A stretch of 64,000 bases of DNA. Origin: Candidatus Heimdallarchaeota archaeon (GTDB lineage: Archaea > Asgardarchaeota > Heimdallarchaeia > Heimdallarchaeales > Heimdallarchaeaceae). The DNA lies in contig JAEOTE010000090.1 in NCBI GenBank assembly GCA_016839945.1, positions 3,414-67,413 of the forward strand, given 5' to 3'. Below, one piece after another: positions 1 through 64,000 of the stretch (position 1 is its first letter; each line of letters starts with the position of its first letter). The notes beneath the pieces are model-generated. The model was not told the origin of the DNA. It was given only the letters and a program-made list of their open reading frames with translations, and ran no database searches. The translations under genes and the position numbers were made by a program.

Positions 1-40
1 GAGATGTCTAATTGATCTTCCTGAGAATTTTCGAAAAACA

Positions 41-469
41 ATGGCAATGAAGGAAGGAGAATTACTAAGGTTAGGTTTGAGAAATTGTGCATGCGAAGAC
101 TGGGAATGTGACTTTTGTGTATGCCCAATTTTTGAATTTATCTTTGGTTTAAAGCCACTTCACATCCACATCTATTTCTATACTTTGACTCATAAAAGAA
201 CAATAAAAGAAATTTCTAACAGAGTAAACAGAGATCGAACCACAGTTGTAAGATTAGTTCAAAGCTTAATTGAAAATGGATTAATAAACAAAGAATCAGA
301 AATTTTGCCCACAGGAGGATTAAGACACCTTTATTCAGCAATACCTCAAGAGCATCTAAAAGAAAGACTAAAAGAGAGTTTTAAAGAGCTTGGAATTATT
401 GTTGAAGAACTACTAAAGCAAGATTGGTCTCATGTGAGAGATCGAAAAGAAGAGGAAATAGTAGTTTAA
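41..469 (+). CDS. winged-helix transcriptional regulator (TrmB/MarR-like) with Cys-rich N-terminus
   Basis: 142-aa ORF. HTH-like segment TIKEISNRVNRDRTTVVRLVQSLIENGLI followed by GGLRHLYSAIP resembles TrmB-type wHTH. N-terminal cysteine cluster CACEDWECDFCVCP. Motif resemblance only. Confidence 0.45.
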   Translation: MAMKEGELLRLGLRNCACEDWECDFCVCPIFEFIFGLKPLHIHIYFYTLTHKRTIKEISNRVNRDRTTVVRLVQSLIENGLINKESEILPTGGLRHLYSAIPQEHLKERLKESFKELGIIVEELLKQDWSHVRDRKEEEIVV

Positions 470-470
470 A

Positions 471-1091
471 TCAAAAATCAAAATCCTCTAATTCATCTAT
501 AGAACCAGTTAAATCTTCTGCAAGTTTTTTCTTCTTCTTTTTATCTTTTTTACTCCTTACTTCATCAACTGCGGAGGATAATTCTGACATAAAATCTGAT
601 CCCATTGTATCTAAAGGAACAACATTGTTATCATCAACAGGTGTTAAAATATCTGGTTCCGCCACAGGCTCTAATGGAGGTTGAGATTCTTCTGGAGGTG
701 GAAAATATGTCGTCTCAGAAGGTTCTGAGGGGAGTTGAGTTGAAGAATCTTCTGTTGGTTCTACAGGAGATTCAGAAGGTTGTGGTTCAAAACCAGGTTC
801 GGAAATACCTGATAATCCAGGATGTGTATCAGCTGCAGCTTGTGCCACTGTAGAAGAAGAACGATCCGGAACCAAGCTTCCATCTTGAAGCACTTTTACG
901 ATTTCCTTACATAGTGCTCTATTTTGAGGATTAAGTTGATACATATATCTTGGAAGATTAGTACTTATTTGTTCTAAGAAATAAATCCCAGTTTCATAAT
1001 CTTTAATATAAAAAGCTTGTATAGCTTGCATAATTAGTTGTTGAACAAGTTTATCTGGTGGAACACTTGATTGTGGAGAGTGTGAATACAT
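471..1091 (-). CDS. hypothetical protein: helical N-domain, long Pro/Glu/Ser-rich disordered linker, poly-Lys run, acidic C-terminal tail
   Basis: 206-aa ORF convergent with 41..469 (stop codons 1 nt apart). Composition read from the translation (EPGFEPQPSESPVEPTEDSS..., KKDKKKKKK, C-terminus IDELEDFDF). No family recognised. Confidence 0.5.
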   Translation of the reverse strand: MYSHSPQSSVPPDKLVQQLIMQAIQAFYIKDYETGIYFLEQISTNLPRYMYQLNPQNRALCKEIVKVLQDGSLVPDRSSSTVAQAAADTHPGLSGISEPGFEPQPSESPVEPTEDSSTQLPSEPSETTYFPPPEESQPPLEPVAEPDILTPVDDNNVVPLDTMGSDFMSELSSAVDEVRSKKDKKKKKKLAEDLTGSIDELEDFDF

Positions 1092-1214
1092 AAGTTACCC
1101 CCATGTACAGTAGTAGTGAAGCTATAAGAAAATTTTGGAAAAGGAAAAGGAACTTCTATTAAGTGTAGGACTGGATTTGAGTAGGTTTATAATTGTTGGT
1201 GCATAAATGACTGC

Positions 1215-1892
1215 ATGACAGGTGAAGTAGAGTACATACAAGATTATCACCCATTCGAGCGAACAACTTTTTTTAGTGTTTATAGAAATCCAAAGACATA
1301 TACTAGTTTGATTTATTTGCTTCTAATCTTTCCATTAGGAATAGCTTTTTTTGTATATGCCGTAACAGGATTTTCTGTTTCTATAGGACTGGTTGTAACA
1401 ATAGTAGGTATATTTCTCTTGTATATTTTTCTCTGGAGCCTTCCAAGAATTATGTATATTATGGGATTACTAACAGATTGGCTTGTTGGTATTAAGATGC
1501 CAGAAAAAGTTTACAAACCATATTATGAAGGCACATTCTTTAGAAAAGCTCTAAGTTCTTTAAGAGATTCAAGAATATGGAAGACTTTACTTTATTTCCT
1601 ATTCCCAGCTATGCCATTTGGGATAGCAGCATTTACCATTGTAGTTACATTATTATCAGTATCATTGGGAGCCATTAGTTTCCCAATCGTCTATTTAATT
1701 GAGCTCCTGCAAGGAAATTACGGTGGATGGATATACTATGTTTTCGATTATTGGGCACCTCCTTGGGTTAAGTTTGTTCTGTTGATATTAATGCCCATAG
1801 TAGGATTTTTCTTACTTACAGCTACATTACATCTAACAAACACTCTTGCTTTAGCACATGGAAGGATGGTAAAAGGAATTTTGAAAGGATAG
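1215..1892 (+). CDS. polytopic membrane protein (internally duplicated 2-TM module, sensor-domain-like)
   Basis: 225-aa ORF with four long hydrophobic segments in two similar halves (LIYLLLIFPLGIAFFVYAVTGFSV... and LLYFLFPAMPFGIAAFTIVVTLLSV...). The family guess is weak. Confidence 0.5.
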   Translation: MTGEVEYIQDYHPFERTTFFSVYRNPKTYTSLIYLLLIFPLGIAFFVYAVTGFSVSIGLVVTIVGIFLLYIFLWSLPRIMYIMGLLTDWLVGIKMPEKVYKPYYEGTFFRKALSSLRDSRIWKTLLYFLFPAMPFGIAAFTIVVTLLSVSLGAISFPIVYLIELLQGNYGGWIYYVFDYWAPPWVKFVLLILMPIVGFFLLTATLHLTNTLALAHGRMVKGILKG

Positions 1893-1983
1893 ATTTTTTC
1901 ATAAATCTATTTTCTTTTTCTTTCTCACAGTATATGTCATTATCTTTATATCTATACTTTTTTTTGGAATCTAAAAAAAGGAC

Positions 1984-3285
1984 TTGGATAATCTGAGTGA
2001 GAGTAACTTTTATAGAAAATCATTAAATTTCATTGTTAATCACCTCTACCTTAATGATCGTCGTCGTCTCTCACCAATTTTACTCGGTGTTGTTGGAGCT
2101 TTTTCTTCTATCATCTTCATGTCATATGTTGGTCTTCATTTAGAGGATTTAAGGACGATTGCTTGGTTAATAACATTCATATTGGCATTAAGAAACCTAT
2201 ATCAAATTTTTTTGAGAGTTCCTTTGGGGCACTTTTCCCAGATGATTGGGAGGAAACCTCTTTTAATAACAGGTGTAGGACTTTACACCGTAAGTTTGTT
2301 TGTTATGTCACTAGCAACACATTGGGGGTTTGTATTATTAGCTATAACATTTTTTGCAGTTGGTATGTCTTGTTTCTGGCCAATTATCTTCGCATATATA
2401 GGAGATGTTGAAAAAGAGAATATTGGAAGATTACAAGGTAGAGTATTTCAGGGAACAGATATTGGATCAGTTGCTGGATCACTACTGGCAGTTCTTTTAC
2501 TTAAGAACTTTCAAACTGAAATAAGGGTGCTTTTCGCGTGGGGAGCGGGAATTTCATTAATTGGAGTGATTGGACTGGCATTGTTTATTCCAGAAGTACT
2601 CCCTAAAGAAGATAGATTGCAAGTTGAATCCAAAATAAAAGCTTTGGCTGATTCATTTCTTGCAACTTTTCGACACTTAGTTCAAGTTACACGACAGAAG
2701 AAATTAAATTTCATTTATGTACTTCAGGTATTTGTTGCTTTCTTGGAGTATATGGTCGCAGCTTTTTTCCCATTTCTTGTTGTTTCAAAAGGTTACACGG
2801 ACGATGTTGTGGCTCAGGTTTTTTGGATAACTGCAGGTGTATTGCTATTCTTTAAGCCGTACATGGGAAGACTTGTTGATAAAATAGGGTATAAAATACC
2901 AATCTTTGTTACTCTTCTTTTTTCTTCAACAATGCTCATTTTTATGGTTTTTGTTGATGCCTTGCCTTGGTTAATAGTTGTATACATGTTGTATAGTGCG
3001 AGTAGTCTAACAAGCTATCTAGGAGCTAATACAGGAACAACAAGAGTGTCAAAAATAGCGGAAAGAGGTATGGCTCTTGGAGCTTTAGGGTTTTATGTTT
3101 CTTGTGCACGTTCTGTTTCGACTGTAAGTATGTTGCCTGTTTGGAATAATTTCGGAGTGGATTGGGTTTTTATCGCAACATCTATTATAGTAGTAGTTGG
3201 GGTAGCGGTGATTTATTTTGTTTACTATTTAATTGGTAATAAAAACAACAATAAAATTAGCATTGATTTAAACGATGAAAAATAA
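1984..3285 (+). CDS. MFS transporter
   Basis: 433 aa, about 12 hydrophobic spans. Loop motif GHFSQMIGRKPLL resembles MFS motif A (G-x-x-x-D/G-R-x-G-R-K). TTG start preceded by AGGA. Confidence 0.7.
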   Translation: MDNLSESNFYRKSLNFIVNHLYLNDRRRLSPILLGVVGAFSSIIFMSYVGLHLEDLRTIAWLITFILALRNLYQIFLRVPLGHFSQMIGRKPLLITGVGLYTVSLFVMSLATHWGFVLLAITFFAVGMSCFWPIIFAYIGDVEKENIGRLQGRVFQGTDIGSVAGSLLAVLLLKNFQTEIRVLFAWGAGISLIGVIGLALFIPEVLPKEDRLQVESKIKALADSFLATFRHLVQVTRQKKLNFIYVLQVFVAFLEYMVAAFFPFLVVSKGYTDDVVAQVFWITAGVLLFFKPYMGRLVDKIGYKIPIFVTLLFSSTMLIFMVFVDALPWLIVVYMLYSASSLTSYLGANTGTTRVSKIAERGMALGALGFYVSCARSVSTVSMLPVWNNFGVDWVFIATSIIVVVGVAVIYFVYYLIGNKNNNKISIDLNDEK

Positions 3286-3522
3286 GAAAAAAGGAATATG
3301 TGACTCTTCTATTCCTAACTTTATTCCCTTCCTTAGTATTACCAGAGAACGAAAAAATCTTAGGTTTTTCGGTTTTGATGCAATTTTTTAAAGAAGAAAT
3401 TGGTTGTGTTTTTTTCTTGATTTTCCTATAGTTTCCAAGAAGGATGCACTTACAATAAAGTAACCTTGCTGCAAAGTTAAAAACAGAGAAGAAGTTAATA
3501 ATCCTTTTTTCAACTAAATACT

Positions 3523-3804
3523 ATGGATGATGAGATCCAACACCTCTTAGCTCTTTTAGATAAAGCAGTGGACGAAATGTTTTCTTATGGAGATGAATCA
3601 ACTTTTTCTTATTTTGATACATGTAATGATGTAGGACTATTTGTTCAAGATGTAACTACTAAAGCTAGAAATGGAGATTTAGAAGATTTATCTAAATTGT
3701 GGTATATTTTTGCCCCTACTAGTGTCTGGGATGATTCAGGAGGTTCTCAAGAGATAGCAAATGAAATCTTCGAAATAATAAACAAGAGATTTCAACCAAA
3801 GTAA
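3523..3804 (+). CDS. small acidic hypothetical protein
   Basis: 93-aa ORF with no family recognised. Its 3' part (3697..3766) has a decayed copy at 4422..4493. Confidence 0.5.
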   Translation: MDDEIQHLLALLDKAVDEMFSYGDESTFSYFDTCNDVGLFVQDVTTKARNGDLEDLSKLWYIFAPTSVWDDSGGSQEIANEIFEIINKRFQPK

Positions 3805-3864
3805 TAAGCGAATTAAATTTTGTTCAATCATAGTTTTAAAAAAGAATGGAGGGGACCTTAACTT

Positions 3865-4410
3865 ATGCCTGAGAGAACTCACAGAGAGAAAATTGAGAGA
3901 ATAAGAGAAAGAAATGACATTCTATTTAAGAAATCTCCAAACTCTCCTTTAACACATGAACAAAAGGATGATTTCAAAGGGATACCCTATTTCCCTATTG
4001 ATAAGAAATATGAAATCATCTTCAGAATGAAGAAATTTGATGATTATAGTGAAATAACTATCACTACTACCCGATTCGATAATAGGAAATATAGTCGTTA
4101 TGGTTATATTGAATTCGAATTAGAAGGCAAAATGAATAAACTTACTGTGTTTAAACCAATTGATGATGATTATCTGTTTGTTCCCTTCAAAGATACAACT
4201 ACAGGAAAAGAGTCCTACAAAATTGGAAGATACGTAGAAATTGAGAAGATTTCAAAAGAAGAATGGGTAATTGATTTCAATACAGCCTACAATCCTTTGT
4301 GTGCATATAATGATAATTGGAATTGTTCTCTAACTCCTGACGAAAATATACTTGATATACCTATACGTGCAGGAATGAAGATATATCCGGATTATCGTGG
4401 ATCACACTAG
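3865..4410 (+). CDS. DUF1684 domain-containing protein
   Basis: 181 aa. C-terminal YNPLCAYNDNWNCSLTPDENILDIPIRAGMK matches the conserved DUF1684 signature (NP-x-CAY-x-x-W-x-CP-x-x-P-x-EN-x-L). Confidence 0.75.
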   Translation: MPERTHREKIERIRERNDILFKKSPNSPLTHEQKDDFKGIPYFPIDKKYEIIFRMKKFDDYSEITITTTRFDNRKYSRYGYIEFELEGKMNKLTVFKPIDDDYLFVPFKDTTTGKESYKIGRYVEIEKISKEEWVIDFNTAYNPLCAYNDNWNCSLTPDENILDIPIRAGMKIYPDYRGSH

Positions 4411-4421
4411 GTATATTTGAG

Positions 4422-4493
4422 CTTTGGTATGTTTTTTTGCACCAACTAGCGTCAGGGATTATTCAAATAGTTTACAAGAGATGCAAACCTGAA
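4422..4493 (+). pseudogene. frameshifted remnant copy of the 3' end of gene 3523..3804
   Basis: The remnant ctttggtatgtttttttgcaccaactagcgtcagggattattca...caagagatgcaaacctga aligns with 3697..3766 (ttgtggtatatttttgcccctactagtgtctgggatgattca...caagagatagcaaatgaa). It encodes LWYV then, after a frameshift in a T7 run, FAPTSVRDYSNSLQEMQT*, versus LWYIFAPTSVWDDSGGSQEIAN in the intact gene. Confidence 0.55.
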
Positions 4494-4539
4494 GCATAAA
4501 CTACTTTACATACTTTAGTCAAAAAAGATTAGAAAACAT

Positions 4540-5163
4540 ATGTTTGAATGGATAAATCTTGCTATTCTAATCTTATCTATGCTTCTTTTTTCTATTCTAT
4601 ATGCATTTAGTGTTATGCCTGCTATTCGTGGAGAAAAAAAAGGAAAAGAAATCTGGAATGAATGTAGAAATCTTAGAATTGCTGGTTCTGTATTTGAAGG
4701 TATTACATTGATATCAGTGATTCTTTGGATATGGTTCCCAATTGAACAACTAAATTGGAAGATTTTTTCTAAATTATGGATGGGAATCGTAGTTTCTTTA
4801 GTAATTTTCATTCCTGGAGGAATCATTGTACTTAAAGGAGTAATAGATGCTGGAAAAGAAACCCTTACTCCTTCTAAAGATACTGAGATGTATGGTGGGA
4901 TCTACAAATATATCAGACACCCACAAACAACAGGAGAGATGCCTATGTTTCCAGCATTTGGATTAGTAGTTAATTCATGGTTTATAGTTTTGATTATGAG
5001 CGTATTCATTCTTATTTACGTTCCTACAATTCAATATTTTGAGGAAAAAGATTTAGTAAAAAGATTTGGAGATTCATATATTGAATATCAAAAAATTACT
5101 GGTGCATTTTTACCAAAATGGAAAACAATAAAATCTTTATTCAAGCGGAAAAAGAGAAAGTAA
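4540..5163 (+). CDS. isoprenylcysteine carboxyl / phospholipid methyltransferase family membrane protein
   Basis: 207 aa, multi-TM. YKYIRHPQTTGEM matches the RHP-x-Y-x-G motif of the ICMT/PEMT family. Confidence 0.6.
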   Translation: MFEWINLAILILSMLLFSILYAFSVMPAIRGEKKGKEIWNECRNLRIAGSVFEGITLISVILWIWFPIEQLNWKIFSKLWMGIVVSLVIFIPGGIIVLKGVIDAGKETLTPSKDTEMYGGIYKYIRHPQTTGEMPMFPAFGLVVNSWFIVLIMSVFILIYVPTIQYFEEKDLVKRFGDSYIEYQKITGAFLPKWKTIKSLFKRKKRK

Positions 5164-5170
5164 GCGATGT

Positions 5171-6253
5171 TTATTTTGATTCAAGATATTTCCCCAAATC
5201 CTCAACTGTAAGTTGACCAGTTATGCTTTCTTTATATATCTTAAAACCTAAGCGATCATTTATAGAAAGCATGGGTGCGTTTGTTGTTGCATTACCAGTT
5301 GAAACAATCTTGACATTTGGAAATTCCTCTTTAACCCTTAATAGCATTACAGCCTTTAACCATTTTCCCAATCCTCGACTTCGATGTTTATCTTTAACCC
5401 CAGTAAGAAGCTGTTCAATAATATAGTCTCTTTCTGGTCTATAAATCATCTCTGTAAGCCCAGAGATTTCTCCATCATGTTCAACGGTAATATATGTCAT
5501 CTGTTTTCTACCTAAATCCTTAGTTCTTTTCTCCATTTGGCGTAATGTTTCTGGTGTAAAGATTATGTCACCAATATCTAAATCTCCAAGAGGTTGTTGA
5601 TTATTGGTTTCAGTGTAAGTTTCACTATATTGTTTAATAATATTCTCTGGAATAGTATAAAAGAATTGTAATTTTGTTTTAGGTGACTTTTCAGGTCCCT
5701 CTTTTTCCCATTTTGATATCATCTCCCAATCAACTTCTTCAAGATTCAATCTATTTTCAACACCAGTTAGAGCTGTTTGAGCTCCAATGGTTTCTAGAAA
5801 TTTCTTTCCATCCTCTTCATTAGAATTAGTTATAAGAGTAGTTTTGTTATTTTCGATAGCAAAATCGTAAAGAGATTTCAAAGCTTTCATTCCTATTCCT
5901 TTACGACGATATGGAGCTAAAATCGAAATATCAAATTGAATCAAATGCTTATTTCCCTCATATGAAGAAGCTGTTTTTTTGATAACAAAATTATTCATAA
6001 TTCCAATTTGTTTGTCTTTTGTATTATCAATTATAGAGTATAAGTAAATATCAATTTCAGGATGGTTCATTGAGGTTTTTATATTATTTTCAGCAGTTTC
6101 ATTATCAGTATAAGGATCATCTGGATTTACTTCTTCATGTCTTATTTTTCTAAATTCATGATATAGTCTCCAATCCTCTTTTGTAGAAGACATAGGGTCA
6201 AATTCTTTAATCTTCACATTTTTTATATCAAATTGGTTACTCATAAAAACCAA
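5171..6253 (-). CDS. tandem-domain GNAT N-acetyltransferase
   Basis: 360 aa with two acetyl-CoA binding-like motifs (RRKGIGMKALKSLYDFA and HRSRGLGKWLKAVML). Confidence 0.7.
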   Translation of the reverse strand: MVFMSNQFDIKNVKIKEFDPMSSTKEDWRLYHEFRKIRHEEVNPDDPYTDNETAENNIKTSMNHPEIDIYLYSIIDNTKDKQIGIMNNFVIKKTASSYEGNKHLIQFDISILAPYRRKGIGMKALKSLYDFAIENNKTTLITNSNEEDGKKFLETIGAQTALTGVENRLNLEEVDWEMISKWEKEGPEKSPKTKLQFFYTIPENIIKQYSETYTETNNQQPLGDLDIGDIIFTPETLRQMEKRTKDLGRKQMTYITVEHDGEISGLTEMIYRPERDYIIEQLLTGVKDKHRSRGLGKWLKAVMLLRVKEEFPNVKIVSTGNATTNAPMLSINDRLGFKIYKESITGQLTVEDLGKYLESK

Positions 6254-6301
6254 ATAAAATTGGATTCTTATATATGTAGCTAAATAGAACTTGTGTAACA
6301 G

Positions 6302-7048
6302 TTATATTGAATCTGATGAGCTAGATCCCCGTTCAAGCAACCACTTTGTGATTATTTCAGAAGCTTGTTCTCTATTCTCATCATGCATAATAATATGACC
6401 CCCTGCTTGGAGTTCTACTAAGGTTTTATCTTCAGATCTAACGGTATTGAACACCTGATTTCTTCCTCTACGATTGATAATACGATCACTTTTAGCTTGT
6501 ATGATTAGTATTGGTTGGTTTACTTGCTTTGTTCTTTTTCGTAATTCCTTCAGAAGTTTAGCTGATTGAATCAAACTACTGACAGGTATTTTTTCATACC
6601 GTTTCCAGCCCTTAGGAATTCCGAGATACATGGACATGATTTTGTTTAATGGAATATACCGAATAAGATATTGGATAAAATGAAAATTATAAACAAACCA
6701 GGATTTGAAGTTGAATGGTTTAAGAACTGTTGAGCAAAGTATCAAACCCGCAACATCTGGGTTGTTTGTTGCTAAGTAAAGAGAAATGACACTACCCAGA
6801 GAAGTTCCTAATATAAATACCTCTGATGATTTTGTTCTTAAATTATCTAATCTTCTTTGAGTATGTTCTGTCCATTCAGTCCACTCAGTATTTCTTAAAT
6901 CCTCAGGGGTCGTGTTATGACCTGGAAGATCATTATTATCTACGATGAAATTTTGTTTTTCAAGTATTTCTGCAATTTTCTTCATAGACCTATGATTAGT
7001 TCCAAGACCATGAATCAGAAGTACACAGGGAACTTGTTTAGCATCCAT
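6302..7048 (-). CDS. alpha/beta hydrolase (esterase/lipase-like)
   Basis: 248 aa. VLLIHGLGTNHRSM oxyanion region, nucleophile elbow GTSLGS, C-terminal GGHIIMHD. Confidence 0.75.
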   Translation of the reverse strand: MDAKQVPCVLLIHGLGTNHRSMKKIAEILEKQNFIVDNNDLPGHNTTPEDLRNTEWTEWTEHTQRRLDNLRTKSSEVFILGTSLGSVISLYLATNNPDVAGLILCSTVLKPFNFKSWFVYNFHFIQYLIRYIPLNKIMSMYLGIPKGWKRYEKIPVSSLIQSAKLLKELRKRTKQVNQPILIIQAKSDRIINRRGRNQVFNTVRSEDKTLVELQAGGHIIMHDENREQASEIITKWLLERGSSSSDSI

Positions 7049-7174
7049 ATCAACCTATAATTCGTTTACTATATTTTATTTTTTTTCTGTAATCATAAAG
7101 CAAACAAAAACTAAAACAATATAATCAAGTTTCGACTACATATTTAAGTGTAGCAAAACTTATTGTGATTTAAT

Positions 7175-7813
7175 ATGTGGATGGATGTTAGCAAAAAGAA
7201 TGTGGTTGTCTCTGAGATTATTGGAATAATAAGAGATGAAACCACTAATGCTATGGTTTTCAGAACAAACCTAACAAGACTAGGACAACTCTTAGCCTAT
7301 GAAGCAGCAGAATTTCTGAACACAAAGAAAACAGAAGTCGAAACGTCACTAGGTAAAGCAGAAGTTAATTCTATTGATGAAGATATGGTCGTAATATCTA
7401 TTTTAAGAGCAGCTTTACCTATGTCTGAGGGGGTTTTGGAAACATATTCTGAAGCTTCCATAGGAGTGGTTTCAATGTCCAGAGGTAAGATGTTACAAGA
7501 AAAAGGGAAAGATTTTAGAATAGATTGTCCCTATATGCACATTCCTTATTTAGAAAACAAATTTACAATGATCGTAGATCCAATGCTAGCAAGCGGTTCT
7601 ACAATGCTTTATTTACTTAAATCAATTGAAAATCAGAAACCAAAGAAAATTGTAATTCTATGTGCTATCGCATGTAAATATGGCTTAGACAGAATACTAA
7701 AAAAATATCCGGAAGTTATCATTATAGCCGGAGCTGTTGATCCTATACTTGACGAGAGAGGGTATGTTGTTCCTGGTTTGGGAGATGCAGGAGACAGAGC
7801 ATTCAATACGTAA
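7175..7813 (+). CDS. upp: uracil phosphoribosyltransferase
   Basis: 212 aa. PRPP loop MIVDPMLASGST and C-terminal GLGDAGDRAFNT are typical of Upp. Confidence 0.85.
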   Translation: MWMDVSKKNVVVSEIIGIIRDETTNAMVFRTNLTRLGQLLAYEAAEFLNTKKTEVETSLGKAEVNSIDEDMVVISILRAALPMSEGVLETYSEASIGVVSMSRGKMLQEKGKDFRIDCPYMHIPYLENKFTMIVDPMLASGSTMLYLLKSIENQKPKKIVILCAIACKYGLDRILKKYPEVIIIAGAVDPILDERGYVVPGLGDAGDRAFNT

Positions 7814-7870
7814 ACAAAAATTGTAAAAGCAGTTAATTAAAATAATTCTGCGAATAAATGTAAAATACTT

Positions 7871-8557
7871 ATGATTTCAATCAAAGATATTAAAATTCCT
7901 TGGAAAGAGTTTCTGAGTCCCCGCCTTCTATTTCTTGCAATATGGGTTTTCTTTCTTCTGTATTCTTTCATTTGGGCTCCAGAGGATCAACGAGGTTTGT
8001 CTTTTAGTGATTTTAAATTAGACTTTGTTGGACCTTTGGCTTGGAGTTTGTTTAACCTTGTAGGAGTGTTCGCCCTTCTTTATGCTGTTATTCTCGTTTT
8101 AGAAAGCAGAGAGAGATTTATTCCAGCTTGGCTTTTTGTATTAGCGGCTCTTGGATTTGGAATGTATGCATTAATGCCTTACTTTGCCCTACGAGGAGTG
8201 TGGAAAAAGAACCAAAAAACAAAGAAAACTTGGTTCACAAAAGCAATTGATTCACGTACTCTTGGTATTATATTATACAACCTAACTGTTGTGCTATTAC
8301 TCTTCGGAATCATTGCGGGAAGCTATACAGGAGATTGGAATAATTTTGCTACACTGTTTATGGAAAGCCGGTTTGTACATGTTATGACAATTGATTTTGT
8401 TCTTCTATGTTTGTTTTATCCAATAGTAATATGGGATGATATGAAAAGAAGAAACTGGAAGAACAACATTGCATTTGTGATATTCTGCATTCCTCTATTA
8501 GGTGGAATAACCTATTTGATAGCTAGACCAAGACTTCCAGATGAAACAATCGCATAA
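7871..8557 (+). CDS. integral membrane protein, unknown function
   Basis: 228 aa, about 6 hydrophobic spans. The C-terminal hairpin FCIPLLGGITYLIARPR resembles PLD-N-type small TM domains. Confidence 0.45.
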   Translation: MISIKDIKIPWKEFLSPRLLFLAIWVFFLLYSFIWAPEDQRGLSFSDFKLDFVGPLAWSLFNLVGVFALLYAVILVLESRERFIPAWLFVLAALGFGMYALMPYFALRGVWKKNQKTKKTWFTKAIDSRTLGIILYNLTVVLLLFGIIAGSYTGDWNNFATLFMESRFVHVMTIDFVLLCLFYPIVIWDDMKRRNWKNNIAFVIFCIPLLGGITYLIARPRLPDETIA

Positions 8558-8645
8558 ATTTTTATTTTTTTATTTTTCAACCACTATCGTTTAAACTTAA
8601 GCCTAAATATTTTTATAAAGATTTCAAGGTTGAGTTAAGCGAACA

Positions 8646-10463
8646 ATGAAAGTTCCACTACAAAAATACTGGGATATACAAAAGAGGTACTTAGCACCTT
8701 TCAAAGCACAATTGGTGCTGTTAGCTATTCTATTGATTAGTGGAACTGTTCTTCAAATCTTTACTCCTTTGATTATTGAAAGATACATAAATCTCGCTAC
8801 TCAAGGAATAGCATTGCAAGATCTAAACAACTTCTTTCAGACTATCGGTTTACCGTTCGCTAATGCTAACAATATAGTATCCACGCTCATTCTATTAGCG
8901 TCTCTTTACATTGTTCTAATGTTTATTCAACAGATAGCATCCTTATTTTCTGTCTACTTCAGTCAAAACCTTTCTTGGTCCTCTACAAATATGATGAGAT
9001 TCGAATTAACAAAACATTGTATTAATTTAGACATGACCTTTCATAACGAATACAAACCTGGTGAAATGATTGAGAGAATTGATGGAGATGTAAACACTTT
9101 AGCTTCTTTTCTGTCTCAATTTGCTGTTCAACTTCTTAGTTCATTGCTTCTAATATTTGGAGTTCTAATTACATTGTTTACCAAACATTGGATACTAGGA
9201 CTTGCATTCACAGTTTTTACTGTTCTCGCTATACTTGTTATGTATAAGATGAGAAATTTCTCCGTCAAATCTTGGGAGAAACAGAGAGAAACTAGTGCAG
9301 ATTTGTATGGTACTATTGAAGAAAGTTTAAGTGCTGTAGAAGACATTAGAGCGAATGGATCAGTTAAAAATGCTATGCGTAAATTCTTTGATTTCGCCAG
9401 AAATAACTTCAAAGCTTTTCGTAGAGCCTTAATCAGAGATCAATTGTTTGTAATGACCATATGGGGAATTATTGCAATTATTAACACAATGGTGTTTGCT
9501 CCAAGTATTCCTCTTCTCAATAATGGTATCATAACTATTGGAACAATTTTTCTAGTGCAAGTTTTTGCTGGAATGCTTCTAAGACCAATCTTTCAAATTA
9601 CTAGACAGATGCAAAATCTTCAACGCGCAGGAGCTTCCATTGATAGAATAAATAAAATATTTGATACTAAAACAAAAATACTAGATAAGGGGTCACAGAA
9701 ATTTTCACCAGGACCTTTAACACTGGAATTCAAGAATTTGAGTTTTGCATACAATGAAGATGATTATGTTCTAAATAAATTGTCATTTAAGCTTAATCCT
9801 GGCAAGATATTGGGAATCGTTGGACAAACTGGAAGCGGAAAAACAACTATTTCCAGGTTGCTATTTCGTTTATATGACACAAAACCAGATGATGGTTTTA
9901 TTAAATTAAACAACACAAAAATCGAAGAAATTTCTTTAGAAGATTTAAGAGATAAGATATCTTACGTTACACAAAATGTGGAATTGTTTCAAGCTTCTAT
10001 TAGGGATAATGTTACTTTGTTTGATAAGAGAATAAATGATCAAAGAATAGTATCAATCCTTGACGATATTGGTCTAGGTGAATGGCTGGATAAAATGCCA
10101 GAAGGATTAGATACAATTATTTCTTCAAGTGAATATGGTATTTCAGCTGGTGAAGCACAACTCTTAGCGTTAGCACGTGTTTTTATTAAAAGCCCGAATT
10201 TAGTTATTTTAGATGAAGCTTCTTCTAGACTTGATCCTGTTACAGAGAATTTGCTTGAACAAGCAATTGATAAACTACTAATAAATAGAACAGGTATTAT
10301 CATAGCTCATCGATTAGCTACACTTGAAAAAGTGGATGATATTTTGATCATTGATAAAGGTCACATTGTAGAACATGGAGAGAGAGAAGATTTAGCTAAC
10401 GATCCAGACTCACAGTTTTACCAGCTGCTTCAAACAGGAGAAATAGTGGAGTTGTTGAAATGA
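8646..10463 (+). CDS. ABC exporter subunit (TMD-NBD half transporter), non-canonical signature motif
   Basis: 605 aa. Walker [10 protein letters not shown], Walker [11 protein letters not shown]-loop IIIAHRL, signature replaced by ISAGEAQ. Confidence 0.85.
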
Positions 10464-12274
10464 ATATTCTTAAATTATCTTGGAGACTACTGCGTTTCAA
10501 ACCAGGATTAGCTTTTACTGGTTTTCTTTCTGATATTCTTTTCTTTCTACAACCTTTAGCTGCCAGTTACATTGCTAGAGAAATTTTTAATCAACTCGAG
10601 GGAGTAGGTGGGTGGAGTACAGGATTAAATATATGGATCTTGGTTCTTTTAGTACTCCCTCTTACTTTAAGTTTAAGACTCATAGGTGATTTTATTTTTG
10701 TTTTTACAATGTGGATATTCATTCTTTCAAGTCAAGTACTTCTCAGAAAAAACATGATGGCAGGAATATTCCGCAAACCAGGCGCTGTTGCACTCCCAGA
10801 TTCTCCTGGTGAAGCTGTATCAAGATTTCGAGGAGACGTAGAGGAAGTGTTGTGGTTTGTATATCATCTTACTTCTTTCTTCAGTCTCGGAATATTCACT
10901 GGATTAACCTTCTTCATAATGCAAGACATTAATTGGAAATTAACAGTATTTGTTAGCATACCTTTTGTCTTTATGATGGTTTTAGTTTATTTTACAAGAC
11001 CCGTATTCACAAAATTAAGAAAAGAACGCAGAAAAGCAGCTGGAGCTGTAACAAGAACTATTGGAGAGATATTCAGATCTGTACAAGCGATCAAAGTAGC
11101 TACTTCTGAAGAACATGTTTTGAATTACTTCAGTGGAGTTAATGAAAAGCGACGTATAGCAGAAGTGAAAGATGAGTTTTTCCATCATTTTATCCATGTT
11201 ATATACTATGTCACCATTTATCTTTGTATAGGAATTATCCTTTTACTTGTTGGAAGCAACTTGAGAAATAATGTTTTTACAGTTGGTGATTTAGCATTTT
11301 TTGTAACTATTCTAGCAGAATTGGGAGAATTCATCTGGAATATGGGGGACTTGGTTCCAAGATATGTTCGTACTAAAGTTTCCTTTGGAAGAATGTTTAA
11401 CTTGATTAAAAGCGCTGATCCAGAGGTTACTGAATTAAATTTAGTGGAACATGGACCAATTTTTGTGAAAGAAACCACTCCACCAATATTGCCATTAATG
11501 ATTAATGATCAAGATAAGCTCTTAAGGTTTGTAGCAAAAGACATATCGTATACTTACCCGAATTCAGATAAAGGAATCAAGAATATTAATTTAGCATTGG
11601 AGAAAGGTTCTTTTACTGTAATTACAGGTAGAATTGGTTCTGGAAAAACAACACTTCTTCGAGTATTGCTTGGATTGTTACCTAAGGAAAAAGGAAATCT
11701 AATCTGGAATAATGAATTAGTTAAGAAACCAGAAGATTTCTTTGTTCCACCAAGAACGGCGTATACAGCTCAAATCCCTAGACTTTTTAGTGACTCTATA
11801 AGAGAAAATATACTCCTTGGATTACCTGAAGAATCTGTTAATATCGAAGAGTCTCTTAAGCTTGCTGTTGTAGAAAAAGAAGTGAATGAGTTTGCTGAAG
11901 GATTAGATACTCTAGTAGGTCCTAAAGGAGTTAAACTCTCTGGAGGACAACGACAACGTTTAGCAGCAGCAAGAATGTTTGCTAGAAATCCTGAGATTTT
12001 AGTCTTTGATGACTTGTCTAGTGCTCTTGATGTTGAAACCGAGCAATTATTGTGGGAAAGAGTTTTTGACAAAGAAGGTTCAACATGTTTAGCGGTTTCC
12101 CACCGTCCAATTGCTTTACGTCGAGCAGACAATGTTATAGTCATGAAAGATGGAGAAATAGAAGCTCAAGGAAAACTAGATGTATTGCTAGAAACAAACG
12201 AAGAGATGAGACGATTGTGGGAAGAGAAGATTATGAAATCAGATACAACTCCAGTTGTTTCACAAACAGATTAA
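10460..12274 (+). CDS. ABC exporter subunit (TMD-NBD half transporter), Walker B Glu replaced by Asp
   Basis: 604 aa. ATGA start/stop overlap with the upstream subunit. Walker [10 protein letters not shown], canonical LSGGQRQR, Walker [11 protein letters not shown]-loop AVSHRP. Confidence 0.85.
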
Positions 12275-12311
12275 GAAAAAAGAAATCCCCTTCCTCTGTA
12301 GTGTCCCTTTT

Positions 12312-12767
12312 CTATTTTTTTGGTACAAAGAAACCAGAGATTATTGATAATAATGCGCCACCAGTAGCCATCCAAAAACCAATAAAATCTACTGGAGGAT
12401 TTATTGGTAATCCTGCAAATAGCATCCAAGGCATTGAGAATGCGCCACCAAAGAAATAGGGGAAAATGCCAATCATTCCTGATGATATTGCTGGTGGGAG
12501 AATTATGAATACCAAGACAAAGGAAGATAGCAAAATCCACACCCATCTAGGAATTTTGAATATTGCAAGAATGAGTGCTAAACCTCCAGACACTAAGGCT
12601 AGTGTACCAAAGAACACGTAAGTTAAAATTAGTGTATCACCTCCAGCATGTGGTACAAGAAGTGAATGAAGTGTAGCATATTCGAAAACTACACCTATTA
12701 CTCCTAACATCATTAGCAGGTATGAAATTTTACCATTTTTCGAAGATACAAAAATTTTTTTTGCCAT
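12312..12767 (-). CDS. small polytopic membrane protein
   Basis: 151 aa with 4 hydrophobic spans. No family recognised. Confidence 0.5.
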   Translation of the reverse strand: MAKKIFVSSKNGKISYLLMMLGVIGVVFEYATLHSLLVPHAGGDTLILTYVFFGTLALVSGGLALILAIFKIPRWVWILLSSFVLVFIILPPAISSGMIGIFPYFFGGAFSMPWMLFAGLPINPPVDFIGFWMATGGALLSIISGFFVPKK

Positions 12768-12829
12768 ATAAGAGGATATATTCTCTTCTTATTTAAAAGT
12801 AGTTGAAAGAAGAAGGGTGATTATTTTAT

Positions 12830-12857
12830 ATCACAAGTTAAGGTCACAACTTGTGAT
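12830..12857. promoter_or_regulatory. perfect 10-bp inverted repeat (candidate operator) between divergent promoters
   Basis: ATCACAAGTT-aaggtcac-AACTTGTGAT. It lies between TATA-like TTTAAAA (12792..12798, facing gene 12312..12767) and TTTTTAAATA (12863..12872, facing gene 12914..14116). Confidence 0.4.
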
Positions 12858-12913
12858 TTTTCTTTTTAAATACTTACTTCTATTTTATCTTGAAATAAAT
12901 TTGGTGATTTACA

Positions 12914-14116
12914 ATGACAAAAATCGTAGTAGAAGAAGATCAAGAAATGGAATTGACCAAGGTTGATGGTAATCTTGAGATTTTAGATGGAGCAACAGTA
13001 ATTGTTTCTCCTAATGTTGAATATCTAGCTGTTAGTGGAGATCTGATAAGTAAGGGGGACGTAGTAATTCAAGGTTCAATAGTAGCTGGTGGGTTGAGAC
13101 ATAAAAACGGATATCTCGAAATCGAGGGTGATGCTAAAGTTAAGGAGATATCTGTTTCAAGTGGAAAAATGCGTAATGGTTCTAAATTAATAGTTTATGG
13201 TAATTTAGAAGGAATTGAAGCTGAAATCGATGGTAGTTTAGAAGTTGAAAAGGATTTTATCTGCAAAGATGTAGATATTATGGGATCATGTAAAATTCAT
13301 GGTGAAGCAACTGTAGAAGAGTATGAAGTAAGTGGTTCAGCAAAACACGGTAAGGACTTAAAAGCTAAAGAAGTAGAAGTAAATGGTTCATTAAAAGCAT
13401 CCCAAAGTGTTTTTGTGGAAGAAGATTTTGAAATTTCTGGTTCTGCGAAAATAAGTGATACTCTAAAAGCAGTTAGTGTTAATGTGGGTGGATCTTTTGT
13501 ATGTTCAACTCTAACAGCAACTGAAGTTGATGTTGGAGGTTCAGTAAAAATAACCAGAGGAGAAATTGAGGAAAAAATCGATGTAGGGGGATCATTTAAA
13601 TGCGAAGAATCTCTTAGAGTGCCTAAAGCTTCATGTAATGGATCCTGCCGTTTTGGTGATAATTCACAAGTTAATGTACTTAATATTAATGGAGCAACAA
13701 AAGTTGGTTCAGATTTCGTTTTTCAAACAATTAAAGTAAATGGAGCATTCAATTTTGATACAAACGCCAGTGGTGATACCCTAACAATTAATGGAGCAAC
13801 CCAAGGTGAGGGATTATTAAAACTTAATGAAAAATTAAGTATAAATGGTGCATTGCATGTTGATAAGGTTGAAGCAGACGAAGTAGACATCGCAGGTTCT
13901 TTTGATGGTGAGGAAATTAAAGCCAGATTTATACATGTTTCAAGAAATTCACGTGTTAAAGGGACATTAATTGCAGAAAAAGTAATAGTTGAAGATGAAG
14001 CTCGAGTTGAAAACATAATTGCTGATGATGTTGAACTAGGAGAAAAAGTTAAAGCTTTGAAAGTTCAAGCTAAAAATTTGAATGCTGATCCTTCAGCGAA
14101 ATATCGAACTGAATAA
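12914..14116 (+). CDS. bactofilin-like (polymer-forming cytoskeletal) beta-helix repeat protein
   Basis: 400 aa. At least 13 consecutive repeats of about 17 residues with the pattern [VI]-x-G-[SA] (EVSGSAK..., EVNGSLK..., EISGSAK..., NVGGSF..., DVGGSVK..., DVGGSFK..., NINGATK..., KVNGAF..., TINGATQ..., SINGALH..., DIAGSF...). GGTGA Shine-Dalgarno site 5 nt upstream of the ATG. Confidence 0.6.
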   Translation: MTKIVVEEDQEMELTKVDGNLEILDGATVIVSPNVEYLAVSGDLISKGDVVIQGSIVAGGLRHKNGYLEIEGDAKVKEISVSSGKMRNGSKLIVYGNLEGIEAEIDGSLEVEKDFICKDVDIMGSCKIHGEATVEEYEVSGSAKHGKDLKAKEVEVNGSLKASQSVFVEEDFEISGSAKISDTLKAVSVNVGGSFVCSTLTATEVDVGGSVKITRGEIEEKIDVGGSFKCEESLRVPKASCNGSCRFGDNSQVNVLNINGATKVGSDFVFQTIKVNGAFNFDTNASGDTLTINGATQGEGLLKLNEKLSINGALHVDKVEADEVDIAGSFDGEEIKARFIHVSRNSRVKGTLIAEKVIVEDEARVENIIADDVELGEKVKALKVQAKNLNADPSAKYRTE

Positions 14117-14140
14117 GAGATTACCTTTTAAGAAAGTTAA

Positions 14141-14178
14141 GAGTCTCATGACTTCAGAGACTCAAAACTTTTATTTTT
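14141..14178 (+). terminator. hairpin plus T-tract downstream of 12914..14116
   Basis: GAGTCTC-atgacttca-GAGACTC followed by AAAACTTTTATTTTT, about 25 nt after the stop codon. Confidence 0.4.
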
Positions 14179-14209
14179 CTGTTTATACATATAATCGTGG
14201 TTACTCAAC

Positions 14210-14506
14210 ATGCCTGTAATAAATAGAACAAGATATGATATTTATGCGGATATTCTATCTGTAATGGATTTTTATAGCGAAGCAGGAATTTCACAAATAG
14301 CAAGAAGAGCTAATTTACCTATTGACAGAGCTAAAGGATTAGTACAATTTATGATGGCGAGAGGTTTACTTGTGAAGTTCGAAAATCCCAAACAACGTCC
14401 AAGTATCTTATATAGAGCAACAAATAGAGGATCACAATATCTTGAATTGTATAAAAATCTCTCTCACATGGTAGTAGAAATAACAGAAGAGGAAATGGAT
14501 TTTTAA
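14210..14506 (+). CDS. small winged-helix DNA-binding protein
   Basis: 98 aa. GISQIARRANLPIDRAKGLVQFMMARGLLV is an HTH plus wing pattern common in small archaeal wHTH proteins. Confidence 0.55.
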   Translation: MPVINRTRYDIYADILSVMDFYSEAGISQIARRANLPIDRAKGLVQFMMARGLLVKFENPKQRPSILYRATNRGSQYLELYKNLSHMVVEITEEEMDF

Positions 14507-14559
14507 TCATAGTTTAAAACCAAAAATCTACATCCATTCATCAAAAAGAATTTATTATT

Positions 14560-15414
14560 ATGAGTTATAGGAATTATATAATGCTTCAATTCAGAAAATT
14601 TGTTGCTAAGGATTGGGAAGACTTCAAAGAAATTGTCAAAGAAGCATTTTCTAGAGAAGGTATTCAAAAAGAAGGTTTTATTGGAACTTTAGAGGACGAA
14701 GGTTTTATTGGGGGCTTTATAAACAATAAACTCATTGGATACCTTCGTTTACTGACTCACAAGGAATATGGGCATTTAGGACAAATTGCAGTTACAAAAC
14801 TCGAAAGAGGAAAGGGTTATGGGAATATTCTCATGAAGTATGCTCTTGATTTTTTTGAATCCAAGGGGATGAAAAGATTAGGATTGTACGTAGAAACTAA
14901 TAATCAAACTGCTATTTCATTATACGAAAAGTTTGGATTGGTAAAGCAATTTGAATCTTGGCATTATTGGATAAATGAGGAGTTCTACAAGCAAATAGAA
15001 GAATCGTCTGAAAGAATTGGAAACTCTGAGTTAAGAATTTTAACTGCATCCGATTTTGAAATTATAATAAAAGCATTTCCTGAGGTTAACAAAGAAGAAC
15101 TTGAGTCTCATCTAAATAGCGAACAAATTCAAGGTTTAACAGGAGTAAAATCCATTCCACTTGGTTTATTTGTAAATAATGAATTACAAATCTATGGAAG
15201 ATTTAATCCTGAATTTCCAGGATGCAGACCATTTCTAGTTACTGAAACACAGTATGTTGACGAGTTTATTTCTAATTTGGTCAAATATAAGAAGAAAAAC
15301 TATATTCGATTAACTTTTGATAGAAATAGAAAGTTAGCTGAATTCTTCAAAGAAAGAGGATACAAGCTCCACAACCACATGTTTGTGATGGAAAAAAAGA
15401 TTTCAAATGATTGA
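14560..15414 (+). CDS. GNAT N-acetyltransferase with C-terminal extra domain
   Basis: 284 aa. IAVTKLERGKGYGNILMKYALDFFESKG and AISLYEKFGL are typical GNAT motifs A/B. Confidence 0.7.
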   Translation: MSYRNYIMLQFRKFVAKDWEDFKEIVKEAFSREGIQKEGFIGTLEDEGFIGGFINNKLIGYLRLLTHKEYGHLGQIAVTKLERGKGYGNILMKYALDFFESKGMKRLGLYVETNNQTAISLYEKFGLVKQFESWHYWINEEFYKQIEESSERIGNSELRILTASDFEIIIKAFPEVNKEELESHLNSEQIQGLTGVKSIPLGLFVNNELQIYGRFNPEFPGCRPFLVTETQYVDEFISNLVKYKKKNYIRLTFDRNRKLAEFFKERGYKLHNHMFVMEKKISND

Positions 15415-15750
15415 AGTCACAAAAATAGAAAATTTTGTCTTTATAAAGTATTTTTCGAATTATATTATTGAATGCAATCAAGGGAAGCAGAAGGGATTCT
15501 GGAATCAGAGGTCATTAGGGAAAAATATCCTTGTTATAATTATGCTGTTTACTTCCTTGAACAAGAGGACATTATGCAGAGAAAAATCGGTTACTCACTC
15601 TTAGCACCTTTATTTAGATTGCTTCCAGAAGATCTGCAGGAATATATCAGATACATTTGGCAAATAGATGGAGAAAAACACAAAATGCCTTTTTCCTTTG
15701 TAAAGTGCTGTAATCAAATTTTCATTGATGAAGAAAATCAAACAAGCTGA

Positions 15751-15972
15751 TTATCCTCCAAAGAACTTTCTACGCATGTATATGAATTGTTCAGTCGCTT
15801 CTTGATCTTCAGCCATTCTTTCATAATATGATTTAGGTTTTAATAGTATCTTTCTACTTTTTTCCCCAAGTTTATTCATTGATTTCATCCAAACAAGAAG
15901 AAAAGCCACAATAGCAGACACTAATAGACATACAAAAATAGAAATGAAGATTATGTATAGGATTGGAGCCAT
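15751..15972 (-). CDS. possible small single-pass membrane protein
   Basis: 73-aa ORF with an N-terminal hydrophobic helix (ILYIIFISIFVCLLVSAIVAFLLVW). No homology recognised, so the coding status is uncertain. Confidence 0.3.
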   Translation of the reverse strand: MAPILYIIFISIFVCLLVSAIVAFLLVWMKSMNKLGEKSRKILLKPKSYYERMAEDQEATEQFIYMRRKFFGG

Positions 15973-16082
15973 AGTCTATTGTTAACTAGGGATTAATGCC
16001 TTATAAGCATTATTAAAAATGGAGGATTTAGAGTTTTGAAATTTATATAAAATGGTTCAACTCTCAACTGCTCTTATGTGTA

Positions 16083-16149
16083 AATGAGCTCATTGCTCCA
16101 GAGTGGAATCATTTTGATTCATCAAACCAATTTCAATTCATTGCTCACT
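16083..16149 (-). ncRNA. candidate box C/D sRNA guiding 2'-O-methylation of tRNA-Trp C34 and C39
   Basis: Minus strand reads AGUGAGCA|AUGAAUU|GAAAUUGGUUUG|AUGA|AUCAAA|AUGAUUC|CACUCUGGAGCA|AUGA|GCUCAUU. It has a terminal stem UGAGC/GCUCA, C/D'/C'/D-like boxes and two spacers of exactly 12 nt. Each spacer holds a perfect 9-nt complement to the adjacent tRNA-Trp. The N+5 rule selects C39 and C34. Confidence 0.6.
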
Positions 16150-16217
16150 AGGCCACATCTTAAGAACTGAAAGGAGAACCCTAATTACTGGTTATAAGTT
16201 ATAAAAATAAAGGTTTG

Positions 16218-16328
16218 TGGTGGGGACTGGGTGATTTGAACACCCGACCAATTGGTTTCTTCGGATTGGTCATTGCCAAAGCAATGTTCTCTGGAGCCAA
16301 CCACTCTACCGGACTGAGCCAAGTCCCC
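16218..16328 (-). tRNA. tRNA-Trp (anticodon CCA) with 34-nt intron after position 37 and encoded CCA end
   Basis: Minus strand reads GGGGACU UG GCUC AGUCCGGUA GAGU G GUUGG CUCCAG[AGAACAUUGCUUUGGCAAUGACCAAUCCGAAGAA]A CCAAU UGGUC GGGUG UUCAAAU CACCC AGUCCCC A CCA. Acceptor stem is a perfect 7 bp, with a canonical T-arm and A73. Exact intron borders are ambiguous by 1-2 A residues. Confidence 0.9.
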
Positions 16329-16415
16329 TACCGATGCTCTTGTTTTTCTCCTTATTTCTTCTTTTAAGGTTTTCTTTATCTTTTTTCTTGTCTCTTTTCT
16401 GAAAATTCCCGTTGA

Positions 16416-17522
16416 TTATTCAATGTAGTAATTTCTATCTTCTAATAAAAATCCCCTTAATATCTCCCCATCCTTCTTCTTTGGTGGAATTCTTTCTATA
16501 TTATCATCAAAATTCTCATAATTATCCATAGCCATGATTGTAACTGTTTCATTTTCTTTGGATACCAACATATATTCTCTTAAAATGATCTCGTCGCTTC
16601 TTTTTTTAGCTCGTTTTTCGACTCTCTTTCTATCAATGTTTTTTATAATGTGGTTCTCAAGATTTTCCATTTTTACTTGATTTTCGTTAACATTCTTTAC
16701 TAACCACAAGTGATTTTCGTACTCTATTACGTCACTCACTGCAAATTCTGGTAATCTTACCAAATATGTATTAGTGTATACTTCTGTTCCATCTTTTGAA
16801 GTTGTTTTGTGTTCATAAGCTACAGTCAGTTTTCCTGCAGTCAAATTCTTAATTTCTCTAGCTATTGTTTCAGCTAGGAATTTTGTACTAACATTTGCAG
16901 TTATACCATCATTGTCTACCTCTAGGTCAAGAATATATGCTAATCTTGCGTCTTCATACTGCTTCATCATTTTCTCTATTAGATTTTCTATTTCTTCTTC
17001 TTCTTTTTCTGTTAGTTTCCTGTTTTCTCCCCTAATTTGTAATATTGCTTCAAAATACCCAGATCTATACTTAGAACAATCATCACAACCTTGTCTCACC
17101 ATTTTCAATCTTGTTTTACCTTCCCTTATGAATTCCCCGAATTCTTTGAAAGGTTTGGCTGTTATAGTGGTGATCATGGTAAATTCCTTTACACCATAAT
17201 TCATGATTTTGCTTTCTTCTATATCATCTTCAAATTCAGAATTATAAGAAAAATCAACACTTATTTTTTCTAAGATTTTACTCCGTGAAATTTCTCGAAT
17301 AATTTCTTCTAGACTTTCCTCTCTTCTCCAAGTATCGATGTGAGCTCTAGAAACAAAAATTGTTCCACATGTAGGACAGATTTCAATATCTAAGGAAGGA
17401 GTAATCTTTATTTCTAAAGAATTTTCTCTTTTGAAGCAGTTCTCACACATATTATCTAAGAATGGGCCTTCCTTCTCACCACAAACGGCACAAAATCTTC
17501 CTTTTAGTGAAATTTTAATCAC
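16416..17522 (-). CDS. NMD3 family protein (60S subunit biogenesis/export factor homolog)
   Basis: 368 aa. N-terminal zinc clusters FCAVCGEK...CENC...CPTCG, then the long NMD3-type body with a further CDDC. Confidence 0.7.
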   Translation of the reverse strand: MIKISLKGRFCAVCGEKEGPFLDNMCENCFKRENSLEIKITPSLDIEICPTCGTIFVSRAHIDTWRREESLEEIIREISRSKILEKISVDFSYNSEFEDDIEESKIMNYGVKEFTMITTITAKPFKEFGEFIREGKTRLKMVRQGCDDCSKYRSGYFEAILQIRGENRKLTEKEEEEIENLIEKMMKQYEDARLAYILDLEVDNDGITANVSTKFLAETIAREIKNLTAGKLTVAYEHKTTSKDGTEVYTNTYLVRLPEFAVSDVIEYENHLWLVKNVNENQVKMENLENHIIKNIDRKRVEKRAKKRSDEIILREYMLVSKENETVTIMAMDNYENFDDNIERIPPKKKDGEILRGFLLEDRNYYIE

Positions 17523-17558
17523 CTATATAGCTGTTCTTCTTTAAACTCAAAAAAGTTG

Positions 17559-17876
17559 CTATTTTATTAAAATTGCATGACCAACCTTTTTCTTTTGATC
17601 AGAAGGATTTTCAAACCAAAGTACAGCATCTTTATGAATTAATCTGTTTTCAACTAATAATTTTATGATTTTTACACCAATAACATTTGCAGATGTGCAT
17701 CTTTGGACTTCATTTAGTAACTCTTTTTCAGTTACTAATTCATTTCCATAGAACCTCTGCGATACTTTGATTTTAACATCTTTGCAAAATAATTCTAAAT
17801 CTACAACTTCCTTATCACACGCTGCAACCAATACTTCATTTCGCTGTTTAATGACCTTCATAAAGAAAACAGACAT
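17559..17876 (-). CDS. DUF424 domain-containing protein
   Basis: 105 aa. VLVAACDKEVVDLELF...FYGNELVTEKELLNEV...NVIGVKIIKLLVENRLI...GHAILI fits the conserved archaeal DUF424 pattern. The start may be the internal Met at residue 6. Confidence 0.55.
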   Translation of the reverse strand: MSVFFMKVIKQRNEVLVAACDKEVVDLELFCKDVKIKVSQRFYGNELVTEKELLNEVQRCTSANVIGVKIIKLLVENRLIHKDAVLWFENPSDQKKKVGHAILIK

Positions 17877-17896
17877 TTTATTTCAACTTCATTAGC

Positions 17897-18307
17897 TTAT
17901 TTTCTTAATGGTTTAACAGCTGTGGATGCACCACAAGCATCACAACGTTTCCATAATATTCTGGATTCAGCAACTAGTTTGGTATCAGGTTTACTACACT
18001 CGTTACATATGACATATTCCTTAACGTATCTTTCCAGTAAACTTTGGAGAGTAACTCTAGCATGTTTTCCAGCGAATACAGCACGAGCACCTTCCATTGT
18101 TACAGATGTTGCTAATTCACCAGCCATAAATTTAAGAAAATGATTTTCTTCTCTATTTATTGTTTCCAAGATTTCTCTTATGTTTACAATGAAAGTTTTG
18201 TTTCCCTCAACAACTGAACGAATTATGGGTATTTCAAATCTTGATTGTTCAAAGACCTTTTCAGGTAGTTGACTTCTTGCTCGTTCAAGTAATTCTTTGT
18301 ATTCCAT
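17897..18307 (-). CDS. translation initiation factor aIF-2 subunit beta
   Basis: 136 aa. Core FLKFMAGELATSVTMEG, and a C-terminal zinc ribbon YVICNECSKPDT...CDACG. Confidence 0.9.
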   Translation of the reverse strand: MEYKELLERARSQLPEKVFEQSRFEIPIIRSVVEGNKTFIVNIREILETINREENHFLKFMAGELATSVTMEGARAVFAGKHARVTLQSLLERYVKEYVICNECSKPDTKLVAESRILWKRCDACGASTAVKPLRK

Positions 18308-18441
18308 TTTAATACCTCAACTTCCTCTTTCAGTTATCCTTTTTGTTTGTTTCGTTTAAGTCTTCTTTTTTGTTATTCATTTTCTTCATTACATCAAAAA
18401 CTATTTTAACACAAATCGTTTTCCTATTTTGAGGTTTATAT

Positions 18442-18819
18442 TTGAGTAGTAGAGGCAAAAAACCCACAAAAGGAGGAAAAAAACCTAAAAAAGGTACTCG
18501 AGCAGGAGATTGGGTTACAGCTGATTCAGATGCAATCAGAGCGCAATTACCTGGTGAAGGAGAAGTTTTTGGTATTGTTATTCAGATTTTAGGAGCTAGT
18601 ATTCTTCTAGTTAAATGTCTAGATGGTTTTACAAGACAAATTCGTATCCCAGGTAAATATCGAAAACGTCTTTGGTGTAGAGTTGGGGATGTAGTTATTA
18701 TTATGCCTTTCTATGGTATGAATCCAGATGAAAAGGGAGAGCTCGTTCATCGTTTTCGTAGAAATGAAGTTCAATGGTTAATAAATAATAAGCATATTCC
18801 AGAGGACTTTATTTCATAA
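18442..18819 (+). CDS. translation initiation factor aIF-1A
   Basis: 125 aa. S1/OB core GEVFGIVIQILGASILLVKCLDGFTRQIRIPGKYRKRLWCRVGDVVII. TTG start with GAGGT 6 nt upstream. Confidence 0.9.
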   Translation: MSSRGKKPTKGGKKPKKGTRAGDWVTADSDAIRAQLPGEGEVFGIVIQILGASILLVKCLDGFTRQIRIPGKYRKRLWCRVGDVVIIMPFYGMNPDEKGELVHRFRRNEVQWLINNKHIPEDFIS

Positions 18820-18998
18820 TTTATTATTGTTCTTTACAATTAGATTTTGTATTAGTATAATTAGCTTCATCAATAGTTTTATTTATCTCCCAAACCGTAT
18901 TCAGATAGAAAGCTTTAGCTTTGGAATTAATCGCCCCCTAAAGCAAATCGCTCTGTTGACAAAAACTCACTCTCAATAACAGTAAATTATGTGATTAC

Positions 18999-19799
18999 AT
19001 GTCTCAAAAGGATATTGATCAAATAGATCAGAAGTTAGACAAATCTCGAATGCGAGAAAAGGATAGAGATACGCTTAAAGTAATTGAGAGTGTGTTCGAT
19101 TTTCAAACAAGCATGTTAATAGTAAAATTGATGAATAAAGGAATTTTAAAAGAAATAGGATTTGTTGTTTCAACAGGTAAAGAGGCTAATGTATACCATG
19201 CTTATGGACCTAAGAATGAAGAGTTAGCTATTAAGATTTATAGAACTACAACTGCAGATTTTAAGAGAAATTGGATGTATGTAGAAGGAGATCCACGTTT
19301 TAAACGATACAAGAAGGGGACTTATGCATTTATCTACACATGGGCAAAAAAAGAATTTAAGAATTTACAGAGAATGAACAAGGCTAATGTAAGGGTTCCA
19401 GTTCCTGTCATAGTTTCAAAAAATGTCTTAGTAATGGAGTTTATTGGTAAAAAAGAAACTGCTGCACCTCTCTTAAAGGATGTTGCAATTAAGAAACCCC
19501 AAAAAGTTTACTCAACTGTGGTAGAGTACATTTTTAGATTATACGAAGAAGGAAAACTTGTTCACGCAGATTTAAGTGAGTATAACATACTCTATTACAA
19601 TAAAGAACCCATCTTTATTGATGTCTCTCAATCCGTTCTTCTAGATCATCCACATGCTGCAGTATTTCTTTATAGAGACATAAGTAACATTAACAGGTAT
19701 TTTAGTAGTCTTGGAGTACAAATTATGACAAATGATGAACTTTATGAAAATATTACTAATTCAGAGCCTAGCCCTAAAGTTAAAGCAATCGAAATATAA
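18999..19799 (+). CDS. RIO1-type serine protein kinase
   Basis: 266 aa. STGKEANVY, catalytic LVHADLSEYNILY and metal loop IFIDVSQS. Confidence 0.85.
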   Translation: MSQKDIDQIDQKLDKSRMREKDRDTLKVIESVFDFQTSMLIVKLMNKGILKEIGFVVSTGKEANVYHAYGPKNEELAIKIYRTTTADFKRNWMYVEGDPRFKRYKKGTYAFIYTWAKKEFKNLQRMNKANVRVPVPVIVSKNVLVMEFIGKKETAAPLLKDVAIKKPQKVYSTVVEYIFRLYEEGKLVHADLSEYNILYYNKEPIFIDVSQSVLLDHPHAAVFLYRDISNINRYFSSLGVQIMTNDELYENITNSEPSPKVKAIEI

Positions 19800-20471
19800 T
19801 TGGTGTCAAATATGTCAAGTGAGTTTCTTGTGCGAATTCCCTTAGAAAGAGTAGCTGTATTAATTGGACCTAAGGGAAGTACAAAAAAGAAGATAGAAGA
19901 ATTAACCGAATGCAAACTTATGATAGATAGTAATAGTGGAGATGTTATAATTCTTGCAGAAGAAGAATTGGAAGACCCAATTAGTATGTGGAAAGCAAGA
20001 GATATGATTAAAGCTATTGGGCGTGGATTCAGTCCACAAAACGCATATAAGATTAATAATCCTGGATGGGGATTTGATTTAATTCAAATAAGAGAATTCG
20101 TAGGAACCTCACCAAACGCTTCGAGGGAAGTTAGATCTCGAGTAATAGGGAAGAATGGAAGAACGAGAAACATAATTGAACAGTCTACTGGATCAAATGT
20201 CTCAATTTTTGGGAATACGATTGGTATAATCGCAGAGTTCAACAAAGTTCAATATATCAGAGAGGGGATAATTAAACTGATCAATGGTGCTAAACATAAT
20301 ACTGTCTATAAATATTTAGAACAAAGAATGAGGGAACTTAAGGGAGATAAAGACAAACTATGGGTAAAGCACGCAGATGAAGAGGATCTTGTTAGTATAA
20401 CCGACTTAGATGAATTAGAGAAAGTAGTTTTCGAGGAAGAGGAGAAAGCGAAAGAACAGAATGATGAATAG
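19800..20471 (+). CDS. KH-domain RNA-binding protein (archaeal Dim2/Pno1-like)
   Basis: 223 aa. Two KH-like modules (LIGPKGSTKKKIE and VIGKNGRTRNIIE). It sits in the conserved aIF1A-Rio1-KH arrangement. The start may be the ATG at 19812. Confidence 0.7.
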   Translation: MVSNMSSEFLVRIPLERVAVLIGPKGSTKKKIEELTECKLMIDSNSGDVIILAEEELEDPISMWKARDMIKAIGRGFSPQNAYKINNPGWGFDLIQIREFVGTSPNASREVRSRVIGKNGRTRNIIEQSTGSNVSIFGNTIGIIAEFNKVQYIREGIIKLINGAKHNTVYKYLEQRMRELKGDKDKLWVKHADEEDLVSITDLDELEKVVFEEEEKAKEQNDE

Positions 20472-20487
20472 TTCAAGAGAATAGGGG

Positions 20488-21138
20488 ATGATGGTTAACA
20501 TGAATCCAATTCTGTATGATTTACACATTCACAGTCACTTTTCTTTCGACTGTAAAAGTGATCCAAAAGAAATAATCAAAGTAGCTAAAAAGAAAAATTT
20601 AGCAGGAATAGCAATTACAGATCACAATAAAGTTAATTTTCACTTAAAGGAATATGATAACAAAGGTTTACTAGTAATACCTGGAATTGAAGTTTCTACT
20701 GAAAAAGGTCACGTAATAGGATTAGGTATTAAAGAGCTAATTGAGAGAAAAATGTCTGTTGCAGAAACTATTGAAAAGATATTAGAATTAGGAGGACAAC
20801 CAGTTATTCCTCACCCTTTTGATTTTACAAGAAGAGGTATTGGCAAAGAAATTTATAAACTCAAAAAAATACCCATAGAAACTCAAAATGCATCTTGTCC
20901 TTTGCAGCTATTTAATAGAAAAGCTAAGAAATGGGCTGAGAAAAACAAGCTTCCTCAAACAGGAGGAAGTGATTCTCATAGAATACAAGATATAGGTATG
21001 GCTTTTACAATCTTCAAAGAAGAGTTAGAAACTATAGATGATGTATTAGAAGCTATTAGAAAGAGAAAGTCTTCTTCAGGAGGTACTCATTTATCTATAC
21101 CTGAGAAGATTATAAGAGCTTTTCAGATTCATTTTTAA
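20488..21138 (+). CDS. PHP domain-containing phosphoesterase
   Basis: 216 aa. DLHIHSHFSFDC, ITDHN, PHPFD and GGSDSH metal-ligand motifs. Confidence 0.75.
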   Translation: MMVNMNPILYDLHIHSHFSFDCKSDPKEIIKVAKKKNLAGIAITDHNKVNFHLKEYDNKGLLVIPGIEVSTEKGHVIGLGIKELIERKMSVAETIEKILELGGQPVIPHPFDFTRRGIGKEIYKLKKIPIETQNASCPLQLFNRKAKKWAEKNKLPQTGGSDSHRIQDIGMAFTIFKEELETIDDVLEAIRKRKSSSGGTHLSIPEKIIRAFQIHF

Positions 21139-21197
21139 AATTTAATTTACATATTTTTAAACAGAAGTAGAATAAAAATAAGAGTAGAATGTGGAGC

Positions 21198-21353
21198 TTA
21201 GAAAGCGTTGTTTTTATTCCACATTTCTTCTTTTAACAAGTCACGAATTGCAACTCGTATACACTCACTTCTATTAGGGTATCTCTTTAACCTTACCAAC
21301 TCATCTAAATCATGAAGGAATTCATCTGGTAGATGTACTGTTACTAATTTCAT
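21198..21353 (-). CDS. CopG/NikR-type ribbon-helix-helix protein
   Basis: MKLVTVHLPDEFLHDLDELVRLKRYPNRSECIRVAIRDLLKEE is a classic RHH. Start taken at the internal Met, although the ORF extends to 21383. Paralog of 35914..36123. Confidence 0.65.
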   Translation of the reverse strand: MKLVTVHLPDEFLHDLDELVRLKRYPNRSECIRVAIRDLLKEEMWNKNNAF

Positions 21354-21563
21354 TTCATATACACCTCTGATTCCACTTTTCATTTTGTATTTAAAGGAAA
21401 TGTAATATTAGGAGAATATACTTCTCTATTTTCACATAATTTACTGGTATGATTCCTTCAGAAAAAGAAAGAGAAGAATTCTCTTTAAAACCTCTGGATA
21501 TCTTCCTTTTTGGGATTTAAAAGGTAATACATCTAGTTCTTAATTTTTGAAGCATATCCAGAA

Positions 21564-23615
21564 CTACTTTACTTCAGTTCCAGGAGGTACTTTTTTATCT
21601 AAATTTAGTAAAATTGGTTCACCATCAATGTCTGCAGCTAGAAGCATTCCATCAGATTTTTCACCCATCAATGTTGCAGGTTGCAAATTGGTTACAACAA
21701 CAATTTGTTTTCCCACTAATTTCTCAGGTTCATAATGTTGTTTAATTCCAGCAAGAATTTGTCTTTCTTCTGTTCCTAAGTCTATTTGTAATTTTATTAA
21801 ATTCTTACTTTTTTCCAATGGAGTAGCACTTTTTATTGTAGCTATCTTAATTTGAACATTCTTAAATTCGTCATAAGTTATTTTATTCATTTTATTTCCA
21901 CTTTCCTTCTCTTTTTTCTTGGCTTTCTCTCTTATTTCTTTTAGATTATTTTTTATCTCATTTTCCTTAACTTTGTAGAAAATTGGTTTTATTTTCTTAA
22001 TTTTTTGTCCTGTATTTAATTTGTTTAAATCAATGGTTTCTAACCCTTCATCCACAGGTTTTCCATTGAATCCTAAAGCTAACCAAATCTTTTCTGACGC
22101 ATTAGGTATAATAGGCCACAAAAGAATAGATATTACTTCAGAAATTTTAGCTGAAAGATTCAGAACAGTTCCAGTTTTTTCTTTGTCTTTCTTAATTAAA
22201 TGCCAAGGTTCAACAGATGAGAAGTATTGATTACCTAGTCTAGCAATGTTTACAGCAATGTTCGTTGCATCTTTGATTTTGAAATTATCCATTGCTTTAA
22301 GATAAGATTCAATATTTTCCTCTATTTTAGTGAGTAATTCTTCCTCTATGTCTGTTAACTTTCCTCTTTTAGGGATTTTTCCTTCAAAATGCTGGATTGT
22401 AAATGTAATTGTTCTATGTATGAAGTTACCTACGACATCATTGAGATCAACATTGATAGTAGAAGCAAAATCATCCCATTCAAAGTAGAAATCTTTAAGC
22501 TCTGCTCTGTTAACACTCATAAAGTATCTCCAATAATCTGCAGGCAATGTTTCTATAGCTTCATCACACCATATTCCTATACCTTTTGACTTAGAGAAAG
22601 GTCCTTCTTTGAACTGGATGAAGTTTGTTGTTGCAACAGCATAAGGTAATGGATAAGAATCTCCTGTTGCTAAGAGCATTGCAGGAAAAATCAAAGCATG
22701 AAATATTATATTGTCCTTACCAATACAGAAGACTGTTTTTGTATTTTTGTCTAACCAAAAATCCTTGAAGCGTTCTGGTTTTTCTTGTTCTTCTGCTAGT
22801 AATTTAACTGTACTAATATAACCAAGAACATTTTCAAACCAAACATAGAGAACTTTGTCTTTATACTCTTCACCAAAGATTGGGGCAATTGGAATGCCCC
22901 AAGTCATATCTCGTGAAATTGGTCTTTCAATCAAACCTTCTTCAATCATACTTAGAAGTTTTTGTTTTGCGAATATTGGAATATGTTTATTCTCTTTAGC
23001 GAATTTGTTCAATTCCTTAGAGAAAGCTGGAAGATCAAAATACCAATGACTAGTTTTCCTAAGGACAGGTTTTCGAAGGCAAGTTATACAATGAGGTTTG
23101 ATTAAATCAGTAGGTTTGAGTATGGCTTCACACTCAGGATTGGTGCATTGATCACCTCTAGCACCTTCTGCATTACATATTGGACATTTTCCTTCTACAA
23201 ATCTATCTGGAAGAAATCTTTTATCGTGTTCACAATAAAATTGTTCTGTTTCTTTGAGTTTGAAATATCCATTCTTATGTATTTTTTTATGAAATCCTTG
23301 AACAAACGATATGTGTGTTGGATTATGAGTTATTGTATATTTATCAAATTCAATATTCCATTCTTCTAGAAGTTTTAGGGTTTGATTATGATATTTTGAT
23401 GCTAATTCTTCTGGAGATAATCCTGCGGCTTCTGCTGCAACTACAATTGGTGTACCATGGGCATCAGATCCACTAACATAGATAACATCATGTTTTCTAA
23501 GCTTATGATAACGAGTTATTACATCTCCCCACAATAATTGGGAAAAAGTCCCTAAATGAGGTACATAATTTACATATGGCCATGCTGCCGTGATTACCCA
23601 TTTCTCTTTAGACAT
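21564..23615 (-). CDS. metG: methionine--tRNA ligase with C-terminal tRNA-binding (Trbp111/EMAP-like) domain
   Basis: 683 aa. WPYVNYVPHLGT (HIGH region), zinc knuckles CPICN...CTNPEC...CITC, PFSKSKG (KMSKS region). C-terminal VTNLQPATLMGEKSDGMLLAA is an OB-fold. Confidence 0.9.
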   Translation of the reverse strand: MSKEKWVITAAWPYVNYVPHLGTFSQLLWGDVITRYHKLRKHDVIYVSGSDAHGTPIVVAAEAAGLSPEELASKYHNQTLKLLEEWNIEFDKYTITHNPTHISFVQGFHKKIHKNGYFKLKETEQFYCEHDKRFLPDRFVEGKCPICNAEGARGDQCTNPECEAILKPTDLIKPHCITCLRKPVLRKTSHWYFDLPAFSKELNKFAKENKHIPIFAKQKLLSMIEEGLIERPISRDMTWGIPIAPIFGEEYKDKVLYVWFENVLGYISTVKLLAEEQEKPERFKDFWLDKNTKTVFCIGKDNIIFHALIFPAMLLATGDSYPLPYAVATTNFIQFKEGPFSKSKGIGIWCDEAIETLPADYWRYFMSVNRAELKDFYFEWDDFASTINVDLNDVVGNFIHRTITFTIQHFEGKIPKRGKLTDIEEELLTKIEENIESYLKAMDNFKIKDATNIAVNIARLGNQYFSSVEPWHLIKKDKEKTGTVLNLSAKISEVISILLWPIIPNASEKIWLALGFNGKPVDEGLETIDLNKLNTGQKIKKIKPIFYKVKENEIKNNLKEIREKAKKKEKESGNKMNKITYDEFKNVQIKIATIKSATPLEKSKNLIKLQIDLGTEERQILAGIKQHYEPEKLVGKQIVVVTNLQPATLMGEKSDGMLLAADIDGEPILLNLDKKVPPGTEVK

Positions 23616-23870
23616 TGTTAATCACCTTATCCAATTTTACTTTAATTCTCAGTTTCTCTTCTTTAGACTCCAGAAAACTTATTGTTTTTTGTGTCTTTTG
23701 GAAAGAATCTAAATTTGATGGTGAAAGAAACTTTACACTAAATAAATTTGCAAAAAGAAGTTCAGAATCCTTTTTGGGAGTCCATTTCGTGATTCCTCTG
23801 CAAAACCACTTTACCACCAATTCCTACAATATGCTTCCTATTTAAAAAGTTAATGTATACAAATGTGCAT

Positions 23871-25007
23871 TTACTTATTAGACAGTTTGTAGTACAGCTT
23901 CTCGATTTGGTTTGTTACATTTTGAAAAGAAAATTCCTTTCTTATTCTTTTTCTAGCTTTTTGTGCTTTGTTTACATAAACAGAATAATTCTCAATCATG
24001 CTAATAATAGCAGTCTCTAAAGATTTGACATTTCCAACCTCAAAGAGTATCCCATCATCACCATTTCTTAAAAGACGAGGTATATCTCCTATATTTGAAG
24101 CAATTACTGGTATCCCCATGGCCATAGCTTCAATAATGATTGTTGGAGAGCCTTCCCAAAAACTTGGCAATACTAAAACATTAGTTTTACTAAGAAGGTT
24201 GGGTATAGATGAATGTTCTACAGCTCCATAGATTTTAACTCGTTTTTCTTTTTTGAATACCTCTTTTAATACTGAATAAAGCGAACCATAACCAATGAAC
24301 CAAAAAGAAAGTTTCTTTGTTCTCTTGAGAAGTGTTTTGATAACTTCAGTGTAATAACCAACACCTTTCCAAGGTTCTAAATCACCAATATATGTAATTA
24401 TTTGATCATTATTTATTTCTGGTTCTACTTCAGGAAAGACTTCTAGGTTTATTGCGTTATTAACAATCATTACCCTTTCTTTTCTTCTGTGGATAGTATT
24501 TTTTAGTAAATCAGCATCATATGCACTGACTGATGCTATGATATCTGCTTGAGATAGAACAAATCGTCCTAAAGTAATATCATAAAATTTCTTTGCGAAT
24601 TCTTTCACAAAACCTGTTCTATACGGAGGACTACCCACACCCCCATGGATGTGTAGAAGTGTTGGAATTTTTCTAAGCATCTTAGCAATAGCAGCTTGGA
24701 TTGTTGTAAAATAAATGAATGAATGTACATGAAAAACATCTACATTCTGAACTTTCAGTAATTTATGAAGCATAATGCATGCAGGATTTATTCCAAAAAC
24801 ATCCCAAGGACTGAAAAACCTATGAACTGTCATGTTTGTATAATAGCTTTGGTAAGGAACCTCTGTTGACTTTTTTGTTGTAAAGACATCAATGTAATGA
24901 CCCTTTTTGACAAGTTCTTTTGAAAGATAACTTACATATCGTTCAGTTCCTCCATAGGTCTTCGAATCGAAAAAAGGAGTCACTTGGACAATATGTAAAG
25001 AATCCAT
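23871..25007 (-). CDS. GT4-family glycosyltransferase
   Basis: 378 aa. N-terminal GGTERYV, and C-terminal LPSFWEGSPTIIIEAMAMGIPVIASNIG (E-x7-E region). Confidence 0.8.
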   Translation of the reverse strand: MDSLHIVQVTPFFDSKTYGGTERYVSYLSKELVKKGHYIDVFTTKKSTEVPYQSYYTNMTVHRFFSPWDVFGINPACIMLHKLLKVQNVDVFHVHSFIYFTTIQAAIAKMLRKIPTLLHIHGGVGSPPYRTGFVKEFAKKFYDITLGRFVLSQADIIASVSAYDADLLKNTIHRRKERVMIVNNAINLEVFPEVEPEINNDQIITYIGDLEPWKGVGYYTEVIKTLLKRTKKLSFWFIGYGSLYSVLKEVFKKEKRVKIYGAVEHSSIPNLLSKTNVLVLPSFWEGSPTIIIEAMAMGIPVIASNIGDIPRLLRNGDDGILFEVGNVKSLETAIISMIENYSVYVNKAQKARKRIRKEFSFQNVTNQIEKLYYKLSNK

Positions 25008-25018
25008 GTTTTTTTCAC

Positions 25019-26674
25019 CTATATATGATATAAAAGATAATTCTTACCATTACTTGTTACTAGATGGAAAGTTGGAAGGGTTAGTTGAAGTGAGTTTAGA
25101 TAGTATGATATGTTGCTACTTGACAAAATCAAAGGAGTGCCTAACCATTGATCCATCGTTACACTAATTACAATGAAACGAAGATGCGTTGATATTAGTC
25201 TAAATCTGTTTTGTTCCATAGAAGAGTTAGCATCCAATAATAAGGGTATTCTGTAAATATCGATACCTTCAATGTATTTTGAAATAGAAAAAGGCACACT
25301 CATGCTATTGTTATATACGGTCATATTAACATAACTCTGCATGCTATTTGCAAAAGTTACATTTTGATAATCATTAGTTAAATTATAGCCAGGAAGATAC
25401 TGTTTCCCCAAATAATTAATACTCAAATATGAATTAAAAAGCAAAACAGACAGCAAAATAGGGATCCATCTTCTTTTTAGGGTTTTCAATAAGCTTGAAA
25501 CTGATAAATAAGCTAAAAGTCCTATGAAAATCAGAGTAAAGATAAAGGTACGTGGAGCTACCCATGAGAGCTCATGCTCTGTAGAACTGAATGTTAATGA
25601 GAATACAACAGTCAGACCATAAAAACAAAAACCTAATGCAAACAGTGCATATTTGATATTGTCTGGGAAGAAGAGTGCTACACCACTTAGAAGAACGACA
25701 ATAATTAGCTCAACCGTTATATACCAAGAAGGGAGGTTTGCACTGTAGATAAATAAACCTATGATTTCCACCAATATAATGGCCCCAACAATGAAAGCTA
25801 AGGAATATTTTGTAAATTTACGTTTGGAAAAGAATTCCGAAATCTTTTTTCCGTATCTTCTTCTAATTATAAAACCGATTAAAGTTATGATTACCCATAA
25901 AGCTAAGAAAGAGAATTCATTTTTGATAAAGACATTGAAAAGGGTTTCATATGTTTCATTTTGTGACAAATAGTAATTCACTATTTCAAATTCTCTTGAG
26001 TTAAGGATTGTTCTAACAATTATGACTGCAGGAATTGCATAAATGAGAGATAAAATCGATTTATAGTTCTCAGCTAGAAAAATACTCGTAATAAAAATAA
26101 CAGGAAGTAAAAATAAGGCAGATAAATGATGGACTCTCACAGTTACAATTGCTAAAAATCCTGCGATAATTTGTGATCGGAAGCTTTCAGGTTTACATAA
26201 ATACAAATATACACACAAGCTAAACAATCCTATTCCTAAGGAATTTGGCCTTCCCAGAAACATTTGGATTCCAATAATAGCAGGATACAGTAATATTAAC
26301 GAAAAATATTGAAGATTAATATCATTCGGAATATATCCTCTTTTTTTCTTCTCTACTTGACGTATAAAAGCAATGACAGATAAATCGAATATCAAAATTG
26401 GTATTATTACGCTTATAAATTCATAAATTATCTCTGTGTTCAGACCAGTTAGAAGTGAAATGGCTGATGCAAAAACATGGAAACCTACAAAGTCATAGTA
26501 TGATTTAGCAATGTTTACTTCAATAATTTGATTATTTTGTATTATGGAATCAACATACTGTCGATGTATGTGGGCATCAAATCCATACATCCCAACATTG
26601 AAATAAAGAATAAGAAAAATTAATGCTATTTTTCCTATTAAAATAGCTGGGATATAGAGAGATTTACGATTCAC
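25019..26674 (-). CDS. large polytopic membrane protein, possible GT-C-type glycosyltransferase or glycan polymerase
   Basis: 551 aa, at least 12 hydrophobic spans plus a C-terminal soluble domain of about 120 aa. Sits inside the glycosylation gene cluster. No WWDYG (STT3/AglB) motif seen, so the functional call comes from context only. Confidence 0.35.
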   Translation of the reverse strand: MNRKSLYIPAILIGKIALIFLILYFNVGMYGFDAHIHRQYVDSIIQNNQIIEVNIAKSYYDFVGFHVFASAISLLTGLNTEIIYEFISVIIPILIFDLSVIAFIRQVEKKKRGYIPNDINLQYFSLILLYPAIIGIQMFLGRPNSLGIGLFSLCVYLYLCKPESFRSQIIAGFLAIVTVRVHHLSALFLLPVIFITSIFLAENYKSILSLIYAIPAVIIVRTILNSREFEIVNYYLSQNETYETLFNVFIKNEFSFLALWVIITLIGFIIRRRYGKKISEFFSKRKFTKYSLAFIVGAIILVEIIGLFIYSANLPSWYITVELIIVVLLSGVALFFPDNIKYALFALGFCFYGLTVVFSLTFSSTEHELSWVAPRTFIFTLIFIGLLAYLSVSSLLKTLKRRWIPILLSVLLFNSYLSINYLGKQYLPGYNLTNDYQNVTFANSMQSYVNMTVYNNSMSVPFSISKYIEGIDIYRIPLLLDANSSMEQNRFRLISTHLRFIVISVTMDQWLGTPLILSSSNISYYLNSLQLTLPTFHLVTSNGKNYLLYHI

Positions 26675-26676
26675 AA

Positions 26677-27363
26677 TTACACCTTTTTATATTCTTCTAA
26701 ATAAAGTTTTATTGACTCTTCTGGTTCTAAAATTGGTGAACCATGTCCTGGCATTATGGCTTTTGGATTGGATGTTTGAAACATTTTTATTGAGGAATTT
26801 ATTGCTTGATCATAATCCAGAGCATAGTTTTTGTCTGGAGGGAGAATCGCAGTTCCTTCTTTATTAGTATTAATGATATCATTACAGAACAATGCTTGTG
26901 TTTCAATGTCTTCAAGAGCAATTGTTCCTGGCGTATGACCAGGTAGATGAAGTATTCTTAATCCATGAACAATTTCATTATCCTCTACAAGCTTATCAAC
27001 ATTACAGGCAGGTATAGCCATAATTTTATCCAGAAGTTTAAACATAAATCCTGAAAAACCTCCTCTGGTTGGAAATTCTTCAGTTTTCATTATGTATCCG
27101 CTTTCTTTTTTATGTGATATTATTTCAGAATCATATAATCTAACTAACGTTTTAAGACCTGCAGTGTGATCTTGATGAGCATGTGTTACAAATATAGCTT
27201 TGAGGATTTTATTAGGACATTGTTCGCTGATTTTTTGAGTAATCTTTTTCGCTTTCTTGGACATTCCAGCATCTATCAAAATACAATATTCATCTCTCTC
27301 AATTAAGTAACAATTTACAAAACCTGGAATAAAAAAGATTTTTTCAAAAAATCTCATGCTCAA
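26677..27363 (-). CDS. MBL-fold metallo-hydrolase
   Basis: 228 aa. THAHQDHTAG (H-x-H-x-DH) and later HLPGHTPG. Confidence 0.8.
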   Translation of the reverse strand: MSMRFFEKIFFIPGFVNCYLIERDEYCILIDAGMSKKAKKITQKISEQCPNKILKAIFVTHAHQDHTAGLKTLVRLYDSEIISHKKESGYIMKTEEFPTRGGFSGFMFKLLDKIMAIPACNVDKLVEDNEIVHGLRILHLPGHTPGTIALEDIETQALFCNDIINTNKEGTAILPPDKNYALDYDQAINSSIKMFQTSNPKAIMPGHGSPILEPEESIKLYLEEYKKV

Positions 27364-27388
27364 CTATAACTCTATCTAGATTTTAAAA

Positions 27389-28549
27389 TTATTCTATTTT
27401 TTGTTCGCTCTTTTTAACAAATTTCTTTTGATTACAGGATGGACACCCTATCTCTTTTAGTTGCTCAATTGTACTGTATTTTCTATCATAGCCTACTTCT
27501 AACACTTTCTTGCAGTTTTGGCATTCGTAAAAACGTACAGAAGGGGATTTGTCTCCAGTGTAAATAGAACCTTCAAAAATTCCTGAGATTATTGGGGATA
27601 AAGGAGGAACTGCTACTAACCTATAGAATGCTGAAACCCCTCCAATTTTCTGTGCCCCAACATATCTATTAAAGCGAGGGTAAACATTGGAGATGTAACA
27701 ATTCATATTATGAAGATCTTTTTGAACTCCTAGCTGTTCTTTTGGATTTTTAAATGGGAAGGATAGATAAATTACAGCCAATCTATTTGATGAGAGTAAT
27801 TCTATTCCTCTAGAAAGAAATAATGAGCACCCTTCTCTTGTATATGGAGGATCAGTTATAACACAATCAAAATTATCTTGAAATTCATGGGGAACTGGTT
27901 TTAGTAAATCGTGTTCAATGAATCTAATATTCTTATTAAGTTCTTTATTAGCAGAATTAATAATCTCTTCCAATCTTTTATCAACATCAAAAACTGTAAC
28001 TTTGGCGTCTGAGTGAGTGAACAAAGTCAAAGCAATACTTGTTAAATCACTATCACCTATGAATGCGTAGTTTCTTCTAAATAAATCATAATGATGACCC
28101 ATAAGCAATACTCTAGATAGACTAGTTGCAGGTGTTGCAAAAGATTGATCTATCCTTGTATCGGGTTCTCCACGCAGTTCACAAAACTTAGATAGAGTAT
28201 CAAGTTCTTTCTTGTATTTTTCAAGTGGAATTAATTTTCCTTGTTCATCACAGCTTGTACATTCTAAATTTTGATTAAAAACTCCTAAAGAAGCTAGAAT
28301 TTTTTCTCCTTCTTTAGTTAAATAAGAACCCACTTTTCCTCTTTTACACAAGTTTTTGTTAATGAATTCGTTTCTTATTGCTACACATATTGGAACGGGT
28401 AGATTGCTTTCATGTGCTATTTTCTTCATTGGTTCATTAGGGAATCTCGCAATTGCAGCTAGAACAATAATTAAACCATACTCTCCTTCTTCAATATTAA
28501 CATTCTTTTGAATATCTTGAAACACCTTAAGAAAGACATCCTTGGTCAT
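27389..28549 (-). CDS. DUF43-family (BpsA-like) aminopropyltransferase with N-terminal wHTH and C-terminal zinc ribbon
   Basis: 386 aa. FDCVITDPPYTREGCSLFLSRG matches the DUF43 / branched-chain polyamine synthase core. C-terminus has CQNC...CPSC. Confidence 0.6.
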   Translation of the reverse strand: MTKDVFLKVFQDIQKNVNIEEGEYGLIIVLAAIARFPNEPMKKIAHESNLPVPICVAIRNEFINKNLCKRGKVGSYLTKEGEKILASLGVFNQNLECTSCDEQGKLIPLEKYKKELDTLSKFCELRGEPDTRIDQSFATPATSLSRVLLMGHHYDLFRRNYAFIGDSDLTSIALTLFTHSDAKVTVFDVDKRLEEIINSANKELNKNIRFIEHDLLKPVPHEFQDNFDCVITDPPYTREGCSLFLSRGIELLSSNRLAVIYLSFPFKNPKEQLGVQKDLHNMNCYISNVYPRFNRYVGAQKIGGVSAFYRLVAVPPLSPIISGIFEGSIYTGDKSPSVRFYECQNCKKVLEVGYDRKYSTIEQLKEIGCPSCNQKKFVKKSEQKIE

Positions 28550-28657
28550 TAAAATATCAATGAAAGGATGTTTTTAATAGTTTTTCAATTTGAAGACAAA
28601 ACTTTTCTATTTTAGGTGAAATACAATGTTAAATAATAAGAAAATGTGAAAAATTAA

Positions 28658-29950
28658 ATGACTAAATCCAATTTTTTCAATATAGTCAACTTCTTTCCTT
28701 ATCTAAAGTATAGAGAAAATATTCTAGAAGTAAAAGAAAAAACAGTTAATGAAATTATTCAAGAGTATCCAACACCGTTATTTCTTTTTATTCCAGATCG
28801 TTTTGAACAAAATTATAAGGAAATTAAAACAAACCTCAACAAATTCGTTCCAAACCTTTTTGTTACTTATGCAATGAAAGCAAATTATCTAGGAAGAGTC
28901 TTGAGACAAACCAAACAATTAGGTCTTGGAATAGAAATAATGTCATTTTTTGAAATTTTACTAGCTGAAAAAGCTGGTTTTAGTTATGATAATTTTGTTT
29001 TTAATGGACCGGCTAAAACAGCTGCAGAATTAGAACACACTATACAGAGGGGTATAAAATACCTCAATGTTGATTCTTTAAACGAACTTAAATTAATCGA
29101 AGAAATTGCTAAAAAGAAAAATATCCAACAATCAATAACAGTTAGAATTCACCCACAATTAAGTGAGAATACAGAAAGGAGATTACTGATTAAGAAAAAC
29201 AGTAAGCTTGGAATAGATTACTCAAGAGGAATAAAACTGTTTGAATATGCAAAGAGAAGTACCAACCTTAATCCTACAGGCGTTCATATCCACGTAGGAA
29301 CAAATATAGTTTCTCATGATTTTTATGACGAATTGTTAGTTTTTGTTAATGATTATATTAATGATTTAGAAAATAGAAAAGGAATTCAGATTCAGGAAAT
29401 TAATCTAGGTGGTGGTTTAGCTAGCAAATCAAAGCTAGATGAAAACGGTTTTAGTTTTGAAAAATTGGGAAAGCAAATCAACACTAACATTGATAATATA
29501 AAGGACAAAATGGTAATCTTTGAACCAGGACGATATCTGGTAGAGGACAGTTTTATTGCTATTACAAGAGTTCTTAGAAGCAAAAAATCATGGGGTCGAA
29601 AATGGGCTTTTGTAGATATTGGTGCAAATTCACTAATACCTATGCGATATTCAGAATATAGGATTATACCATCACATTACAAAGGGAAGGGACAGTATTG
29701 CAATATAGGTGGTCCTTTGTGTTTACCTGTTGATGTAATTACAAGTGAAGCAGTGGACTTCGAAATAGAGGAAGAGGATTTACTTGTTGTACTAAATTGT
29801 GGTGCTTATACTTTATCAATGAGTGAACAATTTGGATATCCTCGACCTGCTGTTTATGAGCTAGAAAATGATGGTGTTATTAAACTTCTAAAACCTTCAG
29901 ATGATATAGATCAAATGGTGAAAGACTCTTTTTGGTCTGAAAAAACATAA
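28658..29950 (+). CDS. type III PLP-dependent decarboxylase (Orn/DAP/Arg decarboxylase family)
   Basis: 430 aa. YAMKAN (PLP Lys), HIHVGTN, NLGGGL, FEPGRYLV, GGPLCLPVD and CGAYT motifs. Confidence 0.8.
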   Translation: MTKSNFFNIVNFFPYLKYRENILEVKEKTVNEIIQEYPTPLFLFIPDRFEQNYKEIKTNLNKFVPNLFVTYAMKANYLGRVLRQTKQLGLGIEIMSFFEILLAEKAGFSYDNFVFNGPAKTAAELEHTIQRGIKYLNVDSLNELKLIEEIAKKKNIQQSITVRIHPQLSENTERRLLIKKNSKLGIDYSRGIKLFEYAKRSTNLNPTGVHIHVGTNIVSHDFYDELLVFVNDYINDLENRKGIQIQEINLGGGLASKSKLDENGFSFEKLGKQINTNIDNIKDKMVIFEPGRYLVEDSFIAITRVLRSKKSWGRKWAFVDIGANSLIPMRYSEYRIIPSHYKGKGQYCNIGGPLCLPVDVITSEAVDFEIEEEDLLVVLNCGAYTLSMSEQFGYPRPAVYELENDGVIKLLKPSDDIDQMVKDSFWSEKT

Positions 29951-29970
29951 TTTTAGTTTTAGGGGCAACC

Positions 29971-30504
29971 TTGGTGGAGATATCTTTGAAAACAATTGAA
30001 GAAAGATTGAAAATATGTGCAGAACAATGCGGTAGTAAATGTTGTAAAAGCACTCAACCTGTATTAAGTTCGGAAGATTTTATGAGGATCAAATCCAATA
30101 CTGATAAAATTGATTGGTTTGAGGAAATAGAAGAAAACAATGAAATAATTCGATTAATTAGTAAAAAAAGAGAAAATAATGATTGCATATTTCTGACAAA
30201 CAAGGGAAGGTGTGAAATATATGAATATCGTCCATTAGATTGTATTTTATTTCCAATTTTTCTTAAGATTAAAGAGAGAGAACCACGTAAATACAATATT
30301 AGATGGTTAGTTTGGTATTGCCTACTATCAGAAAACGTTGGTATAGACACCTTGAAGCTTGAATCTAGAGGATTAGTGAAAAACTATCTTTCATCGAAAC
30401 CTCAGTATATTTTTGAATATCAAACTGCAATGTATAAGTCAGGAGGATATAAGAAAAAACATTTCTTGGAAGAAGAAAACTTAACTATAGGTAATCAAGA
30501 GTGA
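29971..30504 (+). CDS. YkgJ-family cysteine-cluster protein (putative Zn/Fe-chelating domain)
   Basis: 177 aa. CAEQCGSKCCKS ... CIFL..KGRCEIYEYRPLDCILFP is the C-x-x-C-x-x-CC family pattern. TTG/GTG start. Confidence 0.65.
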   Translation: MVEISLKTIEERLKICAEQCGSKCCKSTQPVLSSEDFMRIKSNTDKIDWFEEIEENNEIIRLISKKRENNDCIFLTNKGRCEIYEYRPLDCILFPIFLKIKEREPRKYNIRWLVWYCLLSENVGIDTLKLESRGLVKNYLSSKPQYIFEYQTAMYKSGGYKKKHFLEEENLTIGNQE

Positions 30505-31502
30505 TAAAGATGAGTTCCATTTCTGTATTAATACCTACATTCAACAATGAAACCACCATAAGAGAATGTCTTCAATCAATCTCTAAACAAACATTGAAAC
30601 CTACTGAAATCATTGTAATAGATGGTCACTCAATAGACAAAACTGTTGATATTGCAAAAGAATTTGAATGTAAAGTATTGTTTGAACAAGGGGGATCACG
30701 TGCAGCAGCTTGTAATGTTGGAGTCCCACAATCAGAAGGGGAACTTATTGTTTTCATTGATGCTGATGCGATAGCAAAGGAGGATTGGTTAGAAAATATA
30801 GTAAATGCATTTGAAGCACCTCATTCGACTCAAGTTGCATGTGTAACTGGTCCAAATATTGAGTATCCAAATGAATCTTTTTTTGGAAAAGCAGTTAGTT
30901 CAGTCTATAATACATTCATTGGAGGGAATTGGACTGAGCACATTCAAAGTATCTTCAATGAGAACAAAAGATATGTGCAAAGCGCTGCAGGATGCAATGC
31001 GGCTTACATTCGAAAACATCTTGAAGAAGTTATGCCTTTTAATGAAAACCTTCTTACAACAGAAGATACAGATATCAATTATCGTTTGTTACTCAAGGGA
31101 TATGCAATTTATTTTGAGCCCAATGCAATAGTCTACCACCAACGTCCTCAAACGCATAAAGCATATAGAAAGAAAGCTAAAAAATATGCAATTGGGAAAG
31201 TTCAGTTTTTCCGAGTTCATAAAACAGGATTAAATCTTGGTCACTTGTTTCCTCCTCTCTATTTCATCACAGGAATTTTCCTTATACTTTCAATTTTTGC
31301 AAATTACTGGATAGGGGTAGGTATTGCTGGATATTTTAGCATGTATCTGCTTTCAGTTTTAATTGCATCAATTGTTCAATCAATCCGTTATAAGGAGTGG
31401 AAATATCTTTTCATTTTACCTATTATGTTCTTTGAAGGTCATTTATGGTGGAGCTTTGGGATCCTACAAGAAATCTTCTTACCAATTAAAAAAAGTGGAT
31501 AG
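30501..31502 (+). CDS. GT2-family glycosyltransferase with C-terminal TM segments
   Basis: 333 aa. VLIPTFNNETTI, IDGHSIDKT and FIDADA (DxD) motifs. The likely true start is the ATG at 30510. Confidence 0.8.
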   Translation: MIKMSSISVLIPTFNNETTIRECLQSISKQTLKPTEIIVIDGHSIDKTVDIAKEFECKVLFEQGGSRAAACNVGVPQSEGELIVFIDADAIAKEDWLENIVNAFEAPHSTQVACVTGPNIEYPNESFFGKAVSSVYNTFIGGNWTEHIQSIFNENKRYVQSAAGCNAAYIRKHLEEVMPFNENLLTTEDTDINYRLLLKGYAIYFEPNAIVYHQRPQTHKAYRKKAKKYAIGKVQFFRVHKTGLNLGHLFPPLYFITGIFLILSIFANYWIGVGIAGYFSMYLLSVLIASIVQSIRYKEWKYLFILPIMFFEGHLWWSFGILQEIFLPIKKSG

Positions 31503-31504
31503 AC

Positions 31505-32722
31505 ATGCCATTAAACATTGCAATGTTATTTGAGTTAGGACCAGACGATAATGGAAGAATAGGCGGTGGGGTTGAATTGCATGCTACAAACCTATCTAAG
31601 GAACTAACTAAAAGAGGGCATAAAGTAACATACATAACTGGTGCTGTACCAAACTGTGATAATGAAACAATAATTGAGGGAGTTAAGTATAAAAGAATAG
31701 ATTTTTGTTCATTTATCAGAAAGGCTTACAATCCACAACATCTAAACTTTTCAAGGCAACTATTTTTCTTAATTAAAAATAGAATCTCATCTCTAAATAG
31801 AATAGTTGGTAATGAAGATTTTGATATTTTTCATGGGCATGTTTACTCATCTGGTTTGTCTGCTAGCCATTTAGCAAGAAAAACGAAAAGTGCATTTGTA
31901 AACACCGTACATGGTTCTTATTACAAATACTGGGATCAAATCACAAAAAATCGTCTATCTTCGAGCATTTACAAACTGATGGAAAGACAAATTGTCCCTT
32001 TTTTAGTTAAGAAATGTAAATATCAAATACACACAGATTATGATTTTGCAGAATTGGTAAAAGGTTGGATTAAACCGAGAATGAAATCAAAGATTACTAC
32101 AATACTTAATGGTGTAGATGTTAAACGATTTAATCCACAAATCAAAAAAAATTCAGAATTAGGAAATGAGAAAGGACCGTTAATAATTACTACTCGACGT
32201 TTGGTTACCAAGAATGGTGTAATTTACCTAGTTAAAGGTTTTAAAGAGGTATTGAAGAAGTTTCCAAATGCTAAACTATTTATTATTGGAGATGGTCCTG
32301 AAAAAGAAAGAATCAGAAAAGAAATACAAACTCAGAAAATTAAGACTAGTACTCGATTAATTGGAATGATACCAAACAATGAAATTCCAACATATTTAGC
32401 AGCTGCAGATATTGTTGTTGTTCCTAGTATTGTAGAAGCATCTAGTATTAGTGTTTTAGAAGCTATGGCCATGAAACTACCTATCGTTGCTTCAGATATC
32501 CCTGGAATAAGAGAAATTACAAATTTTGGTGAAAATTGCGTTTTAGTTCCGTCAAAAGACCCTAAATCAATAGCAGAAGGGATATTGAGATTATTGAATT
32601 CCAAAGAAGAATCAGAAAAACTTGCTAATTCGGGATATCAAGAAGTTTTACAAAATTATACTTGGGAGAAGAAAGCTAAAGAAATTGAACAAATATACTA
32701 TAATGCGTTAGATGGAAAATGA
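31505..32722 (+). CDS. GT4-family glycosyltransferase
   Basis: 405 aa. GGVELHATNLSKEL, and VPSIVEASSISVLEAMAMKLPIVASDIPG. Confidence 0.8.
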   Translation: MPLNIAMLFELGPDDNGRIGGGVELHATNLSKELTKRGHKVTYITGAVPNCDNETIIEGVKYKRIDFCSFIRKAYNPQHLNFSRQLFFLIKNRISSLNRIVGNEDFDIFHGHVYSSGLSASHLARKTKSAFVNTVHGSYYKYWDQITKNRLSSSIYKLMERQIVPFLVKKCKYQIHTDYDFAELVKGWIKPRMKSKITTILNGVDVKRFNPQIKKNSELGNEKGPLIITTRRLVTKNGVIYLVKGFKEVLKKFPNAKLFIIGDGPEKERIRKEIQTQKIKTSTRLIGMIPNNEIPTYLAAADIVVVPSIVEASSISVLEAMAMKLPIVASDIPGIREITNFGENCVLVPSKDPKSIAEGILRLLNSKEESEKLANSGYQEVLQNYTWEKKAKEIEQIYYNALDGK

Positions 32723-33606
32723 TCACTGAAACAAATTTCTGTTTAAGAGTTGATGTAGATACCTTTGAAGGTCTGAAGTATGGGATACCAAAAATCATAC
32801 GACTTTCAAAAGAACTAGATTTTCCAGTGACTATTTATCTAAGCTTAGGAAAATTTGCAACAGGCAGAAACATTTTCAGAATTATAAAAACTAGAAAAAA
32901 CGTTCAACTAAACATACAAGGTTTTAAACGAAATTATAAGCGAAGTTTAGTTCGAGGTTTAATTCTACCCTCCAAAACAATAGGGAGTAAAGAGAAAGAG
33001 TTATTGAATACCTACACCAAAGATGAATTATTAGAATTTCATCCACATGGTTTTAATCATATTAAATGGTCATCAAATTTTGATAATTTTTCTTATGAAA
33101 AAACAGAAGAATACATTGAAGCTATAATAAATGATTATGAGTTAATATTTAACAAAAAACCAACCGCAAATGCAGCACCTAATTTTCAAACAAATAACCA
33201 TTATTTCAAATTATTAAGAAAACTAGGTTTTGATTTCTCTTCTGATTTTTATAAAATGCCACCATTCAATTTGGAAATTGATAAAACAAAAAAGAATTCA
33301 AAATCTTGCGAAATCACACAGTTAACAGTCACAGAACCAACAATTGAGGAGCTACTTCTAAAGGGAAAATCTATAGATCAAATTAAAAACACATATGAAA
33401 AAACGTTTGAAGGATATGTAGATCAAGAGGTAGATTATGTTTGTATGTATGTCCATTCTGTTTTTGAGCCTATAAGATTAGAGAAGGTGTTGCATGAAAT
33501 ATGTCAATTGACATACAAACTAGATATGAAACCATCAACCCATAGTAATTTCTATAAAAAAGTAAAAGAACTACCAAAAATAAAATATTCAGAATTACCA
33601 AAGTGA
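32719..33606 (+). CDS. polysaccharide deacetylase family protein (ArnD-like)
   Basis: 295 aa. The N-terminal FCLRVDVDTFEGLKYGIPKIIRLSKELDFPVTIYLSLG resembles ArnD/NodB-type deacetylases. ATGA overlap with the upstream GT4 gene. Confidence 0.55.
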   Translation: MITETNFCLRVDVDTFEGLKYGIPKIIRLSKELDFPVTIYLSLGKFATGRNIFRIIKTRKNVQLNIQGFKRNYKRSLVRGLILPSKTIGSKEKELLNTYTKDELLEFHPHGFNHIKWSSNFDNFSYEKTEEYIEAIINDYELIFNKKPTANAAPNFQTNNHYFKLLRKLGFDFSSDFYKMPPFNLEIDKTKKNSKSCEITQLTVTEPTIEELLLKGKSIDQIKNTYEKTFEGYVDQEVDYVCMYVHSVFEPIRLEKVLHEICQLTYKLDMKPSTHSNFYKKVKELPKIKYSELPK

Positions 33607-33613
33607 GTAAACC

Positions 33614-34762
33614 ATGGATGACAAATCTGTATGTCTCATGACACAAGAATACAGAAGAGGAGCTACTTGGATTTATTGCTATAACTTAGCTAAAGAGTTT
33701 AATAGAGAAAATGAATGGAAAGCTCAAGTAATTTCAGCTCTAAAGAAGAAACAGAAAGAAGTTTTTTCAGATTTAGATGCTCTAAAATTAATAAAAACAT
33801 CATCTTCAAAATATTTTTACTCTAGAAATTATTGGAGAAAATCCAGAGCATTAGTTAATCAAATTGATCCTACAATAGTGCATGGAAACATGAATATGCT
33901 TTCTTCACTTGGAATTAAAGAGGACTATCCAATTGTTGAAACAATTCATACAACTTTTAGTAGAGAAAAAATGGGAACAATTGGTATGCCTTTTCAATCT
34001 TTGACTTGGGTTGAAAAAAGAGTCGTACTGTTATATAAACTCTTGAAAAGAAAAGAAACTCAACTTTTACAAAGAGCAAAACACCTCATAGCTGTAAGTG
34101 ATGCCATAAAAGAAGAGTTAATTGAAAAGTATTCTATGAACTCTGATAAAATAACTACTATACCTAATGGAGTAGATATTGATACACATCACAAAACAGA
34201 CGAAAAGATATATGAAAAAAATGAAGACGAGTTTATACTAGGTTTTCTGGGAAGAATGACAATAGGAAAAGGTGCAAAGTTACTTCTTCCTATATTAAAG
34301 AAAGTAAAAAAAGAGATTCCTAATGTTAAATTACTAACTGCTGGTGACGATTTAAACACAAAAGTAGAGATTATTCAGTTAATTCATGATTATGGTTTGA
34401 GCAAAAATATCATAGATTTTGGATATATTTATGACATACAAAAGAAGAATTCCTTTTTTAGTTCTCTAGACATTTTTCTATTGCCTTCAAGTCATGAAGG
34501 GATGAATCTAACACTTCTAGAATCACTGGCTTGTGAAACTCCAGTACTTACAACAAAAGAAGCTATCACTTTTGAACATAACAATACTTTCGTTACTACA
34601 ACTAGAAACGTAAAAGACATTGTAGATAAAATAATTGAACTTTATAATAATCCAAATACTTTGGACAAAATAAGAAATAAGTCAAGATCCGTTGCTGAAA
34701 AATATACTTGGAAGAACACTACAATGTTAACTAAAAGAGTATATGATGATGTGTTAAACTAG
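33614..34762 (+). CDS. GT4-family glycosyltransferase
   Basis: 382 aa. FLGRMTIGKGA, and LPSSHEGMNLTLLESLACETPVLTT. Confidence 0.8.
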   Translation: MDDKSVCLMTQEYRRGATWIYCYNLAKEFNRENEWKAQVISALKKKQKEVFSDLDALKLIKTSSSKYFYSRNYWRKSRALVNQIDPTIVHGNMNMLSSLGIKEDYPIVETIHTTFSREKMGTIGMPFQSLTWVEKRVVLLYKLLKRKETQLLQRAKHLIAVSDAIKEELIEKYSMNSDKITTIPNGVDIDTHHKTDEKIYEKNEDEFILGFLGRMTIGKGAKLLLPILKKVKKEIPNVKLLTAGDDLNTKVEIIQLIHDYGLSKNIIDFGYIYDIQKKNSFFSSLDIFLLPSSHEGMNLTLLESLACETPVLTTKEAITFEHNNTFVTTTRNVKDIVDKIIELYNNPNTLDKIRNKSRSVAEKYTWKNTTMLTKRVYDDVLN

Positions 34763-34783
34763 CTAGCATATACTCTTTCGATT

Positions 34784-35785
34784 TTAAGCTTCTTCTTCTG
34801 TAATTTCAGGAGAAGATGCTTCATCTTGTTTTTTGGGTTTTTTCTTTTCCCCTATTGGTAGAATAAATAGCCAGAATATTGGCACCCAAAGAATTAGGAA
34901 AGCATATCCAAGATAATCGTGTATTGGTCCAGCAATAGACCAATCTTTAAAGTAGAAAATGACAACTATAATCAATACACGAATCAGATTTACAATATAA
35001 GTTCCCACTATTCCTATTAAAGCCACTAAAGCGGTTCTATAATTCCACTTCAATCTTTTTCTTGCTTCAAATAGCATAAGCAGAAAAATTGCTAGAAAAA
35101 TAGTAAGAGAGTGAATGCCACTGCATCTAGCATCTACGCCTATACTTTTTGTCCCGTTAGGACTATTAAAAGTAAGTAATGTCATTCCTATGCCCTCATC
35201 CCAATTCGCACTTAGAACATTTAAACCAAACAATTTTGCTAATCCAGCAGTAGCTGAACCTGTTAGTTTTGTTAACCATTCAGCTACAGATAGTTTGAAG
35301 AGATGTTCATCTATTCCTGAATAAATCAAAGTGTAAAAAATGGCAGTCAATAAAACCATGTAAAGTCCTGGTGATCTGTACTTTCTAAAAAAAGAGTCAT
35401 CCCATGTTAGATAAAAAAGTGCAATTAAGGCAAAAACCAATGCTAACGGAACAAGCAAATTCACAGAAATCTGTGAATTGACGAATATTATTGCATACTC
35501 AAAGTGTCTATATCTTTCAAATAAAATATAGAAATAGACAACAAAACCTATTAAAATAAATGAAATGCTATATCTTAAGATTCGTTTTTTTAGTATAGTA
35601 GTTACTGGTGAGATATAATTTGTAAACTCATCATACTTTTCTTTTGTTTTTGATTTTAGTGTACTAGTTTTTTCCTTCACTCGGTGTAAAAAGGTATCAG
35701 ATTCATTTTTTTGTTCTTTTTTTGATCCAGTAGAATCAAGAACCTCAGGAGTGTCTTCTAAATCCTTTTTATTCAACATCCACAC
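34784..35785 (-). CDS. archaeosortase/exosortase family protein
   Basis: 333 aa, multi-TM. GVDARCSGIHSLTIF (catalytic Cys motif), downstream NLIRVLI (Arg) and GPIHDYLGY (His). N-terminal charged extension of about 70 aa. Confidence 0.7.
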   Translation of the reverse strand: MWMLNKKDLEDTPEVLDSTGSKKEQKNESDTFLHRVKEKTSTLKSKTKEKYDEFTNYISPVTTILKKRILRYSISFILIGFVVYFYILFERYRHFEYAIIFVNSQISVNLLVPLALVFALIALFYLTWDDSFFRKYRSPGLYMVLLTAIFYTLIYSGIDEHLFKLSVAEWLTKLTGSATAGLAKLFGLNVLSANWDEGIGMTLLTFNSPNGTKSIGVDARCSGIHSLTIFLAIFLLMLFEARKRLKWNYRTALVALIGIVGTYIVNLIRVLIIVVIFYFKDWSIAGPIHDYLGYAFLILWVPIFWLFILPIGEKKKPKKQDEASSPEITEEEA

Positions 35786-35913
35786 CAGATTTATTTTATG
35801 TCATTGACTTAAATGGAATTGTGATAATCTTCATATGATTCTCTCTCTCTTTGTTAAATCTAACGTTATTTCAAAGACAAAAAAAAGTTGGAGGGAATTG
35901 ATTTTTCTAAGTT

Positions 35914-36123
35914 TTAGTCATCTTCGAAAATTATGTTATTGTAAGCAAAATCCACATTTGGAAATTTGAAATCTGTAGATTGCTTAGCAGCATAATGTTC
36001 TCTGTAAAAATCCCTTAAAGCAAGCCTTATTGCCTCTGACCTAGATGCATATTTCCCCTGCAGAACCATTTCGTCTAGTATTTCGACAAATTCACTCGGT
36101 AGTCTGATTGAAATTAGATTCAT
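35914..36123 (-). CDS. CopG/NikR-type ribbon-helix-helix protein
   Basis: 69 aa. MNLISIRLPSEFVEILDEMVLQGKYASRSEAIRLALRDF. Paralog of 21198..21353. Confidence 0.65.
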   Translation of the reverse strand: MNLISIRLPSEFVEILDEMVLQGKYASRSEAIRLALRDFYREHYAAKQSTDFKFPNVDFAYNNIIFEDD

Positions 36124-36267
36124 ATATTCACCCCAAGGACAAAATCCTATTTTGAATCACTTAAAGCTATATGTTTTGTCACATTTATACATTTGTAACA
36201 CAATTGCTTGTATAGAATTTTGTGTTGTACCCTCGCTCGATGATTTTCTATTTAAGGTTTGCCCAAG

Positions 36268-36297
36268 TTTCGACAAAAAACAAAAAAATTTCGACAA
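36268..36297. repeat. direct repeat TTTCGACAA x2, 21-bp register
   Basis: TTTCGACAA occurs at 36268..36276 and 36289..36297, separated by an A-rich tract. On the minus strand this reads TTGTCGAAA with oligo-T runs, just 3' of gene 36337..36906 and about 150 nt upstream of RHH gene 35914..36123. Confidence 0.4.
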
Positions 36298-36336
36298 GAG
36301 AAGAAAAATAGTTGAGCTTCTTGAATAAAAATAGAA

Positions 36337-36906
36337 TCAAAGAATGATTTCTTTATTACACTCTTCACAAGAGAGCTTTGTTCCTTTGGGTAAAATGCTA
36401 GTTGTTTTCTTAGCAACATTCCCACAGTAACAAACATAACCGTTAAGTCTTGCTGGATTACCAAAGACAAGTGCAAAGGAAGGTACATCTTTGGATACCA
36501 AACTTCCTGCCCCTATCATTGAATGATCTCCTATTGTAAGACCGCAGATTACTGTAGAATTTGCTCCTATGGAAGCACCTTCTTTTACTAGTGTTTTAAT
36601 TAATTCCCAATCTTGATTTGTGGCTCGTGGTAGAAGATCATTTGTGAAGCATACATGAGGACCAACAAAAACATCATCCTCAATAGTAACACCTTGATAT
36701 ATCGAAACAAAATTTTGCACTTTTACATTATTCCCTATAGAGACATTAGCATCTATGAAGACGGACTTACCAAAAATACAGTTTTTACCGATCTTTGCTC
36801 CTGTTCTTACTTGAACCTGATGCCAGATTTTTGTATTATCTCCTATTGTAACATTGTCTTCTATGAATGCTGTAGGGTGCGCAAAATAATTCTTATCTTC
36901 ACTCAT
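36337..36906 (-). CDS. hexapeptide-repeat (LbH) sugar N-acetyltransferase, WbpD/WlbB-like, with C-terminal zinc ribbon
   Basis: 189 aa. AHPTAFIEDNVTIGDNTKIWHQVQVRTGAKIGKNCIFGKSVFIDANVSIGNNVKVQNFVSIYQGVTIEDDVFVGP has hexapeptide periodicity. C-terminus has CYCG...CEEC. Confidence 0.75.
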   Translation of the reverse strand: MSEDKNYFAHPTAFIEDNVTIGDNTKIWHQVQVRTGAKIGKNCIFGKSVFIDANVSIGNNVKVQNFVSIYQGVTIEDDVFVGPHVCFTNDLLPRATNQDWELIKTLVKEGASIGANSTVICGLTIGDHSMIGAGSLVSKDVPSFALVFGNPARLNGYVCYCGNVAKKTTSILPKGTKLSCEECNKEIIL

Positions 36907-36949
36907 AAATCTTTGAAAGTAATAAGAAATAATAAAGTTTGCTTCTATC

Positions 36950-37621
36950 TTAAATTAAGAAGTAAAATAACATTACAGCGATATAGGCTAATCCACTGGC
37001 AAAAAAGCCAATAGACTTAGGAGTTTCGTGTTCAGCACTTAAACCAATCGCAATCATTATGTGTGAGTACAGAAACGTTGTTGGAACAAGGATTGTGTCT
37101 GCAATTTTATACCCCCATGTTGCAGTATTAAAAGCTTCAAAGATATTGAAATCAGCAACATCAGTTTGGATTACAACCTCTGGTTGAGTTGCAGCAATAG
37201 CTAATAATACTAGTACTCCAACAACTACAGGAATTTGTGAGATACAATAAATGGAGAGTGTTTTAAGATATTTCCCCTTTCCTCCCAAGTATCTTAATAA
37301 TCCATATAGAATCGTTGCCCATATGAGTATTTGAGGGGCGGTGGATGTTAGAATCCCAACAAGAAAACTCTCTTTTACACTTGCTACTTCACTTTCGATT
37401 ACTGGATTAAATTCTATTTTGTTGAATAATAAAAAGAAATTGCCAACCTTTATTCCTGTTAGGACAAATACTATGATTAGAGGAACTACAATTAGATAGG
37501 AATTTGTCATTCCTTTGAAACTACTGGAATCTAATAAATGGTGCCCAACTAACCTTCTAAAGGGAGCGGTTTTGTAAGGATTGTAAAAACCGCTTTCCTC
37601 ATCACCTAATTCTACATTCAT
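36950..37621 (-). CDS. polytopic membrane protein, possibly Yip1-domain family
   Basis: 223 aa with 5 hydrophobic spans after a short cytoplasmic N-terminus. The Yip1 assignment rests on general architecture only. Confidence 0.35.
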   Translation of the reverse strand: MNVELGDEESGFYNPYKTAPFRRLVGHHLLDSSSFKGMTNSYLIVVPLIIVFVLTGIKVGNFFLLFNKIEFNPVIESEVASVKESFLVGILTSTAPQILIWATILYGLLRYLGGKGKYLKTLSIYCISQIPVVVGVLVLLAIAATQPEVVIQTDVADFNIFEAFNTATWGYKIADTILVPTTFLYSHIMIAIGLSAEHETPKSIGFFASGLAYIAVMLFYFLI

Positions 37622-37707
37622 CTGTTCATATTGCCACTGAACATGTTAAAAATGTTCTTTTATGTTGATTTTTGGTTGTTAAAGTAAGAAAGAAAAATAC
37701 TACGAAA

Positions 37708-38457
37708 TTAAGAGCAGGTTACGCATTGGTTATCTCTTTCTATTCTAAATATCTCAAAAGTGTTGTATTTCATATCTATATACAACATTTTATTTGTTAA
37801 CAACTGATCAATGTCTCTAAAAACTATATATTTTATAGCTTCGTTTGCTTCGATAACACCAAACAAGCCTGCTATTGTGCCCATAACACCACCCTCACTT
37901 GTTGTCGGATATGAACCAATTTCTGGAATTTCTTTCGAAACACACCTGTAACAAGCTGTTTTTCCAGGCATTACTGTCATCATTTGTCCTTCAAATTGAT
38001 ATACTCCTCCTATAACAAAAGGAATTCCAAGTTTAACACAAGTATCATTTACTAAAAATTTAGTCTCAAAGTTGTCACTTGCTTCTACAATGAAATCAAA
38101 ATTCGATAAGATTTTTTCTGAATTATCATTAGTAAGAGTAATATTGTACTCTTTAATTTTGATATCTTGATTTAGTTTTGATAACTTCTGTGAAGCAGAT
38201 TTAGTTTTAGATTCTCCTACATTAGTCTCTTGATGAAGAATTTGTCTATTTAGATTAGATAGTTCGACTTTATCTTTATCCAATATCCCTAAATACCCTA
38301 TTCCTGCGCAAGCTAGATAATACGCAGCACTTGAACCCAAACCACCTAAACCTATAACTAGAACCTTGCTAGTTTTAAGTCTCTCTTGACCATCTAAACT
38401 GAAATTTGTAATTATTATTTGTCTATTGTATTTGTCCTTTTCTTTGTCATTAAGCAT
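37708..38457 (-). CDS. ThiF/MoeB/UbaA-type E1-like adenylyltransferase
   Basis: 249 aa. VLVIGLGGLGSSAAYYLACAGIG, LSNLNRQILH, and zinc ligand pairs CYRC and CVTC. Confidence 0.8.
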   Translation of the reverse strand: MLNDKEKDKYNRQIIITNFSLDGQERLKTSKVLVIGLGGLGSSAAYYLACAGIGYLGILDKDKVELSNLNRQILHQETNVGESKTKSASQKLSKLNQDIKIKEYNITLTNDNSEKILSNFDFIVEASDNFETKFLVNDTCVKLGIPFVIGGVYQFEGQMMTVMPGKTACYRCVSKEIPEIGSYPTTSEGGVMGTIAGLFGVIEANEAIKYIVFRDIDQLLTNKMLYIDMKYNTFEIFRIERDNQCVTCS

Positions 38458-38535
38458 TTTGAATCCTTCTTCGTTTTATTAAAACACAATTTTCTTCTTA
38501 AAACATTATTTAGGTTTCTACCTTATTAATTTAGT

Positions 38536-38952
38536 TTATATGTTTGATACATATTCCTTCTCAATCATTATGCGAAAATTTTCAATTTTATCTAGGATCG
38601 ATTTTGTTTCTTTCTCAATCATTTTAGGAAGTTTTCTAGACTCTAAAGCTTTTTCATAGCATTTAGAGAAATAGTTGAGCTGAAAAACCAATTGCACTAC
38701 TCTTGCATGTTGGAAAACTTGTTCAGGATCTGACACCAATGCTACTTTCAAAGAAATTTCATTTTGTTCTTCTAAACTCAAGTCTATATTTAATCCCTCT
38801 TTGTGACAAACATCAAATAATGTGCTTAATAAAAATCTGCCTTTCTTCAAGACTTGTACGAGTTCTTTTGCTATATCAGATAATCCTGGTACTTCCCTTT
38901 TTATAACTTCAGCACTCGTTGTTACACTTCCAAGATGCATGTTTTCACACAT
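38536..38952 (-). CDS. hypothetical helical protein
   Basis: 138-aa ORF with no family recognised. No E2 HPN motif and no C-terminal GG. Confidence 0.4.
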   Translation of the reverse strand: MCENMHLGSVTTSAEVIKREVPGLSDIAKELVQVLKKGRFLLSTLFDVCHKEGLNIDLSLEEQNEISLKVALVSDPEQVFQHARVVQLVFQLNYFSKCYEKALESRKLPKMIEKETKSILDKIENFRIMIEKEYVSNI

Positions 38953-39043
38953 AGGATTTTTATGAAAAATACGTTCAAGTTTTTATAAACATTTTTAGAT
39001 TTACAATGTTGAAATTTAAAAAAGAAAAAAAAAGAATTATCTT

Positions 39044-41209
39044 TTAAGGTTCTAAAAGCATTCTTAATGTTACAAGAACAGCATCTATTTCATTCTTTAA
39101 TTTTTCAATAGTTTGTTGTCTTTCTCTGAATAACTTTACGTATGATTCTTTAGTCATGCTCTTCTTAACACGATATTCCTGCTGTAAAGCTCGCAGATTT
39201 CTTCTTTCTTCAAAGAGTTTTCTTTCAGAGATTTCAATTTTCTGAACTGAATCCTTGTATCGTCCACCATGTTTCACAAGATTCTCTTTTGTGACCTTCA
39301 AAGATTCTTCTTCAGAGCGTAATCTCTTTTCAAGTTTTGTTCTTAGATCTTTTCCTTCTTTTGCTTTCAGTTTCTTAGCTGCAATCTTTGCTCTTGTCTC
39401 TCTAATTCTCTCTTTAAGCGATAGAACCTCTTCATATTGTTTAACAAACTCTTCAAGTTCATCTACAGGAATGAATTCCTTTTCTTCTTCCAGTACATAT
39501 TCCTTGGCAGTTTTTGTTGACCACCTTATTCCTAAATAAATGGCAAAAATTACTCCGACGGATATTACTTGGAAGAAGTAAGTTACCCACATATTAAAGC
39601 CAGAATAATTATAATAAATTACCATTGGAGAGTTATCACTTCCAGAGAATTGTGTAGTTTCAAAATGTAAAATTCTTTTAAACCCCAAACTGCTAAAAGC
39701 GAATTTTACATCATAGCCTGTAAGTGGAATTACTTGATAAGGATCAGCACCTTCGTAAACATATGATTTATAGACTGCACCTTTTGGTAAGACTATATCT
39801 ATGTATAGATTATCCACTGTCCAATTTATTATTGAACAAGGTGAGAGTGTTAATTTGTAGTTAATTGATGTTTGTTCCTTAGAAAGAAATGTTTCCATTG
39901 GAACTTTGTAAACTATTGTAAAAGTCATTTGTTCTCCATGGAATAAGGGGTAACGTGGAAATATTACTAAACCCGGATAGTTTGGAAAAATAGTGTCTCT
40001 AAGATTATACGACCCTCTTTCAAAGAATCCTTGTTCGTCAAGCTGTGAATAAAAGTTCAGTTGCCCAAGTTCGTCTGCAAGTGATAAGACAGATGAGTTT
40101 TGGGGAAGAATTATTACAAAAGCGTTCAAACCAAAAAGCTTAACTTGTGTCATAGGAGAATCACTTGGTCTTTCAGGCCCCAAGAAAAGGATATTTTGTG
40201 TTTCAGTAACTTTGATTAAACCAAGTGGTTCAATTTCGACTTTTCTATAAACTTCTGTTGCTTTGAATAATTTTGTATTAGTTGCTTCTTCTACCGCTTC
40301 ACCAGTACTGACTGATTGAGTATAAACATTCATTAACAAATCGTCTTCATAGGATTGAGAATAATTAAACGGTCCTCTAGTTATATTTGTCCATTTTAAT
40401 ACCCCTGCTGCAGCTTGGGATACATAAATTACATCTGCTGTGTTATTATTTGGAGTTACTGTGTATTCTGCATTGTCAATGAAGTTGTCATTTCCTTGTT
40501 TATTTACCTGCGCTTCTCCTTTAACTAGTGGAATATTATTAATTAGAGGATAAAGCAATTCTCTATAATGAAGAAGTTGCTCACCTGCTAGTATCTCATA
40601 AAAATAAGGGGTAGCAAATTCTATATAACTAACAAGATAATAGTGTGCATCTTTTCCAATGCTTGATTTATCAACATTAAATGGAACCATATACGTTGTA
40701 TAATCATCTGACTTATAGTAACTATAAGTACGTGTAGCATTTTTGAGATTGATATCTCGAAAAGTTTCATTTACTACATGAAATCCAATAAAGGAGATAT
40801 TATCTACATTAATATTCGGGAGAGTATAATTGAAGTAAACAAGAGATTCATTGCCAATAACATTCAATTCAACTGAATCAATTAATGTGACTACGCCATA
40901 TTGCTCAAAACTGATTGATCTATTAAAATTTGCTGTTGCATTAAACCCATAAGTGTAGTTTGCAATAGCATTAAACTTAACATTGCTAATTGGAGATATG
41001 GGAGTATTATTCATTACACTTGGCGGATTTGAATATAGATCAGAATTCGAATTTGCATTGATTACTCCAAACATAGGTAGAAATGATATACCAATAATAA
41101 GAAGTATAATCATAGGTAATATTGTGTTTTTGGTTTTTTGCATTAGTAAAACCTCATTTTTTGTAGTCTTGTCCAGAAAGAGGAGGAACAATTTTAAATA
41201 TTTTGGCAT
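39044..41209 (-). CDS. ribophorin I / OST1-like type I membrane glycoprotein
   Basis: 721 aa. Signal/anchor, extracytoplasmic domain of about 520 aa with about 15 N-x-S/T sequons, one TM (VTYFFQVISVGVIFAIYLGI), and a Lys/Glu coiled-coil tail of about 150 aa. Motifs FPRYPLFHGEQMTFTIVYKVP and LYIDIVLPKGA resemble human RPN1 [21 protein letters not shown] and LTVKIILPEGA (recalled from memory). The start may be the Met at 41143. Confidence 0.6.
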   Translation of the reverse strand: MPKYLKLFLLFLDKTTKNEVLLMQKTKNTILPMIILLIIGISFLPMFGVINANSNSDLYSNPPSVMNNTPISPISNVKFNAIANYTYGFNATANFNRSISFEQYGVVTLIDSVELNVIGNESLVYFNYTLPNINVDNISFIGFHVVNETFRDINLKNATRTYSYYKSDDYTTYMVPFNVDKSSIGKDAHYYLVSYIEFATPYFYEILAGEQLLHYRELLYPLINNIPLVKGEAQVNKQGNDNFIDNAEYTVTPNNNTADVIYVSQAAAGVLKWTNITRGPFNYSQSYEDDLLMNVYTQSVSTGEAVEEATNTKLFKATEVYRKVEIEPLGLIKVTETQNILFLGPERPSDSPMTQVKLFGLNAFVIILPQNSSVLSLADELGQLNFYSQLDEQGFFERGSYNLRDTIFPNYPGLVIFPRYPLFHGEQMTFTIVYKVPMETFLSKEQTSINYKLTLSPCSIINWTVDNLYIDIVLPKGAVYKSYVYEGADPYQVIPLTGYDVKFAFSSLGFKRILHFETTQFSGSDNSPMVIYYNYSGFNMWVTYFFQVISVGVIFAIYLGIRWSTKTAKEYVLEEEKEFIPVDELEEFVKQYEEVLSLKERIRETRAKIAAKKLKAKEGKDLRTKLEKRLRSEEESLKVTKENLVKHGGRYKDSVQKIEISERKLFEERRNLRALQQEYRVKKSMTKESYVKLFRERQQTIEKLKNEIDAVLVTLRMLLEP

Positions 41210-41300
41210 AGAAGATTTTTTCAGGTTTTATTTGTTTTTTATTTGCACCTTTTACCATAAGAGTCGGAATGTTTTTGTATTTTTACTTTCTAAATAGGTT

Positions 41301-42107
41301 GTGTATTCAAAAAAGGTTACAATTGAAGAATTATCTAGTATGATAGATCATACTAATCTTAAGCCATTCACTACAAAAAAAGAAATAAACAAATTATGTG
41401 AAGAAGCAACAAAGTACAATTTCGCAGCTGTTTGCATAAATCCAACAAATGTTTCTTTCTGTCATGAGATTTTAAAGAGAACAAATGTCGAAGTTGCTAC
41501 AGTTGTTGGATTCCCTCTTGGTGCAAATATGAGGGAAGTCAAAGCACAGGAAACAAAAGAAGCTGTTAATCTTGGCGCTCAAGAAATTGACATGGTTATG
41601 AATATTGGTAGTTTTAGAGACAAAAACTATGATGAAGTTAGTAAAGATATTCAAGCAGTGGTAAATGCTGCAGCAGGGAACATTGTCAAAGTTATATTGG
41701 AAACTGGATTTTTAACAGATGATCAAATAGTTAAAGCTTGTGAAATAGTAAAAGATTCAGGAGCTCATTTCGTTAAAACATCCACTGGTTTTGGTCCTAT
41801 GGGAGCTTTTTATGATCATATTCTTCTAATGAGACAAACTGTAGGTACTGATTTTGGAGTCAAAGCTGCAGGCGGAATAAAAGATGCTAGAACTGCAGTT
41901 AGATTAGTTAATGCAGGGGCTAATAGACTTGGTGCTAGCGCGGGTGTTGCAATAATAAATTCTTTAGCAAAAATAGAAGAAGAAGGCAGTTGGTTTGACG
42001 CAACAGAAGACAAACCTATGGGTATTTATTCATTTGGAGCTGCTGATCCAAAAAAACAACCTAAAGATGTTTACGATTTTTATATAAGAAAAAAGGAAGA
42101 ATATTAG
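41301..42107 (+). CDS. deoC: deoxyribose-phosphate aldolase with C-terminal extension
   Basis: 268 aa. IDHTNLKP, AAVCINP, Schiff-base region FVKTSTGF and VKAAGGI. About 45 extra C-terminal residues. GTG start. Confidence 0.8.
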   Translation: MYSKKVTIEELSSMIDHTNLKPFTTKKEINKLCEEATKYNFAAVCINPTNVSFCHEILKRTNVEVATVVGFPLGANMREVKAQETKEAVNLGAQEIDMVMNIGSFRDKNYDEVSKDIQAVVNAAAGNIVKVILETGFLTDDQIVKACEIVKDSGAHFVKTSTGFGPMGAFYDHILLMRQTVGTDFGVKAAGGIKDARTAVRLVNAGANRLGASAGVAIINSLAKIEEEGSWFDATEDKPMGIYSFGAADPKKQPKDVYDFYIRKKEEY

Positions 42108-42131
42108 AAAGGACTTAGAAGAGAGAATAAG

Positions 42132-44828
42132 ATGAAGCGATTTGACGATAGAAAGCTAAAGCCAAAATTAACACCTATGATGCAACAATGGCAGCAAATT
42201 AAGAACCAAAATCCTGAGTATGTGCTCTTTTTTAGAGCAGGAGATTTTTATGAATGTTTTAATGAAGATGCAAAAATCGCTTCAGATGTTCTGAATATAA
42301 CGCTAACAGCTAAACCTATTGGTGAGAGAAAAATACCTCTAGCAGGAGTTCCTTATCATGCAGTAGATTCCTATATAGCAAAAATGGTTCAAAATGGATA
42401 TAAGGTTGCTATTGTTGAGCAATTAGAAGATCCTAAAACTGCAAAAAAAGTGGTTAAAAGAGGTGTTGTTCAGTTAGTAACAAGAGGAACTATAACTTTA
42501 CCAGAATCACTTGGAAAAGGACAAAACAATTATTTGATTGGATTAGCTAAAGAGGAATCTATATTGGGAATTTCTGCTTTAGATCTATCAACAGGAGAGT
42601 TTTTAGTTGCTGATTTTGAAAACGAAAATGCTCTGGGTTTATTAGAAGTTGAGTTGACACGCTTAAATCCATCTGAAATCTTAGTTGAAAATGAGTTATG
42701 GAAGTTTTTAGATTTCTATCATGATGAACAAAATTGTACAATAACTCATGGAGATGATTATTATTTTGATATTGAACAAGGAAAGAAAGATCTACGCGAG
42801 ACTTTTGATGTCTTAAGTCTAGAAGGTTTCGGAGTTGATGAACATACACCTTCTATCGGTGCGGCAGGAGCAATTTTGAGATATATTAAGGAAACACAGA
42901 AACGAGAAGATTTTCCAAATATTACAAAAATTAGCCAAATAAGAAGTCAGGAATTTATGACGCTTGACTCAAGCACCATAAGAAATTTGGAATTAATTGA
43001 AAACTTACGTGATAGGAAAAACTACGGAACATTACGACAGATATTAGATAACACAAAAAATCCAATTGGATCACGTCTATTAATCTCGTGGATTCTTCGA
43101 CCAAGTTTAAATCCAACAACGATACAAGGAAGACTTGATGCAACAGAAGAGCTTTTTGAGGATATTATTCTAAGAGAAGAGTTTCGTGATATTCTAGGTA
43201 AAATGAGTGATTTGGAAAGGATAACAAGTCGAATTTGTTTGGGGAGAAGCAATCCAAGAGATTTGTTAGCTCTTAAAAATTCTCTTGAATTAATTCCTGA
43301 AATCCAGAATAATTTATCAAAGTTCAAAACTGTTCTTCTTAAAGAAATAAGGAAAAAACTTAATCCGCTGAAAGAAGTAACAAGCATTATTGAAACAGGA
43401 ATAGCAGATGAGGTTCCTACATCTGTTAAAGATGGTGGAGTAATAAGGGATGGTTATAACCAAGAATTAGATGAATTAAGAACAATTCAAAGAAGTGGTA
43501 AATCATTTTTATCAACTCTAGAGGCTAGGGAAAAAGCTAATACTGGCATAAAGAATCTAAAAGTTCGCTACAACAAAGTTTTTGGTTACTATATAGAAGT
43601 CCCAAAAGCATCAACTAACAAAGTTCCAGCTGGGTATGAAAGGAAACAAACGCTAGTAAATGCTGAAAGATATATTACCCCAGAATTAAAGGAATATGAA
43701 GAAAAAATATTGAATGCAGAAGAAAAAATACTGGTTTTAGAAGAGCAGCTGTTTAATGATATACTGCAGGAAATAGCACAGTTTGCTAGTTCTATTCAAC
43801 AAAACGCATATTATTGTGCAATTTTGGACGTGATTACAACTTTTGCTCAAAATGCTGTATATTATAATTATGTTAAACCAGAGATAACAGAAGATGAAAT
43901 AATAGATATAAAAGATGGACGCCATCCAGTTGTGGAACAGCTTTTAGAACATTCTAGTTTTGTTCCAAATGATACCGTTATAAAAAAGGAAAATGAGAGA
44001 ATCCTGATTATAACTGGTCCAAATATGGGTGGTAAATCAACTATATTACGACAAGTTGCATTAATTGTGTTAATGGCACAAATTGGTAGTTTTATTCCAG
44101 CAAAGCAAGCTAAAATCGGTTTGACAGATAGGATTTTTACTCGAATCGGAGCTCATGATGTTCTAGTGGAGCATCGTTCAACGTTCATGGTTGAAATGTA
44201 TGAATGTGCAAATATTCTCAATAATGCAACAGAGAAGAGCTTAGTAATTCTTGATGAAGTAGGTAGAGGAACTTCAACATTTGATGGTGTGGCAATAGCT
44301 TGGTCTATATCAGAATTCTTGCATAATAATATTGGTAAAAATGGTCCTAGAACACTCTTTGCTACTCATTATCATGAATTAATTGAACTAGAAGAATTAC
44401 TCCCTAGAGTCAAAAATTATCACGTTTCGGTTAAGAACATAGATGGTGACATACATTTCTTATACAAAGTTAAGGAAGGAGGTATTAATGAGAGCTTTGG
44501 GATTCATGTCGCTTCTTTAGCAGGATTACCTGAGAAGGTGATAGATGATGCAAATGAAATGCTTTCAATTCTTCATGATCAGGATGAAAAAAAGGAGCTA
44601 CAATCTTTTGATAAAGAATCAATATTAGCACCTATGAGAATAGAAAAAAGCAAAGAAAAACAAGATACATCTCTGCAACACATTGAAAAAACTGAAGAGA
44701 TTATGAAAGATCTATCAGATATTAGTATTGAAGAAATGGCTCCCGTAGAAGCGCTAAATATACTAAACCAGCTTGTTAGAAAAAGCAAGAAAATACTTAA
44801 AGAAAAAGGGAAGAACAGTAAGGAGTAA
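42132..44828 (+). CDS. mutS: DNA mismatch repair protein MutS (bacterial MutS1 type)
   Basis: 898 aa. TPMMQQW, mismatch-binding GDFYECF (Phe-x-Glu), Walker A GPNMGGKST, ILDEVGRGTST and FATHYHEL. Confidence 0.9.
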   Translation: MKRFDDRKLKPKLTPMMQQWQQIKNQNPEYVLFFRAGDFYECFNEDAKIASDVLNITLTAKPIGERKIPLAGVPYHAVDSYIAKMVQNGYKVAIVEQLEDPKTAKKVVKRGVVQLVTRGTITLPESLGKGQNNYLIGLAKEESILGISALDLSTGEFLVADFENENALGLLEVELTRLNPSEILVENELWKFLDFYHDEQNCTITHGDDYYFDIEQGKKDLRETFDVLSLEGFGVDEHTPSIGAAGAILRYIKETQKREDFPNITKISQIRSQEFMTLDSSTIRNLELIENLRDRKNYGTLRQILDNTKNPIGSRLLISWILRPSLNPTTIQGRLDATEELFEDIILREEFRDILGKMSDLERITSRICLGRSNPRDLLALKNSLELIPEIQNNLSKFKTVLLKEIRKKLNPLKEVTSIIETGIADEVPTSVKDGGVIRDGYNQELDELRTIQRSGKSFLSTLEAREKANTGIKNLKVRYNKVFGYYIEVPKASTNKVPAGYERKQTLVNAERYITPELKEYEEKILNAEEKILVLEEQLFNDILQEIAQFASSIQQNAYYCAILDVITTFAQNAVYYNYVKPEITEDEIIDIKDGRHPVVEQLLEHSSFVPNDTVIKKENERILIITGPNMGGKSTILRQVALIVLMAQIGSFIPAKQAKIGLTDRIFTRIGAHDVLVEHRSTFMVEMYECANILNNATEKSLVILDEVGRGTSTFDGVAIAWSISEFLHNNIGKNGPRTLFATHYHELIELEELLPRVKNYHVSVKNIDGDIHFLYKVKEGGINESFGIHVASLAGLPEKVIDDANEMLSILHDQDEKKELQSFDKESILAPMRIEKSKEKQDTSLQHIEKTEEIMKDLSDISIEEMAPVEALNILNQLVRKSKKILKEKGKNSKE

Positions 44829-44861
44829 TCATTGTTTAATAAAATATCATATTGTGGTTTC

Positions 44862-46694
44862 ATGGAATCAAAAATTATCAAACTTGATAAACTTACAATT
44901 AATAAAATTGCAGCAGGAGAAGTTATTGAACGTCCTGCTTCTGTTGTTAAAGAACTTGTAGAAAATTCTATTGATGCTGGTAGTTCCGAGATAACAATAA
45001 ATATACAAGAAGGGGGGAAGAAACTGATAGAAGTAATTGACAATGGATCAGGTATGACACATGATGATGTTTTACTTGCAGTTCAACGATATTCAACAAG
45101 CAAAATTAAAGAAGCAGATGATTTGTTCTCTATCAATACATTAGGTTTTCGAGGAGAAGCTTTAGCTAGTATTGTAAGTGTAGGAATGGTTGAGATAACA
45201 ACAAAAGTGAAGAAACAAGATCTAGGAACACAGTTAGTAATAGAAGGAGGAGACATCAAATCTGATAGTAACATTTCAACAACTTCTGGTACAAGAATTA
45301 TGATTAAGAATCTTTTTTTTAATGTGCCAGTAAGAAGAAAATTCCTAAAATCAATCAATACAGAAATGAATCATATTACAGAATTTATTACCAAATATGC
45401 ATTAGCATATCCTGACATCTCCTTTTCTCTTACTCACAATGGGAAAACAGTGATATCATCACCAAAAGGAAATTTAATCACTCAAATCACAGAGATTTTT
45501 GGAAAGAATATTGCTAAGGGATGTTTAACAATAAAAAATCAAGAAAATGGATACACCATCAAAGGTTTTATCACCAAACCGGAATTATCACGGAAATCAA
45601 AAGATTATATGTACACATTTGTAAATGGTCGGCCTATTTCAAATAAAACACTTAATGACTCAATTATTCAAGGTTATGGGACATCTATTCCCCATGGAAG
45701 GTACCCAATTGTTTTTACATTTCTAGATCTTCCCTTAGACGAACTAGACGTTAATGTCCACCCTACAAAAAAAGAAGTTAGATTTAGCCAAGAAACCAAG
45801 ATATTCAGTTTAGTGGAAACTGCTATTGGTGAAGCTCTACAAGCAAGTGGTTTGAAAATCTTTGAAAGGGTAACTGAAACAAAAGCTCAACCTACTTTGT
45901 TTCAAGAATTAAAACCGCAAGAAAAAAGAAAAATTGGTGATAAAACAGTGATTCAACCATCTTTTGTATCAAAGATGGATACGTCTCCTAAACCAGATAC
46001 ACGGATAATATCTAGCAAATCTCAAGTTATTGAGGATTTTCTACCAATAGAAAAAGTATCAAAACCAGAACTTCCCGCTGCAAAGGCAAAGACAAGAGAA
46101 ATCAGAGTTATTGGAATATTAAAAGACACATACATAATTGCTGAAATTCAAGAAGGGTTGTTTCTATGCGATCAACATGCTGCCCATGAAAAGATAAATT
46201 ATGTAAAATACCTAAATCAATTACGTAATAATAACGTTAAAATTCAACAACTCCTTTCTCCGGTGAATATTGATCTAAAACCTTCTGAATTTGAAATTGT
46301 CAAAGAAATCATTTCTGAACTAAACAAATTTGGATTTGAAGTAGAAATCTTTGGTAAAAATGAACTAATAATTAGAGCTATTCCATCAATAATGAAAACA
46401 ACTATTTCTTATGATGTTGCAAAAGATATTGTTGATATTTTCAAGGAGCATGTATCTGAAATTAAGAAAGAGATGGAATTTAAAGACTTAATTTTCATTA
46501 AAGACATAATATCAGTATTTGCTTGTAGAAGATCTATAAAAGCAGGAGATCGTATCACTTTAAATCAAGCTGAAAAACTCATTTCTGAATTGTTAGCATT
46601 AGATGAGCCTTTCACTTGCCCTCATGGTCGTCCTACTATAATAATCTTAAATGAGAAATATATTGAAGAGTTATTTCAACGTGATTACAGATAA
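44862..46694 (+). CDS. mutL: DNA mismatch repair protein MutL (endonuclease-type C-terminal domain)
   Basis: N-terminal INKIAAGEVIERPASVVKELVENSIDAG and GFRGEAL (GHKL ATPase). C-terminal DQHAAHEKINYV, FACRRSIKAGD and CPHGRPT. Start set at MESKIIKL, although the ORF is open from 44832. Confidence 0.9.
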   Translation: MESKIIKLDKLTINKIAAGEVIERPASVVKELVENSIDAGSSEITINIQEGGKKLIEVIDNGSGMTHDDVLLAVQRYSTSKIKEADDLFSINTLGFRGEALASIVSVGMVEITTKVKKQDLGTQLVIEGGDIKSDSNISTTSGTRIMIKNLFFNVPVRRKFLKSINTEMNHITEFITKYALAYPDISFSLTHNGKTVISSPKGNLITQITEIFGKNIAKGCLTIKNQENGYTIKGFITKPELSRKSKDYMYTFVNGRPISNKTLNDSIIQGYGTSIPHGRYPIVFTFLDLPLDELDVNVHPTKKEVRFSQETKIFSLVETAIGEALQASGLKIFERVTETKAQPTLFQELKPQEKRKIGDKTVIQPSFVSKMDTSPKPDTRIISSKSQVIEDFLPIEKVSKPELPAAKAKTREIRVIGILKDTYIIAEIQEGLFLCDQHAAHEKINYVKYLNQLRNNNVKIQQLLSPVNIDLKPSEFEIVKEIISELNKFGFEVEIFGKNELIIRAIPSIMKTTISYDVAKDIVDIFKEHVSEIKKEMEFKDLIFIKDIISVFACRRSIKAGDRITLNQAEKLISELLALDEPFTCPHGRPTIIILNEKYIEELFQRDYR

Positions 46695-46708
46695 AGGATG
46701 AATAAGAA

Positions 46709-47002
46709 ATGATGAAGAAATTTAGGATAGATTTGAAAAAAGGAAAAATACAATTGAATCAAGCTTTAAGCATACATTTGATTATGATAATAGTCACTAT
46801 TCTTGCTTTTGCAATTTTCTTATCCATACAACAATTTTTGTACTCTTTCGAGGATTTTATTGCGAAAATCATTATCATAGATGTACTTCTTGGAGTAGGA
46901 ATATTACTGGAAATAATTACTTTTATCTGGAGAGTTCGCAATCTACAACTAAAAAATAAAGAAAGCATTACATCTACAGAAGAAAAAGAAGAAAAGGAAT
47001 AA
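46709..47002 (+). CDS. small two-TM membrane protein
   Basis: 97-aa ORF with two hydrophobic helices. No family recognised. Confidence 0.35.
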   Translation: MMKKFRIDLKKGKIQLNQALSIHLIMIIVTILAFAIFLSIQQFLYSFEDFIAKIIIIDVLLGVGILLEIITFIWRVRNLQLKNKESITSTEEKEEKE

Positions 47003-47044
47003 GGATAGAACAATCCTCTACTTTTCAAAACTATAATGGATTCT

Positions 47045-47458
47045 TTATAGCTTATCACCATACAATTCTTTTATTTGCTGAGGTGTAAGCATAACAGGTA
47101 TGCCTTCTTTTATATCGTAAACATGCTCTTCATTTTCTGAACAAATAAGTCTTCCTTTTTTTATTTCTAATTGGAAACAGTTTTCACAATCTTTTTTCGA
47201 AACATGTTTTTTTATTTCATCAATCACTTTAGTTTCTTCTGTTAAGTCTTCATTGATATTAACAAGAAAGTATTTTTTATAATCACAATAATAACTACAA
47301 ACAACTTTGGTAAGAGGATTTTCCATGGGAATTGGGATTTTCTCTGATTCTTCCTCTTTTTCTTCAATTTCAAGCTTTAAAGGCCAAGCTTTATCAACTG
47401 GACATGCCAATAAATCCATTAATCGATACTTCATACAAACACACGTCTTGTTAAGCAA
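47045..47458 (-). CDS. Trm112-family protein with long central insertion
   Basis: N-terminal LMDLLACPVDK and C-terminal GRLICSENEEHVYDIKEGIPVMLTPQQ match the Trm112 (DUF343) halves. An insert of about 75 aa contains CSYYC and CENC. The start may be the Met at 47434. Confidence 0.6.
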   Translation of the reverse strand: MLNKTCVCMKYRLMDLLACPVDKAWPLKLEIEEKEEESEKIPIPMENPLTKVVCSYYCDYKKYFLVNINEDLTEETKVIDEIKKHVSKKDCENCFQLEIKKGRLICSENEEHVYDIKEGIPVMLTPQQIKELYGDKL

Positions 47459-47517
47459 TTTTAAAGTATAATCCCTTTATTTTAATTGGTTATAAATTTA
47501 TTTCATTTATTGGGAGA

Positions 47518-48258
47518 TTATTTCATTAGCTTTGTTATCTCCTCATGGTTAAGTTTTTCATAACGTTCTATAGAACCGATATCATCCCAATAACAATCAT
47601 CAGGGATATAAGCCATAACATTGTTTTTTTCAACAAAATATGGAAAAATATCTTTTGATAGATCAATGCTTTTTGTGCTATCAAACTCTTCAAGAAAATT
47701 AAATACAGTTGGCTCTATTATACTGATTCCTGTATTTACTAAAAGAGGTAATTTAGGTTTTTCAACAAATTTTGTAACTCTTTTTTCCTCATCTATTTCA
47801 GCTATTCCAACACGCAAATCCCAACCTTCGGTAACTAAAATTGAAGCCCATTTTCCATGTTTTAAGTGAAAATTCAACATATCTGTAAAATTGACATTTG
47901 TGATTATATCAGAGTAAAAAATAATTATGCGTCTGTTGCCAATAATATCTTTAGCATTCAAAAGAGCTGTGCCAGTTCCTTTAGGTCCAGGTTTGTCTAC
48001 AACATAGCTGAGATTCATCCCCCATTTTTCTCCATTTCCAAAGTAACCCTGAATTTGTTCTTTCTTATAATTTACTAGTAATATTAAATCCTTTATACCA
48101 TGTTTCTTAAAATGAGTAATTACATATTCCAGAATAGGAAGTTGGTCTTTACCTATGGGAACCATGACTTTTTGCATGTAATAGGTAAGAGGGCGCATTC
48201 TTGTTCCTTCTCCACCACAAAAAAGAATTCCAACTGTTTCTGTCATTTCAAATATCAA
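47518..48258 (-). CDS. sugar-phosphate nucleotidyltransferase
   Basis: 246 aa. ILFCGGEGTRMRPLT (G-x-G-T-R-x-x-P-L-T) at the N-terminus, NTP_transferase fold. Confidence 0.8.
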   Translation of the reverse strand: MIFEMTETVGILFCGGEGTRMRPLTYYMQKVMVPIGKDQLPILEYVITHFKKHGIKDLILLVNYKKEQIQGYFGNGEKWGMNLSYVVDKPGPKGTGTALLNAKDIIGNRRIIIFYSDIITNVNFTDMLNFHLKHGKWASILVTEGWDLRVGIAEIDEEKRVTKFVEKPKLPLLVNTGISIIEPTVFNFLEEFDSTKSIDLSKDIFPYFVEKNNVMAYIPDDCYWDDIGSIERYEKLNHEEITKLMK

Positions 48259-48375
48259 TAGTTGAGGTTATTTAATTATTTATTCCTAATTACGATAGTT
48301 CTATAGCGAAAGTATGATGATGATGATATTCCGATTAAGAAATTCTTATTAACATAAAGTAGAGATGTAATTATT

Positions 48376-49029
48376 ATGGAATCAACTAAGACATCTACTC
48401 TTGCTGAAATAACAGACAAACTAAAAGCAAATATTGATCGTTCATTTTGGAAAGGAAGAGGAAATAGAGAACTCTTTAGAGAAGCAGTAAAGAATCTAGT
48501 TGCTTCTGGTGTTCTTTCGAAGGACGAGTATTCATACTTTCAGAAAAATGAAAGAAGAATTTTGGTTAAAACACAACTTATTCATCTCATCCCAGAATTA
48601 CAATCTCAGGAGGTAGTTGAAAACACATTGAGACATCTTTCGAATGTAATTTTGGAGAAAAAATATAAGGAAGGAGAAACAAGACGTGAAGAAGTTGAAA
48701 AACAAATCGTAGACCAAATTGCGAGTCACCTTCATAGTACTTTTCATCCAAAAATATCATCAGTAAAAGATGCTTTTTCACATATGAGACAAATGATTCA
48801 AGAGTCACCAGACGTTTCTCAGGAATTAATAAAAATCTCTAATCAATTGCTAGAAGTGCGAGACGGCTTATTAGAGAAAGGACAAAGTCCGATGTTATTA
48901 CACGAAATAGACAAACTTTCAACTAAATTAGTTTTTGCTGCAAAAAGTAACAACCCAGAGGACATTCCTTCGAAAACCGATCTACTAAACTGGTTGAATG
49001 ATATCCAAATCACTTCTAATGTCGAATAA
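48376..49029 (+). CDS. hypothetical helical protein
   Basis: 217-aa ORF with no family recognised. Confidence 0.4.
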   Translation: MESTKTSTLAEITDKLKANIDRSFWKGRGNRELFREAVKNLVASGVLSKDEYSYFQKNERRILVKTQLIHLIPELQSQEVVENTLRHLSNVILEKKYKEGETRREEVEKQIVDQIASHLHSTFHPKISSVKDAFSHMRQMIQESPDVSQELIKISNQLLEVRDGLLEKGQSPMLLHEIDKLSTKLVFAAKSNNPEDIPSKTDLLNWLNDIQITSNVE

Positions 49030-49152
49030 CTCAACAAAACAGATTAGCTAACCGAAACCTCAATTTTTCTTATTTAAAACTTTGATATCACAATAATTTT
49101 AAATATTGTATAATTTCTTTTGTAGCGTAATTACTTCTGGAGTGTTTGTAAA

Positions 49153-50319
49153 GTGAAATTCAGAAAAATAATAGCATCAGAATCTGTTACTGAAGGTCAT
49201 CCTGATAAAGTTTGTGACCAAATTTCAGATGCAATTCTTGATGCCATTTTAAGTGTGGATCCTGATGCATATGTTGCATGTGAAACTTTTGTTACAACCG
49301 GTCTTGTTATAGTAGGAGGAGAGATTACTACAACCAAGGGATGTATTATTAATTATGATAAAATAGTTCGAAATACGATAAAAGAAATCGGTTATGATGA
49401 TTCTAATATAGGTTTTGACTATCGGGGTTGTGCAGTTATAAATACAATTCATTCACAATCTCCAGATATTTCACAAGGGATAAAAAAAGGGGAATTAGAA
49501 GAGCAAGGGGCGGGGGATCAAGGCATAATGATTGGCTATGCAACAAATGAAACACCAGAATATATGCCCTTACCAATAATATTAGCACATAAATTAACAG
49601 CAAAGCTTAGTGAAGTTAGAAAAAAAGGAATTCTTCAATTTCTTAAACCAGATGGGAAGTCTTTAGTTGCAGCTGAATATGAGGAGAATAAACCAACCAG
49701 AATTGAAGCTGTTGTTATTGCTGCACAACATACCAAAGATGTTTCTCAAGAAGAAATAGAAGAAGGAATAATAAAGGAAGTTGTTCAAAAAGTTGTTCCT
49801 AAAAATCTTATGGATTCTGAAACTAAAATATTCATTAATAGAACCGGACGTTTTGTGGTAGGGGGTCCTCATGGTGATTCAGGTCTAACAGGGAGGAAAA
49901 TTATAGTGGACACATATGGACAACATTCGCATGGTGGTGGTGCATTTTCAGGAAAGGATCCTTCTAAAGTTGATCGTTCTGCATCATACGCCGCAAGATA
50001 TGTTGCTAAAAATGTCGTAGCAGCGGATTTGGCTGATGAATGTGAGGTTCAAGTTTCATATTGTATTGGAGTACCTGAACCGTTGTCAGTTAACATTGAA
50101 TGTTTTAACACTGAAAAAGTACAAATTGATAAGATAAGAGAAGCTGTAATGAAAATCTTTGATTTCAGACCAGGTATAATAGTAGAACAATTAGAATTAA
50201 AAAGACCGATATACTTGAAAACAGCATGTTATGGTCATTTTGGAAGGAATTTACCTGAATTCACTTGGGAAAAAACAGACAAAGTTGAGGAATTAAAACG
50301 AATTGTTAATGAATTGTGA
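49153..50319 (+). CDS. metK: S-adenosylmethionine synthetase, MetK (bacterial/eukaryotic) type
   Basis: 388 aa. [55 protein letters not shown] and [22 protein letters not shown] start. Confidence 0.9.
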
Positions 50320-50408
50320 TTCGGAATAAAACAAAGTTCAGCTTTGTTTTTTTTACTCATTTTTTTTCACAAACCTTTTTTTATTATTACTTATGTATTA
50401 TCGAAGGT

Positions 50409-51068
50409 ATGAACAAAACAGATAGTTTAGCAATTGAGAAAGTAGTACAAAAAATCTTGCAAGAAGAGAAACCAAAAACGGTTAAAAAGCTCATAGAAAG
50501 GACAGTAGAATTAACAAGCAAGGATAAATATGAAGTATTTCTCGTTGTTCAAGAATTAGAAAGAACTAAGAGAATCCATTTAGGATCACCAAAAATCATT
50601 AGAAAATTACCTGAAACCATACTAGAATATTTTATAAAAGTTAATTATTTCTCTGTTGAATTTTGGACTATTTTCTTGTTAACTGCAATGTTCTTTCCAA
50701 TTATAATTCTAATTCCTGAAGAATCTTCCTTTTTGTTCCTTCGAGTAATTTTTGGGTTTTTGTTCATTCTATTTATCCCAGGATGGTCGATTACAAATCT
50801 GTTTTTTCCGAAACTATATGAAGTAATAGATCAGTTCGAGAGATTTTTAATTGCAATTGGAGTAAATGTTGGAATTGCTATTTTTTCTGGACTAATCCTA
50901 AATCAAGTCTGGATTATTAATTCAACACCATTTACTATTATTATTGGTTCATTTACTTTTGCAGCTTCATTATTATCGTCATTGTTGAGAATTTATATTG
51001 GTTCGAGCAGAAATAAGAAATTATTGGTACTATTTGAGAATATAAAATTAAAAATAAAAAGAAAGTGA
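50409..51068 (+). CDS. DUF1616-like membrane protein (N-terminal wHTH-like domain plus TM region)
   Basis: LRVIFGFLFILFIPGWSITNLFFP...DQFERFLIAIGVNVGIAIFSGLILN resembles the conserved DUF1616 membrane core. Start set at MNKTDSL, although the ORF is open from 50316. Confidence 0.5.
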   Translation: MNKTDSLAIEKVVQKILQEEKPKTVKKLIERTVELTSKDKYEVFLVVQELERTKRIHLGSPKIIRKLPETILEYFIKVNYFSVEFWTIFLLTAMFFPIIILIPEESSFLFLRVIFGFLFILFIPGWSITNLFFPKLYEVIDQFERFLIAIGVNVGIAIFSGLILNQVWIINSTPFTIIIGSFTFAASLLSSLLRIYIGSSRNKKLLVLFENIKLKIKRK

Positions 51069-51074
51069 AGGAAA

Positions 51075-51614
51075 GTGTCTAGATATTGGAAGGTTAGAAG
51101 TATTGTTTTGCTAGCAATGTTGTTTCTTTCACTTTTTTTAGTAAATAATTATTCTTATGCTCAAACAGAGCAGGAGGCTTTAACATTAATCAATAATGCT
51201 AATGAAAAATTAATAGAAGCCCTTAATCTTCTTGAGGAAATCCCTGTTACAGATTCTGAAGCTAAGCAACTAACATCAGAAATAGATTCAGCATTACAAC
51301 TAATTCAAGAAGCAAAATCAAAAACAATTGAGAATGAGTATAGCGTAGCAATGCAAAGGGCAAGCGAAGCTATTGTAAAACTTGATAATGTTATTGAACA
51401 ATTAGAGGAAGTCGTTAAGAATAATAAGCAGAAAAACACGATTCTCTTTTCATTATTAGGTGTTTTTTTAGCACTGTTGACAGTGATTGTTCTTTATTTT
51501 TATCTAACAAGAATATATCCTTGGTATAAGATGAAGAAAGTTGAAAATTATGAGAGATTAGAAATAGTTTATGAAAGTGAAGGTGTGTTAAACAATGGAG
51601 AAAAAAAGGATTAG
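51075..51614 (+). CDS. secreted/anchored coiled-coil protein
   Basis: 179 aa. N-terminal signal-like helix, helical segment of about 90 aa, C-terminal TM (ILFSLLGVFLALLTVIVLYFYL). GTG start. Confidence 0.45.
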   Translation: MSRYWKVRSIVLLAMLFLSLFLVNNYSYAQTEQEALTLINNANEKLIEALNLLEEIPVTDSEAKQLTSEIDSALQLIQEAKSKTIENEYSVAMQRASEAIVKLDNVIEQLEEVVKNNKQKNTILFSLLGVFLALLTVIVLYFYLTRIYPWYKMKKVENYERLEIVYESEGVLNNGEKKD

Positions 51615-52212
51615 CGAAATAATTTTTAGAAGTACTAATCTAAAGAGATTCATTTCTCTTTTTGTTGTTTCTATAATTATTATTGTTATTGTTACAATGT
51701 TTAGCACTACATTTTTTTCATATTCTAGGGAAGGTTTCTCTGAAATATCCTTATTACAATATAATCAAGCAGAGAGTTTATATGAAGCTGCCAGACAACC
51801 TTATATTCTTTATAAAAATTTCAATTCTACCACTTATTTTATGATCAAAAATTTCGAAAACAAAGTAACCTATTATCAGTTACAGATTAAGATAACAAAA
51901 TTATCTCAAGCTGTAAATTCTGAAACGCCTTTAGCTACAACTGAATGCTATTTAATGTATTTAAACCATACTTATGAAAAAATTCTGTTTCCAGCAACAA
52001 AACAAGAGAAACAGGAAATTAACGCATTTACAGGAAGTTATATTTGGAGTCCAACTAATGTGACTTTATATTTCTCAAGTCAATTTGAATCATTGCTTTT
52101 AGGAGAAAATGGTGTGAAAATCGTTTTTGAAATATGGAGATTCAACACACAAGCAGAAGAATTTTCGTATTCAGGAATTTTCGCTTTCATGGAATTATTT
52201 GTTATAGGCTAG
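51595..52212 (+). CDS. membrane-anchored extracytoplasmic protein, resembling the soluble half of DUF1616 proteins
   Basis: 205 aa. N-terminal TM, then FSEISLLQYN...YFMIKNFENKVTYYQLQIKI, reminiscent of the TEFY...NHE...Y-x-L-x-V pattern of DUF1616 ectodomains. Overlaps the previous ORF by 20 nt. Confidence 0.4.
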   Translation: MEKKRISEIIFRSTNLKRFISLFVVSIIIIVIVTMFSTTFFSYSREGFSEISLLQYNQAESLYEAARQPYILYKNFNSTTYFMIKNFENKVTYYQLQIKITKLSQAVNSETPLATTECYLMYLNHTYEKILFPATKQEKQEINAFTGSYIWSPTNVTLYFSSQFESLLLGENGVKIVFEIWRFNTQAEEFSYSGIFAFMELFVIG

Positions 52213-52219
52213 TGTTTCT

Positions 52220-52870
52220 ATGAGTACAAAAATATTGATTCTTTCTGATATTCATAGCCAAAATATTACTTTAATGAATATTCTAGACAAAGTTCAAAGT
52301 TTGTTTAACCCACCTAAAATATGTTTTATAGCCGGTGATATTACTAATTTTGGTTCAATTGAAGATATGAATGAAGTTTTGGATATTATCACGAGTTATA
52401 ATATTCAAACTTTTTTTATACTCGGAAATTGTGACCCAGACATTAATTCAGGGACACTTGATACTTCTGCAAAACATTTAGAATCTTCAGCAGAAGAAAT
52501 TAGTTTTTTTACTTTAGTAGGTTTTGGATCTCACAGGCCTCGTATTAACTATAAGCTTCTTCTTGAACTAAAAAGAACAAAAAAGAGAGTTTGTTTACTT
52601 ACCCACGCACCACCTTATGGAACAAAAGCAGATTTAATTTCTTTTAACAGACATGGGGGTTCCCATGAAATAAAAAAAATTATAGAAAAATTCCACAATA
52701 TTTTCTTAGTAATTTCAGGTCATATACATGAATCTCACACTATTTCTACTTATAAAAAATGCACAATCATCAATCCAGGACCAATTACGAGGGGAAATTT
52801 CGCCATTATTGAAATAGACGAGGAATTTAAAGTTAAAGGGGACATACACAATATATACGAGATGAAATAA
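52220..52870 (+). CDS. calcineurin-like metallophosphoesterase
   Basis: 216 aa. ILSDIHS, AGDITNFG, LGNCD, THAPP and GHIHES motifs. Confidence 0.8.
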   Translation: MSTKILILSDIHSQNITLMNILDKVQSLFNPPKICFIAGDITNFGSIEDMNEVLDIITSYNIQTFFILGNCDPDINSGTLDTSAKHLESSAEEISFFTLVGFGSHRPRINYKLLLELKRTKKRVCLLTHAPPYGTKADLISFNRHGGSHEIKKIIEKFHNIFLVISGHIHESHTISTYKKCTIINPGPITRGNFAIIEIDEEFKVKGDIHNIYEMK

Positions 52871-53572
52871 TTGAAGAAGAATTTAGAGGATTATTTAGAA
52901 TTTTTTTCAAACTTTCAAGAATTTAACAATATCTTAGTGAAAGCCTATCAGTTTATATTACAACAATTTCTAGTATCTGGAAGTAAAAAATCACATTCTC
53001 TTGAACATACAATTCGAGTTACTTACACTTGCATGAATCTTGGATTTGAACTTAATGCGAAATTAGATATTTTAATTATTGCTGCACTCTTTCATGATAC
53101 GGGTAGACCCTTAGAGGAAGTAACAGGAAGATGTCATGCAGAATTAAGTGCTGAAATCGCAACTGAATTTCTAAAAGAACATTCTCTCGATGACATGATA
53201 CCAGAAGTATGTGACATCATCCTCTCGCACAGATTTAGCAAAAAAATCAAACCAACATCAAAAGAAGGTAAAATCCTAAAGGATGCAGATGCTCTTGATG
53301 CATTGGGTGCTATGGGTCTATACCGCACAATAAGCTACAGTGTTGAAAAAAAATACGACCTCGAAAAAGCTCTAGAGCACTTTGATGAAAAACTATTCAA
53401 ATTACCAGAGCTTATGCATTTTCCTTCTACAAAGAATTTAGCGGTAGAAAGATGTAAGATATTGAAGGAATTTATTGAGAAAATAGAAGAATACAAGAAA
53501 AAATCAAATTTTGATTCACTTTTAGAAAAATTACAAAATAAAAATCATAGCGAAAACCAGAATTTTAAATAA
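52871..53572 (+). CDS. HD domain-containing phosphohydrolase
   Basis: 233 aa. SLEHTIRV, ALFHDTGR and LKDADALDALGA. TTG start directly after the preceding stop codon. Confidence 0.75.
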   Translation: MKKNLEDYLEFFSNFQEFNNILVKAYQFILQQFLVSGSKKSHSLEHTIRVTYTCMNLGFELNAKLDILIIAALFHDTGRPLEEVTGRCHAELSAEIATEFLKEHSLDDMIPEVCDIILSHRFSKKIKPTSKEGKILKDADALDALGAMGLYRTISYSVEKKYDLEKALEHFDEKLFKLPELMHFPSTKNLAVERCKILKEFIEKIEEYKKKSNFDSLLEKLQNKNHSENQNFK

Positions 53573-53621
53573 GACTAATGTCTTATCTTTTACTTGTGTA
53601 ATAAATTAAAAGGTGAACCTT

Positions 53622-54317
53622 ATGGCTTCTCTTCATGCAGGCGACATGGTAAAAATAAATTATACTGGAAAAACAAAAGAAGATAATGTTGTGTTTGATA
53701 CTACTTCGGAAAGTATAGCGAAGAAAGAAGATATTTTTGATGAAAAAGTAATATATAGACCTTTCACTCTGATAATTGGAAAAAAGTGGCTTCCTGAGGG
53801 ATTGGAGGCGCAGATTGTAGGAATGAAAGAAGGTCAAAACAAAACCATTGAAGTTGAAGCAAAGAAAGGATTTGGTTTAAGAGATAGGTCTAAAATAAGA
53901 TTAATTCAACGAAGAGAATTTCAACGACATCAAATAAAACCAAAAGAAGATACCAAAGTTGAAATAGGAGGGCAAATGGGGAGGATCCTTAAGGTATCAA
54001 GTAGCAGAGTGAAAGTTGATTTTAATCACGATTTAGCAGGAAACGATTTGGTTTATGATGTTGAAGTTATTAAAAAAATAACTGATATCAAGGAACAATT
54101 CATTTGTTTGTTAGAAAAAAGACTACCTGGTGTTGATTTTTCATCAACAAAGATTGAACTTAAGGATAAGACCATTATTGTAGAACTGCCTAAGGATACT
54201 AGATTTATGGAATACATACAATTCATTAGAAATGGTGTAACAAGAGATTTAGGAGATATAACAACCAAATACAATAAAGTGACATTTATTGAAGATTATG
54301 AAATAGAGAAGAAATAA
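53622..54317 (+). CDS. FKBP-type peptidyl-prolyl cis-trans isomerase (long archaeal SlyD-like form)
   Basis: GDMVKINYTGK...VVFDTT, LPEGLEAQIVGMKEGQ and DFNHDLAGNDLVYDVEV. Start set at MASLHAGD. Confidence 0.8.
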   Translation: MASLHAGDMVKINYTGKTKEDNVVFDTTSESIAKKEDIFDEKVIYRPFTLIIGKKWLPEGLEAQIVGMKEGQNKTIEVEAKKGFGLRDRSKIRLIQRREFQRHQIKPKEDTKVEIGGQMGRILKVSSSRVKVDFNHDLAGNDLVYDVEVIKKITDIKEQFICLLEKRLPGVDFSSTKIELKDKTIIVELPKDTRFMEYIQFIRNGVTRDLGDITTKYNKVTFIEDYEIEKK

Positions 54318-54333
54318 ACATATCCACTTCTCT

Positions 54334-54765
54334 CTATATTTTTTTAGCTTCTACTAAAACAAGATTATAATCTAAAGGGCAATTCACTTTATTCAAAATC
54401 TTAAGAATTTTTACTTTTGATTGTTCATTAAAGTTTGAATGAATACAGTATTCATAATTCTCACATAGTATTTCGTTGCATTCCAATGGTTTTCTATTAA
54501 TGATAATGTTGTCCAGATATTTTTGAGTTTCAACGGTGATGATACTATTAGCTTTTTCAACCTCACATACAATCATTACTTGTTCATCTATTAAGCAACT
54601 ATGTTCTTTTGTGCTTATTTTCTTTATCTCATAAGAAACATTATTCTCAAGAGCTTCAACACAAACTTTTCTTAGAGTGCATTTTGAACATACTTCTGTT
54701 CCTCCCATGTGTATGAATGTGTAACCGATTTTTGCGATGTTTTTCTCTAGTAGAGTTATTATCAT
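54334..54765 (-). CDS. UPF0179 family protein
   Basis: 143 aa. MIITLLEKNIAKIGYTFIHMGGTEVCSKCTLRKVC...SYEIKKI..KEHSC matches the conserved archaeal UPF0179 N-terminus. Confidence 0.6.
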   Translation of the reverse strand: MIITLLEKNIAKIGYTFIHMGGTEVCSKCTLRKVCVEALENNVSYEIKKISTKEHSCLIDEQVMIVCEVEKANSIITVETQKYLDNIIINRKPLECNEILCENYEYCIHSNFNEQSKVKILKILNKVNCPLDYNLVLVEAKKI

Positions 54766-54813
54766 TTCAAAGGAACTTTACAGAAATTGTTTTTTAATAT
54801 TGGGAAACATAAC

Positions 54814-55881
54814 TCAATTTATTACATTAGTTTTTACTGCTACATTTACTGCGGCTTCATGTGTTAGTCCATCTTTTCCTAGAATTGTAAACCTTTCTGG
54901 TCTTATTGTGTGAGCTATTTTTAATGCGTCTATGACTTCTTCATCTTTTAACCCGGCTTTCTTTGCTGTAGTTGGTATTCCTATGGTGTTCATTACTGAT
55001 TGAATATTCTCCCAATCAAGCTCATGGAGGAAAGCCATTAGTATAGTACCTATTGCACATTGCTCCCCATGTAAAGCTGGAGTTTCTGCTATAGAATCTA
55101 GTGCGTGACTAAACATATGTTCAGAACCGCTCCCAGGTCTAGAAGATCCTGCAACACACATAGCTAAGGAGCTACCAATTAATGAGTTCATTACAATACG
55201 ACTATAACCTTCTGAATGACTTTTAATTGAATTTGCATTTTCAGAAACTAGTTTAACTGTCATTTCAGAGAGAGCGACTGAAGTTGGTGATATTGGCTCG
55301 TTTCTGATTCTGTGCGACAACATCCAGTCCTTAAGTGATGTTTTTTTAGCAAGAATATCTCCACATCCTGCACAAGTATAACGATAAGGTGAACTATCAA
55401 GAATCTTTGTGTCAGCTACGACTGCAATAGGAGGTCTAGCTTGGATTGAATGTCTTTCATCAATCCCTTTCAGTGATGCCCTTGAACTTGCAATTCCATC
55501 ATGACTTGCAATTGTTGGTATCGAAATAAATCTTTGATTAGCTTTAAACGACGTTAATTTTGCTACATCAATTGGTTTTCCTCCACCTAAACCAATAACA
55601 AAATTATTACTTGTTTCTCTTAAAACAGACAGTTGTTTGTCAACTTCATCTAATGTACTATCTTCAATAATTGATATAGTTGTTTCAATTTTCCCTTCTT
55701 CCAATATTGCTTTGATTTGTTTTCCATATTTGTTTTCCACAAATTTGTCTGTAATTAAGAGACATTTATCTCCCAATGTCAGTCTTTCAATAATTTCAGG
55801 GAGGCTTAAAAACATATTAGTGCCAAGAGATAACATTTGTGGCATTTCTATATGTTTAAACTCGTTTATTACACCATACAT
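54814..55881 (-). CDS. egsA: sn-glycerol-1-phosphate dehydrogenase [NAD(P)+]
   Basis: 355 aa. GLGGGKPIDVAK, SIPTIASHDGIASSRAS, AGCGDILAK and SSRPGSGSEHMFSHALD are hallmark G1PDH motifs. Confidence 0.85.
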   Translation of the reverse strand: MYGVINEFKHIEMPQMLSLGTNMFLSLPEIIERLTLGDKCLLITDKFVENKYGKQIKAILEEGKIETTISIIEDSTLDEVDKQLSVLRETSNNFVIGLGGGKPIDVAKLTSFKANQRFISIPTIASHDGIASSRASLKGIDERHSIQARPPIAVVADTKILDSSPYRYTCAGCGDILAKKTSLKDWMLSHRIRNEPISPTSVALSEMTVKLVSENANSIKSHSEGYSRIVMNSLIGSSLAMCVAGSSRPGSGSEHMFSHALDSIAETPALHGEQCAIGTILMAFLHELDWENIQSVMNTIGIPTTAKKAGLKDEEVIDALKIAHTIRPERFTILGKDGLTHEAAVNVAVKTNVIN

Positions 55882-56020
55882 TTCAATATCCTTTATAATC
55901 TAAATTAGCTTATATTAAAGGGATTCTATCTTTTTTTATCATAAATCATTTGTTGATAGAAACAAATGTTTAAGAAATTGGAATGAATTTTCTTGAATTG
56001 GAGCGATTTTATGACAAAAT

Positions 56021-56895
56021 ATGCAATCATAATTGATTCAACATCAGATATTCCTCAGAAACTTGTAGATGAATACAGACTATATACTATTCCTGTCTAT
56101 ATTATTTTTCCTGATACTGATGAAGCTCTAAAAGATAAAATAGAAATATCAAGAGAACAATACTTCGAAAGATTAGAACAAGCAAAAAAGCATCCTTTTA
56201 CAACTCAACCAAGTCCAAATGAGTTTCTTACTTTGTACAATAAATTAGAGAAGGAGGGTATCAAAGAAATCTTGTATATTCCATTCTCCTCAAAGCTATC
56301 TGGATTGTATAATAATGCTCATTTAGCTAAGAAGATTTATTTGAAAGAAGGAGGAAAATCAGAAGTTGAAATACATGATTCCAAGCAGAGCTCAATGGGA
56401 GTTGGAATACAAGCTTTGAAAGCTGTGAATTTATTTCAACAAGGTTTGAATCTAAAAGAAGTTGTAGAAAAGCTAGAGCATTTTAGAGAAAATCAACTTA
56501 AATCCACACTTGTTGTTGCAACTTTAAAATATCTAATGAAAGGGGGAAGAATTAGTAAGATACAATATGCTATTGGATCAGTTTTAAGTTTAACACCTTG
56601 TCTAGAAGGAACTTCTGAAGGATTACTTGTCGCATTTGATAGAACTAAGAATTACAAAGATGGCATTAAGAGAGTAATAGATAGAGCATTTGAGGAAATC
56701 AAAGAAAAAGAAGATTTAGCTGTGTATATAATTGAGGGTAAAGCTGAAAAAGGAGTAAAAATAGCAAAAACGTATTTTCAAGAGAAATATCCAGATATTG
56801 AGTTACTTGGGGAGTTACCATTAGGTGCAGCTATTTATACTCATACAGGACCTGGAGTGGTAGCATTTATTTTATTCAAGAATTTCGATTTCTAA
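56021..56895 (+). CDS. DegV family fatty-acid-binding protein
   Basis: YAIIIDSTSDIP N-terminus, TTQPSP and C-terminal HTGPGVVAF. Start set at MTKYAII, although the ORF is open from 55993. Confidence 0.8.
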
Positions 56896-56950
56896 AATCA
56901 GATTCATAATTAAGTGAACAACATAAAACATAAAAAAAGAGGAAGAAGAT

Positions 56951-57805
56951 CTATTTCTTCTTAGGAAACCAAGGAATTAATGCTTTTGTTTTTTGCTTGT
57001 AATTTTGATATTCCTTATTATCTTCAAATCTCTTCTCTGCTAAGGGTAGTCCTGTTACATAGATTAAAAGCAATGCAATAATAATAGGTCCAATAATCGA
57101 TGCGAAATTCCAAGCTTTAAATTCATATAGAGCTATGAAAAACAAACCAAACCACATAGTTATCTCACCGAAATAATTTGGGTGACGAGTATATTTCCAA
57201 AGTCCTTTTGTCATTACTTTACCCTTATTTTCTGATTTTTTCTTGAACAAGTGCATTTGTAAATCTGCAAAAAACTCAAAGAAAAAGCCAATTGACCAAA
57301 TACCAATTCCTATATAATCAAGTACCCATAGAGGTCTAGCATTAGAAGTATTTGCAGTAACAACAAGCACAGGTAATCCTATAAGAATTACGAGGATAAC
57401 TTGTGACAAATAAATCTGAAGAAAGCCTCTCCACCAAATAGATTTACCCCATTCATCACGGTAAATTTTAAATCGTCTATCTTCACCAGTTTCTTCATCT
57501 TTTCCGAATTTCCTTAAAGTAAGAAACACAGCTATTCGAATGCCCCATAGAATTACTAGTCCTGTAATCAGAATCTTTCTTTCTAAGAGAAAATTACTCC
57601 CACTTGCTATCCATGACACAATAGCAGCTAAAATAAAACCTGCTCCATATGCTATATCAACTGTATTGAAACTTTTTTGATACAAGCCTATGAAGTAGAA
57701 TATAAAGAATAATCCAAATACAGCAAGTAAACTCCATAAAATCGGAATAATCATAAATATCAACTTCACTTGATAGATTTGTTTATTTATTTTTGGTTTT
57801 GTCAA
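56951..57805 (-). CDS. DUF1295 (steroid 5-alpha-reductase/ICMT-like) membrane protein
   Basis: 284 aa, multi-TM. GLWKYTRHPNYFGEITMWFG is the DUF1295 signature. Confidence 0.7.
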   Translation of the reverse strand: MTKPKINKQIYQVKLIFMIIPILWSLLAVFGLFFIFYFIGLYQKSFNTVDIAYGAGFILAAIVSWIASGSNFLLERKILITGLVILWGIRIAVFLTLRKFGKDEETGEDRRFKIYRDEWGKSIWWRGFLQIYLSQVILVILIGLPVLVVTANTSNARPLWVLDYIGIGIWSIGFFFEFFADLQMHLFKKKSENKGKVMTKGLWKYTRHPNYFGEITMWFGLFFIALYEFKAWNFASIIGPIIIALLLIYVTGLPLAEKRFEDNKEYQNYKQKTKALIPWFPKKK

Positions 57806-57858
57806 AAATACGAAAATAGCGTAATGATTATTATTACTGTAATTTATTACATTTTAGA

Positions 57859-58824
57859 ATGAAGCCAATCCAACCCAGTGCTAGTGTTTATAACCTTGGA
57901 GAAAAATATGGTTATCTCCCTTATATGATTGATAGATATATTGAGATATTTGGAGAGGAGGAAACCACAAAGTTGCTTCATTTCTATGAATCAGAACTAC
58001 CTAAAATAATTAGATTAAACTCTTTAAGATCGCCATATTCTAAAACCGTGGAATTACTTACAAATAAGGGGGTAGAACTAAAAGACATACTAGGCATTGA
58101 AGAAGGAAAGGAAGTTGTAAGTTCTCTAGTTCCTATTGGAGCAACTCCTGAATACCTAAATGGTTACTATTTTTTGCAAGGAAAAAACTCAATGTACCCT
58201 TCTCTAGTACTCAATCCCAAGAAACAGGAACTTGTAGGTGATTTTGCTGCAGCTCCAGGAGGAAAAACTACTCATCTAGCTCAATTGATGGAAAATGAGG
58301 GAAATATTTTTGCTTTAGAATTAAGCTTGAAAAGATGTAGAAGCCTCAAAGCAAATCTTTCTCGTATGGGAGTTAAAAATACTACCGTTTTTCAAATGGA
58401 TACAAGGGAAGTAACAACCCTTGGTATAGAGTTTGATAAAATTCTTTTAGATGCGCCTTGTTCGGGATCAGGGGTAATTAGTTCAGATTATACAAGAAAA
58501 TCTTCTAAAACGCTAGATGACATAATGAATTACCATGAGTATCAAACATCTCTTTTATCTAGTTCTTTAGAAGTACTGAAAACAAATGGAAAGCTTGTTT
58601 ATTGTACCTGTTCGCTTGAGCCTGAAGAAAATGAGTTTGTTATTTCTAGAGTTTTGGATAAATGTGATATTGAATTGGTAGAGATTAATATCGACGGAGA
58701 TAGAGGATTAGAAAAATTCCTACAATATGAATTCCATGAAGATATAGTAAAAACAAAAAGGCTCTATCCTCACAAGACTGGTGGAGAGGGGTTCTTTATA
58801 GCAAAAATGGTGAAAAATAGATGA
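57859..58824 (+). CDS. NOL1/NOP2/Sun-family RNA cytosine-C5 methyltransferase
   Basis: 321 aa. DFAAAPGGKTTHLAQL (SAM site), LLDAPCSGSGV and LVYCTCSLEPEENE (two catalytic Cys motifs). Confidence 0.85.
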   Translation: MKPIQPSASVYNLGEKYGYLPYMIDRYIEIFGEEETTKLLHFYESELPKIIRLNSLRSPYSKTVELLTNKGVELKDILGIEEGKEVVSSLVPIGATPEYLNGYYFLQGKNSMYPSLVLNPKKQELVGDFAAAPGGKTTHLAQLMENEGNIFALELSLKRCRSLKANLSRMGVKNTTVFQMDTREVTTLGIEFDKILLDAPCSGSGVISSDYTRKSSKTLDDIMNYHEYQTSLLSSSLEVLKTNGKLVYCTCSLEPEENEFVISRVLDKCDIELVEINIDGDRGLEKFLQYEFHEDIVKTKRLYPHKTGGEGFFIAKMVKNR

Positions 58825-59369
58825 AAAGAACTTATCCAGTCTTTCGTAAATCATCTAACGAAGAAGAAAAGCTTGTTAAGGAAACTTTTGATTATTTTCT
58901 TGACAAAGAATCCACCAATCCACTTGATAACTACCATTTATGGACCAAGGAAGGAAAAATAAAAGAGATATATGCAATCCCTGAAGAAACAAACAAATTA
59001 TTGCAGAACATGAACAAACCTATTTATTCATCTGGAATCCCATTGGGAAGTATCTTTCAAAATAAATTTCAATTAGAAATTGAAGGCGCTCATCTAATAT
59101 TGCCACTCACTAACAAAATCATAGAAATTAAAACAGAACAATTTCTTTATGGAAAACCTATTTTTGTTGAAAATATAGAAAACTTCGAAACAAGCTTTGA
59201 AGAGGGAGATCTATTAATAATTGTGGGTAGAAACAAGCTTCATTATGGTATCGGCATCTCTAGAATTAGTTCGAAAAACATACAAGATGCTAAAAGAAAT
59301 GCGATTTTAATTAAGGAATTTGAAAAGAAACCAAGAGACAGAGGATGGTACCTGAGATACGGAAATTAA
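58821..59369 (+). CDS. NIP7-like protein with C-terminal PUA domain
   Basis: 182 aa. ATGA overlap with the upstream methyltransferase. TEQFLYGKPIFVENI resembles human NIP7 EQSFLYGNHVLKSGL. GDLLIIVGRNKLHYGIGIS is a PUA-like strand pattern. Confidence 0.6.
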   Translation: MKRTYPVFRKSSNEEEKLVKETFDYFLDKESTNPLDNYHLWTKEGKIKEIYAIPEETNKLLQNMNKPIYSSGIPLGSIFQNKFQLEIEGAHLILPLTNKIIEIKTEQFLYGKPIFVENIENFETSFEEGDLLIIVGRNKLHYGIGISRISSKNIQDAKRNAILIKEFEKKPRDRGWYLRYGN

Positions 59370-59544
59370 TGATAAAGTTTCTCTAAATATATTCATTTAT
59401 TACTAAAGTTGATTATTTAGTGAAAACAAGAGATAACAAAAAATATTTAAATATAGTTTGAAGCGTTAATTTAGTTTTATCAACGTTATTTACAAATATG
59501 AGGCTTCATTCTGTTGCATATTTGTTCTATGATAAAAATAAGGG

Positions 59545-61464
59545 TTGGACATATTGAGCTATAAAGAAGTATTAGAGCAGATTTCCGCAGACATACATGA
59601 AGAATTACCTGATAATTCCGAGATAAGTAGAATCGAATTTGAAGGTCCTGAAGTTGCAGTTTATTCACGAAATCCAAAAGTTTTAGTTGATGATGAAACA
59701 ATAATCAAAGAACTTGCAAAGAAATTAAGAAAAAGAATTGTTATTAGATCAGATCCAGATGTAAGACTCCCAAAAGACCAAACAATATATCTAATAAACG
59801 AACTAGTAGGGAAGGAAGGAGAAATTACTACAATAGATTTTGATGAGCTAGTTGGTGAAGTTGTAATTGAAGCACTTAAACCTGGTGTCATTATTGGAAA
59901 ATCTGGTGATATGTTAAGATCGATTATTTCAAAGACTCTTTGGCGACCTCGAGTAATGAGAACACCACCAATTGAATCAAAAGTGATAAAAACTATTAGA
60001 CATCTCTATCAGAAACATTCAAAGAAAAGGCAAGATATACTTCGAGTTATTGGAAAACGTATTCATAGACCTGTTATTTACAGAGATGACACAATAAGAG
60101 TAACAGCTTTGGGAGGTTTTGCTGAAGTAGGTAGGAGCGCTGCTCTAGTTCAAACTGGAGAGAGTAGAGTTCTAGTAGATTGCGGAATCAATGTAGGAAG
60201 CAATACACCAAACAACACTTTTCCAAGGTTTGATTTACCTGAATTTGACATAGAAGAATTGGATGCAGTGGTGGTTTCCCATGCACATTTAGATCATTCG
60301 GGTTTTGTTCCATATCTCTTTAAATATGGTTACAAAGGCGCAATTTATGCCACACGACCAACAAGAGATTTAATGACAATGTTACAAATTGATTATTTGG
60401 ATGTAGCTAACAAAGAAGGAAAAACTCTTCCTTATGAACAAGATGACATTCGTGAATCTGTATTGCATACAATTGTTTTAGATTATGGTGAAGTCACAGA
60501 TATCACACCAGACATAAGATTAACTTTTCATAACGCAGGACATATAGTTGGAAGTGCAATTCCACACCTTCATATAGGTGAGGGGATCTATAATCTTGCG
60601 TTTGCTCAAGACATAAAATATGCAAAATCAAATCTTTTAGATCCTGCTAATTCAAGATTTCCAAGACTAGAAACTCTTTTCATTGAATCTACATATGGAA
60701 AACCTCAAGACATTCTTCCCTCTAGAGCTGAATGTGAAGATTTACTAAGAAACGTAGTATTCGACACGATACAAAAAGGAGGGAAGGTTCTAATTCCAGT
60801 ATTAGCAGTGGGAAGAGCTCAAGAGGTATTAGTAATTTTGGAAGGGATGATGAGAAATGGAAAAATACCAAACATTCCAATATATACAGATGGGATGATT
60901 AGAGAAGCTTCTGCAATAACAACTGCTCATCCTGAATTCTTATCAAAGAATCAGAGGGAAAGAATTTTTCACGAAGGTCAAAACCCTTTCCTTGCAGAAC
61001 AAATAAATCAAGTTGCATCATCTGAAGAAAGAGATTTGATAATTCAAGGAGATCCAGCAATAATACTTGCGACTAGTGGAATGCTTAATGGAGGACCAAG
61101 TGTTCTTTACTTCAAAGCATTATGTCAAGATCCAAACAACTCTTTGATTTTTGTGAGTTATCAAGGAAAAGGTACTTTAGGAAGTAAAATCCAAAAAGGC
61201 ATAACTGAAATTCAAATGGTTGAAGAAAGAAAAACAGTAATGTACCATATTGCTATGGGGGTTCATAGTATCTCTGGTTTTACAGGACACAGTGATAGAA
61301 GGGAGTTAGAAAATTATATAAACAAAGTAATACCAAAGCCTGAAAGAGTTGTAGTAATACATGGTGAGGAAAGCAAAGTCAAAAAATTTGCATCTTGGGT
61401 TTACAAAACTACAAAAATAGAAAGTCTTGCTCCTCCAAATGGTACAACAATAAGATTAAGATAA
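59545..61464 (+). CDS. aCPSF1/FttA: KH-domain beta-CASP metallo-beta-lactamase ribonuclease
   Basis: 639 aa. N-terminal KH modules (IEFEGPEVAVYSRNP, IIGKSGDMLRSI), VVSHAHLDHSG and the beta-CASP region ending GHSD. TTG start. Confidence 0.85.
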   Translation: MDILSYKEVLEQISADIHEELPDNSEISRIEFEGPEVAVYSRNPKVLVDDETIIKELAKKLRKRIVIRSDPDVRLPKDQTIYLINELVGKEGEITTIDFDELVGEVVIEALKPGVIIGKSGDMLRSIISKTLWRPRVMRTPPIESKVIKTIRHLYQKHSKKRQDILRVIGKRIHRPVIYRDDTIRVTALGGFAEVGRSAALVQTGESRVLVDCGINVGSNTPNNTFPRFDLPEFDIEELDAVVVSHAHLDHSGFVPYLFKYGYKGAIYATRPTRDLMTMLQIDYLDVANKEGKTLPYEQDDIRESVLHTIVLDYGEVTDITPDIRLTFHNAGHIVGSAIPHLHIGEGIYNLAFAQDIKYAKSNLLDPANSRFPRLETLFIESTYGKPQDILPSRAECEDLLRNVVFDTIQKGGKVLIPVLAVGRAQEVLVILEGMMRNGKIPNIPIYTDGMIREASAITTAHPEFLSKNQRERIFHEGQNPFLAEQINQVASSEERDLIIQGDPAIILATSGMLNGGPSVLYFKALCQDPNNSLIFVSYQGKGTLGSKIQKGITEIQMVEERKTVMYHIAMGVHSISGFTGHSDRRELENYINKVIPKPERVVVIHGEESKVKKFASWVYKTTKIESLAPPNGTTIRLR

Positions 61465-61467
61465 GAA

Positions 61468-61959
61468 TTAAAAGCGAAAATTCCAAATATCGTCTTTAAG
61501 ATAATGAAGAAGTTTTACAACTTTACCTTTCTTAGTTTTTTTGAATTCTTGAGAGCTGAGAAGTGATAACCCAACACCTAAAATTGACTCAGCTTTTTCT
61601 TCATGAATTGAAACTATTGTATTTGTTTTGATATCATTGTCAAAATGAACAATCCCTGGAGCCATAACATCAGCCCCATTTGTTATAAAACGAATAGCTC
61701 CTATATCAACAATAACTTTGGGTAAAATAGAATCTGCTTCCCTTAGATAATGAATTGTTGGAATGTACATTCCTTCATGTATAAAGAATGAAGCTTTACC
61801 TTCTTTTATTAAGAAAATTCCTTTATCTGTTTTTATCTCCTCTATGTCTGAAGTCACTTGAAATAAATTAGAAGCAATTTCACCATAAATTTGATTTAAT
61901 TTCATAAAAAACAGTTTTTTTTCTTTTTTCGATAAAAATTTTCTAGCTTTGATTTGCAT
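61468..61959 (-). CDS. PUA-domain RNA-binding protein (Tma20/MCT-1-like)
   Basis: 163 aa. VIVDIGAIRFITNGADVMAPGIV...VSIHEEKAESILGVGLSL is typical of the archaeal PUA protein. Confidence 0.7.
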   Translation of the reverse strand: MQIKARKFLSKKEKKLFFMKLNQIYGEIASNLFQVTSDIEEIKTDKGIFLIKEGKASFFIHEGMYIPTIHYLREADSILPKVIVDIGAIRFITNGADVMAPGIVHFDNDIKTNTIVSIHEEKAESILGVGLSLLSSQEFKKTKKGKVVKLLHYLKDDIWNFRF

Positions 61960-61980
61960 GTTATTCTATCCAAAAACGCT

Positions 61981-62412
61981 CTATTGTTTTAATTTCTCTA
62001 GAATTGAGGTGTACGATTTTTTAATTGCTTCGTACCTCTCTTTGGAAGACATTCCAAGTAAGTACATTTGTTCTTCATTTTCCAGCCTTCTTGTGTATTC
62101 TTCTTTTAAAGAAGTTATGAACTGATCAATTGAATCCTTAACATTAGAAATCAAATCAACACCAGGCTCAGGTACGGTGTAGATGTACTTTAGAGTTGGA
62201 TAAGTATCAGCTTTTCTCTCAATCAAACCTATATCCAACATTTGTTTCAGATGCTTCTCAACTGCTGGTCTTGAAATTTGTAATTCCTTTGTTAGTTCAT
62301 CTGCAGTAAGTTTCATATTACTCAATAATGTCAATATCTTTCTACGTGAAGCATCTCTAAAAATAGAGTAGATAACATCAACTACTGGAATCTCTCCTTT
62401 TTTGGAACTCAT
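61981..62412 (-). CDS. ArsR-family winged-helix transcriptional regulator
   Basis: 143 aa. RRKILTLLSNMKLTADELTKELQISRPAVEKHLKQMLDIGLIERK. Confidence 0.75.
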   Translation of the reverse strand: MSSKKGEIPVVDVIYSIFRDASRRKILTLLSNMKLTADELTKELQISRPAVEKHLKQMLDIGLIERKADTYPTLKYIYTVPEPGVDLISNVKDSIDQFITSLKEEYTRRLENEEQMYLLGMSSKERYEAIKKSYTSILEKLKQ

Positions 62413-62560
62413 TTACGAGTGAAATTATTATTCCTTACTTAAATCATTGTCGGTTTAAACTGAAAGGTTAAAGCTTAAAACTAGAGCCTTTAAAGCATTA
62501 CCTAATTAATTAAAAAAAAGAATATATAAAGCGATTTCAATGTAATTATGAGGTGGCAAT

Positions 62561-63463
62561 GTGAGCCAGAATGAAATTAAGATGTATAGAGAACTATTAG
62601 ATCTTCTAGAAAAAAGATATGATAATGGTGAGATTGATAAAACAAGTTATGCGGAATTGAAAGAACGTTATAATTCAAAATTAGAAAAAGTTAGAGAAGA
62701 TATTGAAGTTCTTAAAGAAGCTCCTGAAATACGAGTAGCTGGTTCAAAAACAATTTCTAAAGATTCTGTAACAATTGCCGGGTCAGCAACCATTGCTGGA
62801 GGAAAAGTAATGAGAGATTTACGTATTTCTGGATCTGGTAAAATTAGTGGTGATGTTGAGTGTAAAGCACTCAAATGTTCAGGATCAGTAAAATCAATTG
62901 GTAATATTATTACTCATGGAGATATTAGATGTTCAGGAGCTTTCAAATGTGAAAAAAACGTTGAAAGTGACGGAAACGCAACATTTAGTGGATCTTCTAA
63001 GATATTTGGGGAATTAGTGATAAAGGGGAAACTTACAGCTTCAGGTTCATATAAGACAGAAAAAAACACTCAAGCTGATAAGGGGATTAGTTTAAGTGGA
63101 GCTTCAGGTATTAATGGAAATTTAATGTCACAGAATACAATAAAAATAGCAGGCAAAGCAACAATAGAAAAAAACATTCTTTGTGAAAATCTTATTGTAG
63201 AAGGCAGAAGAACGGTTTTTGAATCTTGGTTTTTCAGAAAAAGGAAAAAACTAGTTCGTGTTATGGGAAGTATTGTTGCACAAAATGAAATTGATGTACA
63301 AGATATTGCAGTTGAAAAAAATATTAAGGGTAGAGTTGTGAAACTTGGACCAAATACTTCTGTTCATGGTAAAGTTTACTATGTTGAAGATTTATTCTTG
63401 AGTGAAGGAGTAAGTCTAGAAAAAGAACCAGTAAGAATTGGAGAAGAAGATTTGAAATTATAA
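62561..63463 (+). CDS. SHOCT-like N-terminal domain fused to bactofilin-like beta-helix repeats
   Basis: 300 aa. N-terminus YRELLDLLEKRYDNGEIDKTSYAELKERY (SHOCT-like). Then about 9 repeats of 17-18 residues with x-[SA]-G-[SA] (ISGSGK, CSGSVK, CSGAFK, FSGSSK, ASGSYK, LSGASG, IAGKAT). GTG start 4 nt after AGGTGG. Confidence 0.55.
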   Translation: MSQNEIKMYRELLDLLEKRYDNGEIDKTSYAELKERYNSKLEKVREDIEVLKEAPEIRVAGSKTISKDSVTIAGSATIAGGKVMRDLRISGSGKISGDVECKALKCSGSVKSIGNIITHGDIRCSGAFKCEKNVESDGNATFSGSSKIFGELVIKGKLTASGSYKTEKNTQADKGISLSGASGINGNLMSQNTIKIAGKATIEKNILCENLIVEGRRTVFESWFFRKRKKLVRVMGSIVAQNEIDVQDIAVEKNIKGRVVKLGPNTSVHGKVYYVEDLFLSEGVSLEKEPVRIGEEDLKL

Positions 63464-63491
63464 CCTTCTTAAACTCCTTTTTTTGTATAAA

Positions 63492-64000
63492 TCAAAGATT
63501 GTAGAGTGTTGAAAATTTCTCTTTTAGATAGTTTATATGGTACTTTGTAGTAAGCTCTTCACCAGTAATATCCTTAACCATCTCAAGACAATCTAAGGTA
63601 CCACCTTTCTGATGTACATTTGTTTCTAACCACTGTCGAATTGGAGTAAATTTACCATCTTGTAAAGAATTTTGCCAATCAGGAAGATCCTTAGACAGTT
63701 TTGCAGTTAATTGCGAAGAGATCAAATCACCTATTCCATAGCCAAAGAAGTAACCGTAATATTGTGAGTACCAATGCATATCTTGCATTACTCCTAATGT
63801 ATCATTTGGAACATCTACACCTAGATATTCTTTGTATTTCTCATTCCATACTTGTGGTAATTCTTTTGTTTCTATTTTTCCGGCAAACCAATCTCTTTCT
63901 ATTTCAAAACGGATTATGATATGCATGATATAAGTTACTTCATCAGCTTGAATTCTGATGAAGCCAGGATTAACGGAATTTAAGGTAAAATAGAAATCAT
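63492..64000 (-). CDS. M32 carboxypeptidase (Taq-type), C-terminal part; gene continues beyond the window end
   Basis: The frame stays open to the window edge. NPGFIRIQADEVTYIMHIIIRFEIE and MQDMHWYSQYYGYFFGYGIGDL match the M32 family C-terminal region. Confidence 0.75.
   Translation of the reverse strand, partial: DFYFTLNSVNPGFIRIQADEVTYIMHIIIRFEIERDWFAGKIETKELPQVWNEKYKEYLGVDVPNDTLGVMQDMHWYSQYYGYFFGYGIGDLISSQLTAKLSKDLPDWQNSLQDGKFTPIRQWLETNVHQKGGTLDCLEMVKDITGEELTTKYHINYLKEKFSTLYNL

Follow-up and report, generated by a model that had tools for sequence, protein, structure and literature searches.

The tRNA-Trp gene, the adjacent RNA element and its relatives

The locus lies in a cluster of translation and ribosome-biogenesis genes within the window, that is, the whole 64-kb stretch of DNA that was analysed, which has about 32% GC. 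Upstream lies the gene of an NMD3-family protein with its nearest relatives in Heimdallarchaeota MAGs. The tRNA-Trp gene, the blocks around the small RNA (sRNA) element and the next protein gene are arranged as follows.

16218-16328, minus strand: tRNA-Trp(CCA) gene, the predicted target (Rfam tRNA match, exon BLAST and sequence reading)
16291-16328, minus strand: 5' exon of tRNA-Trp
16257-16290, minus strand: 34-nt intron of tRNA-Trp at position 37/38
16221-16256, minus strand: 3' exon of tRNA-Trp
16218-16220, minus strand: encoded CCA of tRNA-Trp
16199-16212, minus strand: T/A-rich block CUUUAUUUUUAUAA, with its centre about 23-26 nt ahead of G16180, where the hairpin described below has its base
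16207-16199, minus strand: core of this block, TTTTTATAA, candidate TATA box of the sRNA cassette
16041-16052, minus strand: UUUUAUAUAAAU block past the hairpin (read from the sequence)
15751-15972, minus strand: small membrane-protein gene downstream of the cassette (ORF list)

ARAGORN reported no tRNA in the window, and detection of the tRNA-Trp gene needed Rfam, which placed an intron-containing tRNA at 16221-16328 (minus strand, 53.7 bits) with the anticodon CCA. The intron is a 34-nt hairpin without C/D boxes, and the encoded CCA stops 68 nt ahead of the sRNA on the same strand, so that Rfam and sequence reading bear out the distance, strand and intron length given in the first-pass annotation. 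The bulge-helix-bulge of the pre-tRNA-Trp itself is poor in the minimum-free-energy fold, with a C-A mismatch within its central helix. No ORF of at least 50 aa covers the sRNA element (ORF list), and Pfam scans found none of L7Ae, Nop5, fibrillarin, EndA and RtcB among the 19 window proteins; L7Ae, Nop5 and fibrillarin are present generally in archaea (PMC7994747).

The first-pass annotation had read an archaeal box C/D sRNA from the minus strand of 16083-16149, and the sequence that it quoted is exact. The parts of the element, in 5' to 3' order, are listed below.

16143-16149 with 16083-16089, minus strand: terminal stem (K-turn C-stem) of 7 bp, AGUGAGC paired with GCUCAUU
16135-16141, minus strand: C box variant AUGAAUU (family pattern RUGA[A/U/C]U[U/A])
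16123-16134, minus strand: D' guide, 12-nt spacer, GAAAUUGGUUUG
16119-16122, minus strand: D' box AUGA, invariant in all members
16113-16118, minus strand: 6-nt loop between D' and C'
16106-16112, minus strand: C' box AUGAUUC, conserved, forming a K-loop together with D'
16094-16105, minus strand: D guide, 12-nt spacer, CACUCUGGAGCA
16090-16093, minus strand: D box AUGA, invariant, with GC always next

At the sequence level the terminal K-turn reads 5'-GAGC-AAU-GA-AU opposite 3'-CUCG-AG-UA, with A16142, A16141 and U16140 as the 3-nt bulge and G16139-A16138 as the sheared GA core, and the internal C'/D' K-loop and the 12-nt spacers of an archaeal box C/D sRNA are both present. A relaxed regular expression for the C/D layout gave a single match in the 64 kb on both strands, compared with 0-0.01 in shuffles, so the complete layout with two 12-nt spacers that had been described is there, and nowhere else in the window. 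Canonical and relaxed expressions, applied to the 64-kb window and to 375 kb of related loci, revealed no further C/D sRNA. Matches in L010 and L027 were without guide or box context, look like coding sequence and were discarded. The repeated 9-mer GAGCAAUGA in the window sRNA and the GCAAUGA of the intron were set aside as coincidences, neither being conserved in relatives.

The boxes depart from the consensus RUGAUGA (C) and CUGA (D). All members carry RUGA[A/U/C]U[U/A] as C box and AUGA as both D and D', and the C box is off RUGAUGA at positions 5-7. Rfam gave no C/D family match over the sRNA at E up to 10, and the noise there was represented by plasmodium snoR16, whose 18.5 bits fall short of the gathering score of 70; this agrees with the expectation that these boxes would elude standard scanners. 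C-box position 6 is the partner of D-box position 1 in the geometry of a K-turn, and in both motifs of all members a U-A stands for the consensus G-C, which is consistent with preservation of the geometry. The same feature had been interpreted as a compensated change from G-C to U-A. This interpretation fits the geometry and the invariance of the pair, but these two positions do not vary among members and hence yield no covariation within the family as proof, and the C box differs from the consensus at positions 5 and 7 too. A 5-bp Watson-Crick D'-C' hairpin proposed by RNAalifold, which is not kept in the L016 clade, was rejected in favour of the K-loop.

For comparison, 29 genome loci were retrieved with NMD3 as the anchor, independently of the sRNA. 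An sRNA homologue lies directly after tRNA-Trp in L001, L002, L003, L004 (where it is cut by the contig end) and L016, at 1.2 kb from tRNA-Trp in L021, and on the strand opposite to tRNA-Trp in L025. A metagenome scan, the pattern of which let D' and D begin with either A or C, added about ten further distinct members, every one with AUGA; about half of its 29 pattern matches were rejected as chance, with at most 18 bits by the covariance model. This model found one copy per locus and scored members at 63-94 bits, compared with the 18 bits or less of chance pattern matches, and it recovered the L025 homologue, which had been excluded from model building, at 43 bits. In the AB_125 clade (L006, L009-L013 and L017), the model detected no sRNA copy within the 9-kb loci.

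Conserved copies of the sRNA occur in at least 17 distinct Heimdallarchaeota sequences. Seventeen distinct members agree in their GA cores, in the AUGA of D and D' and in the U at C-box position 6; in the alignment, all 18 members have the C-box UGA unchanged and a U at position 6. The spacers are 12 nt long throughout the family except for one of 11 nt in L005, and the D'-C' loop varies from 5 to 7 nt. The terminal stem shows changes on both sides in six of eight pairs, with 92% of cells paired in the homologue alignment. Boxes, spacing and covarying stems are kept across lineages whose NMD3 proteins are just 45-68% identical. The earlier reading had staked itself on such a comparison, and the boxes, the 12-nt spacing and guide/target covariation are all found in the relatives.

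The flanking hairpin, its bulge-helix-bulge motif and putative transcription signals

The interval 16083-16149 proposed at first encloses the C/D body, but the functional unit is larger and takes the form of a hairpin of about 127 nt, in which the outermost helix, the outer helix, the bulge-helix-bulge, the inner helix, the terminal stem and the C/D body follow one another from the base inwards.

16054-16180, minus strand: whole precursor hairpin, about 127 nt (fold, RNAalifold and covariation)
16176-16180 with 16054-16058, minus strand: outermost helix GGUUC/GAACC
16165-16174 with 16060-16069, minus strand: outer helix, 8 of 10 pairs changed on both sides, 88% of cells paired
16161-16164 with 16073-16076, minus strand: central 4-bp helix CUUA/UAAG, 98% of cells paired
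16158-16160, minus strand: 3-nt bulge AGA in the 5' strand, 3 nt and indel-free in 16 of 16 sequences
16154-16157 with 16077-16080, minus strand: inner helix UGUG/CACA, 3 of 4 pairs compensatory
16070-16072, minus strand: 3-nt bulge AGC in the 3' strand, 3 nt and indel-free in 16 of 16 sequences

Folded by minimum free energy, 16053-16179 adopts a single long hairpin (-34.3 kcal/mol, z = -2.0), and RNAalifold, run on 16 homologues, returned the long flanking helix together with the bulge-helix-bulge unprompted. For the defined structure (outer helix, 3-nt 3' bulge, 4-bp helix, 3-nt 5' bulge, inner helix and terminal stem), 91.1% of cells are paired and 18 of 26 pairs show compensatory changes; the covariation of the hairpin was matched by none of 500 shuffles, and slid controls had 34-45% of cells paired. 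The central helix covaries between CUUA/UAAG and CUCA/UGAG and is complete, with 4 bp, in 15 of 16 sequences. In the window the motif reads CUUA-AGA-UGUG ... CACA-UAAG-AGC-AGUUGAGAG. A bulge-helix-bulge motif consists of two 3-nt bulges with a 4-bp helix between them (PMC6379350), and Asgard archaea have a broad-specificity (alpha-beta)2 splicing endonuclease (PMC5829648). The sequence of the hairpin conforms to this hBHBh' motif, its flanking helices covary, and each bulge lies 3' of its own central-helix segment, as in the pre-tRNA motif.

Single-sequence folds gave the motif with different degrees of clarity. That of L016 is a long hairpin with two 3-nt bulges and an exact 4-bp central helix (z -3.1), that of the window has the 3-nt bulges with a 7-bp central helix (z -2.0), and that of L037 is a long hairpin with a less clean motif (z -4.1). 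In the folds of the more distant members L025 and L038 a clean bulge-helix-bulge was not found. An alternative register for the motif, one nucleotide off, is also available.

The canonical bulge-helix-bulge site leads us to propose that an RNA of about 88 nt is probably excised; under this model it would extend from 16158 to 16071 and may be circular. In the 5' bulge the cut is predicted between 16159 and 16158 (±1 nt), by analogy with pre-tRNA cleavage at 37/38, and in the 3' bulge between 16071 and 16070 (±1 nt). The simple transcript of about 65 nt that the first-pass annotation expected appears improbable beside such an excised RNA. According to reviews, the ends of C/D sRNAs usually form without bulge-helix-bulge motifs (PMC7994747), and the proposed processing route would therefore be unprecedented for a free-standing C/D sRNA.

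Alternatively, the guide may be real and the long hairpin a stabilising or assembly stem that is trimmed by other nucleases, with the 3-4-3 geometry arising by coincidence. This alternative is a serious one, given that archaeal C/D sRNAs generally mature without the motif (PMC7994747), that L025 and L038 are without a clean version of it and that 5 of the 16 sequences are mismatched beside the 5' bulge. A coincidence, however, sits uneasily with bulges that are exactly 3 nt long, lie 4 bp apart and are indel-free in 16 of 16 sequences, with nearby helices that compensate, and with a strand topology that is that of the pre-tRNA motif. We therefore regard trimming as possible yet rather doubtful, and we lean, if only somewhat, towards processing of the hairpin by the splicing endonuclease.

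Putative transcription signals were read from the sequence on both sides of the hairpin. The T/A-rich block at 16199-16212 probably serves both as the oligo-T terminator of the tRNA gene and as the TATA box of the sRNA cassette. In all cassettes, including the remote ones that have no tRNA upstream, a T/A-rich block comes to an end 24-30 nt before the outer helix, and its presence before tRNA-less cassettes favours an own promoter over co-transcription with the tRNA. The sRNA thus shares with dicistronic units its adjacency to tRNA-Trp on the same strand, and the oligo-T/TATA block lies between the two genes. Past the hairpin, the block at 16041-16052 is likely to combine the terminator of the cassette with the TATA box of the downstream membrane-protein gene.

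The steps that we infer, namely transcription, endonuclease cleavage, circularisation, protein binding and the methylations, would begin with a short transcript, probably made from the cassette's own TATA-like promoter at 16199-16212, that folds into the hairpin 16054-16180. The tRNA splicing endonuclease would cut it at the bulges 16158-16160 and 16070-16072 and free the RNA of about 88 nt, which may be circularised by tRNA ligase like excised tRNA-Trp introns, known as stable circles in the archaea so far examined (PMC3326292, PMC12558985). The predicted junction of the circle is ...CACAUAAGAG/AUGUGGCC..., that is, CACATAAGAG/ATGTGGCC, and that of the ligated flanks is ...UUCUUAAG/CAGUUGAGAG..., that is, TTCTTAAG/CAGTTGAGAG, each ±1 nt. 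On the freed RNA, L7Ae would bind the terminal K-turn (C AUGAAU with D AUGA) and the internal K-loop (C' with D'), after which Nop5 and fibrillarin would assemble.

Predicted guides to positions 34 and 39 of tRNA-Trp

Within the D' guide, AAUUGGUUU is an exact 9-nt complement of the last two intron nucleotides plus tRNA-Trp positions 38-44, and within the D guide, CUCUGGAGC is an exact 9-nt complement of positions 31-37 plus the first two intron nucleotides. These complements, both of which had been pointed out in the first-pass annotation, are the only matches of at least 9 nt between the sRNA and the pre-tRNA-Trp. The probability that a random 12-mer contains a complement of at least 9 nt to the pre-tRNA is about 9e-4, and that of two such 12-mers is about 8e-7. 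Counting five nucleotides upstream of each box (N+5), G16127 ahead of D' pairs with C39 (16255) and G16098 ahead of D pairs with C34 (16294), as had been predicted, and in every sRNA/tRNA pair compared the N+5 rule selects C39 and C34. In L021 there is a mismatch at the N+5 position of the D' guide. The guides are short (9 bp) and A/U-rich.

The D' guide forms 9 bp on the pre-tRNA and 10 bp, including one G-U, on the spliced tRNA. The D guide of the window forms 9 bp on the pre-tRNA compared with 8 bp on the spliced tRNA, and across all relatives its pairing amounts to 9-11 bp and 7-8 bp, respectively. A switch of intron nucleotide 1 from A to U, seen in L005 and L055, is mirrored in precisely these lineages by a switch of guide position 9 from U to A. 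In L005, position 3 of the D' guide is an A opposite a U at the end of the intron, where the other members have U opposite A. The pairing is lengthened to suit the lineage's own intron in L038, and likewise in L025 when paired by hand. Since the D guide pairs further on the unspliced tRNA and covaries with the intron, the substrate would be the pre-tRNA, as it is for the intron-encoded guide of Euryarchaeota. Complementarity with the target base at N+5 is thus present in the window and both conserved and covarying in the relatives, and the guides address positions 34 and 39 of tRNA-Trp through duplexes that cross the exon-intron junctions. The guide duplexes of Haloferax and Pyrococcus, in the 2001 work of Clouet d'Orval, are likewise said to span these junctions.

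In the mechanism that we propose, the D guide would lie across the 5' exon/intron junction of pre-tRNA-Trp and bring C34 to the methylation site, and the D' guide would lie across the intron/3' exon junction and bring C39 there, giving Cm34 and Cm39 ahead of splicing. The view that the element is a box C/D guide next to tRNA-Trp gains support from its conservation, its spacing, the covariation of its stems and the covariation of guide and intron, and we hold it very probable that it functions as a tRNA-Trp methylation guide.

The junction-crossing duplexes and the covariation of the pairing with intron nucleotides would also be expected of an antisense RNA that controls the folding or splicing of pre-tRNA-Trp as a chaperone or timer, its degenerate boxes no longer recruiting fibrillarin; the off-consensus boxes and the missing Rfam match point the same way. 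Such an RNA, however, would have no use for the 12-nt spacing, the GA cores, the K-turn stem and the fixed N+5 position, all of which are needs of the methylation machinery, and the known intronic homologues guide methylation (PMC4090602), so that we consider an antisense role improbable. The order of the complements (3'-side first, then 5'-side) would fit an inverted and decayed copy of the anticodon region of tRNA-Trp. This reading, and that of a functionless chance likeness, can practically be dismissed, because the tRNA similarity does not extend beyond the two 9-nt guides, the intervening 20 nt are unrelated to the intron, and different lineages have kept the boxes, the spacing and the stems, with covariation. 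A decayed tRNA fragment had been raised in the first-pass annotation as well, on the supposition that the likeness might continue through the boxes; the reverse-complemented sRNA resembles the tRNA in the guide segments alone.

The whole explanation, that of a free-standing box C/D guide which has the adjacent tRNA-Trp as its target and is excised by the endonuclease from a hairpin, seems to us probable. What the sequences show of it directly is the anatomy, the conservation, the helix covariation, the complementarity and covariation of guide and target, and the homology to intron-borne copies.

Intron-borne homologues, known systems and direction of change

In L005 and L055 a homologous C/D RNA lies within a tRNA-Trp intron of 85-86 nt, with the boxes AUGAAUA ... 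AUGA ... AUGAUUA ... AUGA. Short and long introns have the common ends xGAA... and ...CGAAGAx, and the plain hairpin of the short intron occupies the place that the C/D body takes in the long one. The window sRNA is thus not intronic, and its homologues in L005 and L055 are. These two link the sRNA to the intron-encoded guide already known for positions 34 and 39, a connection that had been suggested before and is strengthened by intronic homologues with the same odd boxes. Judged by its sequence, the element is a conserved RNA gene homologous to the intron-encoded tRNA-Trp guide.

The tRNA-Trp introns of Haloferax and Pyrococcus guide Cm34 and Um39, and the intron-encoded guide acts in trans on positions 34 and 39 (PMC4090602, PMC7994747). 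Like the Haloferax volcanii intron and Pyrococcus sR50, the window sRNA is aimed at tRNA-Trp positions 34 and 39 (PMC4090602, PMC7994747, PMC11408192) and carries both guides on one RNA. In contrast to the intronic guide of Haloferax and Pyrococcus, it sits in its own cassette 68 nt downstream of the tRNA, its D and D' boxes are AUGA instead of CUGA, and position 39 is C instead of U. The 65-nt tRNA-Trp intron of Sulfolobus solfataricus, a stable circle, is reported to have no consensus C/D boxes but two 7-nt complements to tRNA-Trp positions 34 and 39 (PMC3326292); by its published description it resembles the window sRNA in off-consensus boxes, but it is intronic.

The hairpin itself is comparable to pre-rRNA processing stems and Thermoproteus SRP RNA, in which 3-nt bulges also lie 4 bp apart in a long flanking helix and from which excision and circularisation would likewise be expected (PMC6379350, PMC7994747); unlike in these, what the helix carries is a box C/D guide RNA that has a gene to itself. 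The arrangement directly downstream of a tRNA on the same strand recalls the dicistronic tRNA-C/D units of Ignicoccus, Thermoproteus and Nanoarchaeum and the tRNA-snoRNA units of plants (PMC7994747). In dicistronic units, however, the sRNA is not aimed at the preceding tRNA and gets its 5' end from tRNA 3' processing, whereas the window sRNA targets its neighbour, an oligo-T/TATA block lies between the two, and cassettes of its type are also found away from any tRNA.

The textbook example of a functional tRNA intron is the one that guides methylation of tRNA-Trp at 34 and 39. Here a gene apart from the tRNA has the same predicted function, in the group of archaea most closely related to eukaryotes, and the intron-borne copies of a sister lineage make both arrangements directly comparable. 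The guide function for tRNA-Trp was known; this locus is set apart by the free-standing location, the variant boxes and the bulge-helix-bulge cassette. If the bulge-helix-bulge is used, this would be the first free-standing C/D guide RNA produced by the tRNA-splicing machinery, with a concrete mechanism and a defined route to circular C/D RNAs, and it would serve as a simple model of the way in which guide RNAs enter and leave introns. Since AUGA D boxes are missed by standard snoRNA finders and Rfam, guide RNAs of Asgard and other mesophilic archaea may be under-counted.

The guide had been called externalised in the first-pass annotation. It does have its own gene beside its target, but the direction of the move was assumed. 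In a neighbour-joining tree of NMD3, L005 and L055 form one clade nested among lineages with free-standing cassettes, and the free-standing form is commoner than the intronic one within the sRNA family. Externalisation is therefore not established, and secondary capture of the guide into the tRNA-Trp intron, or long coexistence of intronic and free-standing guides followed by loss, is also possible. In either direction, the guide RNA may have moved between the tRNA intron and independent loci within one Asgard family, and if it did, it would provide an archaeal precedent for the eukaryotic distinction between intron-hosted and independent snoRNA genes. Among the free-standing copies, the remote cassettes are still preceded by a remnant of the 3' end and trailer of the tRNA, which suggests that the tRNA-adjacent site is ancestral.

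Introns and splice motif of the pre-tRNA-Trp

The bulge-helix-bulge motif of the free-standing C/D guide RNA cassette comes closer to the canonical form than does the motif of the pre-tRNA-Trp which the guide serves. The motif of the pre-tRNA-Trp itself (16221-16328, minus strand) is relaxed, with CUCC facing GAAG in the central helix and an A opposite C34, and this juxtaposition of C34 and A is common to the short-intron and long-intron forms of the tRNA. The short intron contains, at 16263-16271 on the minus strand, the stretch GACCAAUCC, which resembles the 3' exon sequence ACCAAUUGG and has two potential pairing partners, the D' guide and the 5' half of the anticodon stem. This stretch was found in the window and in two related loci (L001 and L037), and is absent from other clades.

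In several related Heimdallarchaeota, the tRNA-Trp gene carries, in addition to the canonical intron at 37/38, a second intron at a non-canonical site, located in the T-arm, after position ~43 or in the D-arm:

L005:5321-5359, second tRNA-Trp intron, non-canonical
L014 and L052/L053, second tRNA-Trp intron, non-canonical, after tRNA position ~43
L055:~2485-2514, second tRNA-Trp intron, non-canonical

Cassettes remote from a tRNA, duplicated or not found

Upstream of cassettes that do not adjoin a tRNA, a relic of a tRNA 3' end (..CCACCA) was retained, together with the trailer and a T-rich block:

L052:~2372-2420, minus strand, tRNA 3'-end relic upstream of the cassette
L036, L043 and L045, tRNA 3'-end relic upstream of the cassette

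The relic stretch of L052 was nearly identical over ~34 nt to the tRNA-adjacent arrangement of L016, another related locus.

In locus L021, a degenerate partial copy of the cassette's 5' half (L021:8340-8408) lies in tandem immediately upstream of the full copy and matches the covariance model of the guide RNA with 22.6 bits (E 0.02). This partial copy records a local duplication. In the D' guide of the full copy, the G at the N+5 position is replaced by U.

The AB_125-type Heimdallarchaeota (L006, L009-L013 and L017) have a short-intron tRNA-Trp that is directly followed by an opposite-strand gene, and no guide cassette was found within the roughly 9 kb fetched.

Gene neighbourhood in the window

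The guide locus lies within a cluster of translation and ribosome-biogenesis genes:

16416-23615, NMD3, DUF424, eIF2-beta, eIF1A, Rio1 kinase, Krr1/Pno1-like KH protein, PHP-domain protein and MetRS

Elsewhere in the window, 12914-14116 (plus strand) encodes a highly repetitive protein of 400 aa with a bactofilin domain at its C-terminus (Pfam E 1.8e-12).
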